DNA from: Octopus vulgaris
Lineage: Eukaryota
DNA: 64,000 nt
Assembly (NCBI GenBank): GCA_951406725.2
Contig: OX597815.1
Location: forward strand, 157,418,001 to 157,482,000
Direction of reading: 5' to 3'
Positions within the stretch are counted from its first letter, which is position 1; each line of letters begins with the position of its first letter. The translations under genes and the position numbers were made by a program. Shown here one piece after another: positions 1 through 64,000 of the stretch. A model generated the notes under the pieces. It was not told where the DNA came from and made no database searches. It worked only from the letters and a program-made list of their open reading frames with translations.

Positions 1-1210
1 AAGCTACTGTGGAAAGAAATTATTGAAAGCTTGGATCTGCGGTTTGCCACCCGTAGTTGAGCCCGAGTGGATAGAGGACTCTATCCGCCGGGGTCTGGGT
101 GGTAGCAGTACCAAGCTGCTCAACGTAAAAATTTTGCCTGCGGCTGATTGGGAGGGGTCAAAAGCTTTGTTGACCCTATGGACCCAATCAGCCGAAAGTC
201 TGGTTTTCCCAGATTTTTTTAGGATGGCCGGATCTAGGTACCTGGTGATGCTCGAGGGACGCCCCCATCAAGTGTCACCTGTGCCTGGAGACCGGCTATA
301 TCAAGAAAAACTGCCCCAAGGACCAAAATAGGATCCTGGAACAATTAACAGAGGAACCACTCCCTGCTCCCTCAATGGAGGGAGAGAAGGAGGAGGATGT
401 CGAGGAGGTTTCCACCTCCTCGAAAAAACGAAAGCGAAAGGTAGGCAACAATGGTTGCCCACCGAAGAACCCGAGAGCTGCGGGAGAAAAGGAGGACCTG
501 CTGGACACAGCAAGGGAACACCACCCACCCGCAGCCCAAGGGAAAAAGAAAAGAAAAAAGAAAAACGGGACATTGCCGGCAGATTGTGACACGCTGCCGG
601 CGTGTCCCGATTCTCCTTTGGCGGGTGTGCTGCTGGAGGAGGAATTTTTGGTCCTCTTCCACAAGGGAGGAACCTTGCAAAATGAAATTTAAAAAATTGA
701 AAGGAAGTGCCGGTGGGAGGGGCTTCTGTCCTACACGGAGAACCGTGAGTGGCCTTCGCAGGTGGCTGCGGAGGTCATATGGGAGAACGATCTATGGAAG
801 ATAACGAACTCCTTCCCGAAGGACTCCTTCAGATTTATGTTAAAACCTTTAAGTTCGGAACGGACCAGGTGCTTCGATGAAGCGAGGAGCCTGGCCGGGC
901 GGAAAAATTGAAGAGATGTATTACCTCAAAAAGAGACTAAAAATGTAAAAAGTGACAGGATTATTACCTCGTATTTGTGTTTTATTTTTAATTTTGAACT
1001 GTGTAAGAGGTTTATTACCTCATTGTGTTTTTTAAAAAAAAAAAGAAAAAAGAACAATGTTTTAGAGAAGCGAAAGTCGGCGGGCGCTTTTCGTCTTCTC
1101 CCATCCTTATCATCCATATATCATCATCATTCATCCCATTAATGTCTCTGTCTAGCCCTCAAGCTTCTCTTTCTGTGCTGCCCTTGTGGCAAATTTAATG
1201 AAATAAAGAA
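1..1210 (+). mobile_element. ORF1-only (gag-like) non-LTR retroelement remnant, running off the left edge of the window
   Basis: GC-rich decayed ORF with a zinc knuckle, then an AT-rich 3' region and an end GCCCTTGTGGCAAA..AATAAAGAA that resembles the family B SINE tail. No ORF2 follows. Confidence 0.6.
23..911 (+). pseudogene. LINE ORF1/gag-like protein with a CCHC-type zinc knuckle, frameshifted
   Basis: Removing one C from the CCCCC run (262-266) joins ...YLVMLEGRP to IKCHLCLETGYIKKNCPK (C-X2-C-X4-[H>Y]-X4-C, 273-314). That frame continues into ORF 375-692 and, past one TAA, to TGA at 909-911. Confidence 0.7.
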
Positions 1211-1313
1211 GCTTGCTTCCCAACCACATGGTTTCGGGTTCAGTCCCACTGGGCCGACCAAAGCCTTGTGAGTGAATTTGGTAGACGGAAATTGAAAGAA
1301 GCCCGTTGTGTTT

Positions 1314-1352
<39 letters not shown>

Positions 1353-1628
1353 TGTGTGTATGTTTGTGTGTGTGTTCGTGTGTGTGTGCGCGCGTGTGTG
1401 TGCGTGTGTGTATGTGTGTGTGCGTGTGTGTGTGTGCGTGTGTGTGTGTTTGTTTGTTTGATCCCCACCACAGTTTGACAACCGGTGCAGGTGTGTTTAC
1501 GACGCCGTATCTTATCGGTTCGGCAATAAGTCCTTGGGTCGATCAGTTTGACTAAAACCCTTCAAGGTGGTGCCCAAGCATGGCCGCAGTCAAGTGATTG
1601 AAAAACTAAAAGACAAAAGATGAAAGAT
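1205..1628 (+). mobile_element. tRNA-derived SINE family A, 5'-clipped and internally deleted, with internal (GT)n
   Basis: Matches the full copies at 22575 and 52971 (CAACCACATGGTTTCGGGTTCAGTCCCACTG ... GCATGGCCGCAGTCAA ... AAAAGA tail). Confidence 0.9.
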
Positions 1629-1799
1629 ACCGTCACATACCTGCACGCCCATCCACACGGATACACCCATGTATGCATATTGTGCGGGTGGTAACATTAG
1701 CGTTATGGTTCTTCTACCTACCATGTATATTTTCTATTCAGTATTGGTAATGGGTCGTTTTTGAGAAGAGACTCGCGTATCGAAATGACGAGTCTCTCG

Positions 1800-2600
1800 G
1801 GTGTTTAGAAAAATGTCAATGCATATTCGGCTCAGCATGCCACCATTTTAATCTCTGACTTGCTAATGGATTATCTACGACTGTCACCTGTCATTATACT
1901 CCTGCCAGTGATCATATAGTCTCTCCGCTAGACTCCTAGAAGTCTACCTCAATGTATGATGTATTCCGGTTCTTACAATCACTCTCCATGCACCTTATGC
2001 TGTAAACCGCATTCCCTATTGTGGGAATGAGGTGAACTGGAAGTATAGGGTCAGTGATGTCAACTGCTGAGGGGCCCTACCGGAAGGATGCAGTGAGGGA
2101 GATCACGTGAGTGGAAGTGATACCAGCGGGAACCTTTTTGCTTCGGGGAGGTTGTGGTGTACGGACGTGTGTGGACGTATGATGTTGAGGGAATTAGTCG
2201 TTAGGCTCTGATCGTAGATTTTGAGGGGAGTGCGCCTTCGGATGTAACCCAGCTGGAAAGTCTACACTGCAAGGGAAATTGAGAGGTAGATGAATCGCAC
2301 TTCGTCCCTCATACTACAATTTTACCCCGGTCTAAAGTTTATAGAATTTTATAAAGGTCCATACAACACTTCCTTTCAATATATACGGTTTTGTCGATGG
2401 GGTACATTCTACATAACTGTGACTTGATGGACCTCCCTAAACCTAAGAGCTCTACAAACATCACCCCTGGAAATTTGTCACGTACCACATGTTTGTTCCG
2501 TTGGTTTTATCACAAATTCTCTATTCTGTTCCATTGCCTGCCCCGGTATCTAGTGCGAGTTACACTGGCATCCTTATGTTATTATCATAAGGTAGGGTTA
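1800..2600 (-). mobile_element. Decayed Penelope-like element, GIY-YIG endonuclease region
   Basis: Minus strand 2010-1895 reads AVYSIRCMESDCKNRNTSYI-(frameshift)-TSRSLAERLYDHWQEY, the VY..C..C..YIG.T.R.L..R..H pattern. Upstream it reads YRGRQWNRIE..FPGVMFVE. Confidence 0.6.
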
Positions 2601-2639
2601 GAATAACAGCAGGATGTATTAAAATCTATACAAATAAGT

Positions 2640-3405
2640 ACACATATACGCACACAAACGCACACATGCACACGAGTGCGCATACACACACACACACTCA
2701 TACACACACAAACACACATAAACACACACAAATACTGTAGGATAGAAGAGAACCCATACAAATAAATATATATAGCTAAAAACAATTCCTAAACATAACC
2801 ATACCCAACCACACGCACGCGCAGACGGGCACGCACATGCACACTCGTAAACACACACCCACGCCCAGGAACGTAAAAACACACCACAAACACACACATA
2901 AACACACACATATACACACACATATACTCACATATACACACACATACACACGTACATACACAGATATATGCACAGGTAAATATATGCACGCATGCACACA
3001 CACACACACATTCACACATGTACGCAGACGCACATACACACAAGAGCACACACACTCACTCACAGAACCGACTCAACCACACAAACACGCGCACAGCGCC
3101 ACACACTCGCTCGTGCACACATACCTACACAAACACATACAAGCGCGTACGCAGATGCTCATACACGCATACACCTACCCTGTTCTCTCTTCCCTGCTCC
3201 CTCCCACATATATTACTACCCCCATTAATCTTCGCGGAATGACAAGCGAATTCCAGAAGATCTGATACCGAACAACAAAATGCCGAACCCGTAAAGAGGT
3301 CACGGATGGCTAATGCACACACACTCAGTGAACACACAAACACACATACAAGCGATCGCGCGGGTTTACACACACAACCACACACTCACGAATGCGCACG
3401 CTCAA

Positions 3406-3460
<55 letters not shown>

Positions 3461-3470
3461 TACGTATGTA
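2640..3470. repeat. Degenerate (CA)n/(CACG)n microsatellite tract
   Basis: Directly visible. Confidence 0.95.
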
Positions 3471-3789
3471 CGTACGTACAAGCTCTTCGTTTACTCTCAC
3501 TCTTACCTGCTCTTCTAAGGAAGCACTCATCTACATTCACACAAGAATAATACTAATTCTTGGACAGACTCGGATCAGGCCTCGAGTAGAGAGAGAAAGT
3601 CACTGAGAATGTCGCGAAGGGCGACGACAGGTCTTTGACTAACAAACAACTGATTGATTATTTAACCAGCACATTCAACGAAAGACCGATCAGTTAGTTG
3701 ATTAGACATTTAACCAATTGACTCACAATAAAAAAGTGGTATTGAACCAGTGCGTGTGTTATTATTATTGGCACAATGATCTTCCCAAG

Positions 3790-4673
3790 ACAACGAAATT
3801 GTTAGAATGGATCACAAAAGTACAGCTCCCAAAATTACTGCAGAGCTTAATGACCACCTCGAGAACCCAGTTTCCACAAAAACTGTTCGCCGAGAGCTGC
3901 GCAATGCCGGATTTCACGGGAGGGCTGCAATCAGAAAACCACTACTTTCAAAAACAAATGTTGCAAAGCGTTTAGAGTGGAGTAAAAACCTACAGAATTG
4001 GTCCCTAGAGCAGTAGAAGAATATTATTTTCTCGGACGAGTCATTCTTTACTTTATTTCCGAAACCGACTGAGTATACATGTGGAGACAGCCAAAAGAAG
4101 CATTTGACCCAGACTGCCTTATTCCAACTGTTAAACATGGAGGAAGATCTGTGATGATCTGGGAGGGGGGGGCTATATCTTGGAAATCCGCTGGCCCAAT
4201 GGCTTCCCTTCATGGCAGAATTGATAGTCAAGACTATTTAAGCATTTTATCTGTTCAAATGCATCCTATGGTTGCGGAACTGTTTCCGGAGGGAAACGCA
4301 GTCTTTCAGAATGATAATGCACCAATTCACACGGCTAAAGTTGTTACTGAATGGCACGGGGAAAATTCTAGTGAAGTTGAACATGTTATCTGGCCACCAC
4401 AATCCCCAGATCTCAATATTATTGAACATTTATGGTGCATTTTAGAAAAAACATGTAAGGAGTCGATATCCTCCTCTATAATCACTACAAGAACTGGAGA
4501 CTATTTTAGCTGAAGAATGGACAAAAATTCCTTTAGAAACAATTCAAACTTTGTATGAGTCCATACCTCGTAGAATTCAAGCTGTAATTACTGCCAAAAG
4601 CGGTCCTACCCCATATCTAAATAAATTTGTTTGAAATTTTAAGATGCTTCCATTAGTTTGTCCAAACCCGGTA
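3790..4673 (+). mobile_element. Tc1-family DNA transposon with DD36E spacing, 5'-truncated transposase pseudogene
   Basis: HTH (VSTKTVRRELR), IFSDES, TVKHGG.SVMIW and FQNDNAPIH...WPPQSPDLNIIE are present, with a stop and frameshifts. The 3' end reads CCATTAGTTTGTCCAAACCCGG-TA (TIR-like). No matching 5' TIR was found. Confidence 0.92.
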
Positions 4674-4939
4674 TAACCTACTCACAGGAATTTTTTTATT
4701 ATTCTCTAGTTGTCAGTGGTAAGCCATCTTTACAGTTTATATTATTCTTTGATTATTATACTTATATCTAACCTTAGTCATGTCTTCCTAGAGAGATACA
4801 GGTGTCAGTGATGATATAAATATTAATCCATAATGATATACATCGTTATTTTATATTATTTAATTATTATTTATTATTTATTTTCGTGGGTTCAGTCAGA
4901 GAACTGCAACTTCGAGTTCTTTGTTATTTTTTTTTTCCT

Positions 4940-5320
4940 TTCGGCGGGGTGGTTAGCCCTAGTGTGCGGCACCTTGGACAAGTATCTTCTGCCATGGCCC
5001 CAATCGACCAATGCCTTGTAAAGGAATGTGGTAGATGGAAATTATGTGGAAGACCGTCATAAATATATATACATGCATGTATTTATGTGTGTGTGTTTAT
5101 ATATATATGAACGTGTGCGTGTCTTTCTGTTTGTGCTTTTCACCCACAACCGTTTGAAAACCGATGCTGGTTTATTTTCATCCCCATAACTTAATGATTC
5201 GACAAAAGGAGACGACAGAATAATATGTAAAATCAAATAAAATAATCAATTTATTAGGCTAAACTCTTCGAGGTGATGCTCTAGAATGGCCGCAATCCGA
5301 TGACTGAAGCAAGCAAAAGA
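4940..5320 (+). mobile_element. Old, diverged SINE family A copy (more fragments at about 5500-5720)
   Basis: GGCACCTTGGACAAGTATCTT..GACCAATGCCTTGT..GGTAGATGGAA..ATGGCCGCAATC..TGACTGAAGCAAG. Confidence 0.8.
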
Positions 5321-7033
5321 AGTAAATGTATTATGTCGATTCCAGTACTTATTTCAGTCTGATATCCATTTTATCAGTCTATTGGCTTGGATTTATTGAC
5401 TGACCAGTTGGCTAAGTAATCAGTTTGACTGAACACTGGTCTTGCTTTATAACTTTATAAGACAGATAGAGATGCCGGTGGTAATGTCAGATGCAGCTAT
5501 CGAGTGTCTTCTACCGTAGCTTTGAGTCGATCCGTCTGTGCTGTATGAGTAAGGGGTTTTATGATGGAGTTCACTTCACGTTGTGTGGTCTAAATTCGAA
5601 CATGCCGTGGGGTATTTTAGTCAAGTGTCCTCTACCATAGCTTTAGTTTAACCAATAACTGTTGAGTGGACTTTGGTAGAGGGAAAGAGTGCAGACGGCC
5701 GTGTGTGTGTGTGTGTGTGTGTGGTGTTTGCCGATCTATATTGTTATAGGATGTAAATATCGATTGCCATTGATTATCAGAAAATAACAATGCTATTGTT
5801 CACAAATTGCGATATCAAATTAAACAAAAAAAGAAACCTTTGATGAAATTTTTGTGGAAGCTTGTCGGTGGGGCCGTTCTTGTTGGCACGAAGTAGGTTT
5901 ATTCTGTCGCCGGGTATAACATTACTGCCTACTCAGTCGGTGCTTTTTGTAATGATCCTGTCCTAAAATAAATGCCATTTATTCAGGCATAGCGATCTAG
6001 GAATATGTAGTCATATGCATTATTCCTAGGCTGAAATTTCTAGCAGGTCGAGCGACTGTGTGGTCTATTTCGTTAGTAAGAGAAAGCCAGTTCTCATCAC
6101 AATGTCGCGTCAGTGATAGGATACGAACAAGAGATCCTTCGATCAGGAGGCCTACATATTACTATTTAGACCAGCTGAGGTTTTTCACCGGTAATGATCT
6201 CAGGTTCGCTCCTTTGATTATATTTTTCTTCATCAAAAATTGTTAAGGTTACCAGTTACAATAAAACAAAATATTTATACTGTCTATTAGCAGTTGTTTA
6301 AAGAAATTATCAGTAGTCTAGATCTATTTGTGCCCATGATTATCTCCAATCCTTGAAACTAGCTTGATCATTAAGTATATTAACTATACTCATTTAAGCG
6401 GGTGAATATACAGGGCTTTATTCGTTCGCTTCACGTCTTTGCTATTCTTCCCTCGCTACTCCAACACAAATCATCGAATAAATTACAAGGTGTCTATTGA
6501 AAGATCACACATGAATACAGGGTGTGTTTCGAAAAATTCTAATGTTTGAAGAGAAGTGAAAACAATGATGTCTTGTTGATAAGGTTCTAAATTGGTGCAG
6601 ACGTGCCAGTAGATTAGCAACACACACGCATACAGTTTCGATTACTGTGCTCAGAGAGCAAAGAATAGATATTTGTGTCTGGTTAAAATTATATTATTCG
6701 TGTAAAACAACCCTACTATTAAGAACACCGTAGCTATGTGGTGCTTGCATTGTTGCTTAGACGTTGAAAGCATACTTTATCTATACAAAACTGAAAGAAT
6801 ATTTAAACCATTGTGCTCTTCATATCTTTTGTAAGCCATTTTACCTATTTGTACAGGTAGGCCATTCATTCTGTTGATGAGATAGCATGACATATTTTTC
6901 TATTCATGTTTAAAACTCGTCAGACTAGTGGAGTTTACATATTTCCTATTCAATTTGCAGATGTTTTTAATTACTTAATAAAAGTAGATGAGGCAAAACC
7001 CAACGTATGTTCAAAGTCTTAATTGAGAGACGC

Positions 7034-7281
7034 TCATATACTTAATGATCGGGTTAGATGCAAAGAGTGGGAATAATCAAGAGCAGGAAGGAAGTTCCAG
7101 TGCGATAAAATTGTGTGAAAAAAAGGTTTCAGACAAAAATGTGTTTTGTAAGATATCTGCTGAATAGTCAGTAGTGGCTGATGTACGCAAGAGAAGTAAG
7201 TAAATCTAGTGAGGTTAAGTAGAGGTTGTGCGCAGTGTACGTGCATAAATGTATAGGAAAAATGGGATCGCGATTTTGTTG

Positions 7282-7285
<4 letters not shown>
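7034..7285 (-). mobile_element. Probable LINE ORF2 C-terminal fragment
   Basis: Reads PFFHTILSHWNFLP, similar to the F..R...WNxLP C-terminal motif of CR1/L2/Jockey-type LINEs. Short and diverged. Confidence 0.4.
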
Positions 7286-7355
<70 letters not shown>

Positions 7356-7534
7356 TAGTTGAATGAATTATCTTATTAAGGATAATTCGAAAGATAACCG
7401 ATACCTGGGTAGCAAATTCACATCAGAAAGAACACGGTTGAAGCTACGTCCCTAGGGCATAGACTACGTGTCTACGTGCGGAAATTTGTATGTTTTTTTT
7501 AATATACTTATAATTTCATATACTTTCATATACT

Positions 7535-7571
<37 letters not shown>

Positions 7572-7577
<6 letters not shown>

Positions 7578-7898
7578 TAAAGTTAATATTTAACATTATA
7601 GTCGATTTCGATATAATCATATTTAATAATAGAGTTTATTATAAGTAAATTATTATATTATATATATTATTTATATCTTAAAAATATTGATTATATTTTA
7701 GATATTTAAACCACCTGATGAATGACTGCAACTCAAAAATTTGAAAACAGCAGGCATGAAACCGATCGTAGTGTGATATTAATTATATTTTTTAATAATT
7801 TTGTTACATATTTAAATAATATAAATTAATCATATGTATTGGCTTAAGTCTTTCATTGTTTGATTTGCCTAATAGTGGTTTTGTCTCTAATTTAATAT

Positions 7899-7905
<7 letters not shown>
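7572..7905 (+). mobile_element. PLE pseudo-LTR fragment bounded by (TA)n; same family as 50432-50810
   Basis: Shares TTGGCTTAAG..TTGATTTGCCTAATAGTGGTTTT with the reverse complement of 50432-50520 and contains an HHR. Confidence 0.75.
7711..7773 (+). ncRNA. Type I hammerhead ribozyme motif
   Basis: cac-CTGATGA-atgactgc...gcaggcat-GAAA-ccgatcg-TA-gtg: short stem I, 8-bp stem II with one mismatch, near-palindromic stem III. Confidence 0.75.
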
Positions 7906-7947
<42 letters not shown>

Positions 7948-8045
7948 TACATAAATATACATATATATATATGTATATACATACATATATATATATATAC
8001 ACGTATATATACACATACATGTATGTATGTATGTATGTATGTATG

Positions 8046-8076
<31 letters not shown>

Positions 8077-8100
8077 GTATATATACATACATATATATAT

Positions 8101-8444
8101 ATGGACCACGTGTCATCCGTCCACAACAAAAATCTAAATCGCATCACATAACGATAATACGGCACAATTATTTCACCTCAATTGGACCCGCTCTCTTCAA
8201 CATTACACCAGGACACGTCAAAACAGAAACTGACCACACAAAATTCAAGAAGTCTTTGGACAAATTCCTTCAAATAGTCCCGGACAAACCACCCACACCC
8301 GGATATGTCTCCGCAAACAATAACTCTCAGCTCGAATGGGTCTCGGTGCCCAAATCCTGAATTGAAAGACTTCGCCAGGTGGTGCTATTAAGTTAGACAT
8401 GCCCTGGGCCAATACTGGCCAAAACCTTTCTAAGTTATTCTAAG

Positions 8445-8448
<4 letters not shown>
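8101..8448 (+). mobile_element. CR1-like LINE 3' end with tandem tail
   Basis: [44 protein letters not shown], then a 3' UTR and (CTAAGTTAT)2. A similar tail lies at about 51205-51280. Confidence 0.75.
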
Positions 8449-8478
<30 letters not shown>

Positions 8479-8739
8479 GTGTGTGTTTGTGTATGTATGC
8501 ATGCATGTACGTGTGTATAAGTGTGTGTATGTGCAGAATTGTATGTTTTATGTATGTATTGTCATGCATATAGTTGCATATCTAGCCATGCTCATATATA
8601 TTTAAATGATAAACTTCTGGAAAGTTTTACAGATTTTTACAGTTCCGGTGATGGATTGGGGTCTGTAATCTTCGGATTAGCTTTCTCCTTTCTGGTTTTG
8701 AGAAGCCTAATTTCTAAAGACTGGTAGAATCATTCTATA

Positions 8740-9010
8740 TCATTGTTTATATGAAAATTATGTGTGCTTGTTAGTATTTTTCGGGTTTTCACATCAATGG
8801 CTCAGAACTTATCAAGCGTCCAATCAAGCAGCCCAAATGTTGGTATAAGTACTGGCACTGCAAACACATTGTAGGCCACTATTTTATTGAATGCAGAGAG
8901 TTCTCAGGTCAAAATTTTCTTTATTCAGCTGTAATATTCTTTAGTGGCACGGGTTTCGTTACAGATGCCACTGTAAGATATAACAACATTTATGCTGACC
9001 AAATCTAGCC
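8740..9010 (-). mobile_element. R4/Dong-like (RLE-type) LINE fragment, RT thumb region
   Basis: Reads FNKIVAYNVFAVPVLIPTFGLLDWT..IDVKTRKILT. The adjacent 8530-8627 recurs at 37041-37141. Confidence 0.65.
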
Positions 9011-9102
9011 ACATTGTATGTATGTATGTATGTATGTATGTATGTATGTATGTATGTATGTATGTATGTATGTATGTATGCATGCATTATGTATTATATG
9101 TA

Positions 9103-9412
9103 GGCGCATAACTCAGTGGTTAGAGCGTCGGGCTTAAAATCGTGAGATTGTGAGTTCGATTCCCGGGACCGGGTTGTGCGTTTAGTTCTTCTACAAGACA
9201 CTATATTTCACGTTGCTCCAGTTCACTCAGCTGTAGAAATGAGTTGCGATATCACTGGTGCCAAGATGTGTCGGCCTTGCCTTTCCCTTGGATAACATCG
9301 GTGGCGTGGAGAGAGGAGGCTGGTATGCACGGGTAACTGCTGGTCTTCCATAAAATAACCTTGTCCCTGCTGCCCTTGCGGTCACTGGGGGGGGGCCTCC
9401 GTGGAGAACTGG
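9103..9412 (+). mobile_element. tRNA-derived SINE family C (CORE-like centre)
   Basis: A box-like TAACTCAGTGG, B box GAGTTCGATTCC, then CAAGACACTATATTTCACGTTGCTCCAGTTCACTCAGCTGTAGAAATGAG resembling the CORE domain. Related to 47053 and 27040. Confidence 0.8.
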
Positions 9413-9713
9413 AATTACTATAATGTAAAACTTAAAATTCGATGTTACACGCAACTTATGGAAAAGAAACAGTATGGTTTCTAAATAATGAAAGGTCTTC
9501 ATAGAAACGCATGCCCGATGAAAACTCCTATTACGTTGATATAAGTCATTCATTCGGTCCTTTAGGTAATATACACTGTAGGATATCTTTCAATTTATAC
9601 GATAAACTTTATAAATTTTAAAGTTCAATATTCCCGTGACATAAGTTAGAGATATTGACAGGAGTTAGTAAAATAATTGTTCATGGAATGAACCTAATAA
9701 AATTAGCTAGAGT

Positions 9714-10050
9714 ACACTCGATATTTCATATTTAAATCTGATGTGACAATTTCTACTTGGATAGGGATTAGTAAATATAGCTTGATAAACGTCTAGTACA
9801 TATTTCGGATAACTTTGGAACAAGTCGCCTTATTAACACTTGATATTTCACATATAAATCCGATGTGAGTATTTATATTTGGATATGGATTGAAAAATAT
9901 TATATGCTGATAACTTACATTACCTATTTTTAATATTCTTGAAGCAACTCGACTTATTAACACTGGATATTTCTATTTTAAATCAGATGTGAGTAATTAT
10001 ACTTGGATAGAGATTTTAAAATATTGTATACTGATAACTAACATTGCATA
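9714..10050. repeat. Diverged tandem repeat, unit about 122-124 bp, about 2.7 copies
   Basis: ACACTnGATATTTC..AAATCnGATGTGA..TTGGATA recurs at about 9714, 9836 and 9960. Confidence 0.85.
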
Positions 10051-10869
10051 CTAGCCGGCAAGGGGGCGGGCGACGTCTCCCCTCTCATAGGTGGGTGCAG
10101 CCTCCTTCTATACCTTTCCCTATGCCCTTCTCAATTATCCCACAGGGTAAAAGGGAAGGATGGTTTCAGAAACCTCTCTCCTTCCCCCTCTCCCGAGCAT
10201 CCCCCTTAACCTTCCTATTACTCTACCTCAATAAATTTCCAAAGGTCGTACCTGTACATATTAGAGATTGGAAAGGGTTGGAGGCGATGTCGTGTACCCT
10301 ACACGAGCCAAGCTAACATTGCCCACAAAAGGCCAAGTCAGCGCTCTCCATCTTTCCATCTAAATCTACACATTTTAATCCGCATTTGACTCACCTGTTA
10401 CTGGTAGAGAAATATTCATGAAGAAAATATTCCTGATATTTAATTAATCAACAAATAATATCTCACCAGTCGGAAGTTCAATAGTAACCGGACCATGCTA
10501 AGAACACTCCTCGGTACATTACCTTGCTTATGGTCTATATTGTTTTAATTTGGTCCATTAATTTGATCACGAGAGGGAGAATGCGCACACACATATACAC
10601 ACACACATACATACATACATACATACATACATACATACATACATACATACATACATACATACATACATACATACATACATACATACATAAGGCCGAGAAT
10701 TTTATTAGTATAGATTTTGGATATTCTTCGAACAACTCGACATATGTAAGCGAGAGGAACTGTATTCGATTTGTTTAACTGAAAACCTTCAAGATGGTGT
10801 TCCAACATGTCCGCAGTCAAATGACTGAAACAAGTAAAAGAATAAAAGAATATATAAAACCGTACAATT

Positions 10870-11152
10870 TTAGTGGTTAGGGCTGCGGACTCGCGGTCGT
10901 AGAATCACGGTTTCGATTCCCAGACCGGGTGTTGTGAGTGTTTATTGAGCGAAAACACCTAAAGCTCTACGTGGCTCCGGCAGCGGGTGGCGCAACTTTC
11001 TCTCAACTTTCGCCGCAACTTTCTCTCACTCTTTCTTCTGTTGGCCTGCTCGCTTAGCCAGCGAGCTGGCGTCATTTGAAGGCTAAAGCAATGCGAAGCG
11101 CATTGTGACCAGCAATGTATAGCAACATCTGAAAGCCTGATCGGTCACGTGA
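10870..11152 (+). mobile_element. tRNA-derived SINE related to family C, with a different body
   Basis: TTAGTGGTTAGGG..GGTTTCGATTCCCAGACCGGG..TTGAGCGAAAACAC head. Confidence 0.65.
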
Positions 11153-11964
11153 TTACTTGATATATATGCATGTATATGTACCTTCAATTAACTAAAATTG
11201 TAGGGGTCTTTTCTTCCCTTCATTTTAACGCAAGTATTTTGGTTTCAACGCCCGATTGTAAAACCAAATCAGTTTTCAAACAAACCAATTGAAGAATACA
11301 TATTTATAGTTATGCCGGATGCTAGCACAGTTGGAAGAAACTTTCAAATCAGAAATAAAAATTTTTTACCTACTCCTACTATTTGTAAGATTTACATTTA
11401 TTGTAGCAGTAAACTATTTGCGTAGGAACCTAATCTCTCATATTATTCATAGATTTTTCCATACTGTGCTCTTAATGCTATCGTGTTATCATGTTATATC
11501 CGTTATCATAAGTTTCCCATGATACAATCATGTTATTGCTAAAACGGTCACACTTTCTGCCTTATTTAAGTTCCTTTGCAGTGCTTGAAGTTCAGTCATT
11601 TATAAAGATAAATGTGTCGAGAAAACAGGAAATTAAAACGTCGTATTGCTAGCATTTAAACTAACACAAATAGTGAAAAATAATCTGAATGTTATCTGCG
11701 TAAATCGTTAATAACTAAGATAATATATAGTATAACTGAAATCTTATCTTCAATAAACCTATCGTTATAATGAGGAAGAGAAGTCAGCTTTGACGAGGTT
11801 GAAATGAAACTTCACCGATTCTTGAAAAATACTCTCTTGGTAACGGCTGGAGATATATGATGAGGCACGCGTTAGTTTCTCAGTGAAGTTGACATACTTT
11901 ACACACTATTCCCATACAAATTAATACGCGAATACTGTCTCAGAATGATAAGTACCTAAGACTT

Positions 11965-13010
11965 ATGGATGGGTGGTTAAGAAGCTCGCTTCACAGCTAC
12001 ATGGTTCCAGGTTCAATTTCAATTCGCGGCACCAAGAGCAAGCATTTTTTGCCATAATCCCGAATTAACCAGTACATTCTGACTGGAATTATATATTATA
12101 ATATAGGTGCAGGCATCACTGCGTTTGCTTTTCAACCCCGTGGTTTCGAGTTCAGTCACACTGTGGGGTGCTATGGGTAAGGTCATCTATCATAGCTCCG
12201 GGTTGAGTGAATTTTGTAGACGGAAAGTGCGTGGAAGCCCGTCGATTGTGTGTTTTTGTCTTTGCATTTAACCCTACACTGCTTGAAAACTGGTGTTGGT
12301 TTATTGAACTCCCCTTTACTTAGCGGTTCGTCATAAATGACTCATAGAATATGTGCCAAACTTGAATATAAGTACTGAGGTCGATTTTTTCGTCTAAATC
12401 CTTCAATGCGGTGCCATCCAATAACTGAAACGAGTAAAAGTTAAAAGATAATATATGTGCGTTTGTGTACTCATGATTTCAGTCGTTGGATTACGACCAT
12501 GCTGGAGCACTATTAGTCGGTTTGTTTATTCCAAACCCAATATTATTTCAAATTAATACTTATTTATCAATCACCATTTGTCGAAATGCTAATTTACATG
12601 GCATAAAGGGACATTACATAAACAACACCGGTTTTTAGGCACACAGGCAGACGGAAGGACGGATGGACAGAAAGACAGACAGGCAGACAGACAGGCGGAC
12701 GGACGGACGGACGGACGGACGGACTGAGAGACAGACAGATAGACAGATATGCTTGTATATGTTTATGTGAGTGCGTGTTTTTGTCTTCACTTTTCTATTT
12801 CGCTTGACAACCGGTGTTGGTTTGTTTAAGTTTCCATACTTACGGGAAGTTCGTCAGAGAGGACGATAGACTTTTAAAAAGTACCAAACTTCAGAAAAAA
12901 AATAAGTACTGATGTTGGTTTGATCTAATAAGCACTTTAATGTGGTACCCCAGTATGGCCGCAGTACAATGAACGAAAGAAAAAAAAATATTAAAGGATG
13001 AAAGAATAGA
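11965..13010. mobile_element. Cluster of old SINE family A fragments in both orientations, with (GACA/GACG)n
   Basis: Recognisable family A pieces at about 11965-12070 (+), 12105-12450 (+), 12475-12635 (-) and 12800-13010 (+). Confidence 0.7.
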
Positions 13011-14272
13011 AGAATGTATTTTTCCTTTTATCCGCTCGTTGAGTTCCAACTGATGTATTTATATTTTCTAATATTGAACCCGCTATCCATTTCATAAACT
13101 AATGCTTGCAACAAGAGGGATTTTAATTTGCGTCTTGAGAACTTCCTTTTATCTACTATGCCTTGATTATGTCAACCAATTTCCAATCAAAAGATATTAA
13201 TCAATCCGAGGCTATAACAGGATCAAAGGGCCGTACAATCGGATCAAATCTAGAATCACGTGGTTGCAAAATGCTTTTTCTTCATCACACAACAATTCCT
13301 GCGTGTAATAAAACGTTTTATGAACTACTAAGTATAGAAGTCCAGCTCTTACGCATAGACACCCATGATCATGCGTGCATGCGTGCACATGCGTGCGTGT
13401 GTGCATATGTGTGTGTGTGTGCGTGTGTATATGTGTGTGCGTAAGTACTTGAAATTCAGCCATATACATATGCACACATGCTCTGCATATTACAACAAGA
13501 AATGGCTCTGATGAAAGTAGCATTAATTTTCTTAGGTCGTTCAATGTATGTGTACCTATTCCTACGTATAAATGTATATTATGTTTGTATATTGTGTATA
13601 TGCATGTGTGAATGTATGTGTGTATGGAGAGAGAGAGAATGGCTTTGTATTTGATTTGCAAGATTTTCGATGCGAAGTCAAGGCTTACAACAAATATTTT
13701 TTTCGCTTTGGTAGGGTCATGTTGCCAATAAAAAGACATGCACCATTTATATTTCACTTCAGTTTTGTCAATTAACTAGAAAAATATGTAATTAGTTAGT
13801 GAATTAATAGATTAATTGATTATTAGTTTCTTTAACGTGCTTTCGTCACAGCATATGACCTTATTGATGACAATAAACCCTCTTTCTTAGACCTTTACAA
13901 ATCATTTGATTCGTTTATTAATTACTTTACAATTCAGTTAACTACTTGTATAATTGATTAAATTATATATACTTGTATAATTGTATAAAACTGAATCGAA
14001 ATACAGTCAATGTGTGTATCTTATTGGCAACATGACCTATTCAATGTACAAAGCAAAATAACGTAAACTTTAACCAAGTTAGCAAGTCGCTGAAAGACAC
14101 CGCGTTCTGTTATTTCGAAACAAAAAGAAATATTCAACAGCTTCATTTCATAAAGAATGCAACTCCTCCAAATACAAACTCCGTCGGTGCAACAATAGTA
14201 AAACGCAGCCTAACAGAACACCAAGCTTAAAATTTTAACTATAAAGTAATATCAACTATAGGAAGGAAAATT

Positions 14273-14465
14273 TATCTTTTATTGTTTTTACTTGTTTCAG
14301 TCATTAAATTGCGGTCATGCTGGGTACTACCTTGACGTGTTTAGTTGAACAAATCGACCCCATTTCTTACAGTTTTTTTTTTAAGTTTGAGATTTATTTC
14401 TGTTACGGGGGGGGGGCGTAAACGAACTAACACCGGTTGACAAGTGATGAGAGAACACAAACACA

Positions 14466-14511
<46 letters not shown>

Positions 14512-14944
14512 TGTGTTTATATATAAGAAGGTGGTAAGCTGGCAGAAACGTTAGCACGCCGGGCGAAATGCGTAGGCGTATTTCGTCTGCCGTTACGTTC
14601 TGAGTTCAAATTCCACCGAGGTCGACTTTGCCTTTCATCCTTTCGGGGTCGATAAATTAAGTACCAGTTACGCACTGGTGTCGATGTAATCGACTTAATC
14701 CTTTTGTCTGTCCTTGTTTGTCCCCTCTATGTTTAGCCCCTTGTGGGCAGTAAAGAAATATATGTGTGTGTGTGTGCGCGCGCGCATGCGTATGTGTGTG
14801 TGTATATGCTTTTAGTTTCTGTCCACCAAAATTCGCTTACAGCGTTGTAATAGAAGACACTTGCCCAAGGTGCCCGCTGTTGGACTGAACCCGAAAGCAG
14901 GCGGCTGCAAAGCGAGCTTCATAACCATATAGCCATGCCTGCAC
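14273..14944 (-). mobile_element. SINE family A copy interrupted by a nested family B SINE
   Basis: The 3' half (14273-14460) and 5' half (14805-14944) of an antisense family A copy flank a microsatellite and a family B copy. Confidence 0.85.
14530..14760 (+). mobile_element. tRNA-derived SINE family B (Meta-like centre)
   Basis: CTGGCAGAAACGTTAGC head, B box GAGTTCAAATTCC, centre GTCGACTTTGCCTTTCATCCTTTCGGGGTCGATAAATTAAGTACCAG, tail GCCCCTTGTGGGCAGTAAAGAAAT. Confidence 0.9.
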
Positions 14945-15759
14945 TTACACATAGATTTAGAAACATGAAGGGTGAAAAAGGGGTCTCTACTACACGAAAT
15001 GCAAACATCCTCGCACGATTAAAGGAAACAACACACCTGGATGTTATCCAATAAGAATGTCGATATATAAACCTACACCTGTAACTGACACTTCAAAAAT
15101 AAACTGAGTGGAACAACATCAGCAGCGACAAGAACAACATCAGTCAACGAGAAGTAGAAACAAAATAGCCTAATAGCATAGATGGAATTGTGTTTGATCG
15201 AACACTAATTCAAAATTTTAACACAGGCAACCAGAGAATACGGTGCAAACAAATTAACTGGACATAGAAGAAATAGCTAGTCTTTCTTAAATTGGTACCG
15301 AAATACGCCACCTTTAAGGTGAGAAGAATTAATTGACTGCTTGAAATTGAAAATGGCTTTCAGAAAAGTTAGATGGCAGCTAGCGGAGTAACAGTAACAA
15401 CGATAATATAACAATTATAGTAAAAATAACAACTCTTGCTACATAAGTTGCGACAACAACAGAAGCAGTAGCAGTGGTGGTGGTAACAATAAGATCCTTA
15501 ATAAGAACAAAGATATCAACAGTAACAAACACAATTAGTGAAAATAATATTAACAATATCAATTACAACAGAAGTAACAATAAGAACCTCGTTGAGAATA
15601 ACGAGAGAAATAAAAACAACAGCACACCACAGAACACCAACAACGAACAGAAACAACAATAGCACACTAGTTCTCCTTTCACCACAAATACTAATTGCTC
15701 TAACAACAATTCTAACCCTAACCTTAACCGTAACAGAAAACCACCTACAATGAAAACGG

Positions 15760-15833
15760 TGGTGGTAGTAATAGGAGTAGGAGCTGTGGTGGTGGTGGTT
15801 GTAGTGGTGGTGGTGGTGGTGGTGATGGTGGTG

Positions 15834-15912
<79 letters not shown>

Positions 15913-15931
15913 CAGCAGCAGCAGCAGAAGC

Positions 15932-15998
<67 letters not shown>
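15760..15998. repeat. Compound (GTG)n/(GTA)n/(GCA)n microsatellite
   Basis: Directly visible; it produces the poly-V and poly-T ORFs. Confidence 0.97.
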
Positions 15999-17780
15999 AC
16001 CTCTTTAACTCCCTTTTCTTTAAACCCCTCCGACATGAAATGTATACATTTCTCTAAACTATGGTTCAATAAAAGTGTCTACCTCCCACCAAAGGCAAAT
16101 GATGAAACTGACGAAATATTTTCATTAGCTCGAACGAAACTTCTATGGGCGAACGAACGAATGATCATAGGAATGAATGAATGAATGAATGAATATTCCT
16201 ATCTTCGTGATGGCGGGAACGGAGGACTCAGACAGAACCCCGCCGTTCTTCGATTCGTTACGCCTTCACGCTTTCTTTATGATGAACAGGGTAGATGGAA
16301 ACCGAATTCTCTTCTGATTTACTGTTGCAGTTAACGCCCAGAGCCTTCACCACTTCGCAGACACTGAAGATAGTGAGAGGTTATGCTCGAAGTGGTCCTT
16401 CTCCTTGTCTGGTTGCCTTCCAAAGAAGCGGAATTCAGACTGGCAGCCCAGTAATCCTAGGACATGCTTTAGCAAAAGGTGAATGGGGCTTCTCTCTCAG
16501 TAATTTTACAGTACAACGGACATTAACTCAGAATTTTCGGTGATCCCACGTTGGATAAGTATTTATGCTGTTCTGATATGGAAGGAAGCTGAAACAGAGA
16601 ACTAAAAATATTAGAGAAAGAGTAAGCTTCCCCATGGGTAAGTCCCATAGAATGTCAATGATAATGATATTATTAGCTGAAAACTGAAGAGAGAGGTCGG
16701 ACACCACAAGAGCATTAAAAAATACTAGAGGCTGAATTTGAATGCACAACTCCCTGAACAGAAAGTAAAACGAATAACAACAATCCTGCCAACAACAACA
16801 CAACCTAGGCATAAGTAATCCCAACACCACTACAATAACCTAGACAAGTAAAAAGCTCTTTAATACCAATGTGAGAATGTAGTGCAACATACATTCTCAA
16901 TCGAAAATGCAGACTGCTGATAACTTCAAGGCAATGACAATGAAATATCATAAATCTACAACGGATCTCCTTGGTAGAGTTATAAACTCGACCGGTTAGG
17001 TGAGCTAACATCTCCCGCAGCATTAGGTTATCTTACTTGCTTTCAATGATCTCGAACCTGCTATTGGAGATATCTTCAAACATCTGCAATAATACAAACT
17101 CCTCAGTAGGCTCAATGACTACAAACACGATTATGACTTCACAGATTGGAAAACAAGTAACCTGGTAGTATTATTCCTATATCCATCAGTCAACATTGAA
17201 TTGACTGTTAAAAATTACGTAAAGGCGCTTTTCGAGAGTGATGTAGTATTATATGCTGTTTGTAGCAACATACTAGGATTTCCCCCTAAATTGACATATT
17301 ACAATGTCTATTCTATGTGTGTGATAAAGAGGTGGAAGCCATTGGTGTCAGTTTATTCGGTGACGTATCCAAACTTTTTATGGTATAGGGTACTAAAGAT
17401 TTACGCAGCACCTAGCAAAAATATCACTACCATGATTATACTCTCCAGATATGTCAAGGACATAAATATTGTATTGAAAGTACCCAAAACATATATAGAA
17501 GAAACAGCGTGTAACATAGAAATCTGAGAACAACGAAAAAAAATCAACATTAGTAATCTAGCAACACGCTAAAGATAAAGATGGTTAGTAAAACAACATC
17601 GCAGTATAAATCCCTTTTAGGAGAAAATTATAAACAACTTATAAATAAGAGCAAAAAGAAAAATTCCTATACCAAATATGCCGAGAAATAGACTTTAAAT
17701 CGTCAATAACCACATATAATTCATCACTAAAAGCACGTATCTCGAAGCAAGCTGACAGAAATTTCTTTAAAATTCCGTTA

Positions 17781-17841
17781 TTACCGAATTGGTCCGATTT
17801 CTAAGTTAATTCATAAAGAATTTTCTCGTCATCAGCGGTAA
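17781..17841 (-). ncRNA. Type I hammerhead motif, left-arm copy
   Basis: ttaccg-CTGATGA-c-gagaaaattc-tttat-gaattaactt-a-GAAA-tcggaccaa-TT-cggtaa. Confidence 0.6.
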
Positions 17842-17945
17842 ATGCGTTAACAAAATAAACAAAATTCTTACTTGCACACATGGAACAAGCAAACCCAAAG
17901 CCATAAGTACACTTAAATAAGCATTTCATTTATTTCTTAACGTAT

Positions 17946-18005
17946 TTACCGCTGATGACGAGAGAATTTTTATGAATTAACTCAGAAATCGGACCGTTTT
18001 GGTAA
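17946..18005 (+). ncRNA. Type I hammerhead motif, right-arm copy
   Basis: ttaccg-CTGATGA-c-gagagaattt..gaattaactc-a-GAAA-tcggaccgt-TT-tggtaa. The two arms together imply a palindromic stem III, ATCGGACCGAT. Confidence 0.6.
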
Positions 18006-18148
18006 TAACGGAATTTTTTAGAAATCTCTATAAGCTTGCTTCGGGCCACGTGCTTATAGTGATGAATTATATGTGGTTATTGACAATTTAAAGTCTATTT
18101 CTCGGCATATTTGGCATAGGAATTTTTTCTTTGCCTTTATTTATAAAT

Positions 18149-18191
<43 letters not shown>

Positions 18192-18856
18192 TCACACATA
18201 CATACACACATACATACATGCATACATGCATACATACATCATCGATAAGATCAGAGACGGTAATGAAAAAAACATTGACAAATTTATTTTACTTATTATT
18301 CATTATTCTACCAATTAATTGATAGTAAAACTGAAGTGATACACATGCAGTACCTGTGTTATTTTTAGCACCATAACCTCTCAAAGTACACCTGGAAACA
18401 GCTATATATCAAATTTACTACAATAACGAAATGTTATGACCATGATTTATGCCATGTTATATGTGTATGTGTGCGTGTGTGTGTGTGTGAGTGTGTTTGT
18501 CTGTGTCTGTGTGTGTGTGTGTGTTTGTCTGTGTCTGTGTGTGTGTGTGTGTGTGTGAATGTTTGTATGTATGTATTTCTGTATGTATATTCACGTGTGT
18601 ATGTGTGTGTGTGTGCGTGCGTGCGTGTGTATGTATATATTCTTATATCTATTCTCTCCATCTGGTCCCAGTAAATATTATATCTCCTCGAGATATAAGA
18701 ATGTTTTGGAACAATACTACTATTGTAAGTTATCACCTGTTCTATATATGTGTGCGTGTGTGTGTGGTATATGCATATATATATAGCCACACACACACAC
18801 ACACACAAACATATATATATATGTCTGTATGTATGTATGTTCATATATATATATGC

Positions 18857-18912
<56 letters not shown>

Positions 18913-18913
<1 letters not shown>

Positions 18914-18974
18914 TGGTCTGATCAATAAGTATCCGGACTGTTGCCATAGTAACGAAGCTAAAGCAAGCAGAGTG
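18913..18974 (+). mobile_element. Solo mariner terminal fragment
   Basis: GGTCTGATCAATAAGTATCCGGACTGTTGCCATAGTAACGAAGC, matching both ends of 44460-45344. Confidence 0.85.
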
Positions 18975-19751
18975 TATGCATGTGTGTATGTATGTATGTA
19001 TGTGTGTATGTATGTATGTATGTATGTATGTATGTATGTATGTATTTGTGTATGTATGATGTATGTATGTATGTATGTATGTATGTATGTATGTATGTAT
19101 CAAGAAGAGAGGGACTGGACTGTTGACAATGGATTGGCAGAGTCATTAGTGTATTGAACAGAATTCCCTATGATATTTCTTCAGCACATTTTCGTTCTGA
19201 GTTCCAATCACGCTGGAGTTAATTTTACTTTCCGTCGTTTTTAGGTCAATTAATATAGTAGTACCCAAGGCCAGCAGAATGACAGAATTGTTAAAATGCC
19301 ATGCCCGAAACATTACAGTATCTGCTTTGTGTCTATAAATTCTTTTTCTACACTTCCAGATCACTGAAGAACCGCAATGCATTTGTCAAGGCTTGAAACA
19401 GTCAGATACTATGAAAAACCAACGGAAACTCTTGCCTTGCTTCAAACAGAAGATCGACAGTGCTACCACCACATGAATTGGTAACATGTATCATGCTTTC
19501 GCTAAAAGTTTTAGGTGCCCATGTAGTCGAGAGCAGACACAGATGTCCTCTCACTCTTGACCCGACGGTACATCCAAGTCTGACAGCTAAGCAAAGAACA
19601 GGCTGCACTAGCACTCAGCCATCAGTCGTTTCAGCTGAGTTGAAATTAAGTGCCTTGTGCAAATAAGTATCACGCCAGCTTGCCCTGGAATCGAACAACA
19701 TTATGAAGATAAACCACACACGTTCACAGCTAGGCCGAGATCCGTTATTTT

Positions 19752-19815
<64 letters not shown>

Positions 19816-20153
19816 ATAAATAGATAGATAGATAGATAGATAGGCATTTATATATATAAGCATGTATATATATATATATATATAAATACTTATATATTTG
19901 TACATGTATTTGCATAAATGCTTATATATGTATTTATATAAATGCTTATATATATGTATGTGTATATATATATGTATATATATATACATACATACATACA
20001 TACATACATACATACATACATACATACATACATACATACATACATACATACATACATGTATGTATGTATATATTATATTGTCCCTCGTTTAATAAATGTC
20101 CCGTTGTTATTCTTAAACTAGATTTTTTTTAAATAAATTTAACGCATATATGT

Positions 20154-20196
<43 letters not shown>

Positions 20197-20330
20197 TGCG
20201 CGCGTGTGTATGTGCGTGTAGCGGGGCGAGTGTGCTGGAGTGAGTGTATTTTTCCGTAATCATTATATACCCACACACACGTAAACAGATATGTTTACAT
20301 TGTGTATATATGTATATCCCTGTTTGTGTA

Positions 20331-20366
<36 letters not shown>

Positions 20367-20430
20367 TGTTTGTGTGTGTGTGTGTGTATGTATGTGTGTG
20401 TGTGTGTGTGAGAGTGTGAATGCGCGCGCG
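19752..20430. repeat. (GATA)n, (TACA)n and (GT)n microsatellite cluster
   Basis: Directly visible. Confidence 0.95.
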
Positions 20431-20944
20431 CTCTGAGTACTATTGGTAGTGTGATAGCCTGTTACATAGTCTTGACTAAACTGTTACCCGATCAGACCAG
20501 CTTTACGAGGAAGGTTTAAGAAACACAACAGTTAAAAACAACTCTGAAAATAACGAATGAACTCAGCATAGAATCAAAAACTATGTAATGATAAGTACAT
20601 GGAGACATAGAAATATTCAAGTTGTTGAACGTGTGTACTGTAAAGCCATGTACGGAACGATGAATCCCTGATTCTTTTCAGAATTTAAAAAAAAAATTTT
20701 TATGCGCATTTTTCAAGACAAGCCAGTTTCCGTGGCGTATGTGATCCCCCAAGCTGGACGGGACATCAGTCCATCACAGCGTTACTCAAGAAACGGAAAA
20801 AGAGAGTGAGAGAAAGTTGGAGCGAAAGAGTACAGCAGGTTTAACTTTGGTGATGACAGTTCTATGCTTTCAATCGGTGCATCTTTTGCTGCTGTTTTTA
20901 ACCAGTTTTTAACCAGATATAAGTTGACTTCTACCAAGCATGTG

Positions 20945-21325
20945 CGTTAGCACGCCGAGCGAAATGCTTAGCGGTATTTCGTCTGCCGTTACGTTCTGAG
21001 TTCAAATTCCGCCGAGGTCGACTTTCCCTTTCGTCATTTCTGGGTCGATTAAATTAGTACCAGTTACGCACAGGGGTCGATATAATCGACTTAATCCGTT
21101 TGTCTGTCCTTGTTTGTCCTCTCTGTGTGTAGCCCCTTGTGGGTAGTAAAGAAATAGGTATTTTGTCTGTCTTTACGTTCTGAGTTCAAATTCCCCCGAG
21201 GTCGACTTTACCTTTCATCCTTTCGGGGTCGATAAATTAAGTACCAGTTACGCACTGGGGTCGATGTTATCGACTTAATCCCTTGTCTGTCCATGTTTAT
21301 CCCGTTGTGGGCAATAAAGAAATAA
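20945..21325 (+). mobile_element. Head-to-tail dimer of 5'-truncated family B SINEs
   Basis: Unit 1 (20945-21156) ends TAAAGAAAT. Unit 2 starts immediately at GGTATTTTGTCTG and ends AATAAAGAAAT. Confidence 0.9.
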
Positions 21326-21329
21326 GATA

Positions 21330-21390
<61 letters not shown>

Positions 21391-21714
21391 TTTTATATAT
21401 ATATATATATATAAAAGTATACACGTATATATATATATAGATATTCTCCCACCAAGCTCTCTATTCCCTACTCCAAATTCCTCCGTCTGCGCGGGTTCTG
21501 CAGTGACAACCATGACTTTAAGACTCAGTCTCAACTCATGGCTCAGCAACTGAATTGTGTTTAATTTCGTTTATTGTCGCTGAGACATCAAGGGCGCCAA
21601 ACGTTATATCTGATATAGTATGTTGGGGGGTTGACATCTCTAATACAGCCTAGATCGGCCATATCGGGATTGCTGAAGTTAGCAGTATTGTTTCTGGAGT
21701 ATCTTACTTACAGT

Positions 21715-22026
21715 CTATGAATTATCATGAAGAGTACCATTTTCATCAAATATGGGACTGATAGTTGAGACAATGACCTTGTGATTTTTCGCAAAAGAGA
21801 ACACTTTGGGGTTGAGTTTGATTTTCTCAATGGCCCATTTCTTCTTAGTTGTTCTTTGGTTGTTGATGATGGTCTTCATGCGTTGTTGAAGGTTATATAT
21901 TTTTGATTCGAGCAGGGCGATATCCGTCGAATATATCTGCTGTTGACAGTATTTTAGGTTGTTGATTTTTTTGTTTGCTCTTCTTATTTTTATGATGATA
22001 GTTTTTCTATTTTGGGGATTCCACAC
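21715..22026 (-). mobile_element. CR1-like LINE ORF2 linker fragment
   Basis: KKWAIEKIKLNPKVFSFAK..STISPIFDENGTLHD, the iK.NPK.F..y...iGPl.d..G pattern between the endonuclease and RT. Confidence 0.65.
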
Positions 22027-22036
22027 TTAGTTTTGT

Positions 22037-22130
<94 letters not shown>

Positions 22131-22574
22131 CGAACACACGTGTGTGTGTGTGTATATATACAGAGGTAAAGACAGATGGTTCTTAAATGTTACGAAGTAA
22201 TCTTCTATGAATACATTAATAAAATTCTACTGATAAAGCTGTCGTAAATTGTATACACATTTGTGTTTACCTTTTTACCTACGCCATACCAAGGACGAAC
22301 CCCAGAGTCGGATTTACTGTTTATATTGAATTTGATACTTGCATATCTACAATATTCAAACTCTTGATGCGTTCAATGTTGTTTACCCGACTGTGAGCTT
22401 TGTTATCGTATGTAGCCATTCTGGCCTCCTATTTGTTGATATATATCTTTACAATCAAATGAGTTCAATCCTGCTTTACAACAAGAAGCAGATAATGGTT
22501 GATATTTCAATAATTAGAATGAAATATGAGTTAGTAACAACATAATTGAGCAAAACACTAGAATATTGTGATCA

Positions 22575-22990
22575 GGCGCAGGAGTAGCTGTGTGGTAAGT
22601 AGCTTGCTAACCGACCACATGGTTTCGGGTTCAGTCCCACTGCGTGGCATCATGGTAAGTGTCTTCTGCTATAGCCTCGGGCCGACCAATGCTTTGTGAG
22701 TGGATTTGGTAGATGGAAATGGAAAGAAGCCCGTCGTATATATGTATATATATATGTGTGTGTGTGAGTTTGTGTGTCTGTGTGTCCCCCCCCCCCAGCA
22801 TTGCTTGACAACCGATGCTGGTGTGTTTATGTCCCCGTTACTTAGCGGTTCGGCAAAAGAGACCGATAGAATAAGTACTGGGCTTACAAAAGAATAAGTC
22901 CCGGGGTCGAGTTGCTCGATTGAAGGCGGTGCTCCAGCATGGCCGCAGTCAAATGACTGAAACAAGTAAAAGAGTAAAAGAGTAAAAGAG
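22575..22990 (+). mobile_element. Full-length SINE family A
   Basis: GGCGCAGGAGTAGCTGTGTGG (A box), GGTTCAGTCCC (B box), internal (TA)/(GT) tract, (GTAAAAGA)n tail. Confidence 0.95.
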
Positions 22991-23468
22991 TATCTTATAG
23001 TTACAAACCAACAACGAATTTCTATGTAGTCCCTTTGCCTACTGAAAACTACAGTCGAATGTAACTTCACTTCATACTCTACCGCCTTTCAAAAGAAAAA
23101 CCTATTGCACAATGAAGTCCTATGTATACAAAAAGAAGTGCTGATCACAGGAGAAACAATTTTATTACTAGTCTACTCGATCAGAGATGATCGAGAGTTA
23201 AATATTAACATAACAACAATTTGTGGTGACATACATCGTCAAAGACCAATTCCCGTCAATTCTTCTCTAACGAGGATCTCTAGTGGAAGCTTCAAAATGT
23301 TCTTTTGGTTTTGTTTTCTATTTTTGTTTGTTGTTTTTTTTTTCCGACACACGTAAATCAAATATATAATGCATACATTTAATTGCTAAACTACCAATAA
23401 ATACCATCTCTTTAAAATGCTCCTTCACGGGGAAATCCGCGTCGCAGAATTGACTGTACAAGTATATA

Positions 23469-23680
23469 CTCTTACTCTTTTACTCTTTTACTTGTTTCAG
23501 TCATTTGACTGTGGCCATGCTGGAGCACCGCCTTTAGTCGAGCAAATCGACCCCAGGACTTATTCTTTGTAAGCCTAGTACTTATTCCATCGGTCTCTTA
23601 TGCTGAACCGCTAAGTTACGGGGACGTAAACACACCAGCATCGGTTGTCAAGCGATGTTGTGGGGACAAACACAGACACA

Positions 23681-23744
<64 letters not shown>

Positions 23745-23915
23745 CTTTTATACGATGGGCTTCTTTCAGTTTCCGGCTACCAAATCCCCTCACAAGGCTT
23801 TGGTCGACCCGAGACTATAGTAGAAGACACTTGCCCAAGGTGCCACGCAGTGGGACTGAACTCGGAACCATGTGGTTGGTAAGCAAGCTACTTACCACAC
23901 AGCCACTCCTGCGCC
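23469..23915 (-). mobile_element. Full-length SINE family A, antisense
   Basis: Reverse complement of the family A sequence from head to tail. Confidence 0.95.
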
Positions 23916-24186
23916 AATGTCCAAATTGTGTATCTTAGTTCTTTCCGGTGATTTTTTTTTCATATGGAAGCATCTCTTTCATATAACATATGGATGGACT
24001 TAACAGATTTTTGCAATGCATTTTAAGTGAAAAGAGACATGTTGTGATAAAAGTTGTGATAAAAGATAGTTGTGATAAAAGATGCAGATGATCAATGAAG
24101 CTGAGTCATTTTCGTTTCATAGCTCATGAACAAGCAATGGTCATCAATGATTGTATGTGTGTGCGTGTTTGTATATATATATATAC

Positions 24187-24290
<104 letters not shown>

Positions 24291-24519
24291 CTGTGTATGT
24301 ATGTATGGATGTGTGTATGTATAAAGATATGCCTGTGTGTACGCGTATGTGAACTGCTTATCGGGAGACATTATGTTTGGATATAAATTACTCATAAAGT
24401 ATTTATTACGTGTACTAAAACCGAGTCCGTAATAGCTGCTAACTGTAGTAGCCGCATGATTCTCGGAACCCATATCTTTTAGTACTTATTTATCTTTATA
24501 TATATACATATATATATAA

Positions 24520-24912
24520 CTAGCAGTATCGCCCGGCGTTGCTCGGGTTTGTAAGGGAAATAATTATATAAGCATTTTTAGAGATGTAAAGTATAATAGC
24601 CATCTCAATATGGCTAACCACAAAGGGGGAGGGATGTTACCGTAGCTTTTTACGTTCTGAGATTTAATAATAAATTTTAGAGAGTTACTTCCCTTATATA
24701 TGTCAAAAATGGATTAAAAATGGGAAAAATTGATGGTAAATTTTTTTTTAAATCGTAGACTCATCGTAGACGCGCGCTAATACCCAGACGGTATCGATAT
24801 GAATCACGACTAAGATACCCGGTATTGGTTAAACTGCACCGCAAAATGTGGGAGTAGTTAGGAATCTAAATCGTAGGAGACAGACACACAACCTCACTTT
24901 TATATATAAAGA
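24520..24912 (-). mobile_element. Non-autonomous Helitron, about 390 bp
   Basis: On the minus strand it starts A|TCTTTATATATAAAAG and ends with hairpin CCCGAGCAACGCCGGG followed by CGATACTGCTAG|T. It is inserted between A and T. Confidence 0.85.
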
Positions 24913-25079
24913 TTTCCTCTATTTACATAATATTGAGGTCTCTTTCTTTCTTTTGTTATCTTACTGTTTTTACCAATATACATATATATATATATATATA
25001 TAAATATATATATAGTTACAGAGATGTACTTGCATAGCAAGTGACTTGATCTGAGATCGTGTGCTGGAACGAAAACAGT

Positions 25080-25337
25080 TGCAGCGTTGAAGGTGTTTAT
25101 AAGCCATTTAAGAAACACACAAAAACCGTTAGATTCACTTCAACATTTAAATTTAATTTGTCAAAATATTTTCGTCGCTTTGAGACCGCGACCTGTTAGC
25201 ACGATATTTTTGTCAGTGAACAGGTCGTGGTCTCAAAGCGACGAAAATATTTTGGCAAATTAAATTTAAATTTTGAAGTGAATGTAACGGTTTTTGTGTG
25301 TTTCTTAAATGGCTTACAAACACCTTCCACGCTGCAA
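25080..25337. repeat. Palindrome with arms of about 118 bp and a 21-bp spacer, part of a PLE-like pseudo-LTR (25015-25337) bounded by TA-rich runs
   Basis: 25080-25197 is the reverse complement of 25219-25337. Confidence 0.92.
25208..25259 (+). ncRNA. Hammerhead-like motif with swapped G3-C8 core
   Basis: ttttgtca-GTGAACA-g-gtcgt-ggtctcaaa-gcgac-GAAA-atat-TT-tggcaaa. Stem I, stem II and palindromic stem III (AATATT) are all in register. Confidence 0.7.
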
Positions 25338-25424
25338 TATATATATGCACACATATATATATATATGTATGTATGTATGTATGTGTGTATATGTGTATGC
25401 ATGTATGTGTGTGTGTGCGTGTCT

Positions 25425-25636
25425 GTGCTTGTGATTGTCCTCCACCACTGCTTGACAACGAATGTTGGTTTGTTTACATCCCTGTCACCTAGTGGTTTGA
25501 CAAAGGAAACAGATAGAATAAGTACAATACTTACAAAAATAAAACTGGAGTTGATTCATTAAACTACAATTTTTCAAGGCATTGCCCCAGCATGGCCACA
25601 GACCAATGGCTGGAAAAAGCAGAAGAATAAAAGAAT
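25425..25636 (+). mobile_element. SINE family A 3' half, diverged
   Basis: TGCTTGACAACG..GATAGAATAAGTAC..CCAGCATGGCCACAG. Confidence 0.75.
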
Positions 25637-25689
25637 ACATTCTCTGCTTTGGTCTTATGTTCAAGCCATGAGAAAGCTTGAGTTTACAT

Positions 25690-26076
25690 GAGAAGGCCTA
25701 ACAGACCTGGTAGAAACAGCAGCCAAATCTCCCTCAAATCACACCTTACTGTCTTATGTATGTATATATATATGAGCCAATGAGGGGGACCTCTACATGG
25801 TAGCTAGACCTGGTAGAAATAGCAGCCAAATTTCCCCCAAATCACACCTTACTGTCTTATCTATGTATATATGTATGTATGAGCCTATGAGGGAGACCCC
25901 TACATGGCAGCTAGACCTGGTAGAAATAGCAGCCAAATTTCCCCCAAATCACACCTTACTGTCTTATCTATGTATATATGTATGTATGAGCCTATGAGGG
26001 AGACCCCTACATGGCAGCTAGACATGTTAGAAATAGCAGCCAAATCTCCCTCAAATCACACCTTACTGTCTTATCT
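25690..26076. repeat. 107-bp tandem repeat, about 3.5 copies
   Basis: ATGGyAGCTAGAC at 25797, 25904 and about 26010. The unit contains GAAATAGCAGCCAAATyTCCCyCAAATCACACCTTACTGTCTTA plus a TATG tract. Confidence 0.95.
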
Positions 26077-26719
26077 TTCTGCTACTTCGATATAGGTGTT
26101 ATATTCGTCGTAAAAAACTTTCCTGTCACACACTCACGCACACGCACACGCACACACACACACGCACCCTCACACACACACACGCGCGCACACCCACACA
26201 CACCCACTCACACACACGCACGTTAGCTTACAATTTTATTTATATATTTGCGTGTCTATGTGTGGATTGAGGAAGTGGGAGGCAGAGTGAAAGAATCACT
26301 CACTACAGTAAGTCAATTACTTTCATTTTATTCGTTGCCCACTGTGTGTGTGCGTTTGCGTGTGCTGTAAACCAGACTAAGAAAAGCATTTGACACACAC
26401 ACCAGAATGTGAGTTTTCTGTAAATTTTGCTTAATTGGAGTTTAAATTTTAAAAACTGGACCTGGCATGACGCGATGCATTGTACTCTTAAAAATGCAAG
26501 GTAAATTGTAATTGAAGAAATCCTATATTGTAGATTTGTATAACTCCCAAAGGGAGGCAGATAAAATCTGCCTTTTATAATAAGAGATATGATATAATAT
26601 AATATAATATAATATGACATTATATTATATTATATTATATTATATTATATTACAGATAAATTCCTCTATTTACATAACATCGGGGTCTCATTCATTCTTT
26701 TGTTGTCATACTATTATTA

Positions 26720-26766
<47 letters not shown>

Positions 26767-26860
26767 TTTTTTAAACGCAGAAAAAGAAAAGACAAACACA
26801 CGTGAGGTCGTAGCACAAGCAATATATTAATACGACGTTCGGACAAAGCAAAGAGTAGTT

Positions 26861-26895
26861 GTTTTACGTTTCGAGCATATCTCTTCGTCGTAAAC
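26861..26895 (-). ncRNA. Degenerate minimal hammerhead motif
   Basis: gttt-ACGACGA-a-gagatatgctc-GAAA-cg-TA-aaac. Stems are present but C3 and U4 are mutated. Confidence 0.45.
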
Positions 26896-27039
26896 AGGAA
26901 AAACAGGAAAGTGCAAAGGGAAAGAAGGAAGGAGGAAAATTGCCAACAGTCCACGTGTGTATGTGAGAGAGAGATAGACAGGCAGAGAGACAGAAAAACA
27001 GAGAGACAGAGAGAGAAAGGTGAAAGCTGAGTAGTATCA

Positions 27040-27270
27040 AGTAGTGGTCAGCGTGTTTGGCTCATGCAATAAACTCGTGGGTTCGATTCGTGGACCATGC
27101 GCCGCATTGTGCCATTTAGCAAAGCACTTCATTTCACGTTGTTCTAGTCAATCCGGTCGAAATACATACCAGCTATGTACTGGTACAGCATCAATCTCTC
27201 TCTCCCTCCCCACCAGCCGTTCCATCCTCTTCCACTGCGTTCAGGGTGGGAGAGTTGACAGCGTGTCTAT
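27040..27270 (+). mobile_element. Old SINE family C copy
   Basis: GGGTTCGATTCG..AGCAAAGCACTTCATTTCACGTTG. Confidence 0.6.
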
Positions 27271-27371
27271 GTAAGCTTCGTAGACACCTAAAAAAATTAG
27301 TGAAAGTATAGCACGATGCGTGTGTCTGTGTGTGTATGTAAGTGTGTGTGTAAGTGTGTGTGTAAGTGTGT

Positions 27372-27419
<48 letters not shown>

Positions 27420-28620
27420 ACATCCACACACTTGTGTTTGTTTCAGCTCCCCATCTGTATTTGATACTGCTTAGTTTTGACATAATACTTCACTAGATAG
27501 TATCGCATGTAATTCTTGTTATTCGCATTCCTTAGTATTGGTCTAGTAATACTTAACACGTATATACATATGTATGTATGCGCGTTTGTGCGTGAGTGTA
27601 TGGGCGCGCGCGTTCGTGTGTATATGTGTGTATAAGTACGGGTGTGCGTCCGTGTACGAGCGAGTTTGAGCAAATGCGTATATGTGCGTGAGGGGCGAGG
27701 TATATTTGTGCTGGCGTACGCACGTGCGTGTATATATATATATGTAAGTGTGTAAATATGTATGTATAGGCGTAAATATATGTGTATATGTGTCACTGTG
27801 TATGTCCGCGCGTGTATGTGTATGTGTGAGCGTGTTTTACATTTTCAGACAAATTATGTTTTGCAGTAGTTAAGCTGTTTTTTTGATGGCATCAAAATAC
27901 CAAGGAACTAATATCGGTGCATTTCTTTCTTTTTTTTTTTTTGTTCCTCTGGTTAATGTGAATAGAGAGCTCTGTAAAGATGCATATATTAAGTTACATT
28001 TATAAATTTCTAACGCGAAGAATCGACTAGTTTTGCTAAGTTTGGTAACTAACAGTATTATAACCAGAACACTTCACGTGGTGTGTATAATCGCGTACGT
28101 GTGTTTGTGTACGCTATAATATGCGACTGTATTTGGCTGCTTGTTTGCGTGACTGATGGAACGTTGATGATATGAAACCACACTAGTTGAAAATGTGGAG
28201 GCGAGTTTACATTTGCTTTAATGAACCTATGAAACACAAGCTCGTTTTGAATAATATATTTTAGGAAAAACGAGATGGTGACTAGTAAAATCAGGCCATT
28301 TTTTTGTAAGCCCACGTAAAATATTTTAACCAACATGTGAATCGCTAAATTGATTCAACAGTCTGTCGCATATTTTGATGAATTTCTCAGCTAGGTGGAG
28401 TAAATAACGATAGATTTGTTGTCATTGTCGAAGCTCATTACCTTATATCGTAAAGTGAGAAAGTACAGAAATAATTAATACTGAAGCTAAAAAAGAAATG
28501 GGTTAGCATCTTTATCACTGAAGCTATAAAAATGGTTTGGCAGGTAGACACGGAAGAAACTAGACCTTGTATACACTATCTATTTATTTTTTTTAGTTTA
28601 TGAATGATGCAATCAGGTTT

Positions 28621-28745
28621 TATCTTACAGCTGTTTCGGGTAACCAATAGCTAGTGCGACATCCATGCATAGTATTCAATAGGATCCGATGATATGTACT
28701 TTTAGAGACCCATGATGCGAAGTCATGCTATCTTCATCAGAATAC
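28621..28745 (-). ncRNA. Hammerhead motif with a very long stem II region, degenerate
   Basis: tatt-CTGATGA-(about 95 nt)-GAAA-cagctg-TA-agata. Stem III is the same as at 29743. Confidence 0.45.
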
Positions 28746-28992
28746 TCTGGCCCTTACACCTACATTTTTTCTTTATCTGACTTTTCATTTACTTCAATAA
28801 CCACTCGGTAAAGTTCGTTCTTATAGCCGGCTTCCCACAACGGAGCTATCTGCACTGGATGAAGGAACTGGAGTGTTAAGATTCGGATTTATCTGAGCAG
28901 TATTTGGAGAGATTATCAATACCACGTTTGCTTTAGCATTTTCAACACTCTAGATATGTACACACAAACACACACACAAGCACACACACACA

Positions 28993-29097
<105 letters not shown>

Positions 29098-29165
29098 TGT
29101 ATGTATGTATGTATGTATGTATGAGCAGCTATATATATAGATATATATATATATATATATATAAC

Positions 29166-29296
29166 GGGAAGGTTTACGAAAATAAACAAAAGACGAAGGC
29201 AGGTGGAGTACCAACAAACAAATGTATTAGTATGGCGCTCAGGAATAGAAATAGAACAAGTCTTTACGTTTCGAGCCTACGCTCTTCGACAGAAAG
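29166..29296 (-). mobile_element. PLE pseudo-LTR fragment with a minimal HHR variant (29262-29296); second copy at 34838-34932
   Basis: cttt-CTGTCGA-a-gagc-gtag-gctc-GAAA-cg-TA-aag. Bounded by (TA)n on both sides. Confidence 0.65.
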
Positions 29297-29377
29297 ATAT
29301 ATATATATATATAATTAACAGACTGAGATTAAAAAATCCAAGGCTATGAAAGATTTCACAACATTTATAAAGAGAAG

Positions 29378-29425
29378 GTCTTACAGCTGTTTCCGGGATA
29401 TTTTATATATCCATCCATCAGAGAC
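29378..29425 (-). ncRNA. Type I hammerhead motif, left-arm copy (A9 mutated)
   Basis: gtct-CTGATGG-atggatat-ataaa-atatcccg-GAAA-cagctg-TA-agac. Confidence 0.7.
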
Positions 29426-29742
29426 GGTGCGAGAAAATGGTAAAGCAATAGTTATTATAGAGAAGATATGAAATACAGAGTGAAGAGAAGGGAGGAAAAC
29501 AGAAGTGAGACACGTAAGGATATTGTATCCGCAGTTCCATTATTTCAGCAAAGTGGTGTATATGTAAGTTTCCTGTACCTTGTGTGTGGGTTCCAATGTT
29601 GCTTATAATTGGTCATTCCAAGCAACGTTGGAACTGCGGATACAATATCCTAACGTATCTCAATTCTGTTTTCCTTCCTCCACTGCACTCTGTATTTCAT
29701 ATCTTCTCTATAATAATTATTGCTTAACCATTTTCTCGCACC

Positions 29743-29790
29743 GTCTCTGATGAAGGGATATATAAAATATCCCGGAAACAGCTGTAAGAC
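29743..29790 (+). ncRNA. Intact minimal type I hammerhead ribozyme
   Basis: gtct-CTGATGA-a-gggatat-ataaa-atatccc-g-GAAA-cagctg-TA-agac: perfect stems I and II, palindromic stem III, GUA cleavage triplet. Confidence 0.88.
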
Positions 29791-30003
29791 CTCTTTATAA
29801 ATATTGTGAATTCTTTCATAGCCTTGGATTTTTTATCTCATTCTGTTAATTTTTTATATATACGCATGCTGACATATGACCTACGTTGGCCTCCTCATTC
29901 GTATAATCATCGAACCTGGAGTTTAGCTATAGTCTGTCCAAAGCACTTACTCAGCATTACCTGACACCTTTGGGTCTTCTTGATGCCATTACCTCTCATT
30001 ACT

Positions 30004-30074
<71 letters not shown>

Positions 30075-30138
30075 AAAAATTGAAGCATGCATGGAAGTGG
30101 CTGCATGAAAGTAGTTCAATCAGAATGAAAGTATTCTA

Positions 30139-30520
30139 CTTGCTAACCAACCACATGGTTCCGGGTTCAGTAACCAACCACTGCGTGGCATCTTGGGCAA
30201 GTGTCTTCTGCTATAGCCCCGAGCCGACCAATGCCTTGTGAGTGGATTTGGTAGACGGAAACTGAAAGAAGCCTGTCATATATATGTATATATATGTATA
30301 TATGTGTATGTATGTGTGTGTGTTTGTCCCCCTAGCATTGCTTGACAACTGATGCTGGTGTGTTTACGTCCCCGTCACTAAGCGGTTCGGCAAAAGAGAC
30401 CGATAGAATAAGTACTGGGCTTACAAAAGAATAAGTCCCGGGGTCGAGTTGCTCGATTATAGGCGGTGCTCCAGCATGGCCGCAGTCAAATGACTGAAAC
30501 AAGTAAAAGAGTAAAAGAGA
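30139..30520 (+). mobile_element. Young SINE family A copy, 5'-clipped
   Basis: Near-identical to 31529-31945, with a small internal duplication of TAACCAACCAC. Confidence 0.95.
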
Positions 30521-30544
30521 GTATATATATATATATATATATAT

Positions 30545-30607
<63 letters not shown>

Positions 30608-30969
30608 TATGTATATACATATGTAGATACATGTATGTATATATATATAGACGTATGTACATATGCATACATGTATGTATGTATACATATATAAATATAT
30701 GGAAGATGAAGAGATATTCAGTAGTTCAATCGATGCGACAAATATTTCAGTAGCATGGTAATTTATTTATTTGCACACGATGAGTTTCATAATATGATGT
30801 GATATTACATAACCTTTCATTGTTTTGTATTTTGAATCACCAACCATTTTATCATGTGATATGAACTACTGGTAGACAAAATCTGTTTACGTATGTGTGT
30901 ATGTGTGTATACATTTATAGTCTTTGCCTATGCTCACTATTTCAAAAACAATGTCTATGAACGGAAAGA

Positions 30970-31145
30970 TAGACAGACAGACAGACGGGCAGGCATACAG
31001 ACAGACATATAGGAAGGCAGACAGGCAGGCAGACAGACAAACGGACAGACAGACAGACAAACAGGCAGAGAGACAGGTAGCTGACAGACAGACATGCAGA
31101 GTGGCAGGCAGGCAGGCAGACAGACAGACTGACAAACAGGCAGGC

Positions 31146-31230
<85 letters not shown>
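30970..31230. repeat. (GACA/GGCA)n grading into (GATA)n
   Basis: Directly visible. Confidence 0.95.
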
Positions 31231-31528
31231 TACTGACCACTGAAGGTTTGTTTGGAAATACGAAAAGATGGACCATTGTCAATCGAAAATCAAAATAGAA
31301 TTGTTTGCATTTAAAAATTTTTGTCATTATCGTGATTAATATTACCAAAATATGTAGTTGTAAATGTGTATCTTTGTAACATAACAGTTTATGTAATATA
31401 GATATCCGCATATACATACATATATACATATATATACATACATATCTATATATATACATGTATGTATGCATGTATGTATGTATGTATGTATGTATGTATG
31501 TATGTATGTATATATAGATATATGTATA

Positions 31529-31945
31529 CTCTTTTACTCTTTTACTTGTTTCAGTCATTTGACTGCGGCCATGCTGGAGCACCGCCTTTAGTCGAGCAAA
31601 TCGACCCCGGGACTTATTCTTTGTAAGCCCAGTACTTATTCTATCGGTCTCTTTTGCCGAACCGCTAAGTGACGGGGACGTAAACACACCAGCATCGGTT
31701 GTCAAGCAATGCTAGAGGGACAAACACACACACACAAACACACACACATACATACACATATATACATATATATACATATATATGACAGGCTTCTTTCAGT
31801 TTCCGTCTACCAAATCCACTCACAAGGCATTGGTCGGCTCGGGGCTATAGCAGAAGACACTTGCCCAAGATGCCACGCAGTGGGACTGAACCCGGAACCA
31901 TGTGGTTGGTTAGCAAGCTACTTACCACACAGCCACTCCTGCGCC
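31529..31945 (-). mobile_element. Full-length young SINE family A, antisense
   Basis: Complete reverse-complement copy. Confidence 0.95.
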
Positions 31946-33714
31946 TGATATTAGACGGACATGTATGCATATTCAAGGCTGAATACTTTATGAATACTTT
32001 AATATATGAATACTTTAATGTATGTATACATTGTTCTGTTTTTTCGCGTAAATATGAAGAACATATCACCTCATGCCACTCAGCTTTCGAGGTGTGTCTC
32101 TAAATTATTTGAGGCAAATCTGACTATCTTCTCTGACTTTTCTACGACTACTAAATGGACCCTGTTCGTCCTAGCTAGCTGCTGTCATGCTACTTCCCCT
32201 TATGCACTTCCCCCTTATTTATCCAGGTTTTACTCATGCTATATCCAACTCCCTTCCAGCTGCACAAACTCTACGCACAGCCCTACCGACCCAGAAAGTT
32301 TTCCCCTGGAAACTCCTCTTTGTTCCTGACTTTTCTGCAGGTTTCAGCTAGCAACGGTTTGTGCAGACTATTAAGGGCATCAATCTTCGGTGGTGGGTAT
32401 GAAGACCTAGAGCACTGTCCCTTCCTCTGGGTTCAATAAGCAAAAGAATAAATTAATATATGAATACTTTAATTTACATTACGAACGGTAAATGTGGCAT
32501 TTGTATTATGCCATCGGGTTTAACTCTAATATCTGCTTCTTGGGTATCACAAGTGATAAATCTAACGAGGAGCTTGGTTCAACTTCTCCACCAGAAGCAC
32601 CTTGTGTGGTTTATGAACACAGCGCCAAGTGAAACACCACTAACTCGTTTCCGAGTTCCCTGGGTAACACAGTGGCCTGTTTATCCCCACCACCAGGTCC
32701 TTGAGAGCCTTGAATATGCATACATGTCCGTCTAATATCACCATCGGGTGCTTGAGTGCCTCGAGTGGTTGGTGTAACACAGCATCCAATTTTCACCCAA
32801 CACACACACACATTATTCCCGAGTACCCGGTGGGGTAGACCTAACACAGTGCCTTGTTTAGCAATACCACCTGGTTCTTGGATTCTTGGGTGGTAGACCT
32901 AACACAGCGCTCTGTTTAAGACTAACACTTGGTCTTTGCTTATAATGTAGCTCCCTTTATTACATGCTTTCAGCTCAAAACCCTGGTTCTCTCACCACCA
33001 ACGCTTTCCTTACAGATGTTCAGGGTAGGCACCAGCTACATCAATATCACCAGCCTGTGACAGCCTACAGAGGTCATGGACAATTTCCTTCCCACTGACT
33101 AATTTATAAAAATTTTTTTGTTAAACAATTAAAATTATTAAACGTTAAATATTTTTTTAATATATCATTTCAAACACTACAACCTTAAATAAGATACTTT
33201 TATTATTACCGTCATATTATTTTCAGAAATCATAGACAATATTTTCTCCAACTCGAAAATATATTATTTTAGTATTTCATGTTCTATTTGTGTGTGCAGT
33301 TGAGGTTGACATATCGTTCAAGGATAACTCCAGTGTACTAAGATTTCAATGCATTAAAAACAGGTTGGTACAAATTTAATACTATGTACACACAGAATCA
33401 GTGGATTCACAGCAGTTGTAATAGCATATGTTTCTCTGTTTATCCAACTATCAATCTATATCTATCAATACGTACGCGTGTCTATGTACGTGTATGCGTG
33501 ATTATTATACATATGTTTCTGTGTTGTGTATATGTGTACGTGCTCGCGCACTTGAATATACATATATACACAATGGCAAATATATATACTACAGTCGTAA
33601 TTATGTATATGGATGCATGTAAGTGCGTATATTATAAACTGACAGATCTGGAACATCTCAATTTTTAAATTATAAAATATATATTATTGCCTAAGTAACT
33701 GGGTTCCCTTATCT

Positions 33715-33830
33715 CCTGTCGATAAAATAAGTACCAGTTACGCACTGGAGTCGATGCAATCGACTTAATCCCTTTGTCTGTCTTTGTTTGTCCCCTCTAT
33801 GTTTAGCACCTTGTGAGCAATAAAGAAATA
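33715..33830 (+). mobile_element. SINE family B 3' half
   Basis: GTCGATAAAATAAGTACCAGTTACGCACTGG..CCTTGTGAGCAATAAAGAAAT. Confidence 0.85.
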
Positions 33831-33925
33831 TATATATATAACTCTAATACGACCAGTACTACCACTACTACTAACGCTACTATTACTAATACTACTACTA
33901 CTACTACTACCACTACTACTACTAC

Positions 33926-33965
<40 letters not shown>

Positions 33966-33966
<1 letters not shown>

Positions 33967-34670
33967 CGAGCCAGTCTCTTAACAAGACTCTAAACATTAA
34001 CTCGTCCATAAACAGTACAGCATCTTCCTTCTCCACAACTAACTTACATAAGACAGGTATTTTCATCTGCCAGTCCGAGACCGAATGCCTACTGCAAGCC
34101 CCCTGCAGAAGGTTTAACATGGTATACAAATGCATTGTGCACTTCGACATGAACGCATCATTCAAAATACTGCCGAAATACTGCCTGGACTTACCTGGGA
34201 TTATACCTAAGGGCCTATACCTTCACGGAAGTATGGACCAACCTTCATACCCTCTGAAAAAAGATGAACTGTGAACTTTATTCTCCTGTCTGTATTCTAT
34301 CTACTTTTAATCTTTATTCTTCTATTTTATTCCTTATAAACTGTGAATTTCCTTTCCCTGTCTAGAACTTCCATACATACTCACCTTGTCTCTGATGACG
34401 GAATACCTATCACTAGGACATGTTAGCCTATCAATTGGGATATGCCAGACACAGGTGTAAGACTTCAAACTCACCTTACTCTAACTAAATTATTATAAAC
34501 GACTTGTGATACTCGTCCTGCCTTGGATTTTGTTGTCTTTTTCCTCTAATATATACCTACTAACACGGAAGCCTAATACGGATCCCTAGCTCCAGCCTCA
34601 GCTGTGAACTGGGAACCTAACGGATGAGCAATCAAAGCACTTACTCATGGTACCTCTTCGTTTAGAACAA
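33966..34670 (+). mobile_element. Internally deleted PLE 3' end: Cys linker and start of GIY-YIG, plus pseudo-LTR with a decayed HHR (34388-34463)
   Basis: ICQSETECLLQAPCRRFNMVYKCIV resembles the CxC..CPL.G.C...N.VYKC motif preceding the PLE endonuclease. HHR: gtct-CTGATGA-c-ggaatacc..gggatatgcc-a-GACA-caggtg-TA-agac. Confidence 0.65.
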
Positions 34671-34737
34671 AATCCCTCATATTCTATATGTGTGTGTATG
34701 TATGTATACATACATATGAATGTATATATATATATAT

Positions 34738-34841
<104 letters not shown>

Positions 34842-34977
34842 AAAGTTTACGAAAAAAACAAAAGACGAAGACAGATGGTGTACAAAACAAACAGATGTAT
34901 TAGTATAACGCTCAGGAATAGAAAAAGTCTTTTATATATGAATATACGCATATGAATATATTTATATATACACATGA

Positions 34978-35020
<43 letters not shown>

Positions 35021-35176
35021 GGTATATGTATACGTGTGTGTGTGCATATATGAATGTATATATGTGTGTATATATATATACGTATGCGTATGTATGTAGA
35101 TATGTATGCATGCATGTATGTATGCACATATGTATGTATACATGCATATTGAAAGCACGACTTTGCTCCAGTTTAA

Positions 35177-36281
35177 TCTGTATATATAAAAGGCAGGATG
35201 CGTGTGTGTGTACGTGAATGTAGTTTATGCACGTCCACATATTAGCACGCATGTCACTCCAATTTTAGGAGGATATTCGTCGTCACCACCCTATCTGGGT
35301 TTTGTCAACTTATTTTTTCCCGAGGTACCCGTCGATAGCGGTAAAAATCTATTTTCAACCATAACTTACTAATTTTGAAGTTTGCAAACATGAGTTAAGT
35401 CCCTTCTTTACAAAGCCAAGTGAAAGTGTGTGCGTGTGTGTGAGGGAGACGGAGAAGTTGTGTGTTGATGTATGTGTATGTGTGTGAGGGTGAGAGAGAA
35501 GATGTGTGTTGATGTGTGTGTGTGAGGGAGAGAGAAATTAAAGAAATAAGTATGTGTAAACGAGAGAGGGGGAGATTTTGACAGCGTCTAACAAAAAAGG
35601 TAAAGAAAAAGTGGGAGAGAGGGAGAGAATTTGACAGCGTTCATCAAAAATTAAAATGTAAAATGTTTTGTTTTTTTCTTAATCATGAGATATAGTCTTC
35701 AAACTTAGGATATTTTTGAAAGACTATATTTCATAATCAGATTATATATACTTCCTCACACAACAATTAAAATATATTTTAAATCATTTATTTATTTTAA
35801 ATCGTTCGTGTTTCTCCCCCTCACACACACACACACATTACTTTGGGTGCGAAAGAGTTTTGTTTTTATCTTACTCTGAGGAAAAAATGTTTTGTTGAGA
35901 ATCCATTTATTTAACAACAAAGAAACAAAGAGGTAAGTAACAATTTGTCAGTGAATTACACAATATAAATGGGTACAATTTTCGAGGCTTCGCCACATCA
36001 CACCCCGCTTTTCGGACCACAAAAAGGGTTTTGTAGCATATTAGGAGGCCAGAGTAGTTGATTCCACGCAAAAAATCCGATTTTTTTTCTTAGTGAAAAT
36101 CGTGCGAGTGTCAATCTACAAATTTACCAACATCTTTTCCATTCATTTCTGTTTATGAATATGTATGCGTGCAAAAAACATAAATGCAATAGGTGTATGT
36201 ACGTACGTGTGCATATATGTTATGTGTGTGTTACCCATATATATTTATATTATTTATATTATTATATTATATTATATTATA

Positions 36282-36333
<52 letters not shown>

Positions 36334-36453
36334 AATTTCAACAGATTCCGCCCAAATTTGACGTCGATGTTACTTAATTTGGTTTGAAATAAAGAACTTG
36401 ATTAGCTTAATAATCCTAACTTAATCCTGGGCAAAGCCGAGTTATACTGCTAG
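35177..36453 (+). mobile_element. Non-autonomous Helitron, about 1.28 kb
   Basis: Starts A|TCTGTATATATAAAAG and ends with a decayed hairpin CCTGGGCAAAGCCGAG followed by TTATACTGCTAG|T. Termini match 24520-24912. Confidence 0.75.
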
Positions 36454-36725
36454 TTTTTTATAAAGCGTTTTTTTTTTTTCATACCTTACCTCGTGAATAA
36501 CTTTTACCAGTCAAAATGTAGCATAACTGACAGGAAATTGAATCAGCGAATTTTTAAACTCTGTTCAGTGACGAGACAGTTGCCGTAGACCTCCACGTCT
36601 TTGTCTTTCACATTATTTTTGAAAATCATGAAATTGTGAAGCCGAATAACTTCGCATATATAGATATTTTTAAACTTCCAAGTGTATTTTCCGATACTTC
36701 TAATCGTATGAAAATGTCTTTTCCC

Positions 36726-37587
<862 letters not shown>

Positions 37588-38013
37588 GAGGGAGAAACAT
37601 CTTAAGAATTTAGAAACTCCGAGAAAACGTGAAATAATACGTTTTTAACGGTTTGGACTCAAAGTAAATATAACTACAAATATTGGTTTCAGATCTTTGC
37701 CACAAGGACTGCAATTTGGGAGGAGATGGATTAGTCAATTACGTTGAGCCCAGTGCTCAACCGGTAATTATTTTATCGAATGAAAGACAAAGTCGACCAC
37801 CGTGGTATTTGAACTCCGGGCGTAAAGACGGAAGAAATGCTACTAAACATTTTGTCCGACTCATTAACTATTCTGCCCGATTGCTGCCTTAGATAAGGCT
37901 ATAAATATTAGCGTGTAAATATTTGGTTAAAAACCCTTAGAATAGAAAAATAGGCTACGCCTAAGACGCGTATATACATCTATATGCATAGCAGTTCAAC
38001 CGTTAAAACATGC

Positions 38014-38046
<33 letters not shown>

Positions 38047-38804
38047 CATACATACATACATACATACATACATACATACATACATACATACATGGATTTG
38101 GCAGACGGAAACTGAAAAAGTCTACATGCATATATATATATATATATATATATATACAACACACACACACACACACACAAAGGAGGGGAGAAAGAGAATT
38201 TTTTTTACAGTAAAACAACTCACCAGAACTTACACTGCAGCCATTGCTGGGATAGCTACAGTGTAAGAGCAACACAGCTATTGACGGTACTCAGACTATG
38301 TCATTGATTGTTTACGAGTAATCACGTTGCTAATTACATTTCAAAACTCATTAAAAAAAGATCCATGCCGACAGGAATCGAACTCACAGCCCAGCAGCCG
38401 AAACAAAATAGTTCCAATGTAGTTTGTCCAACGCATTATACAGACATAAATACAAATACTGTGAGCGCCGTTAAAGGTAGGGTTGCCCCTAGGGATTAGA
38501 GCCAATCAACTTCACTACATTCCTATTTAGGGGTCACGTCAGCTCACTTGTACAGCTGTCAATGTCTTGGCAAGGGATTGGCTTCACGAGATTCACTTTG
38601 TTTGGAAACACTCCAGGATGATGGCGTTTTCAAGGGAGACTCCACAGTTCAGTGTTTACTCGTGTACTTGTGTACTGTTGTATTGCTCTGTTGGTTCCAG
38701 CCGTCCGGCTGTGGCTATGTTGAAGCAAACACCATGAGGTTTATTGCATCCTTGCGCATTGAACGCATGGTATTTCAAGGAAGTTTCACACTAAATACAT
38801 CCAA

Positions 38805-39441
38805 AATAAATAGAAACATTATTTTTTCTAAATCTCTCAAAGAGAGATATTCAGTAACAGTTCTTTAAGGGAAAGAATATTTGCCAACATAATGTGGCTG
38901 TCCTGGATGTGACGATTGTTACTGTTGTTTAACCCCAGGAAACATCCTTTCCAGCTGGCGATACGACACAATACTATGTCCTTATATTTTCAAACAGGGA
39001 GCCCAGCGCCCCCATCCAGAACAAAGCAACATCTGTGGACCGGTTTCTGTGTTATTGCCCTTTATCAGCACAGAGTAGCTTGGCTAGATGGTGTTGCTGA
39101 ATTCCCGTTTGGAAATATATAATTTTCAAAGTGACACACAGTCACTGATCTAATAAATAGAAACATTATTATTTCTAAATCCCTCAAAGAGAGATATTCA
39201 GAAACAGTTCTTTAAAGTAAAGGCTATTTGCCAACCTAGCCCAAGTAGCTACTCTGTGCTGATAAGGAGCAATAACCCAGAAACCGTCCACAGATGTTGC
39301 TTTGTGCTGGACGGAGGTCGAAAATATAAGGACACAGATATTATGTCGTATAGCCAGCTGGAAATTATGCTTCCTAGGGCTAAACAATAGTAACAATTGT
39401 ACCGTTCAGGACAGTCACATTATGTTGGCAAATAGTCTTTA
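38805..39441. repeat. Local duplication with partial inversion (A-B-spacer-A-inverted B)
   Basis: 38805-38888 is repeated directly at 39152-39235. About 38875-39087 is repeated inverted at 39236-39441. Confidence 0.88.
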
Positions 39442-39781
39442 CGTACAAATAGATACACACATACACATAACAAAAATACTCACACACACACATGTATATA
39501 GATATATGTGCGTGTGTGTGTGTGTGTACACGCACAATGCATACGTTCATACATACATATAACTAATTACATATAGATGTACACAAATACAAGAATAAGT
39601 ATACTCATGCACGAACCATAATACATTCATCAACACCCGTACGCACGTACACACACTCACAAACAAACACACACACACACATACACACACACACTGTATA
39701 TATATATATATAATAATTTTTTGCGTAATGAGATAAAAAAAAACAAGTCTATGTAGATATTAGAACATTTATTGACAAAAG

Positions 39782-39833
39782 GTCTTACAGCTGTTTCCAT
39801 GATATTTATTAATTATACCCCTTCATCGGATAC
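39782..39833 (-). ncRNA. Degenerate hammerhead of the 29743 family, in a pseudo-LTR fragment (about 39715-39950)
   Basis: gtat-CCGATGA-a-ggggtat..atatcatg-GAAA-cagctg-TA-agac. Confidence 0.6.
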
Positions 39834-39978
39834 GGTGTGAGAGGATCGTTAAGTAATAATTAATTTAGATGGGATACAAAATAGAGAGTGAGGTGGAGGA
39901 AAGAAAATAGATGTGAAATATGTAGGGATATTGAATTTGTAGATCCATTTATATATATATATATATATGTATATATCA

Positions 39979-40012
<34 letters not shown>

Positions 40013-40494
40013 TGATAATTGTCCACTCGTGACCGAAAATCATCACTAAGCATTAAGAACATTATGCACTCACGCAGTAATAGTCATGTAAAATGTCGAC
40101 AATGCTTGTGCAGAATTTTAGGTCTAATAATGCTTGCACAATGCCTCACTGACTCTTTCCATCCTACTGAGATGATCCAAGGACAAACCGGAGCATATCT
40201 AATGCCAACGTGGATCATAGGCTCAGGAATGTAAGAAGTGCCATGATCTCAAGTACAAGCAAATGATCCTCAAAATGCCCAATGCCATTCCCTGCATATC
40301 CAGTTTTATATCAGAACGACCTGACACCAACCCTTACATATACATAAATACAGCTGCATGTGCATATATTTTTACATGCCAACCCTGTTTTCATTAATTA
40401 TCTTAATATATTGGTATTATATCTTTATATATTACCAATACATTGGTATTATATCATAATACGTTGTCATAATGCCAGCAGATTTTGACATCGA

Positions 40495-40630
40495 CTAGTA
40501 CTTATTTTATCGACCCTAAAAGGATGAAAGGTCAAGTCGACCTCGGCAGAGTTTGAACTCAGAACGTAACGACGATCGAAATATCGCCAAGCATTTTTCC
40601 CGGCGTGCTAACGCTTCTGCCAGCTCGCCC
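40495..40630 (-). mobile_element. SINE family B 5' half, antisense (an older copy lies at about 37740-37890)
   Basis: Reverse complement of the family B head and centre. Confidence 0.85.
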
Positions 40631-40879
40631 TCTTAATACATTAAAAATATATTTATTGCGCAAAACATATTTATGGAGAAAGAACATTTTTAATTGAACC
40701 TTCTTACTTCATTATATCACTACTACTTATTTTATTGACCCCAGTGAAATGTAAGGCGGTTTGACATCGGTATGAACCAAGAATCGAAAGAATCAAAACT
40801 AAATACCACACTTAATTGTTTCAGTCAGTCTCAGCTTTCCATTTTTATAATAATAATCTAGCATACGAAACACCTCCTA

Positions 40880-41300
40880 CATAGTTACTCAACCAGCTAG
40901 AAATAATTAAATCACCTTAAATCATATTCTATTATCGTAAATAATGAAAGGGGGGCAAACATGTCGGAGTTTACGTGTTCCCTCAACATAGTAGAAATAG
41001 CTGCCAAACTCCATTCAAATCCCTCGCAAACGTTTTAAAAAAAAGGAAAGGCTTATTAGATAATGTTCTCTTGAATAAACTATTTGAGTAAGATTGGGTG
41101 GCCATGGTCGGAATGTATAATTATAAGTTTGCTTAATCAGGTCCGACCTAGGGTTAACCAACAACACTAAAAAATAAGGAGAGAACACATTAAGTAATAT
41201 AAAATTACAACCTGCTACAATGACCAGATGGCCGCGATTGGAATGTCTTTGATCGTGTGGGTGTGTATGATAAGGTTCTTGAAGCTAAACAAAAACAACA
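40880..41300 (+). repeat. Old dispersed repeat family D (CTAGAAATAGCAGCCAAA..AAATCACACC type); other pieces near 55220-55430, 55600-55660, 59550-59900 and 61055-61580
   Basis: Recurrent GAAATAGC.GCCAAA.CTCC.TCAAATC and ..TCAGG.C.GACCT.GGGCTAAACAACAAC motifs. Class not determined. Confidence 0.5.
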
Positions 41301-42959
41301 GACTGGTGGGACGTTCCCACACTAACACATAACCACAGACTCCAAGAAGTGGATTGTAATCGATTTTATAATACCTCAGTAGTTGACTGGTATTATTATT
41401 ATTTCTAAGATAACATAGTCCATGAAACAGTATGCCTGTAAAAAAAATGACGGAAAGGTTCGTTACTGCATCATACGTTAGCTCGATTAGAATTTATCTG
41501 GCACCAAATAATATGAATAATCCACCTAAGGGGTTTCAATGTCGTTTATATCCATACGATTTCGGTCGACTCGAGGTTAAACAGGAACACAACCAATGTT
41601 CCACACTGGGAAGCAACTCTGAAAATATATGGCTGTGAATCGAATTTCTAAACCGCAAGACTTCAGCCTACCGCTCATATTCTGCATATATCCATTTAAT
41701 GTTTGAGTGGTTGAAATTTAGGCTGTTCCTTCTCTTGTCTCTTCTGAGCATAGTTTTCATTAACGCCAATTACTTTTCTTTTCACTTAAGTTAAAATTTC
41801 AGTCAGTGAAAAATTATTCGCAATGCATCATTTCAGTATTGTAGCCTACACTTAACTATAGAATCTCCATGCAAAAGATACACTTGGAAAGTTTGTAACG
41901 AATTTTAAGCTATTTATCATACTCTTACAGTTACTGTACCTCTCCTATTTTGCCAGCTGTTTCGTTCTTGTGTCTGTTAAAATTAAATAAATGTTCTCGT
42001 TATTTATATATTAATATTTAATGTACAATATTGTATTAATGATATTAATTTCCTAAGAGTAATATAGTAGATCTGTTTATAATATATTCTTTATTATAGT
42101 ATTTATTATGTTTCTTCAATATAGATTATTATATCTCATAAGTGCAGTTTCATTGGAATTTTGTTTTATACATGGACAGTGAGAAAACATGATTGATAGA
42201 ATAAGAATAACTATGATCAATGAAAGAGCAGATTCCATGATTCGTGCTTGGATTTCAATGCATAAATGAGGACAAAGATGTTGTCAAACCTGATCGAATA
42301 GAGCCATAATCGAGGATATCCAAGTAATAACCGTCTCGTCGGGGGGGTTTTCTTGTTTCTTTTTTTGTTTGTTTTTTTTTATATATTTTCATAAGGGAGA
42401 CGAATTGTCCGCTGTTGTTTTATAATTTTGTCCAGCGAGAGAATACTCCGTACAACTTTATCCAATGTTTTCCCATTAAGCAAGTACTCTATGACATGAG
42501 AAAAGATCTAGCCGATCTTTTTGGTATGTCGTGCGATCACATTGAGGCTCTGTCCATTAGCCTATGATCAATATCTCTTCTAGTGCAGTGTTGAAATGGT
42601 ATCAGAGCAGCGTCATTATAATTAAATATCGTTTTTATTGCGGAGACCAAAACAATAAACACTAAAAAATAGAACAAATACACATTAACTCATTCACACA
42701 GGAATACACATATGCACACATGTGCATATATATACACGCGCTCACGTGCACAGGGGAGTACACAAGTAAACAGATACAGACAAAAGATTCTGATATATTT
42801 GGAGTTCGTTAGAAACGATTGGAAAGTTGGTAAATTGAAACATTTTCTGGTGCCTAAAGGATAACTTAGAAATATAGCAAAATTGTTCCCATAATCATTC
42901 CGCTAACACATGTTTTATGAGAAACAAAACAAGAGCTTAATATTGGAAATGATTAAAGG

Positions 42960-43362
42960 ATGTGTGTGAGTGTGCGTGTGTGCGTGTGTGTGTGTGTATG
43001 TGTGTGTATGCGTGTGCGTATGTATGTATGTGTATGTGTGTGTGCGCGTGTGTGTGTGCGCGTGCGTTTGTGTGTGTACGCATGTGTGTGTGCGCGCGCG
43101 TGTGTGTGTGTGCTTGTATGTGTGTGTATGCGCGTGTGTGTGTGTGTATGTGTGTGTGTCTGTGTGTGTGTGTGTCATTGTGTGTGAGTGTCACTGTGTG
43201 TGTGTGTCATTGTGTGTGTGTGTGTCACTGTGTGTGTGTGTCACTGTGTGTGTGTGTCACTGTGTGTGTGTGTGTCATGTGTGTGTGTGTGTGTGTGTCA
43301 CTGTGTGTGTGTGTGTCATTGTGTGTGTGTGTCTCACTGTGTGTGTGTGTGCGTGTGTGTGT
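42960..43362. repeat. (GT)n tract with a higher-order (GT)n-CAyT periodicity
   Basis: Directly visible. Confidence 0.95.
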
Positions 43363-43826
43363 TTCAGTCTCTATATAAAAAGGAACAGACGAAAATGGAA
43401 AAAAATAAATAATGAAAGTGAATGTGTATTTTTGATAAATTTGGTTGCATATATTTGTGTAAATTACAATATTTATCTATATCCTCGAGCAGAAGTCGCA
43501 AAAAGAATTAGCATACACAGTAACACATATAAGAATGTACACAAACATACATAGTCACATACACTTACGCACTTATATATATATACACCTATGCAAACAC
43601 ACACGTACAACTGTAAATACACATTTTTTGATAGTGTCAAGAAAATATATATATGGTTAACTCTTTATGCTTGTATCTAAATTTAGTGTTTTATATTTGA
43701 CAGACTTGAGAGGAGGCGGTACCAGAAAATTCTTCGAAGCTATGAAAGACAGACGGTATGGAAGTTGGCAGATTGATATACATGCGCACACACACACACA
43801 CAAACGCACATCCAAAGTTACTCATG

Positions 43827-43874
<48 letters not shown>

Positions 43875-44358
43875 TTTATAGATATTTACACATAACGTAT
43901 ATATGTATGTATACAATATGCATATATACATACATACATATATATATGTATTTATAAATATATGTGTCTATATATATATATATATGTATATATTAGTTTT
44001 TGGATAATTTTCGGTTAATAAGTTGGCGGTTTTTTATTGTAGCCAACGAAGGACTGCATCTGCGCAGTAAATTTGAAAAGTTAGTTCGTATAAACACGAG
44101 ACAGGTAGCTTTGTTTTGTCTCGTGTGGATATGTTTAACACTAGGTTGGACCTGCTGAAGAAAATCAAACCTTGTGAGTTCTCCATTACTCGCTGGTCAG
44201 GACACTAGATGATAAATGTTTTTCATTTCCAAATTTATTCCTGTCGAATTTTTATCCCACTTTTTTGCGGTCATAGAACTTAGCTGTTATTTCTAATGCG
44301 TAGAATCCCTATAAGTGGATTCTCTATGTGTTTAAATATACACTATATCATATGACTA

Positions 44359-44397
<39 letters not shown>

Positions 44398-44459
44398 CAC
44401 ATATACATACATATATATATATACATATAGATATATACATATATATAGATATGTGTGTA

Positions 44460-45344
44460 CATGGTCTGATCAATAAGTATCCGGACTGTTGCTATAATAA
44501 CGAAGCTAAACCATGGAGAGTGAAGTCGTTTGGGACAGATTCAATTTGAACTCTGCGACGCATGCGCACTAAGTTTTAACGTTCTCGTTCACTACCACTG
44601 TTTTTTCAGCAGTGGTTGGAAGGAAGGTGTAATCTAAGCATTGACTATGACAGAGAAAGTTGAGCAGAGAATCTGCATTACATTTAGCCAAAAGCTTGGC
44701 GATACATGCTCTGAGGCCTACGCAATGTTTTCAACACGTTATCATCGTTCCCGACACAAGCAAGGAGATCTTATGCTACTGAAACCCGGGTGTCTTTTTG
44801 ATGAGCTGAAAGCTGTTTTGGCACAAACTTGGCAGACATGTGTCTCATACTCAAATCTTCAGTGATAAGGGACTGAACTGAACTGCAACTAATTTGCACA
44901 TCCTCTGATAACTCAAGGATCAGGATTCGACAATTTCTCCTCACAACTGCACACACACCTGCATTGTTTTCTCTGTTCTCCTGGTTGAAGGTCTCCCAGA
45001 ACGTTAGTCAATATCGACATTTTTTTGGCCATCTTGGAAACATCTGAGCCACTCGTACACTTGTGTCCAGCCCCTACACTCCTCTCCATAGACTTTCTGC
45101 AACTTTGCGTAGGCCTCTGAGCAGGTGTCGCCATGACAACTTTCTCTGTCATGGTCAATCTGACGATCACACGCTACACACCTTCCTTCCAAGCACTGCG
45201 TAATCAGAGGAAGTGAGCTAGAACGTTAAAACTTTCTGCTCATGGATAGCAGCGTTCGTTGTCAATCATCGCTAAGCGGATACACTCTACTTGCTTTTGC
45301 TCGTTACTATGGTAACAGTCCGGATACTTATTGATCAGACCTCG
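44460..45344. mobile_element. Fold-back mariner derivative made of two inward-facing 5' ends (885 bp, TA flanks)
   Basis: Both ends read TA-CnnGGTCTGATCAATAAGTATCCGGACTG and continue through the 5' UTR into the transposase start (MTEKVEQRICI..LGDTCSEAYA). The minus arm extends to TQVYEW..GRPST..SAKFVPK. No catalytic domain. Confidence 0.9.
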
Positions 45345-45468
45345 TATATAATTATATACATGTATGTATGTACGTATGTATGCAGGTATATATGTTTGTA
45401 TGTATGTTTGTGTATATATATTTGTATATATGTATGTATACATATATATGTGTGTGTGTATGTGTGTA

Positions 45469-45695
45469 CAAGGTGAGTCAAATGTAGCACCTAATTCCTG
45501 CTCTAGGGGTTTGGGGGTTGATATGTATAACTTCCCAATTGGCAAATACTTTTGAGTCTTATTCTTGTTTTACGAACTGGGATATCAAACATGATGTATG
45601 ATCCAGATTTAGTAACTATCAAATGTAATAACCTGCAAAACAACAAAAAAAGGCATGAGTTCCCAGAAACTGGGCGCTACTTTTGACTCACTCTG
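45469..45695. mobile_element. Tc1/mariner-type MITE, 227 bp
   Basis: Left end TA-CAAGGTGAGTCAAATGTAGCACCTAATTCCTG; right end reverse-complemented TA-CAGAGTGAGTCAAAAGTAGCGCCCAGTTTCTG. Confidence 0.85.
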
Positions 45696-45870
45696 TATAT
45701 ATGTGTGTGTGTTGTGTGTGTGTAGATATATATGTGTGTGTGTGTGTGTGTGTGTATGCTTACGTTCTGGCGTTTGCTAAATTTTCTTGAGAACATTTTT
45801 TAGTGGTAAGACCATAGCAGATCTACTTCTAGCATAATGGATGTCCACGTAGTAGTCATCCCCTCTTATA

Positions 45871-45960
<90 letters not shown>

Positions 45961-46750
45961 GAAAGAGGTAGAAAGACAGATAAACATAAACACCAGTAGG
46001 CTTGAGACATATATTTACATGGAGTACAAAATATAGATTACAGAATACAGAAAAAAAAGAAAAGTAAAATGAACAGAAGAATTATGTAAAGACTTGTTTC
46101 GAGACACCCTTAACTTACGTGACTTGGTCGCCTAACTTACTTAAACAATTTCCGCAAGACACACATCTACGACATCAGGCCCATGTTACGTATGAATGTG
46201 GTTATTTCTACAATGATGTAGGACCCAAGATTGTGTTTGTGTCTCCTAACGACTACATATGCACATTAAGCAAATAGCGAAAGCATAGTACACGTTACCA
46301 AGCCATAGTTGTTCGCTCGCTCGTGACGGCTGGCTGAAAGTTGAATTGAACAGAATTAATCACCCGGTCTCTAGTAAACGGAGATATTTAACAAAAGGTA
46401 ATCAGTTCTATTGATTATTTTCCCAAAAATCAATCTGCTATATATTCCTGACCTTTCTTTAGAAATACACGGAAACTCTGTAAACAGTCTTAATTGAGAA
46501 TCTCTGAAGAAGTAAACCAATACCCTATCAATCTTGGTTATTTTGTTTGACTTTTGTGCGACATGTGTGTAGAAGGGAGTATGTAATACGTATGGTTGAA
46601 TGGTTAATAACTTCACTCTGAAAACGGTTGTGCATCAACCCAAATGACCGAGTGGTAGGTCGTTCCACCCGGTTATGTCTCTTTACGGCCGAGTCGTTTT
46701 CAACTATCTTCACCGGACGATAAATACCGGGATCAAATTAATCGATTAAA

Positions 46751-46829
<79 letters not shown>

Positions 46830-47052
46830 CTCTTCTGTATGGCTGCACCTTCAATTACTGAAACGAATAATAGAATAAACCTAAAATACGTAAGTAGATG
46901 CGCAAAGCTGGCTACGATGTTTTAATAGTCTTTTTGTCTTAAGCAAGATTTTTTTTCTCGACGACAACATGCAGTGTAAAGCCTCTCAAACACATTTGAA
47001 CTGGTCTTAAGTTCCTTTATTTAAAATAATTTGCTCCATAACCCATTAAGTG

Positions 47053-47300
47053 GAGGCGCGTGGCTTAGTGGTTAGGATGTCAGCATCATGATCGTAAGAT
47101 TGTGGTTTCGATTCCTGGACCGAGCGACGCGTTGTGTTCTTGAGCAAAACACTTCATTTCACGTTGCCCCAGTTCACTCAGCTGGCAAAAATGAGTAACG
47201 CTGCGATGAACTGGCGTCCCGTCCATCCGGGGAACCCATACGCCATTGAAACCGGGAATCCGGGCCCACGAACCTGGCTAGGCTTTAAAAGGGTACATTT
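47053..47300 (+). mobile_element. SINE family C (CORE-like)
   Basis: A box TGGCTTAGTGG, B box GTTTCGATTCC, then TGTGTTCTTGAGCAAAACACTTCATTTCACGTTGCCCCAGTTCACTCAGCTGGCAAAAATGAG. Confidence 0.85.
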
Positions 47301-47529
47301 ATTTTTTTTATTATAACCCATTAAGCCTGTGGTAGTCACAACATCTGTCCTTATTTAGTAGTGATTGACAGTGGATCTCCGTCGTTCAACGATGAGGAAT
47401 CAGTTGTTCAGCCAACTGAATTATCTTGCTCCGGAATTAATTGAGTATTTCCTTAGAGTCATTCTCAGACAAAATCAGAGTAACACAGTGTGCTTGAATT
47501 AACAAGTACAAACTCCTAAACCGTCTTCT

Positions 47530-47678
47530 TTACAATTTCTGTTTACTCAGTTTCGCTCACAAAGTATGGGTCAACCAGAGGCTACGGGAAATGACATTTG
47601 TCTAAAAATGCCATCCCTCGGAAGGATCGAATCCAGGACCTCGTGGTTCAGTAGCAAACTTCTTAACCATTCAGCCAA
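47530..47678 (-). mobile_element. Old SINE family A 5' half
   Basis: Reverse complement reads TGGCTGAATGGTTAAGAAGTTTGCT..AACCACGAGGTCCTGGATTCGATCC. Confidence 0.6.
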
Positions 47679-48185
47679 ACTGTACTAACGTAGAGTAAGT
47701 GTATCTAGGATAAGTCTATATGGATTGATCCCAGTTTAGTTCAAGTTAAACCTAAGGGAGAATTTAAATCAGAACGACTAAGGAAACACTGGTTAAACTG
47801 CACAAGAGAAAAGTAAGTCCTCTACCACTGATAACCCGTTATGTAATGTCAAATATTTCAGGTTATAAATAAAGTACTTTGGAATATTTTAAGCGCATAA
47901 AACACGAAATACAAGCATTTCTTGAGAATATCAATAAACTTCAACGGATTTCTGACATTTACTCGAAACATCATCGTCGTCGTCGTCGTTGTCGTTATCA
48001 TCATCAGCAGCAGCAGCAGCCGTCCAAGAATTTGGACCTGGAGATCTTCATTTCCAGCGACTTCGAGGGCCACTTTCCAGTGATGTCGGGCGTCAACGAA
48101 GAGTCCTCGACTACAACAAGACGACCAAAATTTTTTTTTTTTCCAAGGTCTGGGGGTCTCCTGCCCCTAAGCCCTAGACCATCAC

Positions 48186-48245
48186 CTAATCACCCTTACC
48201 CGTCTTGTTGCTTAACAACAACAACAACAACAGCAGGAGTAGCAC

Positions 48246-48282
<37 letters not shown>

Positions 48283-48391
48283 TCTAACGTGTTGGCATTG
48301 ACGGCACCAGTTGTTCTTGTTCTTGTTCGTGATGACGATGATGATGACGACGACGACGATGACGATGACGATGACGATGATGACGTTGTTG
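48186..48391 (-). CDS. Tentative host exon: Ser/Thr stalk followed by a long Leu-rich hydrophobic segment
   Basis: Acceptor TTTTGATTATCTTTTATCAG|, open frame TT-S18-RTRTRTTGAVNANTLE-L12-V-L10-SNKT, then either donor G|GTAAGG (192-nt phase 1-1 exon) or GKGD-stop. Largely built of trinucleotide repeats. Confidence 0.22.
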
Positions 48392-48865
48392 CTGATAAAA
48401 GATAATCAAAATACCTTCATAACGTATGTTTTATGTTAGAGTAAAACCTCCAGCGTTTGCTCCAGATGTTCCCCGTTTCCTTATATATAAACAAGCATGC
48501 TGCTCTCATCCCTAGTAAGACCATAATATATTTTAGAATATCTAACAAGCGACGATCATAAATTTACGACCTGCTACATTAACTATATATCTGGCTATTA
48601 TTGTCAACATAGAGTAGTAGTTTTTGCTTACTTAATGTGCTGGAAAATAATAATTCAGCACAGAACATTAGAATGGCGAAATGAAATTAATACGATTTTT
48701 CTTTCTTTTTTTTTTCTTCTCATGTCAAAGCACATCTGTTCGTAATTTTATTTTATTTTCTATTTTATTTTCATTATGAAGAAACTTCTCCTACATACGG
48801 TAACCATAGAGTTTTGTCTAAATTACTGCTAAATCCAGTAGGTGAAATCCTCTGAAGTGGAAAGA

Positions 48866-48905
<40 letters not shown>

Positions 48906-49885
48906 AAGAGAGGGAATAAAAAAATTACAATGATAGAATTTGAGTCAGCATACATTTTCGTGATATTTGTCTATATTTTTGCTGTAATTAAACGTATTTG
49001 GTGGGGGGGGGTGTCTTCTAGTTTGTTTTGCTTTGTTTTTTGGGAGGCTTTTTTTTTTCTTTCGGGTTTGTTTTTTTCAAAAAGTAATAGAAGTGATTCC
49101 AGCATCGAGGATATCAGAAAACGAAGGAAAATGGTAGAAAATGGTTCTGGTGTCTTAATTGTTGCGCTCTTAATGAAAAAGAGAAAGTGGGGAAGTAACA
49201 TCAAAAGCACATTCAATATACCTTAGGAGACACTTAACTGATGCGTCTATATGCACCAACCACTTGCATTAAAATATGCCAGCTGCTGCAAAAAAAGTAT
49301 GTTTTTTCCCTATCTCAGTCGTTATTGCTTTTGTTTTCGCTTTTATTTTTATTCATTTCGTCCAGGATGAATTCTTTGTCATGATCAGAGTCTTTTAGTG
49401 TGTGAGTTTCTCTCAGTATGATAATTCCAGGTAAGTTTCAAATAAAATTTAACAAACCAAGTATTGAACTTTATTCTTTGATCAATCTCATCGAACTGTT
49501 TACAGTGTTTGATTACAAATGATAGAGAGACTCCTTTAGTCTCTAAAACTATGGTTGCTCACGTAAACACCTCAAAGTTACATAGTTGAATTCCCACGTC
49601 GATTGGAAAACACACAAATATAAAAAGAGAACACCGTCAGATCTTTCTGCCAAACAAAATGAAGAGAGATTATAAGCTCCACCAAACTAGTTTGCCAGTA
49701 ATATACTTTGAGCGGCGTTATCAAAGGAGCACTACGACTAAGATGTTACTAAATGCATTTTACGACTGTGCACTCAGGCATGCACTTGGATAATATGGCG
49801 TCATTTTTTTATTTGGTTCTTGTTGTTTAGTTTTCTGTTTAATCTCTATGTGTGTGTGCGCGCGAGAGAGAGAGAGAGAGAGAGA

Positions 49886-49920
<35 letters not shown>

Positions 49921-50041
49921 TGCGTGTGCAATTTAATTAAATTTGTTGTTGCTTATTCTGAGATTGAACACTGAACACGTTTACATTGTAAATAAAAAAG
50001 AAGTGTATAGCAAATACAACATATTGCCGGATTTTACTCAT

Positions 50042-50078
<37 letters not shown>

Positions 50079-50115
50079 CACATACGTACATACATACATA
50101 TATATTTATATAGAT

Positions 50116-50176
<61 letters not shown>

Positions 50177-50336
50177 TCTTTTTTCTTTCCTTGTCTTTCC
50201 TTTCTGGTAAATAGCGTTAGAAAAATTCTTCCATTTTTTTTTTCTGAACGTAAACCTAATACACTGTTTGTTGTTTTTTACCTCATCTATGTTTTTTTTT
50301 AATTTTCGGGGGACCATATATATATGTGTGTGTGTG

Positions 50337-50810
<474 letters not shown>

Positions 50811-51651
50811 TAATGTAGGAAACCCACCCATAATCTAATATCGGTATTAGTCTATATCTAATTACATAAATATTTTAAAATGACTGATATATATAAATTA
50901 TCAATGAAAATATATAAATGTATATAAATATTATAATTAAGATCTAAAATAATCTCTCTAAATAAATGTATATGCACATATAATAAAAACCTAATAAATT
51001 TAATTTTTCATATTTAAAGATGAAATAGCTAATTTCAAAATACAAATAAACAAACTTAAACGAACTTTCGGAAATCTTATGTAAAATACTTTTAGAAATA
51101 GTCAATTCGTACTAATATATTATCGAATAAATACTATAAATACTATAAATATAATTATCAATGGGAATAACTAGCGAATATGAATTTGAAGAAATAACTA
51201 AGTTATGCTATTAAATTAGACATGGCCTGGACCAATCTTTAGTCGAAACATATCTAAGTTTATCAAAGTTTATCTAATTTAATTATAAATTTAAAACTAC
51301 AATTAATACTATTAAAACATGTATATACAAAAGCCTAACTTAATACACCTCGTATGCTTGCTATCAAATAACAGTAATATCTACGAATAAACTTAAATTT
51401 AATATCTAATAATATAGAAAATTACGATAATTAGATCATTACATAAACAACGATATTTACATAAGGAGAATATTATTACTCCAAAGACTTATACAATATT
51501 AAAATTTACATATATATATATATATATATATAGTGAAGTATATTTTTGCCACTTAAATGTGGCTAACCCCTAAGGGTGGATGTTACTGTAGCTTGTAGCC
51601 CCAGGAGGACACCTCCTCCAGTTGGCTATTGACACACTATGTATGTATGTA

Positions 51652-52888
51652 CGGGTGGGGAATTAAAATTTACAATATTTTGAGGCAGGAAATGAAAGAC
51701 AATGTATGACCAATTAGTTTATTGAAAGTTATGAGAATTATTTGCCACAAGAAAATTTACATAACAGAAAATATTTTTATTCTATGTGTCCTTCTTTCTC
51801 AATATCTGCCTTCACACGCTTCCTGAAACTTGCGCAAGTGTTCCTCAAACATTCGGGAGACAAAGTCTCCCATTCTTCTTTAATAGTATCTTTGAGAGAG
51901 TCGACATTACTGTGTGATGTTCTATTGGTAGCCTGTTCTAAAACGCCCCAAATAGCATAATCCAGAGGGTTTCGATCTGGGCTAGAAGGTGGCCATACAC
52001 ATGATTCCAAAAAATTGCTACAGTTGGATTTGCAGAAATCTTGTATTTTTCTAGCTGTGTGTGCTGGCGCACCATCCTGTGTCCATACCTAATTACCATC
52101 TGGGTAATTTGCTTTAAGCCATGGCAATACCGGGTATCTCAGAGTCTTGTAGTAAGTATTAACATTGATCTTTTCATCAGCTTAGTAGAATTTTATACGC
52201 AGTTTCTTTCTATCGGAAACCACAACTCCAAAAGCCGTAACTTGAACAGGATGTTTTGTTTTGAATGTCCCCTTAGCCTCAGCTGTTGATTTTGCAATAA
52301 ATCTGTCATTTCTGCGGTTCAGAACAGCATCGACACTGAAGATCTTTTCATCTGAAAAGATCGTTACAATGGAGGACCATGTAAAAATTTTCTTGCACCT
52401 TTCCAATCTCTTTTCCTTCATAGCTGTTGTCAACAAGTGTTTTGGTGTTCTTGTGTAACCTCAAATCATATTTTACTGCATTTCTAATGGTCGGGCTGAC
52501 TACCTCAAGTTCAATTGCCATTTTCTTCATGGATTTGGTTGGATCCTTTAGGATTTTGGATTTGAGACCTTTAATAAAATCTTTGGTACATATTTGTTGA
52601 TTCCTCCACTCCCAGACCTCCTCATAATAGTTTTGCTCATAGTCATTCTATTCTTTACATTATAAACAGTCTTTATGGACACTCCAACTATTCTTGAAAT
52701 CTCCTTTGGTGTGACAAGTGCATTCAGAAAATCACACACACTTTGGGCAAACGTTTCTGAAAAGGTAAGGATAATAGTGTTAGGTATGATTACGACATCA
52801 ATATATGCTAGGTTTCAAAACAATTGACTTAGTACTTGCTGAGAAAAAACAACTTAATGTTCTTTGTAAATTTTGCTTCCCCACCCTG
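51652..52888 (-). mobile_element. maT (DD37D) transposon, full-length but decayed
   Basis: TIRs TA-C(A)GGGTGGGGAAnnAAAATTTACAA at both ends. Fragmented transposase with FSDEKIF, then WTQDGAPAH...WPPSSPDRNPLDY (37 residues between the last two D). Confidence 0.93.
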
Positions 52889-52900
52889 TATATATGTATG

Positions 52901-52970
<70 letters not shown>

Positions 52971-53141
52971 GGCGTAGGAGTGGCTGTGTGGTAAGTAGCT
53001 TGCTAACCAACCACATGGTTCCAGGTTCAGTCCCACTGCGAGGCATCTTGGGCAAGTGTCTTCTGCTATAGCCCCGGGCCGACCAATGCCTTCTGAGTGG
53101 ATTTGGTAGACGGAAACTGAAAGAAGCCTGTCGTATATATG

Positions 53142-53176
<35 letters not shown>

Positions 53177-53390
53177 ATGTGTTTGTGTGTCTGTGTTTGT
53201 CTCACTAGCATTGCTTGACAACCGATGCTGGTGTGTTTACGTCCCCGTCCTTTAGCGGTTCGCCAAAAGAGACCGATAGAATAAGTACTGGGCTTACAAA
53301 GAATAAGTCCCAGGGTCGATTTGCTCGACTAAAGGCGGTGCTCCAGCATGGCCGCAGTCAAATGACTGAAGCAAGTAAAAGAATAAAGAG
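52971..53390 (+). mobile_element. Full-length SINE family A
   Basis: Complete head, internal microsatellite and tail. Confidence 0.95.
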
Positions 53391-53432
53391 AATATATATA
53401 TATATATGTATGTATGTATGTGTATGTATATG

Positions 53433-53501
<69 letters not shown>

Positions 53502-53659
53502 TTTGTGCGTGTGTGTGTGTGTGTGTGTACTATATACACAGAAACACGCACACACATAAATTCATTAGATCTATATATAGTAAAGCAGCACACATTTATT
53601 GGGTTTTACAAGATAAATGTTGACAGTGAATTCGAAATTTCAGCTTACTACACATTAGA

Positions 53660-53702
53660 GTAATTGATGACGGCTGGCAAGCCGAAACATCGAAGTCACT
53701 AC
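53660..53702 (+). ncRNA. Degenerate type I hammerhead motif (C3 lost or changed)
   Basis: gtaat-TGATGA-c-ggct-ggca-agcc-GAAA-catcgaag-TC-actac. Confidence 0.55.
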
Positions 53703-54686
53703 CAGCTTTTTCTTTTACAGGTTTATGTATATTTATATGTATGTGAGTGCGCTTGAGACAGCGGGAGGAGAGGGAGAGAGAAAGAGAATGCATATATGTG
53801 AGTCTGTACCTGTAGGAGGAGAAAGTTCATTGCACAGTTCCTTTTTGAATCTAGCAGTTTTACTCTCTTCAGAATGAACGGATGTTCATCCATTTTTTTA
53901 GTCCCGCATATGTAACTTCATGTATCACAGCATGAGTTGGTGCTTTATCTGGTGTGTTGGATGATGTAGAGATAAATTGTTTATGCTACTTCGTTCCACG
54001 ATTAACGTTCTTATCGGATGACCGGCCATGATAACATCCCTTGGCAATATATCATAAAACATCACAGCTTCAATGTCGTCAACCTAGCTTGCTAAGCTTA
54101 AATATTAGCGCTAGCTTTTGCAGATAATTTACTCAACCTGAGAGCTGCATTACGTAGTCATGGAGATGACATTCGTACATGAATCCTGAGCATCATCAAA
54201 TTTTCTAGCGATAGGGAAATATTAAAAATGTGAAATGAAGAATAACCAGATTTATTGGTGATTGATTGGCAAGTTTTACTCAACGGTCAGCATCTTTAAA
54301 CACTTTTAAATTGCAAATAGCGTTCAACATTTGCCTGTTCTAGCTTCCAAAATGGATGCTTTTGGTAAGTTGCTGGGAAATGTTTGAATATGAAGGCGTC
54401 ATTTGTATTTGGCTTTTATAGATTGCTTACCCTGCTGCGGCTCTATCATGACCAGAGAAAAGATTCTATGCAGAGAATGTCTTTCATATTGAAACGTCAC
54501 AATTTCTGGACTTAAAATCAGTTTGTAGAAAGCCGAAGTCCCTTCAACGTTTCACACTCAAAGTAAGTTAATGCCAGTAACAATTTATAGCAGTCAGAAC
54601 AACAAACAGTTCAACAGTTTAGATTACTCCGCATGCAAGTAATGCCGTTAGTGGCCTGTATAAATATATATATGGAACAAGCAAAA

Positions 54687-54895
54687 GGCGGCGAGCTGGC
54701 AGAAACGTTGGCACGCCGGGCGAAATGCGTAGCCGTATTTCGTCTGCCGTTACGTTCTGAGTTCAAATTCCGCCGAGGTCGACTTTGCCTTTCATCCTTT
54801 CGGGGTCGATAAATTAAGTAGCAGTTATGCACTGGGATCGATGTAATCGACTTAATCCGTTTGTCTGTCCTTGTTTGTCGCCTCTGCGTTTAGCC
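54687..54895 (+). mobile_element. Near full-length SINE family B
   Basis: GGCGGCGAGCTGGCAGAAACG head through TTTAGCC. Confidence 0.92.
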
Positions 54896-56419
54896 AAGCA
54901 ACTTCTCAAAAACAAAACCAGCGACATAAAATTGTAACACTGACTTTTCTCTCCTGTAACACTGAATTTTGTTATCATATATCATCCAGAGCGCTCCCGT
55001 AACTTCTTACTCTGCACCATTCTCAAACAGTCATTGGTGATACTTTGCCATTAATAATGAATTTCTAGAAAAAGCTTACATAAATTGCCATTATATTGGC
55101 AGTATACAAATCAGCTGAGTCGGTTAAATGTTTACAACGATAGCGCTGTCACCACCAGGTATTGTGCTGTTTGGCACCTCTTGTTTCCTAAAAATTACAC
55201 GTGGCTACATGATTTGATGGCGCAGCCGAATCTTCCACAAATCACACCTACCTTCTTGAAAAGGTAGGACACATTAGATAGTATATTGCTACATAAACTT
55301 CCTTTAAATAGACAACTTGATGGTTACAACCGAAACGTTTTGTGTCAAAGATTTGATCTATCGAGGGTAACTCGATCATAGCTATGTTCGATCAAAACTA
55401 TATTTGAACCAAACAATAGCAACAACTGGTAAGATTTCTCAAGTTGTGTAATTTCAATCCTTATCACAGCTGACAGACTCATCAACCATCATCTACTGGC
55501 TTCGAGAACATATCAACAGACAATATGTATAATAAATGAACAGCATAAAAGAACATCCGCTGACATGAGCCAATAAGAAAGCCCCTGTGTTATCAATGTA
55601 TCATCTAGAAAGAGCAGCTAAGTCTCCTTCAAATCACACCCTACTATTTTTAAAACAAGGTGGAGAAAGAATTCCGTGATAGTTAATGTACCTTTTTGGG
55701 CTAGCATCAGCTTCTTGTTACATAATGCTAAAGAATTTGGTGGATTCCATTCTTTGTGCAGCCCAGCCAACAGCGTTGACAGAAAGGATATGGTGCGTGA
55801 GAAAATATGTTGGGTGACAGAGAACACACTGGAAATGAAAGCGGTGCAGAAAAAATGGGATAAAATGGAACGGATAATGAATAAATGGATATCTCACCAG
55901 AATAACGAACTCGGATGATATATTCACCAAATAAATTTGGAATATTGATAAGGAAGAATGTGTAACTAAAATTGTAGCTATTGGTAGCATAGGAGATAGC
56001 TAAGCAAAAGAGATTATCGTAGAAAATGTGGTGAAAAATGGAGCGAGCCATGTTGTGTTCTGCCTGAGAGTACTGCACAATGTATTCCGATGTCCGAACA
56101 AAATTACACGGAGGAGTAAAATTACTAATGTTATCGGTGCGGAAGCTATGCATCGTTGAGGCATTCTCTGGCAGCAAATAAGTTAATCCTGCTATAGTAT
56201 ACATAGTTGAATACTCTACTGGGTCTGAGGTTTGTCAGTTGTGTGATGTGTTGATTTTTTTTAAAGGATTTGACATCGGTGGAAAAAAAAAAGTGATACT
56301 CTTCATGCGAGTCGAAAACAATGTATTCCCCATTTGACAGCTCATAAAAAGAATATCACACAGGGCATTACACACACACATAAACGCACACACACATATA
56401 TGTGTATATGTATGTATGG

Positions 56420-59078
56420 TGTCAGGTCACTCTCGAGTGCTACAGGTACCATGTAGCCCAGAACAACCTGTTTAATGGTCGGGTCGCCGGCATCTAAACT
56501 GGCAGCCCCACAAGGCTTGCTTGGAGAGGTGGGTGCGTGTTGAACACCCTGCAGGCCAACAAATAAAACCTGTCAAAGGGCGGAGGAACTACAACGTAGT
56601 CAACGGCCATTCAACTATGTGTGTTTGTGGAGTGTTTGTGTGTGTGTTCTGTGTATGTTGCATTTTGGACTCTGTGTATGTGTATTGTATATACTGTGCT
56701 CCTTTTATTTATTTATTTTTAATTGTATATATCGTATGGGCAATAGGCAGGTCCTTCTAGTCCTGTACGGGTGGTGAGACGTCCTCGCCCTCCAAAAGTC
56801 TCCCGCTCCTTGCGGATATGTTTTTTTTTTGTTTTTTGCTTTTTTGTTTTTTTGTTAAATAAAGGCTAGGGTGTAAACCGTATCCAAATCCGGGGTGGAG
56901 CCCCTAAGGCGGTTAGGTGATGAAGTCCATCATCTTTCCAGCAGCGCCTGCAGTCCAGTCGTGGCTAGGGTGTGTCGTTCTGCGCCCCTCCTGGCTAAAT
57001 CGGCTGGACCGAGAGGGGAGTCCTGGGCTTGGGCAACCCAAGGCCTCCACAGTTCTCTTGCCCAGGATTCAGTGACTCCACCCCTCTACTTCTTCTTCTT
57101 CTTCTTTCAAGTCCTGAGGCGATGGGCGAGTGGTGACGGTAGCAGGTGCAGGATGGCGCTGGGAGCTGCTAGCCATGGATCTGCACTCGGGCGATCAGAG
57201 CAGGATGGTCGTTCAGCAGCCTACCGGGACAAAGGCATAGTTCGGCAGCCACTCTGACGACGGAACAGCTCTCTTTAGGGATATCACTGCCCCCCCCCCT
57301 TAGAGGGAAAGGTTTAGAAAAGGTGACTTAAAGAAAACTTGCCTCATCTCATCCTGTCACGCGGTCTAAACATGAAAGAAATACGAAAGGAGAAGCCAAA
57401 ATCCTCCTGCCGGAAAAGCACTTTATGTGTTGGAGCCTGGAATATCAGGACACTCATGGACAAGCAAAACTGTGACAGACCATAATCTCGAACAGCACTT
57501 GTGGGTCGTGAACTGCAGAGATACAGCATTGATGTTGCTGCATTCAGCGAGACACGCCTTGCTGACACGGGGGAGATCACCGAGGCTGAAGCTGGATACA
57601 CTTTCTTTTGGTCAGAGAAGGCACCGGGTGAACGCAGGGAAGCACGAGTTGGCTTTGCCATCTGCACCGCACTCATCAAAAACCTGGAGTCCCTCCCAAG
57701 AGGAATCAGCGACCGCCTGATGGGGATGAGAATTCCTCTCCAAGGCAAGATGCACATGACATTCATCAGTGCTTACAGCCCCACCGCGACCTGTTCTATA
57801 GAGAGCTGTTCTATCAGAACCTCACCAAAGTGCTACGGTCAGTTCCTAAGGACGACAAGCTGCTGATACTCGGGGACTTCAATGCCCGTGTAGGCAGCGA
57901 TGCCCAGTCTTGGCCAGATGTCATCGGGCCACATGGTATCGGACATGAGAATACTAACGGTCAACTGCTACTCACCTTCTGCGCTGAACAGAGACTCACC
58001 ATCACCAATACCCTGTACCAACTGCCTGACATCCACAAGGCTACCTGGATGCTATCCAAGGTCCAAGCATTGGCACCTGATTGACTATGTGATCACCAGG
58101 CGCCGTGACATCCAGGATGTTCGCATCACTAGGGCAATGAGGGGAGCTGACTGCTAGACAGATCACCTGCTGTTGAAGTGCAGACTGTCCTTTTCCATTG
58201 TCAGCAGACACAGACGGCAGAAAGTTAATATTAAAAAGAAACTAGACATCCAGAAACTCAGTGAACCAAAAACAAAAGAAACCCTCATTGCCAACCTTGC
58301 GAACCAGCTTGAACATCTGCCAGCAGAGGGAAACCTTGAGAAGGCCTGGGTCATCTTCCGGGATGCAGTGTATGACTCTGCTAGTCTTACCCTTGGCCAC
58401 ACAAAACGGAAACACCAAGACTGGTTTGACAACAACAAGGAGATCACCACCCTCCTCTAGGAGAAGAAAGAAGCCGTCACAGCCTGGCTCAACGACAAAG
58501 ACTCCCGAGCCAAGCACGGCCGCCTCAAGAACACCAGAGGAAAGGTGCAGACTGAGCTGCGACAGATGAAAGACAAGTGGTGGGAAAACAAGGCTGCAGA
58601 ACTACAGCAGTATGCAGACGAGTACAACTCCAAAAAGTTCTTTGCCGGCCTGAATTACGTGTATGGCCCCACGCTAAATGAAATGGCACTTGTGCGCTCT
58701 GCTGATGGAACCCTGCTTACTGAGAAGAGCGACATCATACAGCGCTGGAGTGAACACTTCAGTTAGCTGCTAAACAGACCTTCCCAGATTGACCAGCAGG
58801 CCATCCAAGACATGCCACAGCGCCCATTCGTGGTGTCGCTTGATGACCCCCCCTCCCCAACACTGGCAGAAATCCAGAAGGCCATCAAGCAACTACATGT
58901 GGGAAAAGCACCTGATCCTGACGGAATGCCCCCAGAGATCTTCAAAGAGGGAAGTGAAGCTGTTGCCATCAAGTTGACTGAGCCGATACAGCAGTTCTGG
59001 GACGAAGGGATCAGTGCCACAGGACTTCAAGGATGCCAAAATTGTGCATCTGTACCAGAACAGTGGGGGACAAAGCTT
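56420..59078 (+). mobile_element. RTE-clade LINE with 5' region and endonuclease retained, RT and 3' end missing (5' boundary uncertain)
   Basis: A GC-rich putative 5' UTR precedes the ORF below. The element ends abruptly at a (TATG)n tract. Confidence 0.85.
57372..59078 (+). pseudogene. RTE ORF: AP endonuclease, linker and start of RT, with stops and frameshifts
   Basis: GAWNIRTL, DVAAFSETR, GYTFFWS, SAYSPT, LGDFNARVG, PRSKHWHLIDY, TDHLL, QDWFD, KAPDPDGMPPEIFK, DFKDAKIVHLY. Confidence 0.93.
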
Positions 59079-59079
59079 C

Positions 59080-59112
<33 letters not shown>

Positions 59113-59991
59113 TGTATGTATGTATTATGTATGTATGTATGTATGTATGTATGTATTATGTATATGTGCGCCTGATCGTCATCTGTCAGATAACCAATAA
59201 ATAGATTTGTTTAATATTTACTCAGTTTACGTATGCATTGTTAGGATTACTTTAACAATCAATTTTGCATTCTGTGCTAATACCTTATCGAAATAGATAT
59301 TGGTTTCCAATGTAAAATTAACTGAAATAATCACCAAGTTCGATCTCACACGGGGTTTTTCTAATGGCTTAGTTTCCTTAAATACATGCAATTACCAGCC
59401 TGCATGTGTTTATGTTGTCTATTTTAAGCTGCTAGCGTGTGCGAATATCGTGGCTGTTCGGATAAATAGGTCTATGCGTAGATATATTTTGGCTACGGAA
59501 TTTGTGAGAGTTGATAGTTTTGTCATTATTTAAGCTCAATGTTTGATTTTGTTGCTGTTATTGTTGCAGGTGTTTAACCCGTTGATCAAAAAGTACACCA
59601 CACGTAACCATCTGGTCATCATTTAAAACGGTATAGAGTAATTTGAAGAAGATATTACAATTATTTTATGTAGGACAAACAACTACATAGTAACTCACTC
59701 GTGGGTTTGTTGGAACTGAAGTAATAGTTACTAATGGTGGTTATACTTGGTGTTATTTAACCCACGGTTAACCCTAATCGAGCATGCTTCTGATCAAAAG
59801 TATTGCCGCTGTGATCTTCCCCTCTTGTTGTATATCATGGCCTACATAGTCTGATCTATTCTAGATTATTTAAGAGATAAAATTATAAAATCGGCATAGA
59901 TAAACTGAGCTGGATAAGCATCAGCGCGATAATTGTATATCTAGGAAGAAAAACAAGGCAACATAAGAAAAATAACGAACAGTACAAAGAC

Positions 59992-60310
59992 AGTGTGTGT
60001 GTGTGTGTGCGTGCATGCGCGCGTGCGTGCGTGCGTGTGTGCGTGTATGTGCGTGCGTGCGTGCGTGCGTGTGCGTTGGTGCGTGTGCGTGCGTGCGTGC
60101 GTGTGCGTGCGTGCGTGTGCGTGCGTGTGCGTGCGTGCGTGTGCCTGCGTGCGTGCGTGTGCGTGCGTGCGTGTGCGTGCGTGCGTGTGCGTGCGTGCGT
60201 GTGCGTGCGTGCGTGTGCGTGCGTGCGTGTGCGTGCGTGCGTGTGCGTGCGTGCGTGTGCGCGCGCGCGTTTGTGTGCGTATGTGTGTGCAAGTGTGCGT
60301 GTTTGTGTGT
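59992..60310. repeat. (GCGT)n/(GT)n with 14-bp higher-order units
   Basis: GTGCGTGCGTGCGT repeated; strictly alternating purine-pyrimidine. Confidence 0.95.
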
Positions 60311-60754
60311 AATTGCAATGTGAAAGAAAGGAACAAGAAAAATCGACGTTTCGGACAGTTATCTTTTGCCAAAATAGGAAAAGAAAAATGAAACACTGAA
60401 AGGAAAATACAAGATTGAGTCATAAATAAAGCATAATGGAACGCAAGCAAGATCTGAACAAGGTATAGGTGTCTTTCAATAAGGAAGAGCGAGTGTGCTG
60501 TTGAAAGAAATAAGCGTAATGAGCGTGAATGAGTGCTGCAAAATATAAGCGTTTGACAGTTAATAAGGAGTCGAGTATGGGCAAGGTTGTGAGTAAATAT
60601 GTGTACTTATACAATAGTGAGAGATAAATACATGGTAGTTGGATCTAGAGTTTAAATAGGAAAGTAGATGATGTATTATGTGTTTTCCTTGACTACATTT
60701 TCTCCAAATAGCCCATAGACAAACACAAACATACTCACAAACACACACATACAT

Positions 60755-60957
60755 TTTCTTTTATTCTTTCAGTCATTTCGACTGCAGCCATGATGGAGCA
60801 CCGCCTTTAGTCGAACAAATCGGCCCCAGGACTTACTCTTTGTAAGCCTAGTACTTATTCTATCAGTTTATTTTGACGAACCGCTAAGTTACGGGGACGT
60901 AAACACGCCATCATCAGTTGTCAAACGATGGTGGGGGACAAACATGGACACACAAAC

Positions 60958-60958
<1 letters not shown>
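60755..60958 (-). mobile_element. SINE family A 3' half, antisense
   Basis: GGAGCACCGCCTTTAGTCGA..CCGCTAAGTTACGGGGACGTAAACAC. Confidence 0.9.
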
Positions 60959-61043
<85 letters not shown>

Positions 61044-61260
61044 GGTATGCAATATATAGCAGCCAAATCACTCTTATATCACAATACCCTCCATTAATAA
61101 AGGAGTGACACACTGAATAAAGATATTCTTGATAGACTAAGGTTGAATAACAGTCAGGAGTGTCACAGCTGAAAGGCTTTTATTCAATGTTGATTAGTTT
61201 GTGTTTTGTCTTGATCGGGTCTGACTTGGAGCTAAGCCATACCATAAGTTTATCATGAAC

Positions 61261-61339
<79 letters not shown>

Positions 61340-61855
61340 ATTGTTTTCTTGGATTGATCTGCTGGAAGCAAGTTCTCAAATATGTGTTGTTTCTACTGTT
61401 ATTGCTTACTACCAAGTCAGCCCTCGTTCAAGCAATATCATGATCCAAGACATTCATTTGTGACGTTCCCGTCTTATTTTCATGTACAGAGCATCTAAGA
61501 GTGCATAATGAAACGCATCCTTCCTTAGATATTATCGAGAATGCTTTGTGAATTTGCTATTTCTAGCTAGTTGTATGACTGCATACACTGGTACAGTCGT
61601 CTCAGTTACTCAGCTTATAATTGATCTAAATATAATTGCATGTTACACAACTGGTAATTGTATTTAATTATATAAATATAATTGGATATATAAAACTGCT
61701 AATTATATCTAATTGCAATCTCCTAGAAATAATTCATCTTTCTGATTTAGACACAGTTGTGTCTCGCAGAAAAAAAATATTCGTTCTACTAAATACTTGC
61801 GGCTTAGTGAACACAGATAAACTAATAACTCTGGACATTTTGTTTACGTCTGGAG

Positions 61856-61996
<141 letters not shown>

Positions 61997-62822
61997 CTGT
62001 AGTCTTATTTTCATCACGTGCTTTTACTGCACTACCGAACGTAGCTCTGTGTGCTTTGGGTATGTGCTGTAGTTTGTTGTAGTGCTCTTATTTTTACTAT
62101 ATTGAAAGTGTTTTACGTAAGATATGTGCGGTTCCTAGTGGTGCTATTTTCTGTATGTTATATATAACTGTAAGTCCTGGTGCTTTTGTTATGTATTTGT
62201 CTGAGTGGGGTTTTTTTATCATACCTAATGCACCTACTATGATAGGAATTGTTTCTGTTTTTAGTCTCTCCACATTCGAGTTACCTCTATTTCCAGATCT
62301 TTGCATTTTGAAAGTCTCTCTGTTTATTTTAAAGAAACATTGTCATCTTTTAGTATCGATACATCGATTTGAAAGCATTTTTTTCTTGGTGATCTCTGAC
62401 AACTATATTCAGCCTATTGGCCTTAATTTCCCTATCTGTGTGTATTGGCATATCCCAGAGTATGGTTGCTTTCTCGTTTTCTGTGACCTTTTCTGGCGTG
62501 TGTCTATACCATCATTTTTCTGTTGCTATTCCATAGTGTTGGCATAACTTCCAATATATATATAGGTCGCAACTCTGTTGTGTCTGTGAATAAATTCCTT
62601 CTTAGCCAGGACTGGGCAACCAGAGACTGATTTATTGTTTCTTCTCCATCTCCACATATTCTACAGATACTTGCATTTCTTTTCATAACATGTTTTTGGC
62701 GATTTCTGGTGGCAAGGCTTTGATCTTGTGCTGCAATTAAAAATCCTGCAGCTATTGTTGGGATTTTGCTTTGTCTATTTGTTTTCTGTTTAGTTTAACC
62801 CAATATTTGCCATGAAGCGGCT
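61997..62822 (-). mobile_element. R4/Dong-like LINE 3' end (CCHC finger plus restriction-like endonuclease)
   Basis: PLHGKYW, LIAAQDQSLATRN, CRICGDGEETI..GCPVL, RHNRV, ILWDMPIHTD..ANR..IV, PIIVGALG, LGTAHILRKTLSI-stop, a 100-nt 3' UTR, then (TAA)n. Confidence 0.88.
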
Positions 62823-63153
62823 GATCACGAGCAGAAGTAGTGAGGGAGCATCATAGCCATGTGTTGAGAGGAATTGTTTGGAGTTTGGATAATTCACCTT
62901 TGGAATCATGAGTGTTTTGTTCAATATCCTTAAACAACCCTTATTCAGGGACCTTTTGAACTGGATGGGCTACTCGACCTGAAGGAAATTCTAACTGGAC
63001 CTCACCTGCAAGGTCATGCGCTGTTTATCTTGATATAAGATCACTATGTTACGCACATGTGGTTGTGATGCATGTGTCTGGTGTACCCTAATCAGACGGG
63101 TAGTCATGATGGGTATACTAGACTTCGTATATTTTACCCCAGTTTCACTTTGA
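62823..63153 (-). repeat. GC-richer segment joined to the Dong-like fragment, possibly its 5' UTR (internal deletion)
   Basis: Sharp compositional boundaries and direct fusion to the ORF fragment. No second copy in this window. Confidence 0.35.
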
Positions 63154-64000
63154 AGAGCCTTTCCTTCTCCCTCTCAACTCCGCTCCTAATATCTTAGATG
63201 TTTTCAGTACTGACAGTTTTAAATGATCTCATCGCTAACAACCTCTTAGAATTTCGTTAATTCTCCCTTAATTCCGACTGACCTGTTCGCTGGCCATTTT
63301 TATTTTTATTCTGCCACACGATGACGACACGCAAAGCTAAGATTATTTTTCTTTTTTTCCTTTTCTTCTCCCTCTCTACTCCGCTCCTAATAATAACAAC
63401 AACAGCAACAGCAACAACAAGCATTTCCGCGCTCATAAATTTGTTTTATTTTCACAAATGTTTGCCCGCTTTACATCTGTTAGTTTATATGCCGTTTATC
63501 TTTATCTTTTTTCCAAATGTTCCTGAGCGGTAAGTCTTTACTATATAAACGAAGGAAAAATTTCGCCAGTTTAGATTGGACTGAAGGCTAAAATCTTTTG
63601 ATAATCTGTAATCCACACGCGTTAGATTAGCTCATAGCCTGAAAATTTCGAAAAGATTCTCTCAATTCTTTCAATAGTATCTTATCCATATAACTTCTCT
63701 TCCTAAAATATATATGACTGTGACGTTGCTGCAGCCTTGTAACTTTACTTTGACCCTTTTGAACCTAAATAACTGTTTATAGATAACACTGTGGCACGAC
63801 CTGACCAAATGAACATTGTACAAGTCTGCACAGACTTTGTGTTTCTATCTTTAACACAAAGTTTTTGACACACTATTGGAATTTATTCTTGCTTACTTTC
63901 CCTGTCCTAAAAAACGCGCGAGATATTGGTCTTAGAGTGGTTTTTCTCTCCATTTCTTTATTTAGTGTATTCTGAAATACTCTTTTGATTTTTTTTTTAT

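Follow-up and report, generated by a model that had tools for sequence, protein, structure and literature searches.

Within the window, i.e., the whole 64,000-nt stretch of Octopus vulgaris DNA that was analysed, a minimal type I hammerhead motif is found on the plus strand in one of two oppositely oriented pseudo-LTR copies of a Penelope-like element, and this pair of copies is in turn carried by a Helitron-type repeat of 2.07 kb with ends at 24520 and 26587. The features are listed below; the motif as a whole is defined by sequence, family alignment and pair counts, and its parts were read from the window sequence.

24520..26587, minus strand: non-autonomous Helitron-type carrier (5' TC, 3' hairpin followed by CTAG, A/T insertion), with the pseudo-LTR pair as cargo
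25016..25197, minus strand: inverted, 5'-truncated pseudo-LTR copy with a tail of ~57 nt, its ribozyme cut off before position 6
25198..25337, plus strand: pseudo-LTR copy of the Penelope-like family with the short 3' end (no tail), holding the ribozyme and the ORF start
25209..25259, plus strand: minimal type I hammerhead motif
25209-25215/25253-25259, plus strand: stem I, 7 bp
25216, 25221, 25222 and 25223, plus strand: core letters G3, C8 and A9 and an extra G, respectively
25224-25228/25238-25242, plus strand: stem II, 5 bp, closed by G10.1-C11.1
25243-25246, plus strand: GAAA
25246-25251, plus strand: stem III, 6 nt, self-complementary
25252, plus strand: U17, with the predicted cut at 25252/25253

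The core of the window copy reads G3 U4 G5 A6 A7 C8 A9, followed by one extra G, and the stems contain two G-U wobbles (at 25228 and 25255). A sequence-only reading of the window had described a hammerhead with a G3-C8 core at this site; the sequence that it quoted is found at 25208-25259, and the description holds family-wide, with core letters, stems, extra nucleotide and palindromic stem III all present. When compared with the minimal type I hammerhead, the conserved U4, G5, A6 and A9, G12, A13 and A14 as well as A15.1-U16.1 are all in place, and positions 3 and 8 are Watson-Crick partners, but with an identity that is neither the canonical C3-G8 nor the natural U3-A8. The NUH cleavage triplet is UUU, found in 76-77 of 77 family copies per column. 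This triplet had been called unusual, but it is ordinary, because among the 56 representative minimal hammerheads in the Fig. S3 text of PMC4209133, by our count, 24 have U17 and one, from Crassostrea, has UUU; the same representatives comprise 53 with C3-G8, three with U3-A8 and none with G3-C8.

An Rfam scan gave no match for the motif at gathering score, and a descriptor that allows any Watson-Crick 3-8 pair found one match in the window as compared to one in 60 shuffled windows. That the motif is a chance likeness within the palindrome of a DNA transposon, which the Helitron-type surroundings and the lack of an Rfam match might favor, is highly improbable given this shuffle count and 4,771 pattern matches outside the Helitron (the Helitron arms do not fit the pattern), and it is refuted by the copies that adjoin a Penelope-type ORF.

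Helitrons are recognized by a 5' TC, a 3' hairpin followed by CTAG, and insertion between A and T. At 30 loci of the carrier, an A flanks all 26 left ends found and a T all 18 right ends found, in line with a non-autonomous Helitron-type carrier. The 30 best loci all have the ~2-kb context in common at about 96-98% identity. Fixation of G3 and C8 in these 30/30 loci was therefore rejected as evidence for selection; it is uninformative, since conservation is equal over the full 2 kb and since likeness was the criterion by which the loci had been chosen. Also present in the Helitron are a 107-nt tandem repeat, which varies in copy number, and part of another dispersed repeat (together at window 25703-26076 and 25410-25640), and some Helitron copies are inserted side by side in tandem (L012, L019 and L024).

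The two arms of the palindrome are 119 nt each and 95% complementary. The left arm keeps C8 and the perfect partners and lacks positions 3-5, where the inversion junction cuts. The second arm had been cited in support of the motif; its perfect partners and its C8 are indeed present, but they offer no independent support, because both arms stem from one insertion, of which this arm is the inverted half. According to fold prediction, a transcript through the palindrome forms a single hairpin (-187.5 kcal/mol) in which the probability of stem II is 0, and the window motif in isolation favors a different fold (stem I 0.1, stem II 0.01); in a young solo unit both stems are predicted to form, with probabilities of 0.64-1.0. 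The window copy belongs to a pair of inverted pseudo-LTRs that a Helitron has captured and multiplied, and it is predicted to be locked in the hairpin and inactive as a ribozyme.

The source of the motif is a Penelope-like family. In all five long loci the G3-C8 motif sits ~1.0 kb behind an ORF that encodes a reverse transcriptase (RT) and a GIY-YIG endonuclease, and at L199 the layout is pseudo-LTR, ORF, pseudo-LTR, plus an inverted copy. The 1,025-aa open frame at L197 contains YVDD and PF01541 (the C-terminal GIY-YIG); Pfam gave no RT match for this ORF, and the RT motifs were assigned by eye; relatives that carry PF00078 were among weak matches. The closest named homolog is a protein of Octopus vulgaris. 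The ORF has its start within the pseudo-LTR, on the 3' side of the ribozyme, which by homology with L199 places its ATG at 25309 in the window copy. The pseudo-LTR unit of ~206 nt is mostly flanked by (TA)n and often arranged head-to-head. In a set of 90 copies, selected with a pattern that lies outside the ribozyme, the 3' ends form two clusters ~57 nt apart, and these two clusters constitute the tail signature of Penelope-like elements. In other words, the features expected of an EN+ Penelope-like element are found, i.e., a single ORF with RT and C-terminal GIY-YIG, partial-tandem pseudo-LTRs, an inverted upstream copy and an optional tail. In an element of this kind, the minimal type I hammerhead lies within the pseudo-LTR and is located at both ends of the RT-endonuclease ORF.

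A 784-aa Penelope-type ORF upstream of L063 was considered as the parent and rejected as a nested neighbour; 20 long copies of the 784-aa family and its relative lack such a motif. At the 20 loci L105-L124, which represent two young Penelope-type families apart from the G3-C8 one, both with open frames of 784 aa, the descriptor, applied to the ORF strand, found no minimal hammerhead in 19; the single match looks like chance. In the RT tree the G3-C8 family is distant from the local 784-aa family, the homologs in this tree being without named clade references. By its features the family is like the EN+ Neptune and Nematis clades as these are described in the parts of Craig et al. 2021 (PMC8557442) that were compared, i.e., a C-terminal GIY-YIG with two internal cysteines, a CX3CxxC linker, (TA)n targets, partial tandems, an inverted 5'-truncated copy and an optional tail. 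It is unlike them in having DKS for DKG and a tail of ~57 nt instead of 30-40, and the likeness is one of features.

Genomic copies had been expected to share G3 and C8, and this is the state of the family. A pattern with fixed flanks, applied to the whole 2.8-Gb genome, yielded a total of 5,698 matches, of which 5,268 have G3-C8 (reversed control pattern, 0), 289 have G3 with another letter at position 8, and 141 lack G3. The first 100 of these 141 comprise 64 with A3, 26 with T3 and 10 with C3, and C3-G8 is absent among them. The pattern that does not fit the Helitron arms, with its 4,771 matches, includes several loop-2 subfamilies, and G3-C8 is found in 95 of the first 100. The expected conservation of stem I is also seen, as no stem column differs between subfamilies: in 89 copies (the 90 picked by the pattern outside the ribozyme, with one duplicate dropped), 0/42 core and stem columns differ as compared to 17/129 others (p 0.006), or 12/129 others in a conservative recount (p 0.03). 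Contigs of two other organisms carry the G3-C8 motif in a loose-end consensus, and in assembled contigs from four sequencing runs no other letter at position 3 or 8 reached 10%.

Copies with G3-G8 number ~113 (an estimate based on 39 of the first 100 of the 289 matches), which is five to eight times the background for a C8-to-G change (9 in 2,490 cells); the corresponding number for G3-to-C is about 14. A single ancestral G3-G8 subfamily was rejected as the origin, as the copies are spread over several subfamilies; candidate causes of the excess are a copying hotspot, recombination or G3-G8 source copies. A G5-to-C change was noted in 3/65 copies.

A sister family, B, has a 1,312-aa ORF of about 53% identity and carries C3-G8 at the same place. 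In the RT tree, which is a quick tree of 49 proteins, the two families are sisters (SH-aLRT 99), and the branch between them is ~0.9 amino-acid changes per site. Cores that have neither G3 nor C8 and share the stem II closure gave 5,917 matches (control 168), with C3-G8 in 87 of the first 100 by hand count. C3-G8 also occurs, together with U17, in an old family, D, and the 3' strand of its stem I is the same as in the G3-C8 family; C3-G8 is carried, in all, by the sister RT lineage and by two older related families. Outside the ribozyme, the pseudo-LTR of the G3-C8 family is homologous to that of B and to one D copy (0/500 shuffles each), and three other copies tested gave no significant alignment.

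In an alignment of ten natural copies from four families, 99.1% of the cells are paired, as compared to 20-49% in slid controls, where the rows are related, one of them partial, and the shuffle test is not to be read as a probability. Both partners have changed in 5 of the 11 pairs, i.e., in two pairs of stem I, one of stem II, 15.2-16.2 and 3-8, the latter being CG in six copies and GC in four; U4, G5, A6, G12, A13, A14 and A15.1 are invariant in all ten rows. Relative to the homologous C3-G8 families the swap is compensatory, as had been proposed. It is a single event on one branch, and G3-C8 is a true natural covariation, because C3-G8 is found in sister and older families and because both partners differ between families in four helix pairs as well. 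The pairing in the ten copies, together with the absence of core and stem changes between subfamilies, also shows that source elements conserve the fold and, with it, the 3-8 pair.

A covariation that occurred once could also be coincidental, i.e., the changes at 3 and 8 may have drifted to fixation successively in a decaying ribozyme. Once position 8 changes, C is one of three possible letters, and the frequent C8-to-G changes in this context indicate that the site is mutable. Nevertheless, we consider drift unlikely, because along a branch of ~0.9 amino-acid changes per site, over which the flanking pseudo-LTR has become barely alignable, the other core letters and the helices were kept, and because no subfamily has changed in core or stems. 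The natural inversion of the 3-8 pair, with the C3-G8 sister as control, is phylogenetic evidence for selection on the active fold.

Sister family B, which is young and abundant (L202-L210 and L277-L305; at L203, for example, ~580 nt after the ORF stop), has C3-G8 but C9 in place of A9, which by hand count is seen in 65 of the first 100 of the 5,917 matches; older copies of the sister lineage keep A9. The prediction that the G3-C8 family is invisible to CUGANGA searches proved correct and extends to this sister, i.e., two of the larger hammerhead families in the genome, with about 5,300 G3-C8 and an estimated 3,800 C9 matches, fail this descriptor.

The largest survey of minimal hammerheads is reportedly that of Lunse et al. 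2017, with about 150,000 variants. In the parts of the literature searched, which included passages of PMC6155905, PMC6765202, PMC11014351 and bioRxiv 10.64898/2026.07.22.740005, G3-C8 is found as a laboratory variant only (PMC11167929, PMC8495972 and PMC3884650), and an earlier report of a natural G3-C8 hammerhead is possible. A close parallel is the hammerhead of the Anolis Penelope-like element Poseidon (Frangieh et al. 2024, PMC11167929), where either C3G or G8C abolished cleavage and the double mutant partly restored it. The statement that the double swap rescues activity thus stands for this element, but the rescue is partial both in Anolis and in PMC8495972. The swap is identical and occurs in a minimal hammerhead of a Penelope-like element in both cases, engineered in Anolis and natural and family-wide in octopus. 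Two fixed 3' ends (the tail) and uncut templates are also common to the two elements, but the octopus family probably belongs to another clade, with a linker zinc finger and an ATG 3' of the ribozyme.

Natural hammerheads with U3-A8 have been published (Perreault et al. 2011, PMC3088659; PMC4209133), including those of the Schistosoma Cercyon family (PMC4209133), and the octopus family is like these in that the 3-8 tertiary pair has covaried in nature. The U3-A8 form differs from C3-G8 by two transitions, such that position 3 remains a pyrimidine and position 8 a purine, whereas G3-C8 requires two transversions and inverts the pair. Metazoan Penelope-like minimal type I hammerheads (Cervera and De la Pena 2014, PMC4209133) are, as far as described in the sections compared, also located in both pseudo-LTRs, with an extra nucleotide between 9 and 10.1, G10.1-C11.1, a palindromic stem III, no evident loop 1-loop 2 contact, frequent U17, and many solo and opposite-strand copies. 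The octopus family is unlike them in its G3-C8 core pair and matches them in every testable feature except the identity of the 3-8 pair. In contrast to the units of non-LTR retrozymes, which are in tandem and whose transcripts are processed to circular RNA, the window copy is not tandem, and one tandem array is found elsewhere in the genome. This array consists of 30 copies of the G3-C8 family pseudo-LTR with a 166-nt unit at L427:2090-7030 (G000:C2 about 17,908,100-17,913,000); all 30/30 copies are G3-C8, and an inverted tail fragment is found at the array start.

The starts of the copies bear on how the RNA is used. Of the 90 copies, 46 begin at one of the first two positions of the unit, ~20 nt before G3, and only one of the 90 starts at the predicted cut, which indicates that the insertion templates were uncut RNA. 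Uncut templates would also be expected from a solo transcript of a ribozyme that is active only as a dimer, and the start counts thus do not decide on cutting. The pile-up of 5' ends (e.g., L198:7395-7425; window 25198) follows a sequence that resembles a branch point, a pyrimidine tract and AG, and this boundary sequence has 480 exact matches. In 25 of the 30 junction copies that start at the pile-up site, a G directly precedes the start. The unit start is either a start site with a cap-derived G or a splice acceptor; among the joints listed for the contigs from the sequencing runs, there was no splice joint into the unit start.

The reason why Penelope-like elements carry hammerheads is debated, in view of the low activity, the dispensability of cleavage in vitro, and the proposal that the ribozyme may be a parasite or a relic. 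Minimal hammerheads are described as cutting weakly, and as dimers (PMC4209133), and the Anolis Poseidon hammerhead cleaved only with protein (PMC11167929). The octopus motif, for which self-cutting is predicted, is likely a counterpart in nature of the swap that has been made in laboratory mutants. On balance we favor, by a modest degree, a family hammerhead that cuts RNA slowly after U17, and does so only when dimeric or when assisted by the protein that the element encodes. In such a mechanism, RNA of the source element would start upstream of the core by ~20 nt, stems I and II would form, and two copies would pair via the self-complementary stem III. The G3-C8 tertiary pair would position the 2'-OH of residue 8 as does C3-G8, and cleavage would either take off the first ~60 nt, ahead of the start codon, or divide tandem transcripts, as a side branch rather than as a required step of insertion.

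The claim that both positions changed together under selection for catalysis is retained in part. The data show that the fold, 3-8 pair included, is under selection, but selection for catalysis is only one reading of this and is weakened by the uncut insertion templates and by the loss of A9 in the sister family. The C9 of this young family speaks against a strict catalytic core in the clade, and the ~113 G3-G8 copies in several subfamilies also speak against cutting. These observations would fit a hammerhead fold, 3-8 pair included, that is kept as a structural element without a useful cutting rate, e.g., as a signal at the element's 5' end that serves protein binding, promoter function, splicing or translation. 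In line with such a role, uncut templates dominate, the sister family has fixed C9, G3-G8 copies are in excess, and the motif lies between the splice-acceptor-like or start-site sequence and the ORF start. For the Anolis element, the sections compared report insertion in vitro that is independent of cleavage and no RNA reads that ended at the cut (PMC11167929), and Cervera and De la Pena describe the activity as low and leave room for other roles (PMC4209133). On the other hand, the 3-8 pair is a feature of the active conformation (PMC3088659), such that a clean swap is hard to explain otherwise, and U4, G5, A6, G12, A13, A14 and A15.1 are invariant across the four families. A purely structural role is thus a serious contender, to which we assign well below even probability.

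Returning to the slow, assisted ribozyme, a further suggestion, which we put forward tentatively and consider rather doubtful, is that the family represents an active natural G3-C8 hammerhead from a Penelope-like lineage in which the protein-assisted ribozyme core ventures into states not tolerated by free hammerheads, i.e., G3-C8 in this family and C9 in the sister. If true, cleavage would be selected in these elements, and surveys based on CUGANGA would miss whole families. The inverted 3-8 pair, the C3-G8 sister lineage and the ready-made tandem array together allow a clean test.

A separate observation concerns an intronless dCMP-deaminase-like ORF of 182 aa (PF00383) on the plus strand at L052:1598-2146. 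Its start and the 5' end of a pseudo-LTR copy are ~35 nt apart, in a head-to-head arrangement, and the junction recurs 6 kb away in L354; this ORF is possibly a host mRNA that was copied by the Penelope-like enzyme.
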